Below, one piece after another: positions 1-64,000 of a stretch of 64,000 bases of DNA; the stretch's first letter is position 1; every line of letters begins with the position of its first letter. The stretch lies in assembly GCA_965603825.1 (NCBI GenBank), contig CBFDEM010000039.1, forward strand, positions 496,001 through 560,000. The letters run 5' to 3'. A program made the position numbers and the translations under genes. Under the pieces are notes generated by a model that was not told where the DNA came from, ran no database searches, and saw only the letters and a list, made by a program, of their open reading frames with translations. The stretch comes from Blepharisma stoltei ATCC 30299. Its lineage: Eukaryota > Protista > Ciliophora.

Positions 1-2294
1 AGCTTTTCATGAGGGCCTTTATAGTTTGCTGGGAAAATTTTGATAATTTCTAGCAGTGTTTCATATTCATAATCTTTTAAATTAGTAACAACCTCTTTTA
101 CTTCAAAAATAAAATCTTCTTCATCCTCTGCTCCCTTTCTCATCCAATATAAATACTCAATTACTTTATTCGACACATATTTAAAAGAGTGTTTTGTATC
201 AATAGTAAAAACCCTTTGTAAAATATGATTATAAAGTTCCCTAGGTATCTCATCAAGGCTTGCTGCAATACGTATTAAAGCAGAAACGTCATTAGCGTCC
301 TTATGAATTTCAAGCAATTTTAAGGCTAAGGATGGGTCAAGAATTTTCAATTTTGCCATCATACTGCCTAAAAATAGCCCTTTGTGTTCTTTCATAAAAG
401 AGTCATCAGCAATATTAAATAAAGCTGCTAAAAATTCCTTCATTTGTGGTAGTAAACCTTTCCTATATATTGTGTTAAAAAAATCAAAATAGCTCATATC
501 GAAAGCTTCATGGTCAATTATTCGATGAACATCTTGCGGATTAAGTTTGCTTATCAATTTTTTAACATCTTCTATATCAGAATTCGCATTCACAAATTTC
601 ATACATTGAGCTTGGCTAATACCAAATGGGCTATTATCTAAAACACTGAACATCTCATTTATCGCTTTTAAAGAAATTTCTCCTTTTGTTCTATCAAATA
701 CTGTGTCTACGCTGGATTTTGTTATTCTTTTTGTTCTGATAATTTTTCCGAAAAAGTTTTCATTCCCCTTAGAGATCAGTACCAAATGATAAAGCCCGTA
801 CCAAGGGTTCTCCTCGTCCCAATAGTCACTTATTACTTGCATAGCATGTCTAATGGCTGGGGTTAGTTTTTTTATGATGACTGCTTCTACGTTCTTGTTA
901 GTAAAAGCTTTGATAAATTTCACAGCGTTTTCCTTACTATCAATATATTGAATAAATATTTCATTGATAAATTTAACTAATTCTTGCAGAGATTCTGCTT
1001 CAGAAGAAAGGGGAAATTCTCTCATAACGCTAACAAGATCAATATTCTCTGCAAATGAAGCTCCTTGAATATGATCTTTAAGCCTGTCAAACTTATTGTG
1101 TATATATAAATTGATATCAAATTCTGGGTCCAGCTCTGAAAGACCAAGCATCATTTTCATAAAATCTATTGTATTAGGCATCGATTTCAATGTTTTTCTA
1201 AACATATCTAAAAAAGAGTCTGGAACCGTATTTGTCATCTTGCTTAGATTTTTGCAAAGATATGCAATTTTAATAGGACCCTGCGTACTATAATCATTTT
1301 CAAGTATTTTATCAATTAATAGCTGTGGTACGCCTTTTCCTGTATTAGCACAAAACTTCTCTAGGGCAAACATAATATCTGAGAACTCTTTATGAAAAAA
1401 ATGAGGGTATTTAGCAGGCATCTGCTCTAAAGCATCCATACATATCCCAAACAGTGGAGTGTTACATTTTTTACTTCTAGAAAAAAATTCCAATAATTTT
1501 ATGAGCTTTTTTTTTCTGACTTCTTTTGGATTTCTTATCAAGTAATTTTGCATTTTTTCTATTGTTTTTCATGCCGCACCTTCTGGGTAAACTGCATTTA
1601 TATCTAATAAAACTGAAAATAAATCAACCACTTTATGCGCCCCTATTTCAGAATACTCTTGCTGCTGTATTTTATCAAAAAGTATATCAGCAATTTCATT
1701 AAAGTAACAGTGCCTACACATTGCTAGACCAATTATGAATTGACTAATATCACTTCATTGAAGCCCGTTATCTTCTTCTTTCAATAAATCTAAAGCCACT
1801 TTATCTAGCACTTTGCTGCTTCTTCCCAAAATACTTCAATCAAAAAATGCACTCGCAATCCAAGTCTCATCCAATCTTCCAGAGCTAGCAAATTCGGCAA
1901 CCCTATCAAAAATTCTGCTTTCATGGTTGCCAAGCTCTCCCGAATTGGTCGCTCTAAGAAAATAGCCAATATCACTAACTTCATTAGAACTTAATTTTTC
2001 ATAATTGGACCGTACATTTTCAATCATATTGAAATATGTGCTATTTCTCAAAGATTCTCTTTTAAGCTGCTTTTCTAGGATGAATTTTCCTAAATGCTTT
2101 AATGCTAAAGTGTGGATTGATAGGTCATCTTTAGTTCCAACAATTCTGAAAATACTGCTATGATCTTTGGCTTTAATAATTTGGTTTTGGATGTCATCAA
2201 TCTCAACCATTGTGAGGTCGCTGAAACATCTAACACTTGAAGGAAACCAAGGTTTTCTAGAAAAGAAAGGAGAGAACTTTAAGAGGCGAATCAT
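1..2294 (-). CDS. Putative mitochondrial helical-repeat protein (3' end runs off the window)
   Basis: ATG at 2294 (MIRLLKFSPFFSRK, presequence-like). The frame continues through in-frame TGA codons (e.g. 1836-1838); traced open to about 1080 and apparently runs off the window edge. Confidence 0.65.
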
Positions 2295-2325
2295 GGCCTT
2301 AAAATAAATGGAATTTTTAGTTAAA

Positions 2326-3613
2326 TTAGCTAATTTTGCTTTTAAATAGCGTAGGGGTTGAATTGATACGCGATAAAAACAGCCCACGATTTAATTCAAC
2401 AATTTTAGAGCCAAGACTTTGATTAGGCTTGCCAATAGTCCGAAATGTTTTTCTAAGATCTCTAGTCATGCCTTCTTTACTGATTTTTGAAATAATGGTG
2501 TTTCGACGTGGATCAGCTCTAGCAGCAAATGTCTGTGGTGTTTTTGGAGATGTAGGCGATGAAGGCATTTTTGGCTCTGAAAGCAGTGGAGTACTTGCAT
2601 GCGAGCTTGGTTGTAGCGAAAATCTAGATACAGATTTTCTGGGTTTTTTTAGAATTTCTTGCAATTCTGATTTTAGCTTTAAAATAGTTTTATCACTTTG
2701 GATTAAAATTTTGTTTTTTTCTATTATATCGGCCTCAAGTCTTTTTACTTCTTCTTTGCATAAATAATTGGCTTCTTTACTAGATAAGACCGTTGTCCTT
2801 AATTTCTGTTGACTACTTTCATTTTCAATTTTTTTAATTTCTTCTTCTAATAATTTTCTATTTCCAATAGTCTCATCCAATTCTACCCTCAAGTTTTTGA
2901 CGCTTTCTTTCATGATCTGCTCTTCAGAATTTTCAATTTCAAACTCTTTTTCTTTTAATTCTTGATTTTTCTCTTTAAGTTTTTCTTCAAGTTTCGATAT
3001 AATGATATTTTTATTTTCAATAAAATCTTCTAATTCCTTTAATTTTTGTTTCATTTTGTCAACGGAATTAAGACTCTGCGTGATCTTTGAATATGCAGAA
3101 TTTATGCTGGTCCTTTCCTCTTCTAACCTAACAATAAGGTCTAGGTAATTCTGGTTTTGGTTTTCGACTTGGATTGCTTTTTTCATTAAGAATTGAACAT
3201 TTGGATTTAGTGTTTTAGAGGATTCTGAAGGAATCCTCAAATTTGAATACTCAAGAGATTTTTTCTTTGAAGCTAAAATTTTGTTTTCTTCAGATAATTC
3301 TTCAAATCTTTTTATTAAATTTTTGTCACTATGTAGATTTTTACACTGAGGAAAAACTCGGGTTAGCTGGCTCATTTGAAACTGTGAGGCGGCGGAATAT
3401 TGAGCGCTCATATTCAATTTCTTGGAGCATTTGCTGGAGTGCATTTTGGGATTGGTTTATTTTGGAATCAAGGAGTTTTAGGTTTGGCTGAGATGCTTTT
3501 GAAGAAATCCTTGAGTTTATTTCTGAAAGTTTGGATTTTAAGTGCTCCATTTGCTCTCCCATTGCGTCAATTGTGTTTAAGTAATTTTCTATTTTTGCAT
3601 CTCTATCTTCCAT
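2326..3613 (-). CDS. Coiled-coil protein, 2 exons
   Basis: ORFs 3341..3613 and 2326..3444 are joined in frame by the 16-nt intron 3329-3344 (GTAAAAATCTACATAG). Confidence 0.8.
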
Positions 3614-4086
3614 TTTATAGTATTTTAACTTAAATGGTTTTCTGTAAACGCTGCTTTAAATTAAAAAATATTGATTTTTTATAATCTTTGTATTTATTAC
3701 TAGAAAAAATAGTTTTCTAAAATAAATACTTATATAAAATATGTCAAAAATATTTTTTTAATTTATCAATTTATATATTTCAGCTCATTTAAATTAATAA
3801 AATTGAAGCAATTTCTATACAGAACAGTCTCTTTAATTCATATTTATCATTATTACCAAAATTTTCCTAATCTTGCTATTCACTTTTCTTTACAGGTCTA
3901 CATTATTCAATAGAAAGCTTCCTCGCTATCCTTTATTAAAAGCGATTTATTAGTCAAAAAATCCTATTTCTATATAAATCAACTGAAAATATATGAATAT
4001 TATATTTAAAACGCCTAACTGCATCTTATCAGAACCATATTTTCATTTTGTGGCCAGATATTATCTATCCTTAAAGATGGTTTAAA

Positions 4087-4983
4087 ATGTTTAGGAATCT
4101 GACAAGTGAAAATGTAGATGACTTCTTTAGACCTACAAAGCCAAGGTCGAAAACCTTGTGGGACGTTGATATTTTTTACACTCCACAAAGAAGCATTATA
4201 AGACAAGATTCACTTGAGCTTGAAGATAAGCGGTGTGAGTACTATATAAACAAAGTATCAACAAATGGCTATCGTCAATATAACTCAACCACCGATTCTC
4301 TTCCAATTCCTAAAGGTGATTCTCCTTATGCACTTGCCAAGCGGGCTGAATATGTCTATAAAGATCTTTCTCAGGCTAAACTTTTGTATCAACAAGCTAT
4401 AGACATGGGGCACAGAGCGGAAAGCGCTATAAAAGACTTGGCAAGTATTTTACATCAAGAAAAGAAGACAAAGGAAGCTTGTGAGTTGCTGATGAAATAT
4501 TCACATATTTTTACAGACCAAGCGAAGTTTAGGAATTTATATGAAAATCTCCAACGGCAAATTATTCCGTCGGGAAATTGTTTAAACCAGTCACTTAGAC
4601 TGTCACCGTTAGCGTATCAAGATAATGAAATTTCAGTTAAAAGACTGTTTAAAAACCCTGGAAGGATCGTCAATATAAAAATTAAAACGGATCCTTCCAA
4701 AGTTAAGTATGCGATCATAGAGTTCGCAAGCCATTCAGCTGCTAGAAAAACTTTGGAAAGTTTTCACAGATGGGAAAAATATAAAATTGACTGGCTTTCT
4801 GTTAGCGGAGAAGTTGTAGCTCCTGTTATACATCCTTATCATAAGCGTCCTGATGCTGGAGTCAAAAGAAGTAGCGATAGCCAACATCGAGATTATGCTT
4901 CTGGTAGGATGAAGAAAGAAAAAGTAGAAGAACTTAGCATTGCTGAGCAGCTTTTAGGAAGAGATTTATTTGCTATTTTGTAA
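4087..4983 (+). CDS. MS5/TDM1/SDI1-type TPR domain + RRM-like domain protein
   Basis: PKGDSPYALAKRAEYVYKDLSQAKLLYQQAIDMGHRAESAIKDLASILHQ resembles the recalled plant MS5/SDI motif (PxGDSPYVRAKHAQL..KD...AI.LFW.AINAGDRVDSALKDM). The C-terminal KYAIIEF..HSAARKTL is RNP1-like. Confidence 0.75.
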   Translation: MFRNLTSENVDDFFRPTKPRSKTLWDVDIFYTPQRSIIRQDSLELEDKRCEYYINKVSTNGYRQYNSTTDSLPIPKGDSPYALAKRAEYVYKDLSQAKLLYQQAIDMGHRAESAIKDLASILHQEKKTKEACELLMKYSHIFTDQAKFRNLYENLQRQIIPSGNCLNQSLRLSPLAYQDNEISVKRLFKNPGRIVNIKIKTDPSKVKYAIIEFASHSAARKTLESFHRWEKYKIDWLSVSGEVVAPVIHPYHKRPDAGVKRSSDSQHRDYASGRMKKEKVEELSIAEQLLGRDLFAIL

Positions 4984-5352
4984 TATGGCATAAGTAATCT
5001 GATTCAATAATCAATGACTGAAAATAAATCTTATTGAGTCTAAGGTATTTTAATTTATTTTAGATTACAAAAAGCTAAAAGTAAATGGAATTCTTAACAG
5101 AATCATTAAAAATTTACACTTTTTATCATTTTTATCTCAAGCCATTTTTATTTTTATGGAATTTGTTAAAATTAAATTAAACAATATATCAAAAATTAAT
5201 AATTTTGATATAATCAGCCAGTAAAAATCAATTTGTTATATTTCACAATAAAATATAGAAATCAATATTTTTAGTAAATAATTAGCTTATAAATTAAAAT
5301 ATAACAAATGAGACAAATGATTATAATTTTTTGATAGGCGGGTAATTTTAAA

Positions 5353-6444
5353 ATGGAGATAAATAATGACAATGATTTCGTACAAAAAAGCCAAAAGAAA
5401 CCTCGAAGCCGTAAGAAAAGCAACTTTTCCGTCCTAAAAGAGAAAATCAAACACGTAAGACTAAAATAGTATGACGCAAAAGTTAAATTGCTTGAAGAAT
5501 CAAGAAAAAGTGCAAACCAATCAAGATGCAGCGTCAAAAGGTCATCCTCTCAGCCCAGCCCCAAAAAAGCTCACAATTACTCTATGCAGATGCCTAAGCA
5601 GCAAACTGAAAGAGAAATAGATTTCCTTGCTTTGAATTCTATTGCGAATACCGACATTTTCGACTCATTCCACAGCATAATTCCAAATATGTCGTCTTCT
5701 CATTCAGTTTTAAAAAAGAGGCATCTAGGGAATATTTCTTTGAATCTCTCAAAAATTAAAGAAAAAAGAAAAACAGACAAGGAAAACTCATCCCCAGAAA
5801 AAGTCCAGGAATTAAAAGAAGAGCTTAAAAATATTCGTGAAGAAAATAAAATATTAAAGCAGCATATTAAGCACACAAAAGAATCATACCAAGACTCACT
5901 TGATGCTCAAAGAAACCATTATGAACAAGAATTATGTGAATTAAAACAAATAAATAAAAAACTGCTACAACAAATTGAGGAAAAAAAAGACACTAGTGAA
6001 AATCAATTTAAATGTAAGCTAGAAATTGAGCTGAAATTGCAAAGAGAGAGGATTTATAAAGAGCTGCAAAGCAAAATAAGCAAAAAAAAAGATTACTTAA
6101 ATGATGAGAGAGTGAGAGAAATCCAGAAAGAATTAGAAGAAAAATATCATTGCGAAATGATAAATAAAGAAGCTGAGTTTGAAATAAAAGTCAAAAATAG
6201 AATTGATTCTATTAAATCTGAATATGATAGAAGAATGAAAGCTACAAACGATGAAATAAACGAGCTAAGGAAAAGAAACTCAGAGCTCGAAAAACAAATA
6301 AAAAGAGGAGATTCTGATATTTTCAATGAAAAAGCTGGAAATCCGAAAAATAATCCAAACAAAATAAGTGCATTCCCAGCCAAAACCAACGAAGCAGCTG
6401 AAAATTTCTTGGTATTGAGACCCTTTTTGTTTGAAGACAATTAA
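5353..6444 (+). CDS. Coiled-coil protein, 2 exons
   Basis: ATG at 5353. The 15-nt intron 5455-5469 (GTAAGACTAAAATAG) removes an in-frame TAG and joins ORF 5488..6444. Confidence 0.8.
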
Positions 6445-6481
6445 CTTATATAGATTTATGACTATTTTAATTAAAGTAGCT

Positions 6482-7837
6482 TTATAATTTTGTGACATCA
6501 ATCTCATCCAGAAAATAGTCATTTTTTGCCAATATATGGGTGGAGTATGACATATCATTCATCACGTCTCTGATTACAGTGACAAACTCAGGCAAAATTA
6601 GTTCATCTCTTGGCTTTTTTGTTTGAATTCTCAAAATAGTCAAACCTTTAACAACATTTTCAAAAGTATCTAAAATCATATAATCCTCAGCATATATAAA
6701 ACAAAGCAACGTCCTATGTACAGTTTTCCTTGTTCTATCTCTTCGCTTTAAATAAGAAATGTATTCTCTTGATGATATTATATTTGATTCAGTCGTTTTT
6801 AAATTTCTAGCATCATCAATCATAAGTTCCCTTACATATAAATATGTATAGCTATTGTTATATCCTCTCCTTTGGACTCTTTCAACTATTGTTCTGTCAG
6901 CCTTCTGGCGCATTAAAAATGTTTCTTCAACTGATATCTTTTGATATTCTATATAGTCTGGCATTTTCCAGTCATGAGGACGCATTTTTATTAAAAATTT
7001 GTAATTAAAATGGTTCTGTGATGGCAAGTTAAGGTGACTGAAGACAATTTCAATGCATTTTTCTATTTTTTGGTCAAAAGATGATACTCTTTCATTATCA
7101 ATAATAAACATCTTTGGATGACCTGTCCAAGCTCTAAGTAGTTGCCTGTCAATATTTCTAGCTTCTTCTAAATCTTCATATCTCGCAACATTATTTTTAT
7201 TAGAAAAATGCTTTTCTGCGCCTTGAGCAGCTGTAACGAGATGCAATAGAATATCATATCTACAGTCTCTTAAGTGAACTTTCGTTAAACCCATTTCATC
7301 TAATAAAGCTTGCCATAGATCTTGCGGGATATATGCAGCTCCGTCCATAACCCCGCGATCACAGATAACAATTGCTTTACCGCCACTGTGTTCAGCAATT
7401 GTAGTAAAAATATCTTCGAGGGCCAATTGAAGTTTTACTAATCTCAATTGAAAATCAATTTTTTGGGTATCATCAAAATTTGACATATTAATCATCGCCC
7501 CACCAGATCTTAAAAGTGTGGCTGCTTCAGGGACCGTAAAAACTTTATACCCTTGCTCAGGAAGTCTTAAAGACAGCCTTGCTAAGCTTGTAGTTTTCCC
7601 TGCACAAGGCCCACCTGAAATACAAATTCTGGGAACTTTTTTAGATCTCCATGAAATTTCGGACACTTTGGGCAATGAAAGAATTGACTTTTCTGAGGAA
7701 ATTTTTGTCACACTCTTAAAGCGGAGCGGAGGTAAGCCAGGGGATAGTGGAGGCTCCTTTGGTTTGAATTTTTGATAGACTAAGTAGCTGAGGATCACTA
7801 TGCAAACCATTAAAAGGCCTGAGTTCAAATCAGTCAT
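6482..7837 (-). CDS. TTD14/NadR-like AAA_28 P-loop protein with N-terminal TM and C-terminal CYTH-like domain
   Basis: RICISGGPCAGKTT Walker A, VPEAAT and ICDRGVMD motifs; hydrophobic N-terminus. Confidence 0.8.
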   Translation of the reverse strand: MTDLNSGLLMVCIVILSYLVYQKFKPKEPPLSPGLPPLRFKSVTKISSEKSILSLPKVSEISWRSKKVPRICISGGPCAGKTTSLARLSLRLPEQGYKVFTVPEAATLLRSGGAMINMSNFDDTQKIDFQLRLVKLQLALEDIFTTIAEHSGGKAIVICDRGVMDGAAYIPQDLWQALLDEMGLTKVHLRDCRYDILLHLVTAAQGAEKHFSNKNNVARYEDLEEARNIDRQLLRAWTGHPKMFIIDNERVSSFDQKIEKCIEIVFSHLNLPSQNHFNYKFLIKMRPHDWKMPDYIEYQKISVEETFLMRQKADRTIVERVQRRGYNNSYTYLYVRELMIDDARNLKTTESNIISSREYISYLKRRDRTRKTVHRTLLCFIYAEDYMILDTFENVVKGLTILRIQTKKPRDELILPEFVTVIRDVMNDMSYSTHILAKNDYFLDEIDVTKL

Positions 7838-7966
7838 TTATTTTTATATGACATAATTTAGGCATAATCTACCTATAAATATTTTAAATTTTTTTTTATG
7901 AAATATCAATTGACTGAGATTCAGATAAAAAAATATAGGTGTAAATAATTATATAAATTTAAGCGT

Positions 7967-9763
7967 CTAATAAGGTATTATAGGTTTTTGCCTTCTTCTG
8001 TCATTCCACCCGAGAATATTATTCAGTCTCCCGAGCCACGATGCAATACAGTGGTTCAAATTTATATCTAAATAAACCTTACTTGGCACAGGATAATTAG
8101 AAACCGTTATGTCCATAGACGCCCCTCTTGCAAGCTTAAATTTTGAATGCCCATCAATCCCCACCCAAGCTGGAATTCTTGAATTTTCCGGCACTTTGAT
8201 TGTAATAGTGACAGAATCCGGCAGTAAAATAGGTCTAAATGATAATGAATGTGGACAAATTGGTGTCAATAATATAGCAGGGACTCCATGATGCACAACT
8301 GAGCCTCCTGCTGATAAAGAATAAGCAGTTGATCCACATGGTGTGGCTACTAGCAGCCCATCCCCAATAGCATTTGTGCAGAATTCTCCATTAAGATATA
8401 TTTCAAGCTCTAAAAGTGACACCCCGGGACCTCTGTCAATACAAATTTCATTGGCAGCTTGGCCCCATTCTTTTTCACCCGCTTCTTTTCCATGGCATTT
8501 TAAACGTGATATTAAATCGACATGAATACTTGGCAAGGTAAAAACTTGGTCTAAAACATCGTTTAGGCTTCCTATATTATATGAAGTCATAAATCCAAGA
8601 GAACCCGTATTAAAAGAAAGCAACGGCGGCATTGATGTGTGTTTAAATAAGCTGATGGCCCATATGACAGTCCCATCCCCTCCCAGAGTTATAACTAAGT
8701 TAATTTTTTCACATAATCCTTCGTGGAATTTGTGAACTTGAGGGTTTAAGTCTTTTGTTCTGTCAGCTTCTACGAATACTGTTGTGTTTTTGTCAAGCAG
8801 ATATCTGACTGTTCTCATAAAAGCTGACTCAATTTCGTCATCTTTGCCGATTCTTCTAATGATAAGGACTTTAGGAGAATTCGGCAGGGAGACTTTGAAA
8901 GAATTCACTGAGTGTCTGTCGACGTGGAAGACGCCTCGTTCTAAGGAATTTCTTAAAAAGTCTTCGGTCCTTATATACTCAATTTTGGATGGGGTTAAGC
9001 TAACTTCGCTGCCGTTTCTTTCTTTAAATCGGCCGATATTATAAGTTGTAAAATCTTTATCATGGAATAAATATAATACTCCACAACGGTTTATGATTGG
9101 CTGGTTTATCATAAAAGACTTTCGAAGCTGCTGCTGCATAGCTATTGAATCATTTGGCAAGTCAAGGAGCCACACGCTATGCAAAGCAGTTTCAGATTCA
9201 TCTTGGCCTCCGAAAATCATAATGGATTGGTTTATTGAGAAAAGCCCTGATGAAGAAATGCTACCTGGAAGCACCAAATCTAAAAGAATTCATTCCTCCT
9301 GATTTATATCGAACTTTTCTATTGAGGAAATCCCTGTTCCTCCACATACATAAATAGAACTCCCATTTACAGCTGCAGATGAATTTACTCTCGGATAAAT
9401 TAACTGAGGAAGAGAAGTCCATTTATTTTTTTCAATATTATAAGCTTCAACAGTGCTCAAAGAGTGGTCAGATTCTTCATTATACCCTCCAATTGCATAA
9501 ATAATCCCTGACAAACATATAGCACATAGATCAGCTCTGCTAGAAAGCATAGGTGTTAACTGTCTTATGGATTCTGATTCAAATTGCAAAACTCTATTCA
9601 AAGTTCCATTACAAATACCTCCAATAATAAATACTGAATTTTCATAATACAGAGTGCAAAATCGTGATCCAAAATCTTCGTTTCAGTCAATTTCGATTTT
9701 CTCTCAGGTTTCTGTATCAAAATCGAACTTTCATGCTTCGGATGACTCAAAATAATATGCCAT
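7967..9763 (-). CDS. Kelch-repeat + NAD(+) kinase fusion protein
   Basis: Single frame from ATG 9763 with TGA=W. Kelch repeats (IIGG, YAIGG, YVCGG, MIFGG) precede NADK motifs (LGGDGT, GSLGF, NE, GDGLLVATPCGSTAYSLSAGG). Probable 15-nt intron at 8068-8082. Confidence 0.85.
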
Positions 9764-10415
9764 TTATTAATCAAGAAGATCTCTCTACCAATTATTAAGT
9801 TTTTAATGGATGACTGGAGACTTTGCATTTACTAATTTTAGAGGCTTAATATAAATAGACCAATTGCTGCTAAAAGTATCGGATTTTATTTATTTCGTCC
9901 TTGAAAAATTAGAACTATATTAAAAAGTGCGTTACCAAATTTTTTAAATTGTGGCGAACAGTTCAGCATCAAGTCTAATGTATATTATAAAATGAGTGCT
10001 TAGCATGGTGCATTATTTTATTGCAATAAAGCACTATATCGTAAAATTTCACTGCTTTTTGCAATATAATTTTTTCAAGAAATTCTGATAAATTTTATAT
10101 AACTCTTCATTTTCCATTCTTTTTCATATATGTATTTTAATAACTGTTTTCAGCTTCATATTATCAATAACTATAGCTCTATTCATGAATTTCAGAAGTA
10201 CACTGCTCTAAATAGTAGTAATTTCCATATTTACTTGACAACTTAACAATTAAAATGTCACTGCAAAAATGTTCGACCACTTTTAGTAGCTATTCCAAAT
10301 TTTTTGAACTTTTTTTATTATGAAATTAACTAACAGCATTTTAATATTAAATTTCCCTAAAAATTCCAATCCCATTAAATCTTCATATTTTGGTCGAACA
10401 AATTCATAATAAACA

Positions 10416-11021
10416 ATGGCAGGAAAACTTCTCTTCGTCAGTTTTCTTCTGATTTCAGCATTTGCTTCCGAAAACACTGCTAATCCAATCGATGATTTCA
10501 TGGCCGGGTTGTCAGTTGGTGTTAACCAGCCTCTGTCTTGCTCTGACAACTGGAAAATGTGTGGAGTATATGCTGGTCAGCTTATGGGTATGCCAACATC
10601 AGATTTAATCTCATTATTTACAGAAAGAATTCCTTTATCTGGAGCCTTAGAAATAGTTGAAGGCTTCCAAGCAAGTTTTTCAAGTATTTGGGGATGCATT
10701 AGCACAGTTCTTGACGTCGGGACAGTTGCATATGATATCTACCACTTTACAACCCCAAGCTTCCAAGATGAAAGCACCCTTAAGAAGGTTAGAGATATCC
10801 TCAATTTCTCATGCAGCGTCCAAAAAACAGCTTTTGACTTTGTCTTCATTATGAACACTTGTGGGGCTAGAGCTAATTTAAGCCTTGAATATGTGGCTAG
10901 TAACTATAAAGCCCATATGGAAGAAGCTAATAGCTTGATGACTGATGTAAACAATTGTGGAAGCAACTATCGTCAATGTGGCAAATCGGCTGGAGATTTG
11001 ATTCAGCTTTTACTTCAATAA
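10416..11021 (+). CDS. Secreted Cys-containing protein of unknown function
   Basis: Signal peptide (MAGKLLFVSFLLISAFA), 7 Cys, 201 aa. Confidence 0.75.
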   Translation: MAGKLLFVSFLLISAFASENTANPIDDFMAGLSVGVNQPLSCSDNWKMCGVYAGQLMGMPTSDLISLFTERIPLSGALEIVEGFQASFSSIWGCISTVLDVGTVAYDIYHFTTPSFQDESTLKKVRDILNFSCSVQKTAFDFVFIMNTCGARANLSLEYVASNYKAHMEEANSLMTDVNNCGSNYRQCGKSAGDLIQLLLQ

Positions 11022-11074
11022 GAATTTAATTCTTTCATTATTTTTATTCTAATATACCTTAAAAAATAATTCAA

Positions 11075-14000
11075 TTATTTCAATTTTTTATGCATTTTTA
11101 GCAATTTTCCTTCAAATTCTCTTTTTATTTTATTTTTTTCTAAATAAATAGGACAATCCAACGAAATACATTCAATATCTCTGACACATCCAGTACAAGC
11201 TCTACATATATCATCGAGATTTTTCAATTTTTTTTCCTCTTGTTTAAGCACAATCTGTATCCCTAAATTCAATTTTTGTGTATCATTCCCACACGACTCA
11301 CAAAAATCAGTTTGCGAGATACATTTACAAATAATGCAATGTGCAGGCTGGTAATACCTATCTAATCTTGCTGACCCAGATTTTGCCAATGGCTTATTGT
11401 TTAATAGTTGTGTATTTCCTCTCCTTTTAGGGTATTTTTGGTACCATGCAAATACATCAATTCCAGCTGTTTCAAGCAGTCTGTTTAGAATTGTATTAAG
11501 ATTTCTTTCAATATAATAAGAACTATTCAGCTGATAGTCAGGGTTAGCTAAAAAATCCTCAGGGCTAACAACCTGGTCTGATAAATTATCCCCTGGTTTT
11601 CCTGAAATAACGACGTAGCCTATTCTTTCGCCTCATAGAGGTTTGGCCATTCTATCTTGGTCTTCTTTTCGTTTTGATATAATATAAGCTGGAGGAGGGT
11701 TTTTATAGGCATCTAGAGATACTTTTTCATGAAAAATAAAATCAATTATTCTGGCTTTTCCTGTCAAAATTTGATTCCATTCGTTACATAAAAAATCATA
11801 AAGCTGAGACACGTCTTTTGAAAAAAGGACTGTTAAAGCCTTTTGTAATATAGTGGCTGATAATGGACAATTATCTCTTCTGACAGTTTCTATACCTTTA
11901 GCTTCAAACACAGGCACTGAGTCTGGTTTTTCATATTTTCAGCCTGTATAATGCTTTTTTGCTAGTGTTATCATAGGACAATAAACTTTTTCTAACAAGA
12001 TTTCTACAGGCTTAGGATTTGACTGATTAATTGCATTGGCAATTTCTTTTCCTACCTGAAAAGCTTGCTCTACCGTTCTTCCTCCTAGCTTTATCATCAT
12101 AGAATCAGTATCCCCATATATAACTTTAGCATCTCATTTAGGATTATTTTCAACCAAATATATTGCAGCTTCTAATGTTTTTCTTCCTAGCGCCACAATT
12201 GTGTCAGCAATATCATTGCATGGCATCCTCCCTGACTGCCCAGCCCCTGTATATCCATATGTGGTATTACAAAGAAGTTTTATTCCTAGCTGTTGGGAAA
12301 ATAATTGGACATATTCAATAGATTTTTTATCGACTTTTTTCATTGCATTTTTGATCATAATTCTGGTCTGTAATAGCTCATACATCATTCTAGGCAAAAT
12401 TCCTCGCCTTCTGGTCCAATTTATGTACCCTACATTGTTTGGAGCTATTAATATATCGTTTTCACCACTATAAATGCTGCCTTTCATGGTTGTTACACCG
12501 AATTTTTTGTAGGGCTGAGCATTGAGCTTTCCAAGGCAAGTGCAATAGCAGAGATTATAAGCAATCATAAGGGAGGGGTAAAGAGACTGAAAATCCAGGA
12601 CAATAACTGGGTCAACTCAAAACTTTTTTTCAGGCTCAACAACTAATGGAATAATTTCCAGCTCTTTTTGTGATTGAATTTGGGATTTCATAGCAGAAAG
12701 TAGCAAATAATCAGAAGATTTAATAATTTTTTTCATTAAAGCTTCAACTCGGTACTGGGAACCTCTGGTAAATACACTAGGAAGGTCCATACAGTATACT
12801 TGGGCTAACAGCACATTTCTCTCTATAATTGTGTAATGGTCTATTAACTTTTCTGTATGAACTAAAATGTCTCAAATATAATCATAAACAAGATACCTAT
12901 TTTCAGCAAAAAACCTTGTTAAAGTTTCTGATGAATAATAAGGCAGCCTCACATTTAATACCAGATACACCAAATTATGAAAATTATAAGAATAATAATT
13001 CTCCTCAGCCTTCACAATTCTTCATGCAGTCAATATCATCCTCCCAGGTATTTTCTGTCCACCTATTTTGCCAGGATTAAATGCAGAAAACTTAAAAAGT
13101 CTGCTTATTTGTGAAGGCATGTCATATTTTATAGCTTTTGCCCTTTTCATTAAATATCCAATACTAGCTCTCTCAGTCTCAAAACCTATAATAAAATCGG
13201 GATCAGATTTTTGGATTTTTAATGTTATTCATTCTATAAGCAATTTTTCTGTATTTACATAAGTCACATTAAAGGAGTATTTGCTTCTTATATAGCATGA
13301 GGATTTGTGACCAAACTGGATAAGCCCTTCTTCAGCTCGATTTAAGTCGTCATGGACTTTGTAGACTATAAATCTTATAGGGTCAATTTTTGGGTCAGGA
13401 AGAAGAGAACCTCGAGTTTCACAAAAAATTTCTAAAAAAAAGGTAGTCACATAGGAATTGTGGGATTTTTGAGGAGGGGTGGGGACATAAGCTTTTACAG
13501 GCTGAAGGTTAATAGCTTGTGAATTAGTTAATGAGCTTTCGCTCTGCGAAAGCTGAAAAATATCATTATATTTCGGAGGAATAGGCTTATAAAGATAGCT
13601 ATTTTGAAAAGGATCAGCTTTTATTTGATTTTTTGCAAGCTTATGTGCGAAATCGGGGAGATTTTTGTAATTTTCATTTGATAAGATTTCTGGATTTGTG
13701 ATTCCTTGGATTATTATTTTATTTTTTGTGCCTAAAAATAAAGGTTGATTTACTATTCTTACGCTGTACTGAGATGATTCCAAAACATCTTCATATTTTG
13801 GTGGCTGCGGCGAATATTCATAAGCAAAGCCAATTGAAAAATTCAAGTTTTCATTATAATTTTGCGAGAAAAAAAATTTCCTTACCCTTGCACTTGTCAT
13901 TCTTTCAGTAAAATCTTTTAGTCTTTTTTCATGGTACGTTTGTGCTGGAGAAATATAATCCAGCTTCATCATTTCAGCATTTATTTTATTTTCTATTAAA

Positions 14001-14974
14001 TTAGGCTTTGATGTATCAATAATATCATCTAATAGTTTATAATCGTCTTCATCTACCATATTCACTGTTGCGTAATTTGTAGGAGGATTAGCACTTAAAA
14101 TATCTAAATTATCCTTTGGCAATGATTTTAAATATAGCAGCTGATGTTTATGCTCAGGAGATTGGATAAAATCATATGTAAAATTGTAATTTTCAGGGAG
14201 TTTTGATATACGTTCATGCATACTTTCGTTACTTTTCATTCTTCTTTCGAACTCTTTCTATATATTTTTTACAAATCAGATACCTAATATAGAAGGCATA
14301 GAAATTTGTCCAAAATTATGAGGAGGGGCGACTTCAGACCTTTCTAAGTCATAATGCATGCAGTCGGCCTCAATTTCACAATAGGTGGATTTATTGATGT
14401 TGTGAGTAGGAGCTGAGGGAAGAATGCAAGGCTGCCTAAAAAAGGCTTTTTTGGATTTAATTCATTCCATTCCTGCAAAATTGTAATCAGTGTAGAGCTG
14501 CTGAAAAACGTCAATATGAGCTTCATAAGGCTGAAGCCTAATGCCACAGATTCCATCACAGCAGATTTCAGCCACTTTTTTTACGTTTTCAGTTGAGTAA
14601 ACTGAAATTTTGATAAATCTGACCTTTTCTGTATGAAATCCGTAAAATGGAATTTTCTCAACGATCTGCATATCGTGGATAATTGGAATACCTTGTTTTT
14701 TACCTGAATTAATTTCTTTTTCTAATATTTCAGTCATTTCTTCAAAATTTGGCTCAAAATCTTTAGGTAATTGCACATAGAAAAAAGGATAATACTAAAT
14801 ATTTTTTACCCCATGGATATGCAATGCCGCCCTCGTCCCATCTCTCATCCTTCCATAAAGTGTAATAATAGGTGCCTGCACCGCTTTTCTATTTATATAT
14901 CTGCATCTATCTTCATCATAATTCTCTATCGGATTGCTCGTATAGAAATGCTGAGCTATTAAAATTAGTTCCAT
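11075..14974 (-). CDS. REV3: DNA polymerase zeta catalytic subunit
   Basis: HIHG-YYPFFY N-terminus, LDFQSLYPS, KLLCNTTYGY, YGDTDS, KGIETVRRD and C-terminal Cys clusters. 15-nt introns at 14795-14809 and 14258-14272; several in-frame TGA=W. Confidence 0.93.
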
Positions 14975-14978
14975 TTTA

Positions 14979-17267
14979 TTATTGAATTTTATCAATATTT
15001 TCTTCCAAAAATATCAAAGTTTCTACCAATTTATAGCCTATGTCATGGGATTTTCCTCTTTGTAATGCAGCAGCTTCAAATGGGTCTTCATCGCTCCATA
15101 GGTTTTCTTGGGCTCTTTTTTCTATTGTTTTTTGTGTTTGGTATGTTTTCATTAAAGATTCCATGCCAAGCTCTTCCTCTAAATACCCTCTTAAGAGCTC
15201 CAAAGTTTCAGCAGGTGTCAGCTTATTATCATAAAATTTTGGAAAACTTTCTATAGTAATCGAAACTACATTATTTTCAACAGGAATTTCTATTTTTTCT
15301 ATAGGTGGGACAGCTTGGTTTTCAAGATCGTCTATTCTGTCTACCACGTCTTCGTCTTTTTCTTCTTCGATTTCTTCAATTGAAGGCATTATTTCATCTT
15401 CTATATCATCAGGGATATTTCCATCAGCTATATCTTGCAGCTCATGGAGCATTCTGTCTTGGTCTTGTTCTTCTGTATACAACTGTCGTGAGCTGCCATT
15501 TCCTAGTCATTCTACAACTACATCCTCTTTTTTCTTTTTTTTCTTTTTCATTTCTTTTTTCCGTCTCTCCATATCTTTTCTCATTTCATTTCTTTCTTCT
15601 GAATGCTTTTTGTGTTTTTCTTCTTTTGCTTTTAATGCAGCCTGCTTTTTAGCTTCTTCTTCGTCTCTTTTGTCTTGTTCTTCTTTCATTTTAATTTTCA
15701 TATCATCGATTTTCTTTTTTAAATTATTTTGCTTTTTGTCTTCTGGTTTGTCCCATTGAATTAGTCCAAGCCCTGCTGGGTCATTTCTTTGTTTTTGGAC
15801 TGGCTTAAACTCGTCTTCTAGATGCTTGTTAAGAGGAGATTGAGCTTTGGGGACTGGAGGCTTGTAAGGGGGGATTTCAGCAAGAGCTTGGGGTTTTCAA
15901 GGAGGGATATCAGGGAGAGCATTTTTTTTGTTTTCTGGAGGTTTATCTTTAGGTTTTCATGCAGGGATTTCAGGGATTTTTGCTTCAGGCTTTTTTTCAT
16001 TCCTAGCAGGGATTTCGAATGGTTTCGGCTGAATGTCAAGATTTCGCTGGGGTATTTCAAAAAGTTTTGGATCTGGGTTTCTTACAGGAATTTCATAAGG
16101 TTTTGGATCAGGATTTCTTTTAGGAACCTCATAGGCTTTAGGCTCATAGCCTTTAGGATCAGGATTTCTTTGTGGGATTTCATAGAGTTTTGGCTTTTCT
16201 TCTTGCAGTTTTTGAGGAATCTCATAGTTTTTTTGCCTTTCTTCTTGAATTTTTTGCGGAATCTCATATTTATAGTCATTTTTCGGAATTTCTCTCGCAT
16301 ATGGTAAATCTCTGTTCCTTTCCAAAATTTCCTTTTTTATTTCTTTTGGCTTTTCCTTTGGAATTTCCCTTGCTTTTTTTAATGCTTCTTCATTTTTCTG
16401 CACAAAAACATTTTGATTATGCAAAATTGTATGAGAAAACTCCTTTTTCCTTATAGTCTCACTCAAAAAATTCTGCACTCTATTCCTCACAAACGGCATT
16501 TTCAAAATCTGCGCTATATTTGGCCTTTTATTCGGATCTAAAGACAGCATTTGTCCAATTAAATTCTTCAAATCTTTCGAAAAGTTATTAGAAAGCGGGG
16601 TATAAATTCCTCTAACAATATTGCACGACAACTGATGTATCGAATTTCCATCAAATGGCGGCCTAAGTGCGCACAATTCATACAATAAAACTCCAATAGA
16701 CCATACATCACTTTTAAAGCTATATGGCCTATTTTCTATAATTTCAGGTGACAAATAATAAGGAGTCCCTACTTGTGTCCTGGCTTTATCAATGGTATGA
16801 TTCAAAACTTTTGCGATCCCAAAATCGCCAAGTTTGATCATATTTCTTTCTTTCATCAAAAAAATGTTCTGTCCTTTGATATCTCTATGCAAAATTTTTC
16901 TATCGTGGACGTGCTTCATTGCAAGGCAAATTTGTACAAATCAATCTAAAATTTGATTTTCATTAAATGGTCTGCCCCGCTGTTCTTTTATTTTTGTAGC
17001 CAAATCGCCTCCATCTGCATGGTCCATGACGATGTTTAATTTTCCGTTTGTTGTGGTGTAGACGTCCCTGAACCTAATGATATTGGGATGGTCAAAAGCT
17101 GACATTACTTTGGCTTCATGATAGGCTTCTTTTTTTTCTTGGCTTGACATGCGAGAAATGTCGATTTGTTTGATTACACATGTGGATTTGTCTGAGTTAT
17201 TTTCGCAGAGATAGCACTTCCCAAAGGCTCCTTCTCCTAGAAGTTTAATAATTTTGAATCCTTCCAT
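14979..17267 (-). CDS. NIMA-related kinase (NEK1-like)
   Basis: GEGAFG, HRDIKGQNIFL, DFG, GTPYYLSPE. ILD-TGA-FVQI corresponds to the conserved ILDWFVQI. C-terminal ELLRGYLEEELG motif. Confidence 0.9.
15957..16350 (-). repeat. Coding tandem repeat of about 12 aa, (Y/F)EIP(Q/K)RNxDPKP, in the NEK tail
   Basis: About ten EIP/EVP units in the translated ORF 15957..16919. Confidence 0.8.
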
Positions 17268-17292
17268 CTTAAGATTATGAAACAGATTATTA

Positions 17293-18951
17293 TTAAATTT
17301 CGACAGTGATGTCTTCTAATGATATACAGCTTTCTTCAATTTTGTAAGGGAGGCCTATTGCGTCATTGTCATTTTCAATTTCAGGCTGACTGGGAATAAT
17401 ATAGACGGGGATTCCTAAGGTCAAGCTGGAGATTTCGCCGGGCTGTTCTATTATGGCTACGTCAGATACTATTGATAAAAATCGCTCTTTTTCGTAAGGC
17501 TACATAATAATTACCAGCATCATACCTTCTGAGTAGGCTAGAAGTGCATTTCTATCGAACATTCCTTGCAAAATATCATCAAGATTTACCAAAGGACCAT
17601 TTTCGCCTAAACTTAAAGTCTCAATTTCATCAAAAAACGGGTCAATTTTTCTGAATCTAAAATAAAGCAGCAGAACTAAATAGCATTGATAAATTATGCT
17701 GAGATGTGTGCTTACTGCAATCCAAGGTAAATATTCAAGATAAAATACCGTAATGACTCCACATGTGCTTAAGGCAAGTAGAAAAATTACTAGAGTGATT
17801 CGTAAAAAACGAAACATTCGAAGCTGAGACCAAAACGGGGTGTTTATTGGATCAAATCCCGCCTCTGAAATTAACCGAATTTGCTTTGATAATTTTTGGG
17901 TATTTTTTGTGATATCTCATATACAGATAAATAAAATTAATACATAGCTTCCAGCAAGTGAAAACAACCCATCATCTCCAAGCTTAATGTAAAGCCACAT
18001 ACAGCAGTGTAAAGATCCTACCGCAAATAAAGCTTTTAGTAGTGTCCAGATTTGGAAAGACGGTTTTGTAATTCCTGAGCCTGCACATATCATAATTACA
18101 ATCAAAAAAAACATGCATTCAGCTGTCGCAAAAAGAATTAGGCTCCATTCTTTCATTTGCTCATCAGATTTTCCTGATTCTGAATAGTCTTCCCAATATG
18201 TCTTAAATAGTCATGAAAATCCTGCTCATACCATAGAGTTTAAAATTAAGCCAATTTGTATAAATGATGATTTTAGCTTTCTCACTAAAACTCATGATAA
18301 TATTCATAGCCCAATTAAGGCCAATCAGCCAATTGAAGCTCCATTCATTACATATTTCATTTCTAAAAGTCCGACACCAAGATTTTCGCCTCCAGGGTTC
18401 ATAAATATGTAATCAATTCCTAGCTCAACGTTATCTTCTACACAGCTAGCAGCCACAAAGTAGTAGAGCTGCGAGCTTGTGATTTTAGCTGTTATATCTG
18501 TATGCTTCTTAATTTTTATATCTCTATCACTCATGCTATTTCTTCGTGAAAATTCTTTTAGGTAATATTCTCACTGCTCTTCTGTTAGATCCCATCAATG
18601 GACTCTTAAACCGTCCAAAAAAGCGATAAAATCAGGATTTGTTTTATAGTCAGACCCATAAAAGGGATAGGTGAAATTATACTCACATTTCGTAAAATTC
18701 CCTGCATTTGTGTTATTTATACAAAAATCATTTTTAAAAGCGTGAGCAATGGTGTTTACTTCTCCTGGCTCACATAAATAAATTCCTATTGATCCACTGC
18801 TGTTTGATGTTATTGTAAGATTCAATGCAATTCAGCCTCCTTCTTCAAATACAAATCATGCTCATGATTTTGCTGCAGGCTTGCTAAAGCTTAGGTCTGT
18901 ATCACTAATAATTCCATAAGAGAAGGGTAATAAAATAAGAAGTATAATCAT
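17293..18951 (-). CDS. GPR107/TMEM87-like (GOST) seven-TM protein
   Basis: Signal peptide, lumenal domain, FMNPGGENL motif, multiple TM helices. About ten TGA=W codons; 15-nt intron at 17500-17514. Confidence 0.7.
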
Positions 18952-19406
18952 ATTTATAATTAAAAGGATTTTGATAATTTCATTATATACAGTTTTGATT
19001 TTAATACCAAAGGAATATGCCAGATGTGCACTCAATGATGAAGGCGAAAAATTAAAATAGAATTTTTCAACTATAGCAAAAATGCGAAAAAAATTATTGG
19101 AAAATAAATGAAAATGACTATGTCAATAGTTATCAGAAAATTTAAATATTAATTATTTCTCATTCCTCATAGTTTTTTATGCTGCAACCAAAGATTAAAT
19201 TTTTACATGAAACGTTTGTTAAAACTGAAGGCTAATTTCTTGCTATATTTCTTGAAAAAACGAAGCTTTGTATTTCTCTTCTACTTAAGAATCCTCAATA
19301 ACCCCCAAAATTTCCCAAATTAATATCTTTCGAAAATTGTCTTTAATTATGGCACACATTGTGACTTTTATTAAAAGTTGAATTATTCTGATAATCATAA
19401 ATTAAA

Positions 19407-20096
19407 ATGTCCAGAGAAGAGCTCATCTACAATGCTAAACTGGCTGAGCACGCTGAGCGATACTCAGATATGGTCAGCTACGTCCGACAACTAATTGACG
19501 AAGCTGCAGGCGATCTAAACAGCGAAGAAAGAACCCTACTAAGCGTAGCCTACAAGCAAGCTGTTGCTGAACGCAGAAACGCCTCAAGAATCCTCAGTTC
19601 TTACCAAGAAAAGCAACGCGCAAGAGGCTCTGACCATCTGGACATCATTTCTGAGTACTTGCAAAGGGTCAATAAAGAGCTTCATGATCTCTGCCTTGAA
19701 GTTGTACGCCTCGTGGACGAAAAGCTGCTGAAAAAAGGCGAACCAGATGAGATTGAAGTATTTTACTTAAAAATGAAAGGCGATTATTATAGGTATTTGG
19801 CGGAGTCTGGGGATAATGAGGTTATTCAGCCTAGTCTTGATGCCTATTTGCGTGCATCAGAAGCAGCTGCTCATTTGCCTGCTAATAACCCAGTTAGATT
19901 GGGGCTTGCTCTTAATTTTTCTGTGTTTTATTATGAAGGGATGAAAGAGCAAGAAAAAGCATGTGAATTGGCCAGGAAAACTTTTGATGAAGCTTTGCCG
20001 ACATTGGAAGAGCTGGATGAGAGAGCTTATAAAGAAGCTACTTCAATTCTGGGGCTAATCAAGGATAATCTCACAATTTGGACCAGTGAGGATTAA
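19407..20096 (+). CDS. 14-3-3 protein
   Basis: AKLAEHAERY, LLSVAYK, KMKGDYYRYLAE, PVRLGLALNFSVFYYE, LIKDNLTIW. Confidence 0.97.
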   Translation: MSREELIYNAKLAEHAERYSDMVSYVRQLIDEAAGDLNSEERTLLSVAYKQAVAERRNASRILSSYQEKQRARGSDHLDIISEYLQRVNKELHDLCLEVVRLVDEKLLKKGEPDEIEVFYLKMKGDYYRYLAESGDNEVIQPSLDAYLRASEAAAHLPANNPVRLGLALNFSVFYYEGMKEQEKACELARKTFDEALPTLEELDERAYKEATSILGLIKDNLTIWTSED

Positions 20097-20174
20097 TAAG
20101 TTATTAAGTTCTTAGAAATTAATTTTGAATTTTTGGCTTAAAATATGCTTTGGGAATGCATTTGAATTTAATAA

Positions 20175-22031
20175 ATGTCTGGCTTAACCCGAACAGCGAA
20201 AAAACAGTATGAAAGCACAGTTACAGCTAGCATAGAGCGGTTGGATCAATACATAGAAGATCTGTACTCAGACAACCCAGACGATAAAATCCAAGCTTCT
20301 CGTCAGTTGCTATATCTTTTCAATGAAGCGGAAAATATTGAAATTATTGTTTCTCATGAGTCATTACCTGGGATTTTAGGCCGTACACTTAGAGATGAGT
20401 ATAAAACAAGCATGGAACTAAGTCTCTACCTTGCTGGAGTTTTCTATATAATTTCAAACTATTCACAACTCCACCAAATAGTGTTACAAGTAATTTTCAA
20501 TTAGAACCAAATTGGAGATACATGCATGAAAATCATTGAATATCATATACAAAGGCACGAATTGAGGAGAAGCGAAATACAAAACCTTAAACAAGATGCA
20601 GAGTACGAAAAAAAGCTGAAAAACATGGAAATTCTAGAAAAGAAACAAAATAAATTGTTATGGCGTAATTTTTAAGCAGTTTGTTTTAGCATTCTGTTGA
20701 ACTTGTCAGAAGATATTCAGATTGAGAGAAAAATGAAGAAGAGGAAAATCGTAGGGCTGCTTGTGAAAATGCTAGAAAGGGATAATTTGACACTTCTTGA
20801 AGTAGTTTTCACATTCCTTAAAAAGCTAAGTGTTTTTGCTGAAAATAAAAATGAGATGTATCAGGACGAAAATATTGTGCAAAAGCTCCAAAAGTTTGTC
20901 CCAGCCCCTCACCATCAAGAAATTTGTTCATTAGTCCTCAGGCTAATCCACAACCTTTCTTTTGACAAGTCAATCAGAGAACAATTCGACTCTCTAGGTT
21001 TTATCCCCCGAATTGTAACCTTATTAAAATACGCTCCTTTTCGAGGCATCACTTTAAGAATTCTCTACCAGCTTTCCCTAGACGAAAAGTCCAAATCAAC
21101 ATTTACATATACCGAGTGTATCCCCATTGTATTTATGTTGATGATCCAATTCCCAGAAGCCAAAGTAGGCCGAGAGCTTATGGGCCTCGCCATAAACTTA
21201 TGTAGCAACCCACGTAACGCTGAAGTTTTTGCTGACGGAAACCAGCTAGAAGCTCTAGTAAAGCGAGCTTTAGAGTACCATGACGACCTTATCATGAAAA
21301 TGATTCGTAACATCGCAAGAGCCGCCAAAACTCAGCATGTCCAAGAAACATTAGAAAAATACGCCAAAAAATTCATCAGTATTATATGTGGCAACGAAGA
21401 TATGGATTTTGTAGTAGAAGTCTTAGGAACTATGGTCAATATGGATTTAGAAGAAGAATGGGCTAAATATTTAAGCTCGCCACAGCTGCTAGATTTTCTG
21501 CAAAAACACCTTGTGGTGGGATATGCAGAAGATGATGTAGTATTAGAGTCAATTATGCTGGTTGGGACTATTACTTCTTGTGAGCAAATTGCGAAAATGA
21601 TTGCAAATACTTTAATAATACAGCTTTTACATACACTTTTGTCAGAAAAACAAGAGGATGATGAGATGGTTATGCAGATTATGTATACTTTTTATAGACT
21701 TTTGCTGTTTAAAGCGACGAGGACTATAATTTTAAATAAAACACAAGCAGTTAACTTTTTATTAGAACTTTTGCAGGATAAGAATCCTAGAATCAGAAAA
21801 ATGGCTGACACAGTGCTGAGCTTAGTTCAAGAATACGATGAAGATTGGAGAGAAGAAATCAAGCTTAAAAGATTCCAATTGCATAATCAAGAATGGCTAA
21901 GTCTAATTGAAAACGTAGGAGACAGCGATTATGACGAAGACGAAATCAGTGACGAAGATTCTGACAGAATGCATTGGGCTGATTTATCTGACTTAGACGG
22001 CCATGAGTGGGGAAATATAAGTGAAGATTAA
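20175..22031 (+). CDS. KIFAP3: Kinesin-associated protein 3 (kinesin-II/IFT)
   Basis: ARM repeats, LDQYIEDLY, LLNLSED, FLKKLSVFAENK, EKQEDDEMV, FQLHNQEWL. 15-nt introns at 20490-20504 and 20665-20679. Confidence 0.92.
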
Positions 22032-22069
22032 GTTTAATTACTTGCCCGTTAAATATGAAAAATTTTTAA

Positions 22070-23776
22070 ATGGATTATCAAGATGGGAACTTGACAACTC
22101 TTTTGCTACAAAAGGAAAAAGAGCTGCAAAACTTGTCAAAAATGAGAGTTATGCAGCTTCAAGAGCAGCTGTCAAGCAAAGATCAAACGATCTTTGAATT
22201 GGAGGCACAAATAAGAAGACTTCATGATGATTTTAATTACAACTTGACTTTGATTCAGCAGAGAGACGAAGAAATTGCAGATTTGGAAGAAAAAATTAAT
22301 GATATGTCATTTAGAAACATGGGGAAGAGCCCTATGAACACTTATTGGTCACAAGATGAGCAAGCAAGCTCAGGACGATTAAGAGAAATTTACATTAAAG
22401 ACGAAGAACTGAAAAATGCTAATGATAAAATCCTTTTATTAGAAAACAAGCTAAAAAGCGTCGATGAAATCGAAATCCAGCTACAAAGCGCTAAATCAGA
22501 GATCAGCAGGCTTGTATTTGAAAGAGATTCAGAAAAAGAAAAAAATTCAGAATTAATTGAAAATTTAAATGAACTGAAAATTAGAATAGAAAAAGAAAAA
22601 AATGAGGTTGGCAGGGACTGGTATATGAAAGAAAGATATTATAAAGAAAACGAAGAAAAATTAATGAAAAATAAATTGGATTTAGAAAAAGAAAATTTTG
22701 AATGGAAAAGAAAATTAAATGTCGTTATAACAGAAAGAGACATCGAGTTAGAGCAGATTAGAAATAAGCATGAAATCGATATGGAGCATCTAAATGCGAA
22801 CAAGCAAGCTATTATTGATAACTTAAATAGTGATTATAAAGAGCAGATATCTAAACTTCAGTTTCAAATAAAGCAGCTTTTAGAAGAAAATTCTAAAAAT
22901 AGCCAATATATCGAGCAGACAAATACGCAATTTTTTGATAACGAAAGAAGACTAACTGAAGAAATTTATGAGCTTAGAAATGATATGACATATAAATTAA
23001 ATACAATTGAGCAGCTAAAAAATGCTTTACAAAATAAATCTTCTGAATTAGACAATATTAAGCTCCAGCTAGAACATTGAAAAAATCAAGCAAACTTAAA
23101 ATCTGAAGAATGCTTAAAAATAAAACAAAACCAGATAAAATACCAAAGTAAAGCAGAAGACCTCGAAAAAGAGCTGATAAGCTATAAAGATTTTCATTTA
23201 AAAGAAATAAATAACCTTACAAATGAAATGCAGGCAAGAATTGATGCCCAGCAAAAGCAACATTTTTCTGATGAAAAAATTATTAAAAAATTGGAAAAAG
23301 ATAACAAAATATTATCACAAAGAATAGAAAATATAGAAAAACATAAGCAGCCACACGAATATCAAGAAATTGTATTTGAGCTAGAAAGGGCAAGGGATGA
23401 AATTTTTACAAAAGACCGTGAATTAAATCGGGTAAATAAAGTTTTGGAGTCTATTAGAAAGGACAAGGACAAGATTTTGCAAGAAAATCAGCAGTTTAGA
23501 GACGCAAATGTAAGATTAATTTGCGATAAAAAACCAGCAGATATGTATGATAAGCTGCAAGATATAGAAAACAATATTGGTATGATACATAATGATATCT
23601 CGAATATAAAACAAATTAAAGTTATGCCATTCAACTATCAAAATTCAAGGTCAAAAAGTGTGATAGGGTATAATGACACATTAAGCAGTAATCCTGATAG
23701 AACAGCAAAACCTAGTAAAATTCTTCAAGTTAAGAAAAAACTTGACAGAAAATTTTCAAAATTTGATAACTTTTAG
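22070..23776 (+). CDS. CCDC57-like coiled-coil protein
   Basis: LLLQKEKE...LHDDFNYNLTLIQQRDEE resembles the CCDC57 N-terminus; reads through TGA at 23078-23080. Confidence 0.65.
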
Positions 23777-23863
23777 TATTTTACATTTAAATTTAAAATT
23801 ATTATGTTAGTCAAAGTATTATTTATGTGACAAACCTAATAAATTTACTTAGTAAGAGGAAAC

Positions 23864-24751
23864 CTAAAAGCCAAAGAACAGATCAGGATCAATGTCCTCA
23901 TCGTCAACCTCTTTGAACAAGCAAAGTGGCTCGGCGTTGATTTCCTCAGGCTCGCAGACATCAATGATTTCATCAATACCTTTCTCAACCATCTTGTTTT
24001 GTGGCAGTGAAAAGTTCGACACATCATTGGTGCTTTCTACTGCAAGCCATGGCTCGATGCCAATATTATCAAACATTATTTTTTGGACATAAAATTTCAG
24101 CAATTTCCAGCTATTCATGCATTCTGAAGAATGCTGAGGAGCTCTGCAGCACCTTAACTTGAATTTTTTAGATAAAATATCAGGATCGAATTCGGAAAAT
24201 ACGTAGTCTGTATAATAAAAATAGGACTCTCTTACTTCAATTGGCTCGAAATATTTCCTGCAAAACTTTCCATTAAAGCTCTTTGGAAGACCATCCTCTT
24301 CTGCTTTTCTCTTAGTTTTGCCATCTGTTTTTGGCCCTGCTTCAGTTTTGCTTTCTTGGCTTAATATGTTTTTATATTGGGTAAATGTTTTTGTGAGACG
24401 ATCCCAGAAGCTTTTGGCTTGAGCTGAAAATACATTTAAGGTCCTTTTGGGGATAATTCCTTTTTCTATTTGCCGGTTGACACGCTTATGGCCTCTTATC
24501 ATTTTACATCTAAGGTACTCTTTCTTTGGAGGCTTTGGCTTAGAGAGGCTTTCAAAGCGATTTAAAATTTTTGTGTCAACAATTTGCTTTCTTCCTGTCG
24601 ATTTTTTGGTGGAATAGAGTTCCTCAGTTTCATGCTGGGCTTCTTGAGCGCCAAGTGGCTGAGGCTGTGGGAGATCTAAGAAGTCCCTGAAATCGAAGTC
24701 GTTTAAGTGAAACGACGACGGGCGTGCAAAAGACTGATTGTTACGACTCAT
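23864..24751 (-). CDS. Uncharacterised family protein (KKEYLRCKMIRGHKR...CCxxxxHxxxC), copy 1
   Basis: 295-aa ORF, near-identical to 24972..25859. Confidence 0.85.
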   Translation of the reverse strand: MSRNNQSFARPSSFHLNDFDFRDFLDLPQPQPLGAQEAQHETEELYSTKKSTGRKQIVDTKILNRFESLSKPKPPKKEYLRCKMIRGHKRVNRQIEKGIIPKRTLNVFSAQAKSFWDRLTKTFTQYKNILSQESKTEAGPKTDGKTKRKAEEDGLPKSFNGKFCRKYFEPIEVRESYFYYTDYVFSEFDPDILSKKFKLRCCRAPQHSSECMNSWKLLKFYVQKIMFDNIGIEPWLAVESTNDVSNFSLPQNKMVEKGIDEIIDVCEPEEINAEPLCLFKEVDDEDIDPDLFFGF

Positions 24752-24971
24752 TGTACTTGTAAATATGAAATTATTAAGTAAGTGATGTATTAAGGAGAAT
24801 ATATAATGTAGCCAATAACATATACAAAATATTTAAATGTTTTTGATAACTTTCAAATTTTTTTCGCTTGCTTAGCTAATAAAATAGCATTAAATTATAG
24901 AAAATTATTTATTATTTAATATTAAGGATTATAAATTATAGATAGTAAGAATTAACTCAGTAAGAGGAAAT

Positions 24972-25859
24972 CTAAAAGCCAAAGAACAGATCAGGATCAA
25001 TGTCCTCATCGTCAACCTCTTTGAACAAGCAAAGTGGCTCGGCGTTGATTTCCTCAGGTTCGCAGACATCAATGATTTCATCGATACCTTTCTCAACCAT
25101 CTTGTTTTGTGGCAGTGAAAAGTTCGACACATCATTGGTGCTTTCTACTGCAAGCCATGGCTCGATGCCAATATTATCAAACATTATTTTTTGGACATAA
25201 AATTTCAGCAATTTCCAGCTATTCATGCATTCTGAAGAATGCTGAGGAGCTCTGCAGCACCTTAACTTGAATTTTTTAGATAAAATGTCAGGATCGAATT
25301 CGGAAAATACGTACTCTGTATAATAAAAATAGGACTCTCTAACTTCAATTGGCTCGAAATATTTCCTGCAGAACTTTCCATTAAAGCTCTTTGGAAGACC
25401 ATCCTCTTCTGCTTTTCTCTTAGTTTTGCCATCTGTTTTCGGCCCTGCTTCAGTTTTGCTTTCTTGGCTTAATATGTTTTTATATTGGGTAAACGTTTTT
25501 GTGAGGCGATCCCAGAAGCTTTTGGCTTGAGCTGAAAATACATTTAAGGTCCTTTTGGGGATAATTCCTTTTTCTATTTGCCGGTTGACACGCTTATGGC
25601 CTCTTATCATTTTGCGTCTAAGGTACTCTTTCTTTGGAGGCTTTGGCTTAGATAGGCTTTCAAAGCGATTTAAAATTTTTGTGTCAGCAATTTGCTTTCT
25701 CCCTGTGGATTTTTTGGTGGAATAGAATTCCTCAGTTTCATGCTGGGATTCTTGAGAACTGAGTGGCTGGGGCTGTGGGAGATCTAAAAAGTCCCTGAAG
25801 TCGAAGTCGTTTAAGTGAAGCGAGGACGGGCGTGCAAAAGATTGATTGTTACGACTCAT
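24972..25859 (-). CDS. Same family, copy 2
   Basis: 295-aa ORF offset by 1108 bp from copy 1. Confidence 0.85.
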   Translation of the reverse strand: MSRNNQSFARPSSLHLNDFDFRDFLDLPQPQPLSSQESQHETEEFYSTKKSTGRKQIADTKILNRFESLSKPKPPKKEYLRRKMIRGHKRVNRQIEKGIIPKRTLNVFSAQAKSFWDRLTKTFTQYKNILSQESKTEAGPKTDGKTKRKAEEDGLPKSFNGKFCRKYFEPIEVRESYFYYTEYVFSEFDPDILSKKFKLRCCRAPQHSSECMNSWKLLKFYVQKIMFDNIGIEPWLAVESTNDVSNFSLPQNKMVEKGIDEIIDVCEPEEINAEPLCLFKEVDDEDIDPDLFFGF

Positions 25860-26110
25860 TGTACTTGTAAATATGAAATTATTAGATAAGTGATGTATTA
25901 AGGAAAATATATAATTTAGCCAATCTCATAGACAATCTATTTAATTTTTTTGATTATTTCGTATTTTTTAGCTTTGCTTAGCTAATAAAATAGAATTAAA
26001 TTAGAGAAAATTATTTATTATTATAATTGGGATTATAAATTAAGAGGGTAATAAATAGCTCACTATGCAATTAGTTAAATAAATTTTTAATTAGGGGGCT
26101 TAATAATTAA

Positions 26111-26938
26111 ATGGAAGATTACTTAGAAAGAATTCAACGCAGCTTTCCTTGGCATTACGACACTGGAGTTATTTCTTCATCAGAAGAGAGTCCCTTAATT
26201 GCAAACAAAAAAAATATTCTGAACGAAAAAATTAACCTTTTACTTGATGAATATAAATCTTACATTACTCAAGAAATAGCGGAAAATGCTGGAGACTTGC
26301 GAGAGTTGAGCCAGTTAAATGAGCAAATTTTTGAAATTCAAACTAGGGCAAAGATACATTGAGATGATTGCGGCGGCAGTCTTACTTGTAAATGACTGGT
26401 TGATCTACTTGCTTCAAAAATCCTGTACGTAAAAGATAAGGAAGACATTGACAAATTTGAGCGAAAAATTATTTTACAAAGTATTGAAGACATTTCTGAA
26501 TGAATCAAAACTTCAAGCCGCCCTGAGGTTTTCATAAGAATCATAGCTCGTTTGCCTATATTCAAGCAGAAATGCTTGGAAAGCTTATACAAATATCTCA
26601 TTGATAGGGAAATTTTAAACCATTTAGTTCAAATAAATTGCAAGGTACCGACACTTCATACTACTGAACGCAGCTTAAACTTTCTCAGTTTTTTGATAAC
26701 AATTTTCAGTTTCGTGAACCTATTAATATCTATTATAAACTCCAAAGAGGGAGAGAGTATTGGAATCATCATTTCTTCAGTTTTATTGATTATCTGGATA
26801 ATTTTTAGTATTTCCCTATTATATGATATAAAAAGCATCAGATCTTTCACAGTTATTTCTTTAAAGAATCCTTTTTCAAAATTGAGCAAAGAAGAAGTAC
26901 AAAAAGAAGAAAACGGTTTTTTAGGACAAATTAATTAA
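26111..26938 (+). CDS. Hypothetical protein with two C-terminal TM helices
   Basis: ORFs 26111 and 26552 are in one frame joined by three TGA=W codons. Confidence 0.7.
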
Positions 26939-27088
26939 TAGTTATATTTTAGTAATTCCTGTTTTTATTTGCTTATATTCTATATATTTAAATATGCATT
27001 AGGATTAATATATTTGCGCAATTGATTTATTTTTAATAATTTAATATTTATACAAGATATAAAACAACTTTAAAATTATATCTTTCAT

Positions 27089-27528
27089 TTATTCTTCTAG
27101 GCTCATTTATTATTTCCTGGATTCTCTCACTTCGAATTAGCCTATGAATTCTTTGAAAGGATTTTTTTGCCTCTCCTTTACAATTTAATCCGTATTCTTC
27201 CTGCCCTATCTCATTGCTAAATGACTCTCTAAACTTTTTGGTTTTTTTTCCATATAGAGAGAATCTAACAAATCGATTTCTTCATTAATATACTCAGATT
27301 TAGGGCGCATGCTAAGAGAGAGACTCGATAAGCATCCTTGAAATTTAATTTGAATTTTTTTGAATCCGGCATCTTCAGCGTCATAAAAATTAATAAATTT
27401 GGATTGCTTCAAAGTTTTGATGACATTCAAATGATGATTTTCAAAGCAATCGTCATCTTTTTTGCTTACATCATTTAAATTTTGATTAAAACTCTCATTC
27501 TCAGATAATTCATGATATCACTAAACAT
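27089..27528 (-). pseudogene. Frameshifted duplicate of 27604..28053
   Basis: Same start (MFSDIMNYLRMRV). A 1-nt loss in an A-run near 27490 gives an early TAA; a second frameshift lies near 27210-27240. Confidence 0.75.
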
Positions 27529-27603
27529 TTATTCCAATAAATTTAACAAGTTCTTTATTAAATATTTATATAAGATTTAAAGAACAACTTTAGAAATCTC
27601 ATT

Positions 27604-28053
27604 CTATTCTCTTCTAGCTATTATTTCAAAGAGTCTCTCAACTTCTCTAATATCTCAAATTAACTCATGAATTCTTTGAAAGGCTTTTTTTGTCTCTCCT
27701 TTATAAATTTTTAATCCATGTTCTTCTTGTCCTATCTCAATGCTAAATGACTCTCTAAACTTTTTGCTTTTTATCAAATAGAGAGATTTTAGCATATCGA
27801 TTTCTTCATTCATGTAATCAGAATCAGGGTACATGTTAATTGACTCGATAAACATAGTTGCAATTTGATTTGAAATTCTTTGGATGGCAGCATCTTCAGC
27901 GTCATAGCAATTAATAAATTTGGATTGCTTCAAAGTTCTGATGACATTCAAGTGATGATTTTCAAAGTAATCGTCATCCTTTTTGCTTATATTGTCGTTT
28001 GAATTTTGATTAAAAACTCTCATTCTCAGATAATCCATAATACCACTAAACAT
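27604..28053 (-). CDS. Hypothetical 149-aa protein
   Basis: ORF extends through TGA 27655 to TAG at 27604. Confidence 0.7.
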
Positions 28054-28450
28054 TTATTTATTATATTTAACAAGATATTCATTTAAAACAAGTGTTTCAG
28101 AGGATGCAAACATTTTGAAAAATCTCAAAAATAACTATATAATTGATTGAGAGATTTTATAGAGTGCACTAAGGCATTAATTGACTATAAATGAAGGCTT
28201 TATTTCATTTCGCAGTTTCCCTATTGAGAGCATAGGTAATTATTGCATCAGAAAATAAAGATAGTTAAATTAAAAATATAAGATATTGGGTAAATTTCTA
28301 TTTTAAAAAGCTATCATGGCTTCTATTTAGCAGCTTCCCTCAAATTTTTAATTTACTTCCATATTTTCTATTTAAAAAAACTAAAAATTTTCTTCAAAAA
28401 CTTTTTATAAAAGATAACTATTTAATTACATAATATTTATATATAAATAC

Positions 28451-29329
28451 TTACAATCCAAAGAACAGATCAGGATCAATATCCCCATCCTCCACTTCTT
28501 TAAACAAGCAGAAATCATCCCTAATATCCTGAGGAGAGCACACATCAATAATCTCATCAATCCCTTTTTCCACATTTCTTCCTGATGAAGCCGAGAAGCT
28601 TGAAGCATCAGTGCTTTCCAACGACATCCAAGGCTCAATCCCAATGTTGTCGAACATGATCTTTTGCACGTAAAACTTCAGCAATTTCCAACTATTCATA
28701 CACTCAGAAGTATGCTGAGGAGCTCGGCAGCACCTTAACTTGAATTTTTTGCACAAAACATCAGGGTCGAACTCTGAAAAAATGTACTCTGTGTAATAAA
28801 AATAAGACTCCCTCACCTGGATCGGCTCAAAGTATTTCTTACAGAACTTCCCATTAAAGCTCTTTTGTAGCCCGTTTTCTTCACAGGTGCGCTTTGATTT
28901 GCCGTCAGTCCTGGGTCCAGCTTCAGTCTTGCTTTCCTCACTTAGTATATGTCGGTAGAGGTGGAAGCATTTGGTCAGTTGATCCCAGTAACTTTGAGCT
29001 TTGTCTGAGAAAACATTTAATGTCTTCTGAGGAAGAGTCCCTTTTTCTATTTGTCGGTTGGCCCGCTTGTGGCCTCTTATCATCTTGCAGCGGAGGTATT
29101 CCTTTTTAGGAGGCTTTGGCTTGGAGAGGCTTTCAAAGCGGTTAAGGATTTTGGTGTCCACGATTTGCTTGCGGCCAGAGGTGGATTTTCGCCGAGTTGA
29201 AAAAGGCTCCTCAGTATCTACAAGGCCTTCAGGAACTCGGACTGGAGAAGGTTGAGGAAAATCCAAGAAGTCTCTGAAATCTAAGTCAACAAAATGCAAG
29301 GCTGTGTTGCTTGAAAATGACTGGTTCAT
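28451..29329 (-). CDS. Same family as 23864/24972, older copy 3
   Basis: 292 aa with long identical peptide blocks but diverged synonymous sites. Confidence 0.85.
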   Translation of the reverse strand: MNQSFSSNTALHFVDLDFRDFLDFPQPSPVRVPEGLVDTEEPFSTRRKSTSGRKQIVDTKILNRFESLSKPKPPKKEYLRCKMIRGHKRANRQIEKGTLPQKTLNVFSDKAQSYWDQLTKCFHLYRHILSEESKTEAGPRTDGKSKRTCEENGLQKSFNGKFCKKYFEPIQVRESYFYYTEYIFSEFDPDVLCKKFKLRCCRAPQHTSECMNSWKLLKFYVQKIMFDNIGIEPWMSLESTDASSFSASSGRNVEKGIDEIIDVCSPQDIRDDFCLFKEVEDGDIDPDLFFGL

Positions 29330-29509
29330 ATGTATAATTTTATATTAAGGATTAAGGACCTATTTATTATCTCGATAAAATTTGTTTTTTATTAGTAAAT
29401 GGATTTATATAGGAAAATTTAAAAAATTAAGAAAATTAAATTAAAAACTTAATAAGATTATCTTGTGATCAGTAATAAAAAAATTATAATTCCCATTTTT
29501 CTGATAAAG

Positions 29510-30604
29510 ATGAATTATGGAAAAATTAATATGGACGGGTTTTACTTAATCAGTAAGTCTGAATCTCCAAAGAAAAACACAGTCCTTGCAGGTTTTGCTA
29601 TTCTAGGACTAGCAGCCCTTGTAGGACTCTTCATGATAGTCAATACGCCTAATCATGAATCAACAATCCTCAGTCAATACAAAACTGAAGAGCAAGAATT
29701 TACTGATTATATGATAAAATTCAATAAAAACTACAACACAGACGAAGAATACCTCAAAAGATTCAAAATTTTCAGAGAAAACTCTGCCTTTATAAGGGTC
29801 CATAATTCTCTAGACAAAGACTGGACTCTCGGCATTAACCAGTTCGTTGATATGACACTTGATGAATTCCGTGAAATTTATTTATCAAATGAAATAACAG
29901 TCCCAGAAGAAGAGGAAACTGAAGATTTCCATAGAGAACACTATGAAAATGTAGAAGCGCCTACCTCGATTGACTGGAGATCAAAAGGGGCAGTTCAAGG
30001 CGTTAAATATCAAGGCCAGTGTGGAGGCTGCTGGTCTTTTTCAACTGTGTCAGCTGTTGAAAGCAGTTGGTTTATAGCAGGACATGGACTTCCTGACCTT
30101 TCTGAGCAGCAACTTTTAGACTGCGGAGGACCATTTGGAAATTATGGGTGTGCTGGCGGAAATATAGTATATGGATTTTCATATGTCCAGAAATATGGCT
30201 TGACCTCTGAAAGCATTTATCCTTACCAAGCTGCCACCAAGACTTGTAATACTTCAAAACAGTCTCAAAAAATTGCATCAATTAAATATGTGGTTAAAGT
30301 AACTGCAAATGATCCAAATGCCCTTATGGCAGCTGTAGCTGTAGCTCCTGTATCGATTGGGGCTCAGGCTGACCAAGCTGCTTGGATGTACTACAAAGGA
30401 GGAATCGTCACAGGCAGCTGCGGTATTGTTTTAAACCATGCAGTCAACATTGTAGGTTATAATAACGGGAATAACCCTCCATATTGGATTGTCAGAAATT
30501 CTTGGGGAAGCTGGTGGGGAGAAAATGGGTACATCCGCATTGCGATTTCAGGGGGAAATGGGATATGTGGAGTCAATATGATGCCGATGTATCCGGTAAG
30601 CTAA
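29510..30604 (+). CDS. Papain-family (C1A) cathepsin L-like protease with N-terminal anchor and I29 prodomain
   Basis: ERFNIN-like and GINQFVD prodomain motifs; QGQCGGCWSF, LNHAV and VRNSWG give an intact triad. Confidence 0.93.
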   Translation: MNYGKINMDGFYLISKSESPKKNTVLAGFAILGLAALVGLFMIVNTPNHESTILSQYKTEEQEFTDYMIKFNKNYNTDEEYLKRFKIFRENSAFIRVHNSLDKDWTLGINQFVDMTLDEFREIYLSNEITVPEEEETEDFHREHYENVEAPTSIDWRSKGAVQGVKYQGQCGGCWSFSTVSAVESSWFIAGHGLPDLSEQQLLDCGGPFGNYGCAGGNIVYGFSYVQKYGLTSESIYPYQAATKTCNTSKQSQKIASIKYVVKVTANDPNALMAAVAVAPVSIGAQADQAAWMYYKGGIVTGSCGIVLNHAVNIVGYNNGNNPPYWIVRNSWGSWWGENGYIRIAISGGNGICGVNMMPMYPVS

Positions 30605-30630
30605 TTAAAAAGCATTTATTCGAAAATATA

Positions 30631-32730
30631 TTAATTAAAATTTTTAGTTTTTGAAGTAAAGCTCTTTGAAGACACAGGAGTTTTCGGTGAAATTTCCCCT
30701 GAGAGTTTTTTATTATTTTGTATACTTTTTTCTGTCTGCTTTATCGAAATTATCTTTTTTTGAAGAGATCGTGGGGTCATAGGAGAAAATGCTGTTTGTG
30801 GTGTTTTTGGTTTTATGCTCATAGACATTGATGATGTATGTTTACTTCTTTTAGACCCAGGTGTCGATATATCAGTTGTCCTTTCATCTTTATCCATTTT
30901 TGGAATTACTCTATAGCTTTGAGACATTCTTCTCATCCTCATTATTGTATTCCCAACTTTACTAATATCTCTTGACACTGTATCTTTAGTAGAATCTGAT
31001 ATTTCAGGCGATAATGTCATTTGAGCTTTTAATAGCTCATCCTGATCCTCAGTTTTTTCTTGTCTATTACTTATAATTTCTATTAAGTTTCTCCCCAATT
31101 CCACACATTTTAAAAAATATTTTTGCAGAATATAATGAGATTCTGCAATTAAACTTGAAAAATCAGCTACTTTAAACCGTGATAAAAATGATTCAAGCAT
31201 TTTATTGTCACATACAAGTTTAACGATTTTGCATTGCTCAAAAAGGCTGAGAAATTTTGTTTGGCTCGCAAAATCACTAAAGTAATTTTTTATTTGTTTT
31301 TTGGATAAAGCAGTGTATTGGAAAATGTCATCAGATTGCAAAAATAAACTTTCGTGGGAAATTGTTAAGACAGGAGTTTTTGGGGTTCTTATACTCAATA
31401 ACTGTTTGCCTGCGCCGTTTTGTTCACCTTTAAAAAACCCTTTATTTAGCTTTTGTAATGCTATTTGTAGCCGATTTATATTTTCGTCAACATAAATGTC
31501 TTTTGACATTCCTTGAATTCTTTTTAAAACATTGATTAATCCTATGAAGATATCAATTGTTTTATAATACATTAAAATGCACAAATTATCATAATTTTCT
31601 ACTTTTTCTGCGTCCATTGAGACTTTTATATTAGGCTCTTCAACAAATTCTCTTTTGTTTTTTGGAATTTTTAGCAATTTGAGTTCGTGCTGCATTTCTT
31701 CGCATTCTTTTTCTTTTTGTTGTTGCTAATTATAATTTACAGTCTTAATTAACGAGAAATACTGCTCTTTTAGCATGTTGTCTTCTGAGCTTATATGTGT
31801 CATAAATTCTGATATATTTTTAATTATAATATCAGTAACTCCTTCATTAATATTCAGCGACGAATTTCATCTTTCTTTTAAAATCCTTATTAGAAATTAC
31901 TTCAAAATAACGGAAAACTGTGTGGAGAAGTTTTGCATATCTTCTTTTATTTTCGAAGATTTATTAGCTCTGGATTTGTGGTCTTGCTCTTCTCCTAGTA
32001 GTTGAAATAAATAATGATCATAGTGTTTAGAAGTCTCAAGTTTTTGGATTTCTGCATGAGTAATTGCCATAACTGCCTGCTGTATATGATTTCTGACTGA
32101 ATCTCTTAAATTCAATTTAATTTCATAAGCGTTATTGAATTTTCTGGTTTTTTCATGATGTTTTTCGCTTAATTCTTTTATTTCATCGTTAACCTTTTTA
32201 AGCTCAAATAGAGAAAAGTGCTTTAGTCTACTGCATTCTTCAAGTTTTAAGTTAGCGTCTTTATATTCACATATAGAATTGTGCGCTTTTTCTTGGAATA
32301 TTTTTAATTTTTTTTGGGTTTTGTTTATCATTCTTTCGTACATTAAGCTTTTTTCTTCTTCATCTTGGCTGGCTTTGTCTATATTTATGATTTTTTTATT
32401 TAAATCTTCGATTTGTTTTTTTTCTTGCTCGTTTTCATGATCGATAACGAAAATGCTGTTTGATTTTTTGAGACTTTTAATTTTATTTTTCAATTTTTTA
32501 ATTCTTTCAGCTTTTTCTTTATTTTCTGCCAAAAGTTTGTTTAACTCTCATCTAAGTCTTGGATTTTCTTTACAAGACCCTGATAAAGCTCTTCTATGAA
32601 AATTCTGATATTCGTTTTCTAAAGAATCCAAAGTTTTGCCAATTTCAGTCTTATATAATTGCAGCTTGCTCTCAGGAATTTCTGAGAAGTTGCAAAAACT
32701 TTTATAAGGAGATGAAGGATATTTTTCCAT
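30631..32730 (-). CDS. Coiled-coil protein, 3 exons
   Basis: TGA=W at 32548; 15-nt introns 31886-31900 and 31726-31740 join the ORFs in frame. Confidence 0.78.
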
Positions 32731-32740
32731 TTTTCTAATA

Positions 32741-33283
32741 ATGTATAGGTATAAATGGAATGAACTGCTTGCAGTTTGCTCATCAATGATTAGGCCGAAA
32801 AGGATACTGGAGAAACTAAAGATTTTGAGCCCTAGTAAAAATCAGACTTATGATGAAAATGGAATATGCATATTTTGCAGATATGCTCAAACAGGAGAAC
32901 GAATTATTTACGAAGATGAGCTCGTCGCAGCATTTGTTGACCGAAAAACAATTGCTAAAGACTATCTCCAAATTATTCCAAAACGCCACATCAAAAATAT
33001 ATATGATTTATCTCCCCAAGATATACCTTTACTTCTCCATATGTGAGATACTGGCCAGAGACTATTACAAGACCGTCACCCAAACCAAAAATATATATTT
33101 GGATTTCATGTTCCCCCACGTAACAGTATAGATCACCTTCATATGCACTGCATTGTTCCGCCAATAAAATCATTTTTTGGGAAAATTGTTCATTCCAATT
33201 ACTTTTGGCTTATGTCGCCTGAAGATCTTTTATTTAAGATTCAACATGAATCAACACGCAAGCCAAGAAAAATAAAAATATAA
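32741..33283 (+). CDS. HIT-family protein (HINT3-like)
   Basis: CIFC, IIPKRHI, and after TGA=W GFHVPPRNSIDHLHMH. The start could be a downstream Met (32786). Confidence 0.85.
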
Positions 33284-33298
33284 ATTAATAAAAATTAA

Positions 33299-33940
33299 AT
33301 GTTCAGAAAGCTGAAAGATGCCATAAACAATGTGAATACACAAAAGCTAAAAAGAGATGCTGAGGTCTTTAAAAAACGATTTCAATACAAAATGAACCAA
33401 AACAAACAGGAGCTCAAAAAGACTTGAAACATAGACCAATTTTATAAAAATTACGGACAATATATCCCAAATAAATCAAGCTATTCTAGATTAAATGAAT
33501 CATTAAAAGGATTTGAGGTCTGGTACACCAAAAAGCGGGACAAAGTTGTCAACTCTTTTGACAATTCAACGAAAAATACTGCAAAATCAGCCAAAAACTT
33601 CGGGATAAACTTTATCAAGACAGCACCCATCGTAATTGCTAAGGCATCAAAAACATTTTTCTATGACACAAAAGACTATGTAAAATCGTCTTACTCAGAA
33701 GGAAGAGCCCATATAAAAGATTATTTCAGAAAAAATCAAAAATATTTCAGCGCAATGAGAGAAAAATATTTTGGGTTTTTTAAAAGATCAAAGAGAAGTG
33801 TGCTTTTGCTGTTTGGAGCCACAGTATTTTTGTATGCTCTTGGGTCAAATATCCCAGGGGCTTATGCAAGCTATCAGATTAAAAAGAAACAGATTGAGCT
33901 TCAACAAGAACAATTAAATAAAAATTCAAATAATTATTAA
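33299..33940 (+). CDS. Hypothetical protein with C-terminal TM helix
   Basis: ATG 33299 is in frame with ORF 33755..33940 via one TGA. Confidence 0.7.
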
Positions 33941-34312
33941 ATGCTTAGCGCAGGGTTTAAATTTATATGCTGCACCACTGAAGATGACTCAGATAACCCT
34001 AAAATAGTATGAACTGAAAACTTATTAAGCTTGGAAAAGCTTCAATTAAGAGAAGAAAGGCTTAAGCTTAAGTTATCTACAACTTTTTTGTCATCCTCAA
34101 GGCTAGATCCAAGTGTCGATTACAAAAAGGAGTCTGATTTAAAAAAGCACAGAAGAATAAAAAGCTATGATGGGTTTAGGCAGTTTACTGATGCAAATTC
34201 AAGGCCTTCTACAGCTCCTCATATAAAAACAAGCCAAAAAGAAAATTTGGTGCATTCTTTGTATGTGCTAACCAGAGGATTAAATATAAAGTTAAGTGAT
34301 GTATTAGTTTAA
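33941..34312 (+). CDS. Hypothetical small basic protein
   Basis: ATG directly follows the upstream TAA; one TGA=W; possible stop-less intron at 34261-34275. Confidence 0.55.
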
Positions 34313-35203
34313 TTAATATTCTTTTGCTGTAGATAATGCTCGGCCTTTTCTTATATCAGGTATGGTCAATGGGCTTCCATTTAATTCGCTTTTTAATGAC
34401 CTCCTTCTTGATTCTAAATAATGATTGAGCCTTTTCTTTTCTTTTTTAATTTTCTTTTCCTTGTGCAGCAAAAATTCAAGTCTTTCGGATGCTACAGATT
34501 TGCTGATTTGGCTTTGATTGATTTTCTCTCGAACAAATTTTTTTGAAGGATGGAGATCGTCAACAATTGTGAAATATTTAAGATTTCTTAGCTGGTTTAT
34601 GCCTTTATTAAGCTTTTTAACTTGAGATGATAAAGCTCAGGATTCTTTTAGCTGGTTTTGAAGCTTCTGTTTTTGCATTTCTTTGAGTTTTAAGTCTTTT
34701 TCTAAAGAAAATAAGGCGTTTTCCAGCATAAACTTGTCCATTACTTCTTCTTTAGCCTTTTTCTCTTTCATAAGTTTATGATTTTCCTGGATTTGAGCGT
34801 CTAATTGGTTTTTAAATTCATATTTTTTCTCATTAATGGATTTTTCCATTGAATTTTCAATCGATTTTGCTGACCCATAACTTCTTGTAATATCTGGGGA
34901 TTCCCAATTAGATTCGTTCTTAATGCTCTGCCTTTTTTCTCTAATTTGTCCTTTAATAAATAACATATTTTCTATACGAAGGTCTTGCTGGCGTTTTTTC
35001 TCTCTTTCTGCTTTTTCTTTTTGCTGTAATCAATATCGTTTTAACTGTAAATTTGTGCTTTCTTCTTCACTTAAAGATTTATGCAGCTCTTCGACAGCAC
35101 GCTTGCATGCTTCAGAATAAGCAATCGCATTATGCTTACTGTGGTCAGCTGGTGAGTTTATCATTTTACATAGTTTTGCAAACCTTAGCTCAGTGTCTAC
35201 CAT
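34313..35203 (-). CDS. Coiled-coil hypothetical protein
   Basis: Open from ATG 35203 to TAA 34313 with TGA=W. Confidence 0.7.
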
Positions 35204-36063
35204 TTTCAGAAATATTAAATTAAAGTTAATATGATTATTCTGGAGAGGAATTATGCGAAAGAAATTCAGCTAGCTTTTGGATATTTTCAATTGTTCAGAT
35301 ACAGAAAATAACTGATTTATATAAATATTCATAATGGAAAATTATTTTATAAAACAGATATCATAAAATTTAATATTTATAGTTTTATTAAATATCTTTT
35401 TTTAAAATCACATAATAAACTCATTGTATTTTAAAAATAATAATTTATTAAATTTTTTTGATCATGAAACTTTAAATTGATGATGAATTCTAGAGAGCAT
35501 TGTATATGATTGCTTTACTTCATACCCTCTATAAGATAGTAAAATATTACCCTTCGAAAAGGGGCTATTTTTTTTTGATATTTGTTAAGAAGATTTCATA
35601 GCAATCAATATTCACAAAGATGAACACTTAAATTATAATTTCAGTAGAGTATTATATCTTTTCAAATAATAAGCATAATCTATTGCTAAAATACAATTAA
35701 TTTCTAGATTGCAAAGGGCTTTTAAATGAATAAATTTATTTCTGCCAAATAAAATTTATTTCTTCTCAAATTTCAATATCAATACATAGCTGATTGAAAA
35801 TTATCATTTATAAAGTACCAATAAAAATAATCCATCAATTAAAAATCATCAGAAAAATCCTAATTCCATACTTTTCTTTGAAATTTTCCATGCCGCTTTT
35901 CCTACATTAGAGTTCAGTTCTATAAAATAATTGTTCCTTTAAGATCTCTCAAGCTAGAAAACCTAAATAAAATAAGATGGGCTTCTTATTTTAATCAAAA
36001 CTGATTTTTCAAATTTGTCTTGAAAAAGTACTGAAAACCCCACGTGGAATAATAAATATAAAG

Positions 36064-36297
36064 ATGTCCGAAAAGCAAAATATTGTCTCATCTACTCTTT
36101 CAGACATGACAGAATTCGCCAAAGATAGCAGAAGATTATTAAACCGCTGCACAAAGCCTGACAAAAAAGGTAAAATTTAAGCAGAATATGTGAAAATTGC
36201 GACTGCGTGTGCTGTTGGATTTGCAGTCATGGGCTTTATTGGATTTTTCGTGAAGCTGGTATTTATCCCAATAAACAATATTTTGCTCACTCCTTAA
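36064..36297 (+). CDS. SEC61G: Sec61 gamma subunit
   Basis: [20 protein letters not shown]...[22 protein letters not shown] after removing the 15-nt intron 36170-36184; missed by the ORF track. Confidence 0.95.
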
Positions 36298-36696
36298 ACT
36301 TAATACAAATTATTCTTATATAAACTTTTAAAGGAGAATTAAGCTTCTGGTGCTTTGAAATAAGAAAATTGATAAAATTAAAGGAATTCTAATTGACAGG
36401 AATGATTATTAAGACCTGTGAATCATATAATAATTATAGATTAAAGAAGAGATTAAATTCAATAGAAAATTGTGAAGATATTCACGTTTTTGTGATATTT
36501 GCTTTATCTTGTTTCTCTTAGAATAAAATTATTACTATAAATTTAATTAAATAGTGGTAATAAGCCTTAAAAGATAATTTATTCACATATTTTAAGGCGC
36601 TATTTCAGGGATGCAAGCAATTATCAAAATATTAATTAAAAATTTGACTATGAAGCATTCCAGCAATAAAAAACTATACATTAACTTAAAATATAA

Positions 36697-38064
36697 ATGT
36701 CCGTAACAGACTTTGATATACTCGAAAAACTTGGCGAAGGTGCCTACTCTACCGTGTTCAAAGTCCGCCGTCGCTCAGATGGCAAAACCTACGCCCTTAA
36801 AAAGGTCCGTTTCATGCCTTTAAAAGACAAAGAAAAAGAAAACGCCGTCAACGAAGTCCGCATTTTAGCATCAATAAGTCATCCTAATGTAATTGGCTAT
36901 AAAGAAGCTTTTATTGATGAATCTACCAATACTCTATGCCTTGTTATGGAATTCGCAGATAATGGAGACTTGCTTCAAAGGATAACAAATCATCAAAAAA
37001 ATAACACCTATTTTTCAGAATCCGAAATTTGGGATATTTTTATCCAAGCTGTCAGAGGTCTAAAAGCGCTTCATGACCTTAATATCTTACATAGAGACTT
37101 GAAATGTGCCAATTTATTTATGTGTAGTGATGGCATGGTCAAGCTTGGGGATATGAATGTGTCAAAGGTGGCTAAGCTGGGCTTGGTTTATACTCAGACT
37201 GGGACTCCTTATTATGCTAGTCCTGAAGTGTGAAAAGATAAGCCTTATGACTCGAAAAGCGATATATGGAGTCTTGGGTGTGTTATATATGAAACTGCTA
37301 CTTTAAATCCGCCGTTTAGAGCTCAAGATATGAAAGGTTTGTATAGGAAAGTCATTAAAGGGGATTATCCACCACTCCCTAGTAGGTATTCGTCACAGCT
37401 GTCAGATTTGATTAAATTATTATTAAAAGTTAACCCTGCACAAAGACCTACATGTGATAATATTTTAAATTTACCTGCGGTTTCACAGAGAAATACAAGG
37501 AGAAACGTCGGGGATTTGCCAGAAAATAATTTATTAGGGACTATAAAAATCCCGAGGCAGATAAAAGGACTATCTAGCAATTTGCCAGCTGCCAGCTATG
37601 AAAAAGATAGAAGCTATCATAGTGTTCCAGCTGTTACAAAAAGAACGGGCATGAAAAAAATAAAGGACATGTCAAACGCCAGTGATACTATCACAAATAG
37701 GATTCCTAGTGAAATCCAAAGCAATAAATCAAGAGTTTATAGCGAAAAAGAACTGAGAGGGAAAGAAATGCTGCCTCAAAGAGTCATTTTGCCTGAAATT
37801 GAACCCTTGAGGCCTTATAATGCGGATAGAAGGTCGCAGAATAGAGAAGACCATGATATTAGCCAACGGCAAAGACCACAAGCTTGTAAATTCTAATTAG
37901 ATAAAGTTCCGCAAGTGGTTTCTTACTCCCCATATGCGCAAGGGACTATCGCACAGAGAATTCAAGCTTTAAAAGCTCAATATGATAATGTTCCCCCAAG
38001 CATTGGGATCCCAAGACAGCCGAATTACCAAAGACCTGTGGTGCAGCCTTCGTGATGGGGTTAA
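36697..38064 (+). CDS. NIMA-related kinase (CNK2/NRK-like)
   Basis: GEGAYS, NEVRILAS, HRDLKCAN, LGDMNVSK, TQTGTPYYASPEV-TGA(W)-KDKPY. Intron at 37886-37900; ends PSWWG. Confidence 0.92.
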
Positions 38065-38667
38065 TTGTAGATTCAATTTTAAATAAAAATAATTTTACAA
38101 AAAATATGTTTGAAAATATAAGATTTTATTATAAAAGCTCTTTAGTTGGTTTTATTAGATTGATATCTTCTTGTAAAATTTGATGCTTTGTAATGAGTAA
38201 TTGCAAAGTCCTCCTGAGCGTTTTGACAATCTCAATTTGAATAAACTAATAATTCTACAATCCTGTCCAGAGGTTTAACAAAATGCCAACGTGAAACCCA
38301 TTTTTCTTGCATCTTCCCTATTATTTCTCTAATTTCTAAAAATAAATTATTTAATAAATTAATTTTGAAATCAAAATGTATATAGTTATGGAGTGACTCA
38401 GCTGGCCTCTAAGCCCAATTATCTCAATATTAGCAATCTGCTGATTGCGTTTATGTAAAGTATTGATATCAGAAAATATACCTTAGGACAGCGAAAAAGT
38501 TAATCTTAATAAAATTGAGACTAATAAAAAATATTCCTCTTTCACAAAGTGCTTTTTTGGGTCTGAAATAAAAGGTATTAAACAGTGATTTATATTCACT
38601 GTCAAATTGGATTGAAAGGCATTTATGCATTTTTATTTTGGGTTTAAATAATTTTGATTAAAATTAA

Positions 38668-39369
38668 ATGTTTTCACTTACACAAAAATCAATTAAAATC
38701 TGCACCACCAACAAATTTTGGTCTAGATCTTGATTGTTTACAGGGAAAATTAATTATTTTTCAACACAACCCGCAAATAAAGAACGCCCAAGAGAAGATC
38801 TTAATAGAAAAGAAAATAGGAACTATGATTGTGAAATTTTTGTGGGCAATATCAATAGAGCAGTCAAAGAAAAAGATCTTTTAGAGCTTTTTCGGGCTTT
38901 TGGTAACCCAATTTTGTCGAAAGCATTAAATTCTAGGTCAGGGGACAGAACAAGCTACACATTTATTTCTTTTGATGATGAATCGCAAGCAAAAAAATCT
39001 TTAAAGATGAATGGAGTTGATTTTATGGGCTCTCCTTTAAAAATCACACTATCAACAGATAGGCCAAGATCAGAAGAAAGCAAAACTAGGCCTGAAAACA
39101 GAGACCCATCCAAATGTGTTTATGTTGGAAATCTCAGCTATTTAATAAACGAAACTTTATTGGGGGATTTATTTTCAAAATTTGGTAAAGTTGAAATGAT
39201 AAGGCTTAATCCTGGAAGATTTGGCCATAAATTCGCATTTGTGCAGTTTTCAAATCAAGATGAAGCAAAAGAAGCATTACAGCTCCATGGCAAAGATTTT
39301 CAAGGAAAGACACTAAATGTCAAACCAGCAGTGGCAAATAAACCAGAAAATAATACAAAATCAGGCTAA
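38668..39369 (+). CDS. Two-RRM RNA-binding protein, possibly mitochondrial
   Basis: IFVGNI/VYVGNL RNP2 and FAFVQF RNP1; ATG 38668 in frame via a TGA; presequence-like N-terminus. Confidence 0.85.
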
Positions 39370-39469
39370 ATAATGCAATAGCAGTTGATCATAGTGAATT
39401 TTATTTAGAATGTAAAATAACTCTTTGACCTAGTAATCTTGTAAACAAAGAAAACTTAATAAAATAGTA

Positions 39470-39889
39470 ATGCTAGGATTGCTTCCTTTCCAAATAATTG
39501 AAGTTCGACCCTCTATACGCCTAAACAAGCTTTTTTCTAAGCTTCGATTTCTTTGTGCACTACAAGGTATGCTCGGACTATTTCAGTCAATATATAGTCC
39601 TGTTGGAGGACTAATTATGCTGGTATCTTTATTGCTTCTTTACTGCATAACTATTCGTAAAAACTGAGTCCTCTGTATAACTTATATTATTATATCCTTA
39701 ACTGATATTTACACTGAATGAAAACTCATTGAAGGTTTCTGCTTTTCCAATGAAAGAAAACATCATTTTATCCCTGGCGTTTCCTATGTGAAACTATTTT
39801 TTCACGTAATTGCTGTATATATTGTTTTCCTTACGTATCGAGAACTTAAAGCATTACATATAGAACTGCTGTGGAGAAATAGAATTTAA
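39470..39889 (+). CDS. Small multi-pass membrane protein
   Basis: 139 aa with TGA=W and several hydrophobic segments. Confidence 0.65.
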
Positions 39890-39929
39890 TTAATTTTAAA
39901 TAATTTTTATAATCATTAAAAACTAAAAT

Positions 39930-41876
39930 ATGCTATTCGAAGACCCAGAGTTCGGTCCAAATGAGTATTCTATATATGGAGAAAACCCAACGATAGACAT
40001 CTCGTATAAAATTCAATGAAAAAGGCTTGTAGAAGTGCTAGGGATACTTACAAGACTATTTTCTGACGAGATGGTTTTCACTGATATAACTCAAGGGCGC
40101 CTAGGTAACTGCTGGATCGTCAGCGCTATAATTGCATTAACAGAGATGCAGCCTTTTAAAATATGAGTCATGTTTGACCAAGATAAAGCAAATCATAAGA
40201 AAGGAAAATACATTATAAGGTTTTATGAGCATGGCGAGCTCAGAAAAGTCGTCGTTGATGATTTAGTACCATGCTGCGCAGACACAGGTAAGCCTATTTT
40301 CGGCATGAGTAATTGGATTGATAAGTGGTGGCCACTATTAGAAAAAGCTTATGCAAAAGTGTATGGCTCTTATTTAGCTTTAGTAGCTGGATTTACTCAT
40401 GAAGCCTTTATGGATCTGACAGGGCTTCCTTCATTTAAATATGATATAAACAAAAATGAAGCTGATAATATTAAGCGTAGGCTTATTATGAATTGTCGCA
40501 AGCAATTCCCAATGGTAGCTTCTACTAAGTGTGGTATTAGTGAAAGTTTTGGAATGAGACCAAATCACTGCTATACAATATTAAGAACAATTCAAGCAGA
40601 TGGCTATTTTCTTATTAATTTGAGAAACCCTTCAGGATACAGCATGTGGAGCGGAGATTTTAGTCTGAACTCTGAACTCTGGACTCAAAGTATCATAAAT
40701 ACAATAGAAAGAGTTTGGTCACACTTCAATTTAAGAGATGGTAGCTTCTGGATGGAATATGCAGATTTTTTGATGTATTTTGATGTCCTTTATGTATGCA
40801 ATATAGAGCTTGGTAAAGAAAAACGCGAAAAAAATATTTTTAAAAAAGTTAAAAAAGGAGTCGGCTCAAAAGCGACATTTTACTATAAAGTAACTGTTGG
40901 AGAAGAAGGAGCAGAAGTCGTGTTTGGGCTTCACCAAGAAGACGAAAGAAGTGTAGGGGTTAAAGAATGCAGAAAATACTTAGATCTAGGGATTTCAGTG
41001 ATGAGATTAGATGACAAAAAATATAAGCCATATTGCTGCTCTAAACAAACTGCTCTAAGTAGAGACTCACAATTGCAGATGTTCTTGCCTCAAGGAGAAT
41101 ATATAGTTGTCCCAATCAGTTCTGGGACATCTTTAACTAGACCGAAAAATTCTTGAAAAAAATGTTTCCCTTTAATTGCTGATAAATCAAAAATGCATCC
41201 TCTATTTAAAAGCGCAATAAAGGATATTTTCCGAAGGGCTGATATCCAAATGGAGCAATCTGTGGGCTACAAAGAATTTATGGCTGTATACCACAAAGTA
41301 GACGAATTTATTACTGAAGAATATTTTAATGAGGAAATATGTGGGACCTTTGGAAAACATAATCGACTGACTCTAAATGGCTTTTACCAGTTTTTTTGTG
41401 ACCAAGCCCTAGAGGATGAAGAGGAGACAAGAAAAACTTTTAAATGACTAGGCTATGATAAAGATTTTTACAGTGAAAAGTGAAGAACCGTAGTATTTAC
41501 TCTACATTCAAATAAAGATGTTGATTTAGAGACACAAAGATTAAATGAAGAAACAAACTTGAAAGCTTGGAAATCAATGGCAAAACTTCATGGGGAAGTT
41601 GAACGCTCTAAAAATGTAGATATTTATAAAATAAAGCAATCAGACGGTTGGTCTATCCTAGCACATAACAAGTCCGCTGAAGTGATATCCATAAAATCAG
41701 ATTTCAGTGAGTCTTCTAATGTGAATTTTGCTACAGGGTCTGAGAAATGCGAAAATCTTCTGGGCCCTGGATCCTGACAAATAATTCAGCATTTATTTCG
41801 AAAGGATGAAAATTTAAATGCTGAGTGCAGAAAGAACTTTATGTTCCATAAAAAAATTAATGTTAATTATATATAA
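39930..41876 (+). CDS. Calpain-like cysteine protease, copy 1
   Basis: FEDPEF, QGRLGNCW, LLEKAYAK, NHCY, LRNPSG; EF-hand-like region; multiple TGA=W. Confidence 0.9.
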
Positions 41877-41927
41877 TTCATAAACAAATATACAGAAAAA
41901 TTAATTTACTCGGATATGATAAGAAAT

Positions 41928-43871
41928 ATGCTATATGAAGACCCTTATTTCGGCCCAAATGAGTATTCTATTTACGGAGATAGCCCAAATAGAACCATAC
42001 CATACGAAATTCAATGAATAAGGCCTCATCAGATTTTAGGGCCAGCTGCAAGGCTATTTTCTGACGAAATGGTCTCCGATGACATAAAGCAAGGATATTT
42101 AGGTAACTGCTGATTTATCAGTGATATGATTGCATTGATAGAGCACCCTATGAAAATAGCCGGCTTATTTGGCACTGATGAATTAGAGCACAGCCAAGGA
42201 AAATATCACATAAGGCTTTGCAAAAACGGCGAAATCATCAATGTCGTCATTGATGATTTAATACCGTGCATTGCAGGCACAGACACACCAATTTTTACCA
42301 AAAGTAACTGGGTTGATTTTTGGATGCTATTATTAGAAAAAGCTTATGCAAAGGTGCATGGTTCTTATTTATCTTTAAAAGGAGGATTCGCTCATGAAGC
42401 CTTTATGGACTTGACTGGGCTTCCTTCATTTAGATACGAAATTGACATAATTCAAGAAAAAGACGAGGTTGAAGAATTTTTATTGAAACTTATTGACTGA
42501 AACAGTAAAAAATTCCCAATGGTAGCTTCCACAAGAAGCGGAATCCAAGATAATTCAGGATTGTCCCCAACTCACTGTTATACAATAATAAGAGTAGTTC
42601 AAACAGGCAATTTTTTGCTTATAAACTTGAGAAATCCATGGGGAAGAGCCAGCTGAACAGGAGATTTTAATCCTCGGTCCGACTGCTGAACTCAAGAAAT
42701 AATCGAAAAAGTTAACCAAAATGGGCGTCTTAACTTAGACGATGGGAGTTTCTGGATGAAATATGAAGATTTTTTGATATATTTTAACGTCCTTTATCTA
42801 TGCAATATCGAGCTTGAAATAGAAAAACGTGAAAGAAACATTTTTAAAAAAATTGAAGGAATCGGCTCACAAGCTTTATGATGCTATATGATCACTGTAA
42901 GAGAAAACGACACAGAAATTGTCCTTGGGATTCACCAAGAAGATGAAAGAAGTGTAGGAGTAAAAAAATATAGGAAATATTTAGACTTAGGAATAGTAGT
43001 AATGAGCTATGATGGCAATGTCTATATGCCTTACCGCTGCTCAGAAAAAATGCTGACTGATAGAGATCTACAAATGGAGCTCTCTTTACCTCAAGGAAAA
43101 TATTTAATTACACCTATAAGCTCTGGGACAGCTTTTACGAGGCCTAGTGATTCTGAAAAACAAGTATTTCCTTTGATTACTGAAGAAGGAAGTATGCATC
43201 CTTTATTTCAAAGCACAATAAAAGATATTTTCCGAAGGACTGATATACATATGAACCAAGCTGTAAATTACCAAGAATTCATGACTATGTACTCTAGAAT
43301 TGAACCAGACCTTACTGAGGATGAATTTACTAGCATTCTCTGCAGGACTTATGATAGCAATAGCAACCGGCTTACCTTAAATGGCTTCTATGAATTTTTT
43401 ATGGCCCAGACACTAGATAAAGGTGAAGAAACAATAAGAAATTGCTTATCATTACTAGGATATGACAGCGATTTTTATAGTTTGCAATCAAGAGCTGTAG
43501 TATTCACAATGCACTCAAATAAATATGTGGATTTAGTGACACATAGCTTAACTGAGCAAATGAACTTACAAGCATGAATGTCGGTGGCTCTGCTAAAAGG
43601 AAAAATTGATGCGAATGTTTTAAATGTAAAAGTTTATAAAATAGTAAAATCAGGAGGATTCACAATACTAGCCCATAATGAGTCAGCTTCCATTATGAGT
43701 ATAACTTCAGATTTCAGCAGGTCTTATAATTTGATTTTTTCTTCAGGGTCAGCTATTTGTGAAAACGTACTCGATGCAGGGTCTTGGCAAATAATCCAAC
43801 ATTTAGTTTGCAGGGATTTAAAATCAGAATACCAGATATCTTATTATGTAAACGTTAGAAGCATTTCTTAA
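41928..43871 (+). CDS. Calpain-like cysteine protease, copy 2
   Basis: YEDPYF, QGYLGNC-TGA(W), THCY, LRNPWG; colinear with copy 1. Confidence 0.9.
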
Positions 43872-43915
43872 GAATTCTTATTAATAAAACATTTTTATTT
43901 GAGATAATTATTTAT

Positions 43916-44623
43916 TTATCTCTTAAGGACCAATTCTGGATTGCCTCCCATAATTCTTATTTCTTGCAGCTCATATCTTCTTTTCTCTTCTTCAGTCACG
44001 TGAGGAAAGTACTCCACTGAATATCCTACATCGCCTCTTAGTCTACTGAATGAATAAGATCTCGCGCCTGCAATAAGTAGCCCAACTGTGGCTCCTATAA
44101 GTGAGTACCGGAAAGGAGCCATCATACTCCCTGTCATTTTTCCTAGAATTGCTCCATCAATTGCTCCTAAAACTCCGAACTTAGTAAAAATATTTGCATC
44201 AAACATATGGTCAAATAATTCTGAGGTAAAGCAAACCCAAAATCCGAAAACTCCTCCTATAATTCCATACTGCGGGGTGAAGTTCCTAAAGGTGATTTTT
44301 GCGAGCTCACTAGGAATAAATTCAGATGGTCTAAAAGCCATTGCCACTTTACGGTAGAGGTAAGGAGAATGAGTTGTCATAGGATGAATAATTGAGGCTC
44401 CAATGAGAGTGCCAAAGATTGCGCCTTCTACCAAGGGGTAGCTGAAGTGGAGAACGTAATTTCTTGAGTGCTTCCAATCATGAAGAAATTCTCTTAAGGT
44501 GTATTGATCTGAGTGATATGGATCTGGGTAATTGCCTCTACGACTCTGGTGTCTGAGACTTCTTTTTTCTTGGCCTGTAAGACCTGTAAATACTGGAGAG
44601 TTTGATGAGGCTGAATTTCCCAT
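43916..44623 (-). CDS. Gly-rich multi-TM protein, possibly Tim17/Tim22/NDUFA11-like
   Basis: Four GxxxG-rich hydrophobic helices; the family call is an inference. Confidence 0.55.
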   Translation of the reverse strand: MGNSASSNSPVFTGLTGQEKRSLRHQSRRGNYPDPYHSDQYTLREFLHDWKHSRNYVLHFSYPLVEGAIFGTLIGASIIHPMTTHSPYLYRKVAMAFRPSEFIPSELAKITFRNFTPQYGIIGGVFGFWVCFTSELFDHMFDANIFTKFGVLGAIDGAILGKMTGSMMAPFRYSLIGATVGLLIAGARSYSFSRLRGDVGYSVEYFPHVTEEEKRRYELQEIRIMGGNPELVLKR

Positions 44624-45422
44624 GGAAATTTATTATTATTTTGGTTTAGTAATTGGGAATTTGAGATTTAAATGTAAAATTATTATGAAGCATACATAGG
44701 TAGCTTAAAATATATCCTTATGATTTCATATTGTATTAATTAGAATAGAATAATAAAATAGCTGATGACCCAAATAGTTTGATGTGCTTAAGAATGGCGA
44801 AAAGGAAGAAATTACAACATTTAGACATCGATGATCATGGGGAAAGTTGCTGAATTAAAGGGATTGGGATCGAATCTCAACTTATCGTTCGGCATCATAA
44901 ACTCAACTTCGGTAATAGGACTTGCCTCTTTGATTTTAGAAACCATCAGGTTTCAACACTTGCCATTCATAAGGGAGGATTCTTAGGCACACAATAAGAG
45001 TCGATTAAGAGAGAGGAAAACAAATCCTATATAAATTGAAAATTCATAAAAATATTTTGGTAAAGAAGAGCACTTAAAGCGAAAAATATTTTATAAAATT
45101 AATTTTTAATTTTCTATTGGTTAAAAATAGTATTTATTTCGTTCTCAAATTTGGCCTGCAAACAAAAATCTCATAAATTACCTCCAGCAATTTCAAAATA
45201 TATGTAAAAATTAATATAAAATCGATATATTATCTCTAAATATCGGTAAAAATTACTATACAGTAATAAATAATTATATTTGAACTCTAATTGCTAATAG
45301 AAAATAAAAATTAGATACAAAAAATCCCTTTCTAAAGTAGTCTACAAACAGCTTTAACAATTCTTAATAGGGCTACTGACTAAAATGGAGAAAATAGATC
45401 GCGATCTTGAGTCTAATAATTT

Positions 45423-46073
45423 ATGGATATCAGACTCTTTGCAACGTTTACTACTGAATCACATGCAAAAGTTGAGAAAAAACACCAAAAACGAAGAAGC
45501 TCAACCGGAGAGTGCTTCCTCAATGTGACATCTAAAATCCAAATGAAAAAAAGGTTTTCTTTAGATTTTACCTGCCTGAATTATTTCACCAAAAATATCG
45601 ATACCATCTCCAGCAATTCAAGCCCTAGAAGCCAAATTTCTTGTAGAATCTGCTTAGATAGCTCAAGGCGAGACGAGTTAATTGCTCCTTGCAAGTGTAA
45701 AGGCTCCTTAAAATTTGTCCATAAGTCATGTCTAAAGCAGTGGTTAGACGCATGTCCTAAACAGGATGACGAAGCTCATTTTTGTGAGCTCTGCAAGTGT
45801 AAGCTTGATATTAAGTTTAGGTATATATGAAGCTATAGAAAAAACTGTTCAAAAAACTCGTCGTTGGTGATTTCGATGATCATCTCATTTTTGGTTATTT
45901 TTTCATTATTAGCACTTATTGGGGCAAAAGTCAGCTCTGGAGAGATGGATTCAATGCTAACAACTTTATTTGTACTTCTAGCGCTAGCAATGATGTTTTG
46001 TTTTGGAGTTACCACGCTTTCACTAAAAAGCCAGTGCTTAAGGCTTTCTGTTATAGACTGGGAATCAGCTTAA
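45423..46073 (+). CDS. MARCH-type RING-CH E3 ligase with 2 TM helices
   Basis: CRIC..PCKCKGSLKFVHKSCLKQW..CELC; TGA=W at 45828 joins the TM part. Confidence 0.9.
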
Positions 46074-46366
46074 TTTTTGAATTAATTTTTTTAATTATAA
46101 GTGTTTAGTTTAATATTTCCAAATTCTTAGATTTAATTATTATGATTTTAGTAACATTTTTTAGCATTTTCTAAAAATATTAATCAATTTTATCTTAAAT
46201 TATTTTTGGTTTCTCTATAATACCATATTTGATTTAAATAATGAAATAGTTATCTTTATTGTCGCTTATTAAAATTCTTCACTTTTAATTAATTTTCTAA
46301 TAAATCCTTTAAAAATTCTACAGCTTTACTAGAAGATATTTCAACAAATAATAAATTACCTTGAAA

Positions 46367-49300
46367 ATGGAAAGACTTGAGACCACAGTCCTTGCCAATT
46401 TTAGAAAAGTTTCCTTTGTCGAGAGAGCTTTATGATACATCAACTCAACTAGACATCCTGAATCTGCCTGAAGCAGCAATATAGCACATATGTCAGGGAG
46501 CAGTAATATTACACCTAACACAATCACCACTTTTCACTATACAAAGTATCGAATTATCATAATGATAGATTTGCCTCCTTCTGTATTTTCCTATAATTCC
46601 AAACACAATGATTTTACTATCAATTTGATTCCATCAGTAGTCAAAAAATTTTTAGAATTTTTATATGAAAATTCAGCTGACATAAATGCCAAAATCGACT
46701 TAGGAATTATTTGTGTCAGAATGCCTAATGAGCCTATAAAAGTTGTAGTCCAATCCTACCGTTTACAGCACTTTGAAGACTCTATCGACATAGTTGACCA
46801 GCTCTCTTTCTATTTACATGGAATTCAGTCAGAAATAGGGAACACAATTTCGTCCTTATACTCCAATGAGAGATTGGAAGGCGGAATTGAATTCACCACA
46901 AGCTTAAAATGAAGCCTTTTCGCTTTAAATTTAATGGATGACGATGCCTTGCCTATGGTTGTGTATATCACAGACGCTGTTAATTGCAATTTGGTACTAG
47001 GGATTTATGATGGATTAGTAATGCAGTATTGCAGGGCTGACGTGGCTTTCCACATAATAAACTTATCAGACGGAACTGGGTCTTATTCCAGTCAGTTTGG
47101 ATATTTACCAGACCCTATGAATATAAAATTGATGGCAAAAGCGACAGGCGGGATTTATATGACCCCAAGCAACATGCATGAAAAAACCAAGCTTATTTTG
47201 GAGAGAAAAATATTTTTGACTGCTAAAAGAGATACTTATTATGACGGTAACGAAAACTTGCAGTGCTCACAGTTTGAAGAGTATTGTGTTCCAATGCCTC
47301 ATATAATTTTAGTCCAATGCACCCTCAGAGAAGGCTTCATGCTGAAAAATATTGATGGAGAAAAAATAATTTTATGGTTTAACTGCCACTGCAGCACAAA
47401 AATCGAATATATTATTTATCCAATTGACAATGATAAAAGCACTATTCAAATTAATATTATAGGAAGACCTAAGCTTTTCAAAAAATTAAAAATGAAAGGG
47501 TTGACGTCTCCTCTTTTGTCAAAAGAATCTAAGCCTTCATTAGCAGCAAGAGTTATATGGCTAATACAGAATATGAAGGAAACAGAACAGACTGCATTAA
47601 ATTTATATCAAGGGATAACCAGGAATGATATAAGATATTTAGGAGATAAAATGGTAAATATCCATTTATCCAAATGGCATAGGTGGTTCCATGTAGAAAG
47701 CCTAGATCTTATTATCGTCAAATTAAACCAAAATCAGCCGAATTATGGAAGAGAAAAAGTCAGAGATAAAATCAAGACCTTAGGAAGCGGCTGCTTTATG
47801 GACGACATGTACATAGAAATTGTCGAAAAAACTGGAATTTTCGCTGCAAAAATTAATTGGGAAATCTATAATAAAGCAGCCATTTATTTTGCGTTTTTTG
47901 AGTGCTCAACTGAATTTCGGCTTGAAAAATTAGAATCAATTTATAGCAGCTTAAAAAAATCCTGCCAAGAAGTATTCGAAAGACCTATGTGCAAAGCAAT
48001 AGTAGAGGAAGCTCCAGCCCAAAAAAAGAGCTACTGGTCTAAAGTTTATTCAGTCTTTACTTATAGGCCACACAGTAAGGCTATTAAATCGTTTATGTTC
48101 AAATGCATCAGAAGGCAGCACCTCTACACAATGAGATCTGCCCAGCTTATGATAAATATTTTATTTGCGTCAAGACTAAAACAAGGTTTTTATTCTATAG
48201 GGTACTGTGAAAGAGACAAATATTTATTATTAAAACCATTAGAAGTAGAAATAGACAACAGAAGCCAAAGCTTTTTTATTCAGTATTTAATTTATATTGA
48301 AAAAACTGAAGTTGTTACAGAATTATATGTAGAGCCTGCTCTGGCTAGTTTTTATGATAAATTTGAGTATGATTTATTACAAGAAATTAAAGAAGAATAT
48401 GAGACTTATGACGATTTTATGTATAGCTCTATTTTTTGCCTAGATTTTTTGATATATAAATGCTTAGAACATAAGCTCGATAATGGAAGCCTAGACGATA
48501 CTATGAGCAGCGATGACTATGACACAAAAGTCATAGAAATCTCTGAAGACGATGACTTATTTTGCTATATTCAAGTAGAAGACTTAAGTAAAGCTGAAAA
48601 CTATGACGAAATCAAAGCGCAGACTTATGAAAAAATGTATGAGGTCATGAACTCTTTTCAAAATTTCTGCAATTGCATCCCAAAACTGCCATATTTGTTA
48701 AAACACTCAAATTACTATTCATTGGATTTGGAAGTTTTTTCTTCAGAGCATATCTATGCATCAGAATCTTATAGATCAGCCCTTGGCAGACTTTATTCTA
48801 ATACTTTGACAGCGTTTATTGATATGTCAGATTATCAGGACTGTTTGGACTCTGTGCATCATTTTGTGAGATATATAAATTCTAATACAATTTTAATATG
48901 GCTTTTGCCTAGTTTTGAAGAATTTTTGTATGCTTTAAGCTGCTCAAAGAAAAGCTTTCCAATTTATCTATATGAATGCAGCCAGCATAAGCTAGATACT
49001 ATGAATATTGATAAAAGAAGACAGTCCGCCCCAATTGTCCTGCTCCAGCAGAACACAACACTATGCAGGTCTATTCAACTTCTCCAAAGAATCTATAAAG
49101 CTGTGCTAAATGGAACTTATTACCAAGCATTAAAAAACGAAGAATTACTCGCCACCTTTGAAGATATGGAAAGGCTTGTTTCCTGCTGCGAAATCAGCAC
49201 CTACACAATAGAAATTTCAATAATTTACAACCATCTCCACAAGCAGTGGGACTCCCTTGAAGACCTTTCTAAATGCTTAATTTCTCGCAGTCTTGAGCTG

Positions 49301-52300
49301 AATTCTGATTTATTTAGAGAAATTGATGAAAAATTCAACAAGCTTTTATCAAAATATTTTAAAAGAATCCCTAATAGTAACTATTTTATCCTAAACGATG
49401 ATAAAGAAAAATGTTTATTAAGCATCGATGACTTTACAACCCTTCTAAGCCACTGCACAGTAAACCCTGAGGTTTCTATAAATCTGTACAGTCTTCAGCA
49501 TAAAACTTTTTTTTCTAAAGAGCGGCACCAACATAAAAATTTAGAATCTCCTATATCCCCTACCAAAAAAATAAAAACTGGGCTATTAAGTATCGTAGGA
49601 GAAAAAGCACGGTCTTTATATGCAGAAATTACCTTGGATTTATTATCAAAAAATTTACCGATTGACCCTATAACTTTATCATTTGTGTTAGAACAGCTGA
49701 ATTATGTTCATGAGACCGTAAAATTTGAGTATAAGGTAGAGTCTGTGCTGAAGGAGCAGGATATCACGGAGCTGATTAACCAAGAATTTGTAAAAGGAAA
49801 AGTAGTGTCGACGAGGACTATTGGGAATGTGCACTTTGTGGTATGCCAAATAGTGATAGCACATCCAGGAATTTGCCAGGAAATGGTGGATAATGATTAT
49901 TCAGTACCTTTTTGGGTGATTATTAATGTCCTGCAGCCCAATATCATTGAATGTTCCTTTTTCTTGCCAGACCATATGAAAAATACAGAGCTGACTGTAG
50001 AAAAGGTCCAGGCAAGGCTTACAGGGTATTTTAAAGATATCGAAATTAGAGTAAACCAAAGGATGCTGCTAAAACAGCTAGAGGAAACTGGAAAAATTTC
50101 TAATTTATTGATGAATATTGATAACCAAATTGAATTTCCTAATGAAAACTACGAAAAAGGCCCAAGAGAACGCGCAAAAAAAAGATTCACACGATTTTCT
50201 ACCACAAATAAAATCCTCCCCAACCAAAAGCCAATCACAAAAAACCTTACAGCTTACAAGCTTCCTCTGCAGCATACAAACCAGTTTATAGTTTCTGATA
50301 GACTTGCCAAAAATGAGTCAATAAATTCCTTAGTCTCAAAATTCTCAATTCCTCCATTTTTAATTGACAATCGTGAAGGGCTATATCAGCTTGCCCATGA
50401 CTCTGACATTCTTGTATTTAAATTTTCTGAGATTGAGCAAGAAAGAATAGCGTCATACCCAAAGCACCAGACGACGCCTAATAATTCTCCGAGTCATAGG
50501 AGGACTTCTTCATCTTTGATAATCAGGATGGTGAAATTAGAAATTTATGGAATTGATCCGCCTTCGGCGGATACGATAGAAAAGCTAGAACAAAGGGTCC
50601 AGGAGCAGCTGCAGCAGATTTCACTGTTTAAGCTTGCAGATTCGTTGATAAAAAATCAAAAAAATGTAATGACCCTGGGGGATTCACAGTTTATCCAAGG
50701 AAACCTGCCACCTATTATTATATTATTTCCTATTACCTCGCTGGTTTCTGATATAAATTTATTAGCGAAATACACGAAGCAGAATTTAATGAGATTTTTA
50801 GTGCTATTCCAAATAAGAGAATTGTTAAACGAAAAGGAGCCGTCTGTGCTCGTATATAATTATTTAAATATCATTGAAAGCAGCTCATATAAAACAAATT
50901 CACCTATATTTAAATCGAGACAGGAAACTAAACAGGCTCAATTTTTAGGAAATACGTTTGGGAAAGCCTTGGCCCTGCTATATCTTGACGTTTATTATTT
51001 TAATGGTGAAAATATAATACCATTTACTGAAGTTACTAATGAATGTAGCCCCACCTTTGAAACTTGGAATGAAAATTATATCAAAGCTGAAATGCTTATA
51101 AATAAAACAAGCGGGATGTCTAGCCCTTCTTTTCCAGGAAATTATTTAGAAATAAAAATTTACAAAAATGGCCCGTTAAATGAGAGCATTTTTTTTGAAA
51201 AATTAAATAAATGCATAAATCAAAGCATTTCGGAGTATTTAATTGAAAATTTGATACAGTCATGCATAAAGGAGGAAAAGTATGGATATAATGGATATAA
51301 ACAAATAGCAGATTTGACTAAGAGAGCGATTGAGCTATCCCTTCATTTTCCTACACAGAAAATCGAGCATTATGCCCCACCTTTTGCGTTATTCCAATTT
51401 TTTAGTAAAATTTTGCATATTTTTCAAGAAAACAACAAGCAAAAATTCCCATTAGTAATGTGCCTGGAGGAAGGAGAAATTAAGCATATTTCATCCAGCA
51501 TTGAAAATTTACAGTCATTATGGGAGCTTGAGTACCTCAATGAAAAAAGTGTTGGCAAAAAATTCAAATTTTCTGCTATGGGAGGACCCTCAAGCTTAGG
51601 GAATTTAATTGGTGAGCAATTTGAAGAATTTAAATGCGACGATATGAAATTCTACTCTGACGAAATCGGAGAAGGGCTAGGGCAGATTCCCAGATCATTT
51701 TTCATTTACATCGAAATCACTAACACTTTCTTAGACGTCTACACCTACAACTGAAACAAAACAACTCTCCAGAAACTTCACAGCCAAATAGAATCCCACG
51801 TGCATTGAAACCGACAGAGATACAGGCTCGTCAATAACGCTTTAACTCAAAAACTCGGCCTATTCCACCACAATATCCCTATGGACACTTTCTCATTTTT
51901 ACGAAAAACCCATCAAATCCAAATGTTCCCTCAAGCCTGTGTAATCCTCGAGCTTAAAGAAGAATTTGAGAAATTTTCTCTGGACTCTTTATTAAATTCT
52001 GACGAAATAACCCACACAGCAATTACTACTGAAGACTCAGTCCAAACCTTCAAAATGACTGGGATGTTCCCTATGCTAAAAGATATAAAAAATACTGAAG
52101 AAATCCCAAATGACAAGGTAAAACTCCATGGATATTTTTTAAATATGATGTATGAGAAAAAAAGAGCCATATATGAAGACTGCTATAAACTAGCCTATGC
52201 TTTTAAAAAATGGGTCTATGAAAAAGATAGCAGTGCAATGAGCATTGTAAATCAGCTGCTTAAAAAAGGTGGAAGCTTTAGGAATGAAAGCAATTTAGCG

Positions 52301-53890
52301 AGGGAATTAATTACACAGGCACAAATGATACATTGTGAAAAAGCTAGGCTTTTTTTTGAAGTTTTAGATGTCCCGGCGACTGAGCTTGATAGAGAGCGGC
52401 AAAAAATGCAGAAATTAATTGCTAATGTTATGAGATATTTAGTGATTGAAATCAAAAGGACTACGAAATTGGACGATATGAAAGAGGATTATGGGTTCAT
52501 GAGAAAAAGCTCACATGACTTTTCGCCTGAAAATTCTTCAAGCAATCTCCTACGAAGAAAACGGACAAGTTCTGGGATGTTTGACACTGAATCCAATATA
52601 CAAGTATTTTTAAAAAAAGCATTAGAACAAGCCATAATCATTTTAGAAGTTTCTTATGACAAAAATTTTATTATTACAAGCTCTTATTGTGTCGAAAGCA
52701 TCCAGAAATTAATCCCTTTTACCTCAAGAGATGACGACCCCCCTTCTATGCATTTAAAGCGGGAATTACAAAAAATAAAAACATCAATACAATCAGAAAC
52801 CTATATCTATGACGCCCATATAAAACATTTATGCTATTATTTATGCAGACCCAGGGATTATCCTTCAATTAATCTAATAGCAACACTTAACACTATTGGG
52901 AAGCTTTATTACAGCAAGCCGCCGTCTGCTAATAATTGGCAGCATACAGGAATGATGTCAATTGACTTAGGCGAGCTAAATGGGATCACTATTAAAGAAA
53001 TTTATCATTATTTTACCCTAAATTGTGACGAATATGGGTTTACTGCATTTACAGCAGGGTCTACACCGTGGCCTGTTTATAAAGTTTTTAATTTATCAGG
53101 CGAAGAGCTGGCGATCAACCAAGAAAATGGCAGCAATAATGCATCAATTTTAGAGCTGTCCCCTTCGTCGTCAGTAAGGAGAATTTCTAATTTCTCTTCA
53201 GATGGGGCAATCCCTACTCCTCCGCCTGAGCTTAAATATGCTACGTCATTAAGGGCGATTATTTATACCCTTATAGACACCAATGATTCCTCAAGACCTC
53301 GGCCAGTTCTCCGCCTTGAAGATAGCGAAACTATTTATAAGCTGAGGATCAGGTATTATATATTAAATTTTGAAAAAACCAAAAAAGGTGGACCTAAAGA
53401 CACGTTAAAACAGATAAAAACAAAAGCTGAGGAATTTATATTGGAAGCGATTAAAAAATCAAAATCTCATTTTAGGAGAGACCAGCTGTGGGAAAGGCTT
53501 GGGTACTTGCCGAGTAAAGATATTTGTCCTTATGAGGACTTTTTGCAGCTACTGCAGGCGTCTGATGTACAGCCGATTGAAGAAATTGATCCGAGAATTT
53601 CTTTGTTGACTTCGCTTGGAAATGTTTTTACGTCAGATTGTTTTGATTATTTATATGATGTATTTAAAGAAGATTCAAGAAGATTCGAAGACAAAGACTG
53701 CCTTCATTTGGTAATTTTTAACTCCCCTAGGCTTTGCGCACATTTAAAGATTATTTCAGATGAGCAAAATTTGAAAATAAATGCTGTAAGGAGGTCTAAG
53801 GAGTATAATAAAGATGTGGAAGATAATTTCATATCGGACATCGTCAGCGAAATTTTGCAGTGGCTTTGGTCTCGGGTGACATCAAGATAA
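46367..53890 (+). CDS. SZT2: SZT2-like protein (KICSTOR scaffold), about 2500 aa
   Basis: One frame with TGA=W; N-terminal YRIIIMIDLPPS...VVYITDA vWA-like region, LREGF, RLKQGF. Confidence 0.7.
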
Positions 53891-53958
53891 TGATAAAATT
53901 AATAAAAATTAAGCAAAAATTATTTTCATCTAAATTTGTTTATTTATCGTGGATTTTT

Positions 53959-54096
53959 TTATTTTGAGCTGGTATATCTTCTAATTAGCCTTGCTCCAAT
54001 GATAAATGCGATGCTTATAGCGAAATACTTCAAGAATTTCTTAGTATTTTCCTTTGAAGCTTTACTCTTTTCCTCACTAGGCTGCAAAAAGAACAT
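53959..54096 (-). CDS. 45-aa tail-anchored microprotein, Tom5-like
   Basis: MFFLQPSEEKSKASKENTKKFLKYFAISIAFIIGARLIRRYTSSK; below the ORF-track size cut-off. Confidence 0.6.
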   Translation of the reverse strand: MFFLQPSEEKSKASKENTKKFLKYFAISIAFIIGARLIRRYTSSK

Positions 54097-54146
54097 ATTT
54101 ATTATAAGCCACTTAACTAGTGTAATTACTTAATTAATTCCTTAAC

Positions 54147-54887
54147 TTATTTAGCTTTTTTCGCAAGAGAAAATAAGCCTGCATCCATGCTAGGAACTTC
54201 AGTCTTAATAAAAGATTCGTTCTTTTCATTTCTTTCAGTCAAGAAAATGATAGCAAGCAGAACTCCAATGGCAACTCCAATAAGAGGTCCAATAATATAG
54301 ACAGGCACGCTATCCAAATAGTTAATAGGGTCGTCACTGTAGCGGATTGCCTGGACCACATCAATTGCAATGCACACTGTAGGGTTGAAGCAGCCTCCTG
54401 AAATTCCTCCGACTGTCCTAATTCCTGCAAGCACTGTAAAAGCAATTGCCATACCAGCTGCAATGGTAGAGTCCAACACAGCGCTGGTCACCAAGACCAC
54501 AAGCACCAAGTGTCCAGTAAATGCTGCCTCTGCTAAATAAGCTTCTGGCTTGCTTGTATCTATTGGGGCGAAGACATAGAAATGTCCGCCTGCAATTAAA
54601 GTGCCTAGAAGGGCTCCAAAAAAGGCTCCGACGATTTGGCAAAGGAAATATAAGAGGTGTTCTTTAAGGAAGCTCTTTTCCAAAGTCTTGGTAAACCACC
54701 ATTCCTTAATGAGAGCGCCTAGTGTCACTGTAGGGTTGAAATGGGCTCCACCAATGAACCCAGTACCGACAATGATGACCCAAAAGCCGATTCCGACCGC
54801 GAATGCGTTGCCGTGACTTGCAAAGATCACGAATGTAAGAGCAGCTGTCCCGTAGGTTTCAGCAAGCAATCTCCTCCACAATTTCAT
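54147..54887 (-). CDS. Aquaporin (MIP family) with NPT/NPT motifs
   Basis: AETYGT, GGAHFNPTVT, SGGCFNPTVC, YIIGPLIG. Confidence 0.92.
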   Translation of the reverse strand: MKLWRRLLAETYGTAALTFVIFASHGNAFAVGIGFWVIIVGTGFIGGAHFNPTVTLGALIKEWWFTKTLEKSFLKEHLLYFLCQIVGAFFGALLGTLIAGGHFYVFAPIDTSKPEAYLAEAAFTGHLVLVVLVTSAVLDSTIAAGMAIAFTVLAGIRTVGGISGGCFNPTVCIAIDVVQAIRYSDDPINYLDSVPVYIIGPLIGVAIGVLLAIIFLTERNEKNESFIKTEVPSMDAGLFSLAKKAK

Positions 54888-55377
54888 TTAATTATTACAA
54901 AGCTTTTAATGGAATGAGGAAAGATGAGAAATAGCGAAAGATTAGGGTGCTAAGGGAGGGAGAAGGGATTGGCAAAGGCAAGTAGGATTAAAAAGATTAT
55001 CAAGAATGGTGGATAATATTAAGATGGAAGAAATAAAAGTTAGATTATATTAGGAATAGAAAGAAAAAGGATGAGAAGAGGAAATGGGGAAATAGAGATA
55101 GTAAAGGGAGATTAAGGAGATTTTTTATAATAATATAAGTGAAAAGGATTATAAAGGAGATAAAGGGAAAAAATAAAAAAATATTTTTATTAGAAGTAAA
55201 ATTTAGATGTAAAACGTAAATTTCAGGCTTTGAAAATAAATTCATAAAAATACAATCCTTATAATTAACAATTAGATAGCAAATAGCCTTGGTAATTATT
55301 ACTAATAAATAGGTATCTCTTTCCTTTCCTGCTATATTTATTTACGATTCTTATATTCCTTTATCCCATATAATTAA

Positions 55378-55995
55378 ATGGCAAGTCTCAACTTTCAGAT
55401 GAGCTTAGATAACGAAGCTCCCAAAGCTTCTTCTCAAGGCCAATTCCAGCCAGCCCAGCCTCAAGAAGCAGGAGGTCTTTCAGGCCTTCTCAAGCGTTCA
55501 TCTCACCCAATCGCAATCATTTTCCACTATCTTTTCAAATCTCTTGCACTTTTATGCTTTTTCTTCCTCAATATTTTCTCAAACGCTACAATAACCTTTA
55601 TCATCGTCGTGATTTTCTCTGCCTTTGATTTCTGGACTGTGCAAAATATCACTGGTCGGCTTCTTGTAGGGCTCCGATGGAGAAACAGAATAAATGAAGA
55701 CGGCTCAGAAGAATGGATTTTTGAAAGCTTAAATGATAAATCCCAATCAAATAAAATCGACGTTTATGCATTTTGGCTTGGACTTGTGGCAGCTCCGTTG
55801 ACTTGGTCTATTTTATTGCTCGCATATCTATTGACTTTTGACTTCTTTTGGAGCATGGTTGCCTTGATTTGCTTGGTACTTACTGGAATTAACATGGTTG
55901 GGTATTATAAATGCAATAAAGACAGCAAACAAAAACTCTCAGGGATGTTAAAGCAAGGCGCTTTTATGGCAGCAAGCCAAGCTCTTAAGGTTTAG
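55378..55995 (+). CDS. TVP23: Golgi membrane protein TVP23
   Basis: SHP..FH..FK, DFWTVQNITGRLLVGLRW, WIFES. Confidence 0.93.
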   Translation: MASLNFQMSLDNEAPKASSQGQFQPAQPQEAGGLSGLLKRSSHPIAIIFHYLFKSLALLCFFFLNIFSNATITFIIVVIFSAFDFWTVQNITGRLLVGLRWRNRINEDGSEEWIFESLNDKSQSNKIDVYAFWLGLVAAPLTWSILLLAYLLTFDFFWSMVALICLVLTGINMVGYYKCNKDSKQKLSGMLKQGAFMAASQALKV

Positions 55996-56044
55996 ATTAA
56001 GTTGGTTCTTAATAAGAATTTTATTAATTTATGTGGTATTTAAA

Positions 56045-56761
56045 TTAATTGCTGCAAGCATTCTGTAGTTCTTGTTTCATAATAAAATGCACTTGTTTGC
56101 AGCCTTCTATGGCCATGGCTGTAATTTCTCTTACAACTTCTGGGGTTAGCTTATGTCCTCCTATATCATCATAATTCAGATATGCAATCTGTAAAGACTT
56201 GCCAAGCACCGCGACTCTATACTCAGAAATTACTTGGAAACTTGTGCTTTCGCTATAAGTCAAATCAATTAAAGGCATCCCACTATAAAATCCAGAGCTG
56301 CAGGATACCAAAAAATCTTTTAATGGCACTCCAGCGTGGATTAAGCTTAAAGTGATAGCATTAATAGCAGCACACTCAACACTGCCGTCATCTGCTAATA
56401 CAAGTACGTGTATATCAATGTCTGAATGCGGGTTATTTTCCATTAAAACGACACTTTCAAACATAGTTCTTACGTTTGCTTCAAATTCATTGGATTTTTT
56501 ATCGCCCTTTGAAAACTTGCGCCTTTCGCCTGAGGAGCTGAAATATGCTGTGTTAAAATAGCAATGAATATGCCCACTTTCTTTTTCGTGCTTCGTTTGT
56601 TTTGGACCATGGATGAATGCTAAAACTGATGTGTGGCCAATTTGGAATAGTGCTGATCCTGAAGAATTATCGACTACTCCTAGCTTGATTTTTATTTGTC
56701 TGAGCTCTCCTGGCCGCCTCCCATCCTGTCTAAACCCATAGAACAAAATTTCTTCTGTCAT
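56045..56761 (-). CDS. RRP41: Exosome component Rrp41
   Basis: RQDGRRPGELR, GSALFQIGHT, DIDIHVLVLADDG, RNase PH fold. Confidence 0.92.
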   Translation of the reverse strand: MTEEILFYGFRQDGRRPGELRQIKIKLGVVDNSSGSALFQIGHTSVLAFIHGPKQTKHEKESGHIHCYFNTAYFSSSGERRKFSKGDKKSNEFEANVRTMFESVVLMENNPHSDIDIHVLVLADDGSVECAAINAITLSLIHAGVPLKDFLVSCSSGFYSGMPLIDLTYSESTSFQVISEYRVAVLGKSLQIAYLNYDDIGGHKLTPEVVREITAMAIEGCKQVHFIMKQELQNACSN

Positions 56762-56863
56762 TTTATTATTTTGCACTTTTGTTATAATAAATTTTTTAAT
56801 CGCACACAAATATTTAGCTATTTTTATTTAAATAATCCAAGTTCTAAAAATTATTATTATTAC

Positions 56864-57691
56864 CTAGAAATTTATTTCACTAGACTCTATTGGAGTTGGA
56901 CTAATTCTTGCCCATGGGAATTCTGTTTTTACATAATATTTGACTGCATCTTTCATATTTTTATTGGGAATTAATACATTCCATAAGGCTTCTTGACGAG
57001 AAATAGGGTCAATATAATGTCTGCCTGCATTCATATAAGCTTGAATAGCTTCTCTTTCATAGCTATGCCCTGTTGAATTTGTGACAGGATCAATGAAAAG
57101 GTCAAAAGTTATAGCACAATTTAAACTTTCAGGGATTTCTGGAGTAGAAATATACTTTACGTATTTTTTCAAGGAGCTTTCTAGTGCTGGCATCCTGCCA
57201 TAATAATTTAAAAGTTCATGTACTTGCTGGTTATGATGCTCTATGCTCACACATCACTTCAAGGCTTTAATTTTATGTTTAAGCTCTTTACAGATTTTTA
57301 TAAAGTCTTTGCTTCCCATTATTTTCGCAACTAATACAGCGGCTCTGCATTGATTTAATGCAATCTCAATTTTTTCCATATCGTATGAGAATTTTGCTAA
57401 ATTTGCTTGAGACTTGACAGCTATTATATGAGCTTTGATATTTGTTGAATCCAATTGGATTGAAGCTTGGGCGTCTTCTAAAGCGTTTTCATAGCGAAAT
57501 AAATTTAAATAACATCTGGCTCGGTTAGAATAAAATATAGAGTCATTAGAATTCAATTTTATTGCTTGGGTATAACATGATATTGCATCATTGTAATTTT
57601 GTTGAGAAAAATAATAATTACCTCTTTCTTTTAGCTGCTTGCTCTTTTCTATAGAATCGCCTTTAGGGATACTTGATGCGTTGACAGACAT
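56864..57691 (-). CDS. TPR + U-box E3 ligase (CHIP/STUB1-like)
   Basis: LKERGN..YSNRARCY TPRs; TGA=W at 57254; U-box EIPESLNCAITFDLFIDPV..GHSYER..PN. Confidence 0.88.
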
Positions 57692-58020
57692 CTTTAGGCT
57701 GTTTTTATTATTTCATTAATTAAAATTTCGGGATTATTCTGTCTTATTTAAAATAACCAAAAATGCTCTGCGATGAATTATATCGGATAAACAATGATTC
57801 TCTCGGCTAATCTTTTTATATAGCTAAATTAAATTTAATTTGATAACGCTGATTATTGAGAACGGTAAATTTGAAGATTTTTAGGTATCAAAATTATACA
57901 TAGACATTTTTGTTTTAACGCAAAAGTTAAATAATGATAAATTAGTAAATTAAAATTTATCATGAAAAAGGGAAAATTTTAATATTTTGCCTATTTATTT
58001 CTCTTTTAATGAATTTTAAA

Positions 58021-58845
58021 TTAAACTGTACGGATTGAGCACCTCGATTCCATACTTTCCCTTCTCTTTTTAAGCAATTTTTCTTCTTTTTTCTGTCTTA
58101 TCAGTCTAAGCTGCCCTTGTAAAGTATTTATTGCTTCTTGCAAATAGTCCTCCTTTGCTTCTAGCTCCCTTGCCTTCCTGTCTATTTTTTACACTTTATT
58201 AGCATGGATTTCATCTTCTTTATATCTTAAAATGCTATGAAATAGCTCCAAAGTTTCTTCAGAAGCTCTAGATTTATGCTGGAAGTTAATTAACGACTGC
58301 TGTTTCTGATAAAAATCAGACTGAAGCTTATCAAGCTTCTCTTTCAGCTGAAGCTCTGAATTCTTTGAATATTGCAATTGATTATTTAAATCTTGCTGAA
58401 TAATCACAAACTGCCTTCTCATTTCTTCAACATTTTGCTCTTTTTCGTCAATAATCTGACTAAGCCTATGAATCTCATTTTCTTTTATCTCTAGCAGTTT
58501 ATCTAGATATTTTTCACCTTTTTTTTCGATTTCTCTTTTCAAGTTCAGAACTTTGTGGTCCCATTCCAGATTTTCTTGGTCTCTTTGATTTTTTTTATTT
58601 CTGAATTTTATATTGAGAGCTTGAATGTCTTCGCTAAGCTTGATATAAGAATCTTTTAGTGATTTAAAATTGGCTACAGTTTTTGAGTTTTCGTTTTTTA
58701 GAATGGTATTATTGTCTTTTTCGTTTTTGATTATTCTTCTAGCTGATTCTAAGTCTTTCTCAAGCTTTTGATTAATTTCTTCTGATCTTTTGAGCATTTC
58801 TTCATATCTTAGAAGTTTCTTAGTTAAATTTCTTACTTCTTCCAT
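58021..58845 (-). CDS. Coiled-coil protein, 2 exons
   Basis: 15-nt intron 58178-58192 (GTAAAAAATAGACAG) removes an in-frame TAA. Confidence 0.75.
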
Positions 58846-58877
58846 ATTTAAAACTATTAATCAATAAAATCAAAAAA

Positions 58878-60989
58878 TTAAGATAAATGCCCAGACGTTG
58901 GAACTCGATCAGGCAAACTTGCATGTCTTGTAGGATTTTTAAAAGATTCAGCTCGAACAAACACAGTTGGATTTCTTAACTTTCTTTTTCAATAATCCTC
59001 ATTGTCATTTAACTGGGTAATACACTTTTTTTCAATTTCTTCAGATTTAAGAACCTCATTAAATGCAATATACAAAGGAATTACAATGTTTTTTAGAAAT
59101 CTTGACTGATCTCGTGGCAAATCAGTCATCAAAATTTCTGTAGACAAAGTTTGTTTTATCCCTAGAGACTTCTCTAGTCTATCTATCTCAATAATTTCTT
59201 CCATCAGCAGCTCTGATCATTTTACATGAATATCTGTTTCCTTCGCGGCATGTCCGACATCTGCAGCCTTTATAGCCATTTTCATAAAACTGGTTCTATA
59301 ATCAATATCGTTATCTTCCAACTTTTCTCCAATACTTAAATATTTTGCTTTAAAATTTCCTAAAATTTCAAAATGTTTTTCCATATCTGTAGCCAAAATC
59401 AGTTCAATAATTTGTCTTCTTATAAAAATCCATGAGTCATTATCTATGTTTTCCAATATATTAAACTTGGGCTTTTTCAGTATAGAAAATAAAGTAGATG
59501 CGTGGTGCATTTCCAAGACGCTGATATCATTATATAAGGTAGCGAGCTCATCTTTACTTAGAATTAAATATCGATTGGTTCGGCCTGGGTGTGCAACATC
59601 ATGAGAAAGTGTAACAAGGATCCCAATAAGAAGCTCTGGAGACCGAATTTTATCTTTTCAGGCAGAGTTGAATGTTAACCATAGAAACGAAAACATCACA
59701 TCTGCAGCATGAAGAGCATTGTGGTATTTATTTTTTTGATATTTTCCTTCTAATTCGATTAAGAAATCTCTTAATACAGTTTCTTGAATTTTAAATCTTT
59801 TTATCAACCCATACTTTAAAAATACATATCTCCCACAGACTTGAAAAACTTCGTTATTAAGACCGTCAATCATAAACACACTGAAATTTCAATTTCTACA
59901 AATTCTATTGAGAACATTTACAGTCTCATCAAAACCAAAAGATGCAGTGATGCTTTTCTCTTTGAGCCTTTTATCAGATTGCTCAGTTGCTGGGATTGAT
60001 TCAGATGCCCCGTAAAAATACTGAGAAATATAATTTTTATCCTCGGTTTCCAAATGTTTAGTAACTTTATTATAATCTGTAGAATAAATATTATCGCATT
60101 TTCTTAAAAATGCTAAGCATCTTTCCAAAATGCGAGAAGTGCGATCAATCCCAACACGAAAACTAGCCTCAGGGTAATCTTTTATATAATTCATCCATTC
60201 AATTGCAGTTTTAATATAGTGTACCACTTCTTCAAGCCCAGTATTAGCGTCAGAATCTTTCTGTGTGAAATTGACCTCAATGTCAGAAAGCGGAACTTCT
60301 GGGTGGCTTAATTTTTCTTCTTCTTCAGGGATAACATATTGTCCTTCTATCATAACTTTATTTGATGCTAATGTATTTTGACTATTTTGTATCAATATTA
60401 AATATAAAAAAAATTGGAATATTTCTTGCAAAATTTTATCTCTATTATAACAGTTCAAGCTTAGAGAAAATAACCCTAAGAAAACACTCATAAGTGTAAA
60501 TAATTGCTTATTTCATATAATTTTATTGATGGAAATAACCGCTAAAACTGATAAGGATTGTAAGCTTGAAGCAAAGGTAGGCTCATCTTCCACGCTGAGT
60601 AGCAAATTGAAAATATTTGGGTCGGAAAAAATCAGTCCAAGACCTGTAATAGCATAGAGCACTGTACATAAAGTGAATTTATCTTTTTTAAAATACTGCT
60701 CTCTCAAAATCACAGCCAAGCTAAATAAAATGCATATAATTAAAGAAGTGATTCCTACCAAAAGGACAAGAATTCGCTGTGTATAATAGCAGTAATATGT
60801 TAAAGAGTTACAAAGGCACAGAACAATCAAACTATAATAACTAAGCAAAAATTGCGCATTAAAAAACTTAGCTGGCTCAGTTTTGCCGCTTGGAGACGAC
60901 GTAGTTATATCATAGGAAATTTGTAATTGGCTTTGCCTTGATGAAAATTCAGATCTTGAATTTTTGCATGATATATTCCGGGGTATCAT
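58878..60989 (-). CDS. Membrane-anchored class I cyclic-nucleotide phosphodiesterase
   Basis: N-terminal TMs; YHNALHAADV, HDVAHPG, LEMHH, LATDM, KAADVGH; five TGA=W joins. Confidence 0.9.
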
Positions 60990-61244
60990 TATATTAATTT
61001 TTATATTTAGATTCAGGAGAAAAATTTTGATATCTATATTTCTTTAGGAAAAAATAAAATATAAACGAAGCAGGACTTAGGCAGATAATTAAAAACAATA
61101 AATATAAATATTTCTTCAAACAAAATTGCTTAAAGCGCGAATATTTCAGTTATCAAATAATTACATTTTATTTTTCGTTCTCGGGTAAAATTAGCACTGA
61201 TGTCATAATATAAATCCGCACAAAATTCTAAAATTATAAAAAAA

Positions 61245-62273
61245 ATGAATGGAGTCCTGCTAAAAGAAGTCTATGGAAATATTTCAAAGCTCCTAATAAA
61301 TCGCCCTCGGTCTTTTAATTTTTGCGATTTATTTTTAGCCCAAGCTTTATTATCAGAAATTCTTGAGGCAAAATCCCTCAATCAGCACCTTGTGCTTACT
61401 TCTTCAAGCCAAAAATGATTCTGCTCAGGTGCAGATATCCTGTTTTACCGTTCAAATTATCAAGAGTTTCCACAATTTGGCATTTTAGCTTACCAAATTT
61501 TGAAAAATCTCTATAATTTTCCGAATGAGTCTTTAAGTATATGGCACGGGCACTCTGTAGGCTATGGAGTAGGTCTTGGAATGTCCTGTAGGTATCAATT
61601 AGCTTTACCTAGCACACGGTGGTGTATGCCAGAGCATCATATAGGGATTGTCCCAAATAGTGGGACGTCTTATTTTCTTTCTCATCTTAAAGATGAAGCG
61701 TTTGGGCTCTATTTATTTTTAACAAATCAAAGGATTTCTGGAGAAGACTGCTACTTTTCTGGGATTTCGACTCATTATATGGAAAGTGGAAATTTGGCAA
61801 GTTTTTTTACGGATTTAAAAACAGCTGATTCATTGAAAAATTTGATAGAAAAATACTCATCAGAGCCGAATAAAGAGCTGAGTTCTTATTTGAATTATAA
61901 GGATGAAATAAATGAGTATTTCAGTAGTCCAAGCTCAATAGAAGAAATATTGGAAAGACTAAAAAAGAGTAATACGCCATTTGCAGAACAAACAGTTAAG
62001 GAAATCACCTCAGGATGCCCGCTTAGCTTAAAAATAGCTTTTAAGCAATTCCAGCTTGGAAAAAATCGTGATTTATTCCAAGCTATCGAATCTGAATACA
62101 TCATTGATTGCAACTTAATTGTTCATAAAAATGAAAACTTTGCCAAAGGAGTTCAAGCAAAAATGGTAGAGAGAAATCAAGGCAAGCCAAGCTGGATACC
62201 AGCAAGATTAGAGGAAGTCACAGAGAGTATAATTGAAGAGCACATGAGTATAATAAATCAGCTTCCAAATTAA
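61245..62273 (+). CDS. 3-hydroxyisobutyryl-CoA hydrolase-like, copy 1
   Basis: INRPRSFN, FCSGADI, MPEHHIGIVPNSG, CPLSLK, FAKGV. Confidence 0.85.
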
Positions 62274-62489
62274 TGCTATTGTTTTTTAGTTATGTTAAGT
62301 TAAGCTCTGCCTAGAGTAGCTGCAAAGGAGCTCTTATGATATTTTAATGGATCATTTAACAATATAAAAAAGTCAATTTTGAATTTCGCTAATGATCAAT
62401 AATTAATTAGCGAATTATGTTACTTCTTAATTATTTTTCATTATTTAAAAAAAATCCTAAAATTCACATATAAGCGGCTAAATCATAAA

Positions 62490-63500
62490 ATGTCAAGGGT
62501 AATCCTAAAAGAATCCTCCAAAAACTTTTGCAAATTATTTTTCAACCGTCCTCAAGAGCATAATTCTCTTAACTGAGAAATGAACCGAGCTTTAAATTCT
62601 GACCTTTCTGAAGCAGCCTCTTTAAATCAAAAAATTATTTTTTCATCGACATCTGATAAATGCTTCCATACAGGAGGCGACGTGGTCTCTATTTTGCATC
62701 AATATCAATCATTCCCTGAATTTGGGCCACTTGCATATGATTCTTTGAGGAAAATATATGAATACCCTGAAGAGACATTAAGCATATGGCGTGGATCTTT
62801 AATGGGTTATGGCATAGGGATTGCGATGGCTTGCAAGTTTAAGCTTGCTTTTGAAAATACTTTTTGGTGTATGCCAGAGCACAGGATTGGGATAGTCCCA
62901 GATGCGGGGACTTCTTATTATCTTTCTCATTTAGAAGATCAAGCTTTTGGTCTGTTTTTGTTTTTGACGTGTAAAACAATAACAGGGGTAGATTGCTATT
63001 ATTCAGGGATATCTTCACATTATATGGAGCTTGAAAATTTACAAAATTTCCTCAATGATATTGAAATTGAAAACAGCATAAAAAAGCCTATTGAAAAATA
63101 CTCAAATATCCCTAGCAAAGAAGATTGTGAATATTTGTGGTATAAAGATGAAATAAAAGCTGCATTTGGAAATCCTGAATCTATTGAAGATATTATTGAA
63201 AAGCTCGAAAATATTAATAGTGGATTTAGCTTAGCAGCTGCAGATGATTTAAGAAATAGCTGCCCTTTGACACTAAAAATTGCGTTTAAAGTATTTAATT
63301 TAGCAAAAAATAAAAGTTTTAACGAAGCTTTAGAAACAGAAAAAATTGTTGACGCAAATTTATTTTGCTATAAAAATGAAAATTATGTCAAATCAGTCAC
63401 GTCTAGATTGATTAATAAATCAAAAGAAAGAATTGAATGAAATCCTAGTTCGCTTGGCAGTGTTACTGAAGAAATGATTCAGGATTATTTAAAAATATAA
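62490..63500 (+). CDS. HIBCH-like, copy 2
   Basis: FHTGGDV, MPEHRIGIVPDAG, CPLTLK. Confidence 0.85.
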
Positions 63501-63556
63501 CGTTATTTATAAATCAATAAAATTAATACTAAAATTTATAATTCATAATAAAATAA

Positions 63557-64000
63557 ATGTCAAGTATCTTGCTAAAAGAAGTCCACGGAAATATCTGCAA
63601 GCTTCTTTTTAACAACTCCAAGCGCTTTAACTCAATAGACTGAGAACTAGGGACAATCTTATCACAAGAAATCAAAGAAGCAGAATCAAATCGTCAAAAA
63701 ATCGTATTTTTCTCTACCCTGGAAAAGGCTTTTCAATCTGGCGGAAATTTATTTTACATGCTGGAAAACTGCAAAGATGTGGCTACATTTGGAAATTTAT
63801 TTTATGGCTCAGTTAAAACCTTATTCAATTATCCATATGAAACCTTAAGTATTTTGCGAGGACATACTATAGGTTATGGAGTTGGGTTAGCAATGTCATG
63901 TGATTATTTAGTTTCTTTACCAAGTACATTATGAAGCATGCCTGAGCATTTAATAGGGAGCGTCCCTAATACAGGCACGTCTTATTTTCTGTCTCATATT
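63557..64000 (+). CDS. HIBCH-like, copy 3 (truncated by window end)
   Basis: MSSILLKEVHGN..., TGA(W)-SMPEHLIGSVPNTG. Confidence 0.8.

What the first reader, a model, noticed from the sequence alone, without database searches (positions are those of the whole stretch)
4300..4800. Plant MS5/TDM1/SDI1-type TPR domain fused to an RRM in a ciliate
Seen: GDSPY.LAK.A...KD...A...AI..G.R.ESAIKDLA.ILHQ followed by an RRM-like domain. Established: this TPR signature defines plant TDM1/MS5/POLLENLESS3 (meiotic exit; TDM1 represses translation through eIF4F in P-bodies) and SDI1, usually regarded as plant-restricted. Inference: an RNA-binding ciliate homolog may point to an older translation-repression or meiotic-exit module, possibly acting in conjugation.
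Basis: partly seen in the sequence, partly recalled or inferred. Interest (0 to 1): 0.8.

Follow-up and report, generated by a model that had tools for sequence, protein, structure and literature searches.

The report
Plant-type TPR–RRM protein family in alveolates
A protein-binding module known only from plant meiosis and sulfur regulators (TDM1/SDI1) also occurs in ciliates and their relatives, shortened and joined to an RNA-binding-type domain, and at full length in bacterial defence-like ATPases, but nothing here ties the ciliate protein to meiosis.

Summary
Observation confirmed. Window 4087-4983 (+) is an intronless 298-aa gene (Blepharisma stoltei Contig_44.g1022) under strong purifying selection (core dN/dS about 0.03). 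It has a five-helix TPR module (aa 72-159) and an RRM (aa 169-246). The TPR is specifically MS5/TDM1/SDI-type: a moss family member picks out exactly the 15 paralogues in this genome (E 4e-12 to 5e-8; next TPR E 0.11); profile-profile probability 99.3%. The fusion is alveolate-wide: Stentor 23 copies, Tetrahymena one, Perkinsus. Only the first half of the plant four-TPR domain is shared. The full-length domain occurs in bacterial TPR-cold-shock-STAND proteins beside a second STAND gene (HEPN-like in one locus), and plants nest among these in the tree (eukaryote monophyly not rejected, p=0.18). None of the 15 paralogues is among the held genes induced more than 6.3-fold at 26 h of conjugation, and Paramecium, Oxytricha and Euplotes lack the orthogroup. 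The RRM lacks two of three RNP aromatics. Best reading: an adaptor linking a peptide partner to RNA through a non-canonical surface. No paper describing it was found; the scan noted three paralogues elsewhere in this genome.

The parts
4087..4983 (+). Complete intronless CDS, 298 aa plus TAA, no UGA codons; B. stoltei Contig_44.g1022, one of 15 paralogues
   Evidence: core dN/dS 0.031 vs a Logan homologue
4087..4293 (+). Variable, low-confidence (probably disordered) N-terminal arm, aa 1-69
   Evidence: pLDDT about 45-57; not conserved among paralogues
4300..4563 (+). MS5/TDM1/SDI-type TPR module, aa 72-159: PxPxG arm plus five helices (two TPRs and a capping helix); Y81, K85, S113, K116, D117 and N150 shared with plants and bacteria
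4564..4590 (+). Linker, aa 160-168, lower confidence; the two domains are probably not rigidly packed
   Evidence: pLDDT 69, pTM 0.62 for the core model
4591..4824 (+). Non-canonical (quasi-) RRM, aa 169-246; RNP2 position 2 is K/R and RNP1 position 5 is I/L/V; conserved F188-x-N-x-x-R and W236
4729..4749 (+). Near-invariant S-H-S-A-A-R-K at the start of RRM helix 2 (aa 215-221), a candidate non-canonical binding surface
   Evidence: S217 99%, A219 99%, R220 93%, K221 96% over 129 sequences
4912..4977 (+). Conserved C-terminal helix pair, aa 276-297 (G291 and L294 at 90% or more in heterotrichs)

Best explanation
An alveolate family of small adaptor proteins, expanded in heterotrich ciliates. 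The N-terminal half of an MS5/TDM1/SDI-type TPR domain binds a short polar or acidic peptide of a partner protein in its groove. A flexibly linked quasi-RRM binds RNA through a non-canonical surface (basic helix-2 motif, the FxNxxR loop, W236) rather than the usual beta-sheet aromatics. The protein would tether a regulator to particular RNAs for post-transcriptional control, not specifically in meiosis. Shown: gene, folds, homology, distribution, residue conservation. Inferred: groove ligand, RNA binding, cellular role.
For: The two-domain architecture is kept from heterotrichs to Tetrahymena and Perkinsus. The residues invariant across ciliates, myzozoans, bacteria and plants are polar (Y81, K85, S113, K116, D117, N150) and fall at TPR helix-A positions 2, 5, 6 and 9, which line the ligand groove (established TPR knowledge; no coordinates inspected). 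The best RRM match in the VIA search is Glorund qRRM3, an RNA-binding RRM without RNP aromatics (Z 9.1, rmsd 3.3, 75 residues). Some bacterial relatives carry a cold-shock domain just before the same TPR, and plant TDM1 works in RNP granules, so this TPR recurs in RNA contexts. Family members occur in MMETSP culture transcriptomes, e.g. Fabrea salina.
Against: No binding or expression data for this gene. Two of three RNP aromatics are lost, which also fits a protein-binding RRM. Three guessed-RNA runs cover all three neighbours but not this gene, so it is low or stage-limited there. SDI1 uses the same TPR family in nuclear transcription control. Z 9.1 is modest and shows fold, not function.
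Confidence: 0.45

Rival explanations
1. Functional counterpart of TDM1: recruited to P-bodies in conjugation, sequesters eIF4F, represses translation and ends meiosis.
For: Specific TPR homology. TDM1's mechanism is documented. One SMG5/6/7-like EST1 gene is in the genome. The gene is absent from three guessed-RNA runs of unknown stage.
Against: Only half of the TDM1 TPR domain is present (TDM1 has four TPRs, aa 61-224; ciliate match ends near residue 95 of 192). No conserved T-P motif. 0 of 15 paralogues in the held top 1,738 of 14,819 genes ranked by 26-h induction. No Paramecium, Oxytricha or Euplotes member in the orthogroup. 15-23 paralogues in heterotrichs is odd for a meiotic switch.
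Confidence: 0.13
2. A protein-only scaffold: the RRM has lost RNA binding and uses its helical face to bind proteins, as UHM, Y14 or UPF3-type RRMs do; both domains bridge two proteins.
For: RNP2 and RNP1-5 aromatics are absent, and conservation peaks on helix 2 and a loop rather than the sheet.
Against: The conserved patch is basic and aromatic (H216, R220, K221, R193, W236), which suits nucleic acid; RNP1-3 is still Y/F in 56% of sequences.
Confidence: 0.25
3. A sensor inherited from a bacterial defence system, acting in alveolate RNA surveillance or anti-viral or anti-symbiont responses.
For: The closest non-alveolate relatives by profile score are bacterial TPR-CSD-STAND proteins next to a second STAND gene, HEPN-like in one locus and beside an integrase in another. 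The family is expanded in heterotrichs.
Against: No NTPase or nuclease in the ciliate protein; strong purifying rather than diversifying selection; the bacterial system matches no full PADLOC model, so its defence role is inferred.
Confidence: 0.1
4. Chance or convergent resemblance of a generic TPR.
For: TPRs are repetitive; Pfam gives only a weak generic TPR_19 hit.
Against: A clean gap of more than six orders of magnitude in the reciprocal search; hhalign 99.3%; shared non-TPR N-terminal arm and 15 conserved positions.
Confidence: 0.02

Closest known systems
Plant MS5/TDM1/POLLENLESS3 and SDI1/SDI2 family
   Same: Homologous N-terminal TPR cap: 38% identity over 74 aa to moss and grass-like members; same P-x-G-D-S/T-P-Y..AK and S-A-x-K-D-x-A motifs; TM 0.87-0.88.
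   Different: Lacks TPRs 3-4 and the plant C-terminal region; has an RRM that plants lack; no conserved T16-P17 CDK site; 15 paralogues; no evidence of meiotic expression.
Bacterial 1,300-1,600-aa TPR-(cold-shock)-STAND/AAA_16 proteins paired with a second STAND gene (unnamed; e.g. Ca. Parabeggiatoa RKZ80197 cluster)
   Same: Same TPR cap, scoring 55-94 bits (mean 81) on the alveolate profile, mostly above full-length plant transcripts at 61-70.
   Different: Four-TPR domain inside a large NTPase with a two-gene arrangement; no RRM.
Quasi-RRMs of hnRNP F/H and Glorund
   Same: RRM fold without canonical RNP aromatics; best RRM hit in the VIA search (5uzn, Z 9.1).
   Different: No sequence relationship shown (13% identity); the conserved residues differ; single RRM fused to a TPR.
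Orthogroup OG0000384 of Singh et al. (bioRxiv 10.1101/2021.12.14.471607, Data S2)
   Same: Lists the same 15 Blepharisma genes with TTHERM_00092800, 23 Stentor genes and Perkinsus EER19226.
   Different: An unannotated automatic cluster; no link to TDM1/SDI and no function described.

Membership tests
MS5/TDM1/SDI TPR family | Specific sequence similarity to plant members above generic TPRs, reciprocal | tested here: met
MS5/TDM1/SDI TPR family | Complete four-TPR domain (TDM1 aa 61-224) | tested here: not met
   Alignment ends after about 75-95 aa and is followed by the RRM
MS5/TDM1/SDI TPR family | One clade with plant members to the exclusion of bacterial homologues | tested here: inconclusive
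   Best tree puts plants among bacteria (branch 100/98); AU test p=0.18 on 89 columns
TDM1 subfamily | Conserved N-terminal T16-P17 CDK motif | tested here: not met
   6 of 14 paralogues have no S/T-P before the TPR; the rest have scattered, unaligned sites
TDM1 subfamily | Meiosis-specific expression | tested here: inconclusive
   Absent from the held top of the 26-h ranking (ratio 6.26 or more); table cut, Pfam-annotated genes only, ranked after meiosis
TDM1 subfamily | Binds SMG7 and eIF(iso)4G, localises to P-bodies | not testable with these tools
   Needs experiments; an EST1/SMG-like gene exists
RRM superfamily | Beta-alpha-beta-beta-alpha-beta fold, Pfam RRM_1 above cut-off | tested here: met
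Canonical RNA-binding RRM | Aromatics at RNP2-2, RNP1-3 and RNP1-5 | tested here: not met
   RNP2-2 K64%/R11%; RNP1-5 I/L/V; RNP1-3 Y/F 56%

The most novel reading that the evidence does not exclude
The MS5/TDM1/SDI TPR began as part of a bacterial two-gene STAND defence system and was taken up twice: whole by land-plant ancestors (giving TDM1 and SDI1), and halved and fused to a quasi-RRM by the alveolate ancestor, where it became an RNA-targeted regulator that may converge on translation control.
Probability: 0.3. Interest if true: 0.75.

Novelty: new variant of a known kind. Interest (0 to 1): 0.55.

Why it matters
TDM1 is described as a family conserved in plants and is a target for engineering unreduced gametes; its origin is not addressed in the papers searched. 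This shows that its signature TPR exists in alveolates and in bacterial STAND proteins, and it names six polar residues shared by all (Y81, K85, S113, K116, D117, N150 in this protein) that can be mutated in TDM1 or SDI1 to map the binding groove. Tetrahymena has a single copy (TTHERM_00092800), so one knockout can test the meiotic idea. The bacterial gene pair is a candidate undescribed defence system.

Tried and rejected
Pfam, NCBIfam, PADLOC and PDB sequence searches gave no family-level name. Word-indexed homologue searches showed no plant protein: where 20 of 140 hits were not displayed, with a bacterial TPR. Plant sequences were therefore fetched with a short degenerate DNA pattern for a motif recalled from memory. 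The large protein search was used once, because word and family searches left the plant link open. The GTDB scan for the bacterial protein found one weak locus, so its taxonomic range is unresolved. Foldseek and VIA found only generic TPR and RRM folds. No paper joins TDM1 with ciliates or mentions TTHERM_00092800. Six Stentor paralogues were not in the held regeneration supplements. Rejected: pseudogene (dN/dS 0.03), wrong genetic code (no internal stops or UGA), contamination (15 paralogues on macronuclear contigs, flanked by ciliate genes with a 16-nt intron).

Full report
Gene and organism. The finding lies in an uninterrupted ORF at 4087-4983 (+), 298 aa, ending in TAA with no UGA codon. 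Paralogues are named Blepharisma stoltei in public databases. The genome has 64 contigs and 41.5 Mb. PiggyBac positions tie G000 contig 39 to Contig_44 of the published assembly, and the published orthogroup table lists Contig_44.g1022 with 14 other genes on exactly the contigs found here. Against a Logan homologue at 84% identity, core dN is 0.053 and dS 1.73 (ratio 0.031), so the gene is under strong purifying selection.

Anatomy. AlphaFold2 gives a low-confidence N-terminus (aa 1-69), five helices (80-159), an RRM (169-246) and two C-terminal helices (276-297). The core alone has mean pLDDT 93 but pTM 0.62 and a weak linker, which suggests two independently folded domains. Pfam RRM_1 passes its cut-off, and structure searches return RRMs at TM 0.74-0.79. 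Over 129 non-redundant family members the RRM lacks the RNP2-2 aromatic (K 64%, R 11%) and the RNP1-5 aromatic (I/L/V). It keeps F188-x-N-x-x-R/K, F213, S217, A219, R220, K221 and W236. The best RRM match among 48,161 solved chains is Glorund qRRM3 (Z 9.1), which shows fold, not function.

Is the TPR really of the MS5/TDM1/SDI type? Yes. The Atlas structure search ranks SDI1-like (TM 0.88) and Pollenless3 (0.87) clusters directly after the ciliate cluster and above generic TPRs (0.76 or less). I fetched plant sequences with a motif pattern; one is a Sphagnum transcript in the cluster of KAH8936634. The alveolate TPR profile scores the two full plant transcripts at 61 and 70 bits (E 1e-13 and 4e-15 at library size), against 22 or less for single generic TPR domains. 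The query is 38% identical to both over 74 aa, and hhalign gives 99.3%. In the reciprocal test the moss TPR hits the 15 paralogues at E 4e-12 to 5e-8 and the next TPR at E 0.11. That two fetched exons are Arabidopsis SDI1 and TDM1 (L072, L023) rests on my memory and is unverified. Exons were used singly, never joined.

Distribution. The TPR+RRM fusion occurs in Blepharisma (15), Stentor (23), Fabrea, Tetrahymena (TTHERM_00092800) and Perkinsus marinus and P. chesapeaki. It also occurs on unnamed contigs that I call myzozoan: they group with Perkinsus in the tree, and a neighbouring eL32 matches PDB 5xxb best (Toxoplasma, from memory). Paramecium, Oxytricha and Euplotes have no member in the orthogroup (not retested by HMM). 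Only the best 150 of 1,780 hits were seen, so presence in other eukaryotes is untested.

A bacterial third branch. The same search returned 1,300-1,600-aa proteins with this TPR cap, often after a cold-shock domain, and a C-terminal AAA_16/nSTAND NTPase. One cluster is Ca. Parabeggiatoa. On three contigs the gene is directly followed by a second AAA_16 gene of about 500 aa; one has a weak HEPN_Swt1 hit and one lies beside an integrase. No complete PADLOC model matches, so a defence role is an inference from architecture. The moss protein aligns to these over about 200 aa (up to 101 bits) but to ciliate proteins mostly over only 65-105 aa (at most 67 bits). In an 89-column tree alveolates fall on one side of a 100/98 branch and plants nest among bacteria, but the AU test does not reject plants+alveolates (p=0.18). 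One or two acquisitions therefore remain open. Fifteen positions are shared by all four groups, among them the polar Y81, K85, S113, K116, D117 and N150. By TPR register these line the concave groove (established knowledge; inference for this protein).

Meiosis? TDM1 has four TPRs, a subfamily-specific T16-P17 CDK site, and works through SMG7 and eIF(iso)4G in P-bodies (PMC4752240, PMC13284301, PMC11062462). SDI1 binds MYB28 in the nucleus (PMC5055385), so the domain alone does not imply meiosis. The ciliate proteins lack TPRs 3-4 and a conserved T-P site. In the published conjugation series none of the 15 genes is in the held first 1,738 of 14,819 rows (26-h ratio 6.26 or more). That test is weak: the table is cut, lists only Pfam-annotated genes (three paralogues pass the RRM_1 cut-off here), and ranks a post-meiotic time point, whereas meiosis runs 2-18 h. 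Three guessed-RNA runs of unknown stage cover all three neighbours but nothing between 3770 and 5463; assembled contigs cannot prove silence. Family members do appear in MMETSP culture transcriptomes, presumably vegetative.

Verdict. It is a new variant of a known kind: a half-length MS5/SDI-type TPR fused to a non-canonical RRM, alveolate-wide, most likely an adaptor between a peptide partner and RNA (0.45). A protein-only scaffold (0.25), a TDM1-like meiotic role (0.13) and an immune role (0.10) are the rivals. It should not be filed as a TDM1 orthologue. The scan's first readers flagged three paralogues elsewhere in this genome; these are not independent evidence. Interest 0.55.

Noticed in passing
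L020:1573-7883; L110:3456-9771; contig of P0216: Bacterial two-gene unit: a TPR-(cold-shock)-STAND protein of about 1,550 aa followed by a STAND protein of about 500 aa (weak HEPN_Swt1 in L110; integrase upstream in L020). No full PADLOC match; candidate undescribed defence system and the closest full-length relative of the plant TDM1/SDI domain.
   Followed up: partly
L016, L018, L019: Compact myzozoan-like contigs keep the TPR-RRM gene near an SGT1/ecdysoneless gene (with MFS and chromo-SNF2 genes in two of them).
   Followed up: partly
window 6482-7837 (-): Expressed 451-aa protein with an AAA_28 nucleotide-kinase-like domain and an unassigned C-terminal half; poly(A)-like end near 6447 in one run.
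   Followed up: no
window 3329-3344: 16-nt intron spliced out in run X3 in the upstream minus-strand coiled-coil gene.
   Followed up: no
window 23864-25859 and 28451-29329 (-): Three related ORFs of about 290 aa with similar N-termini, two in tandem; family not identified.
   Followed up: no
window 39930-43871 (+): Two tandem calpain-like ORFs of about 650 aa (by eye).
   Followed up: no
G000:C3:211226-211942 (-): Single full-length EST1_DNA_bind (SMG5/6/7-like) match in the genome, the candidate SMG7-type partner.
   Followed up: no
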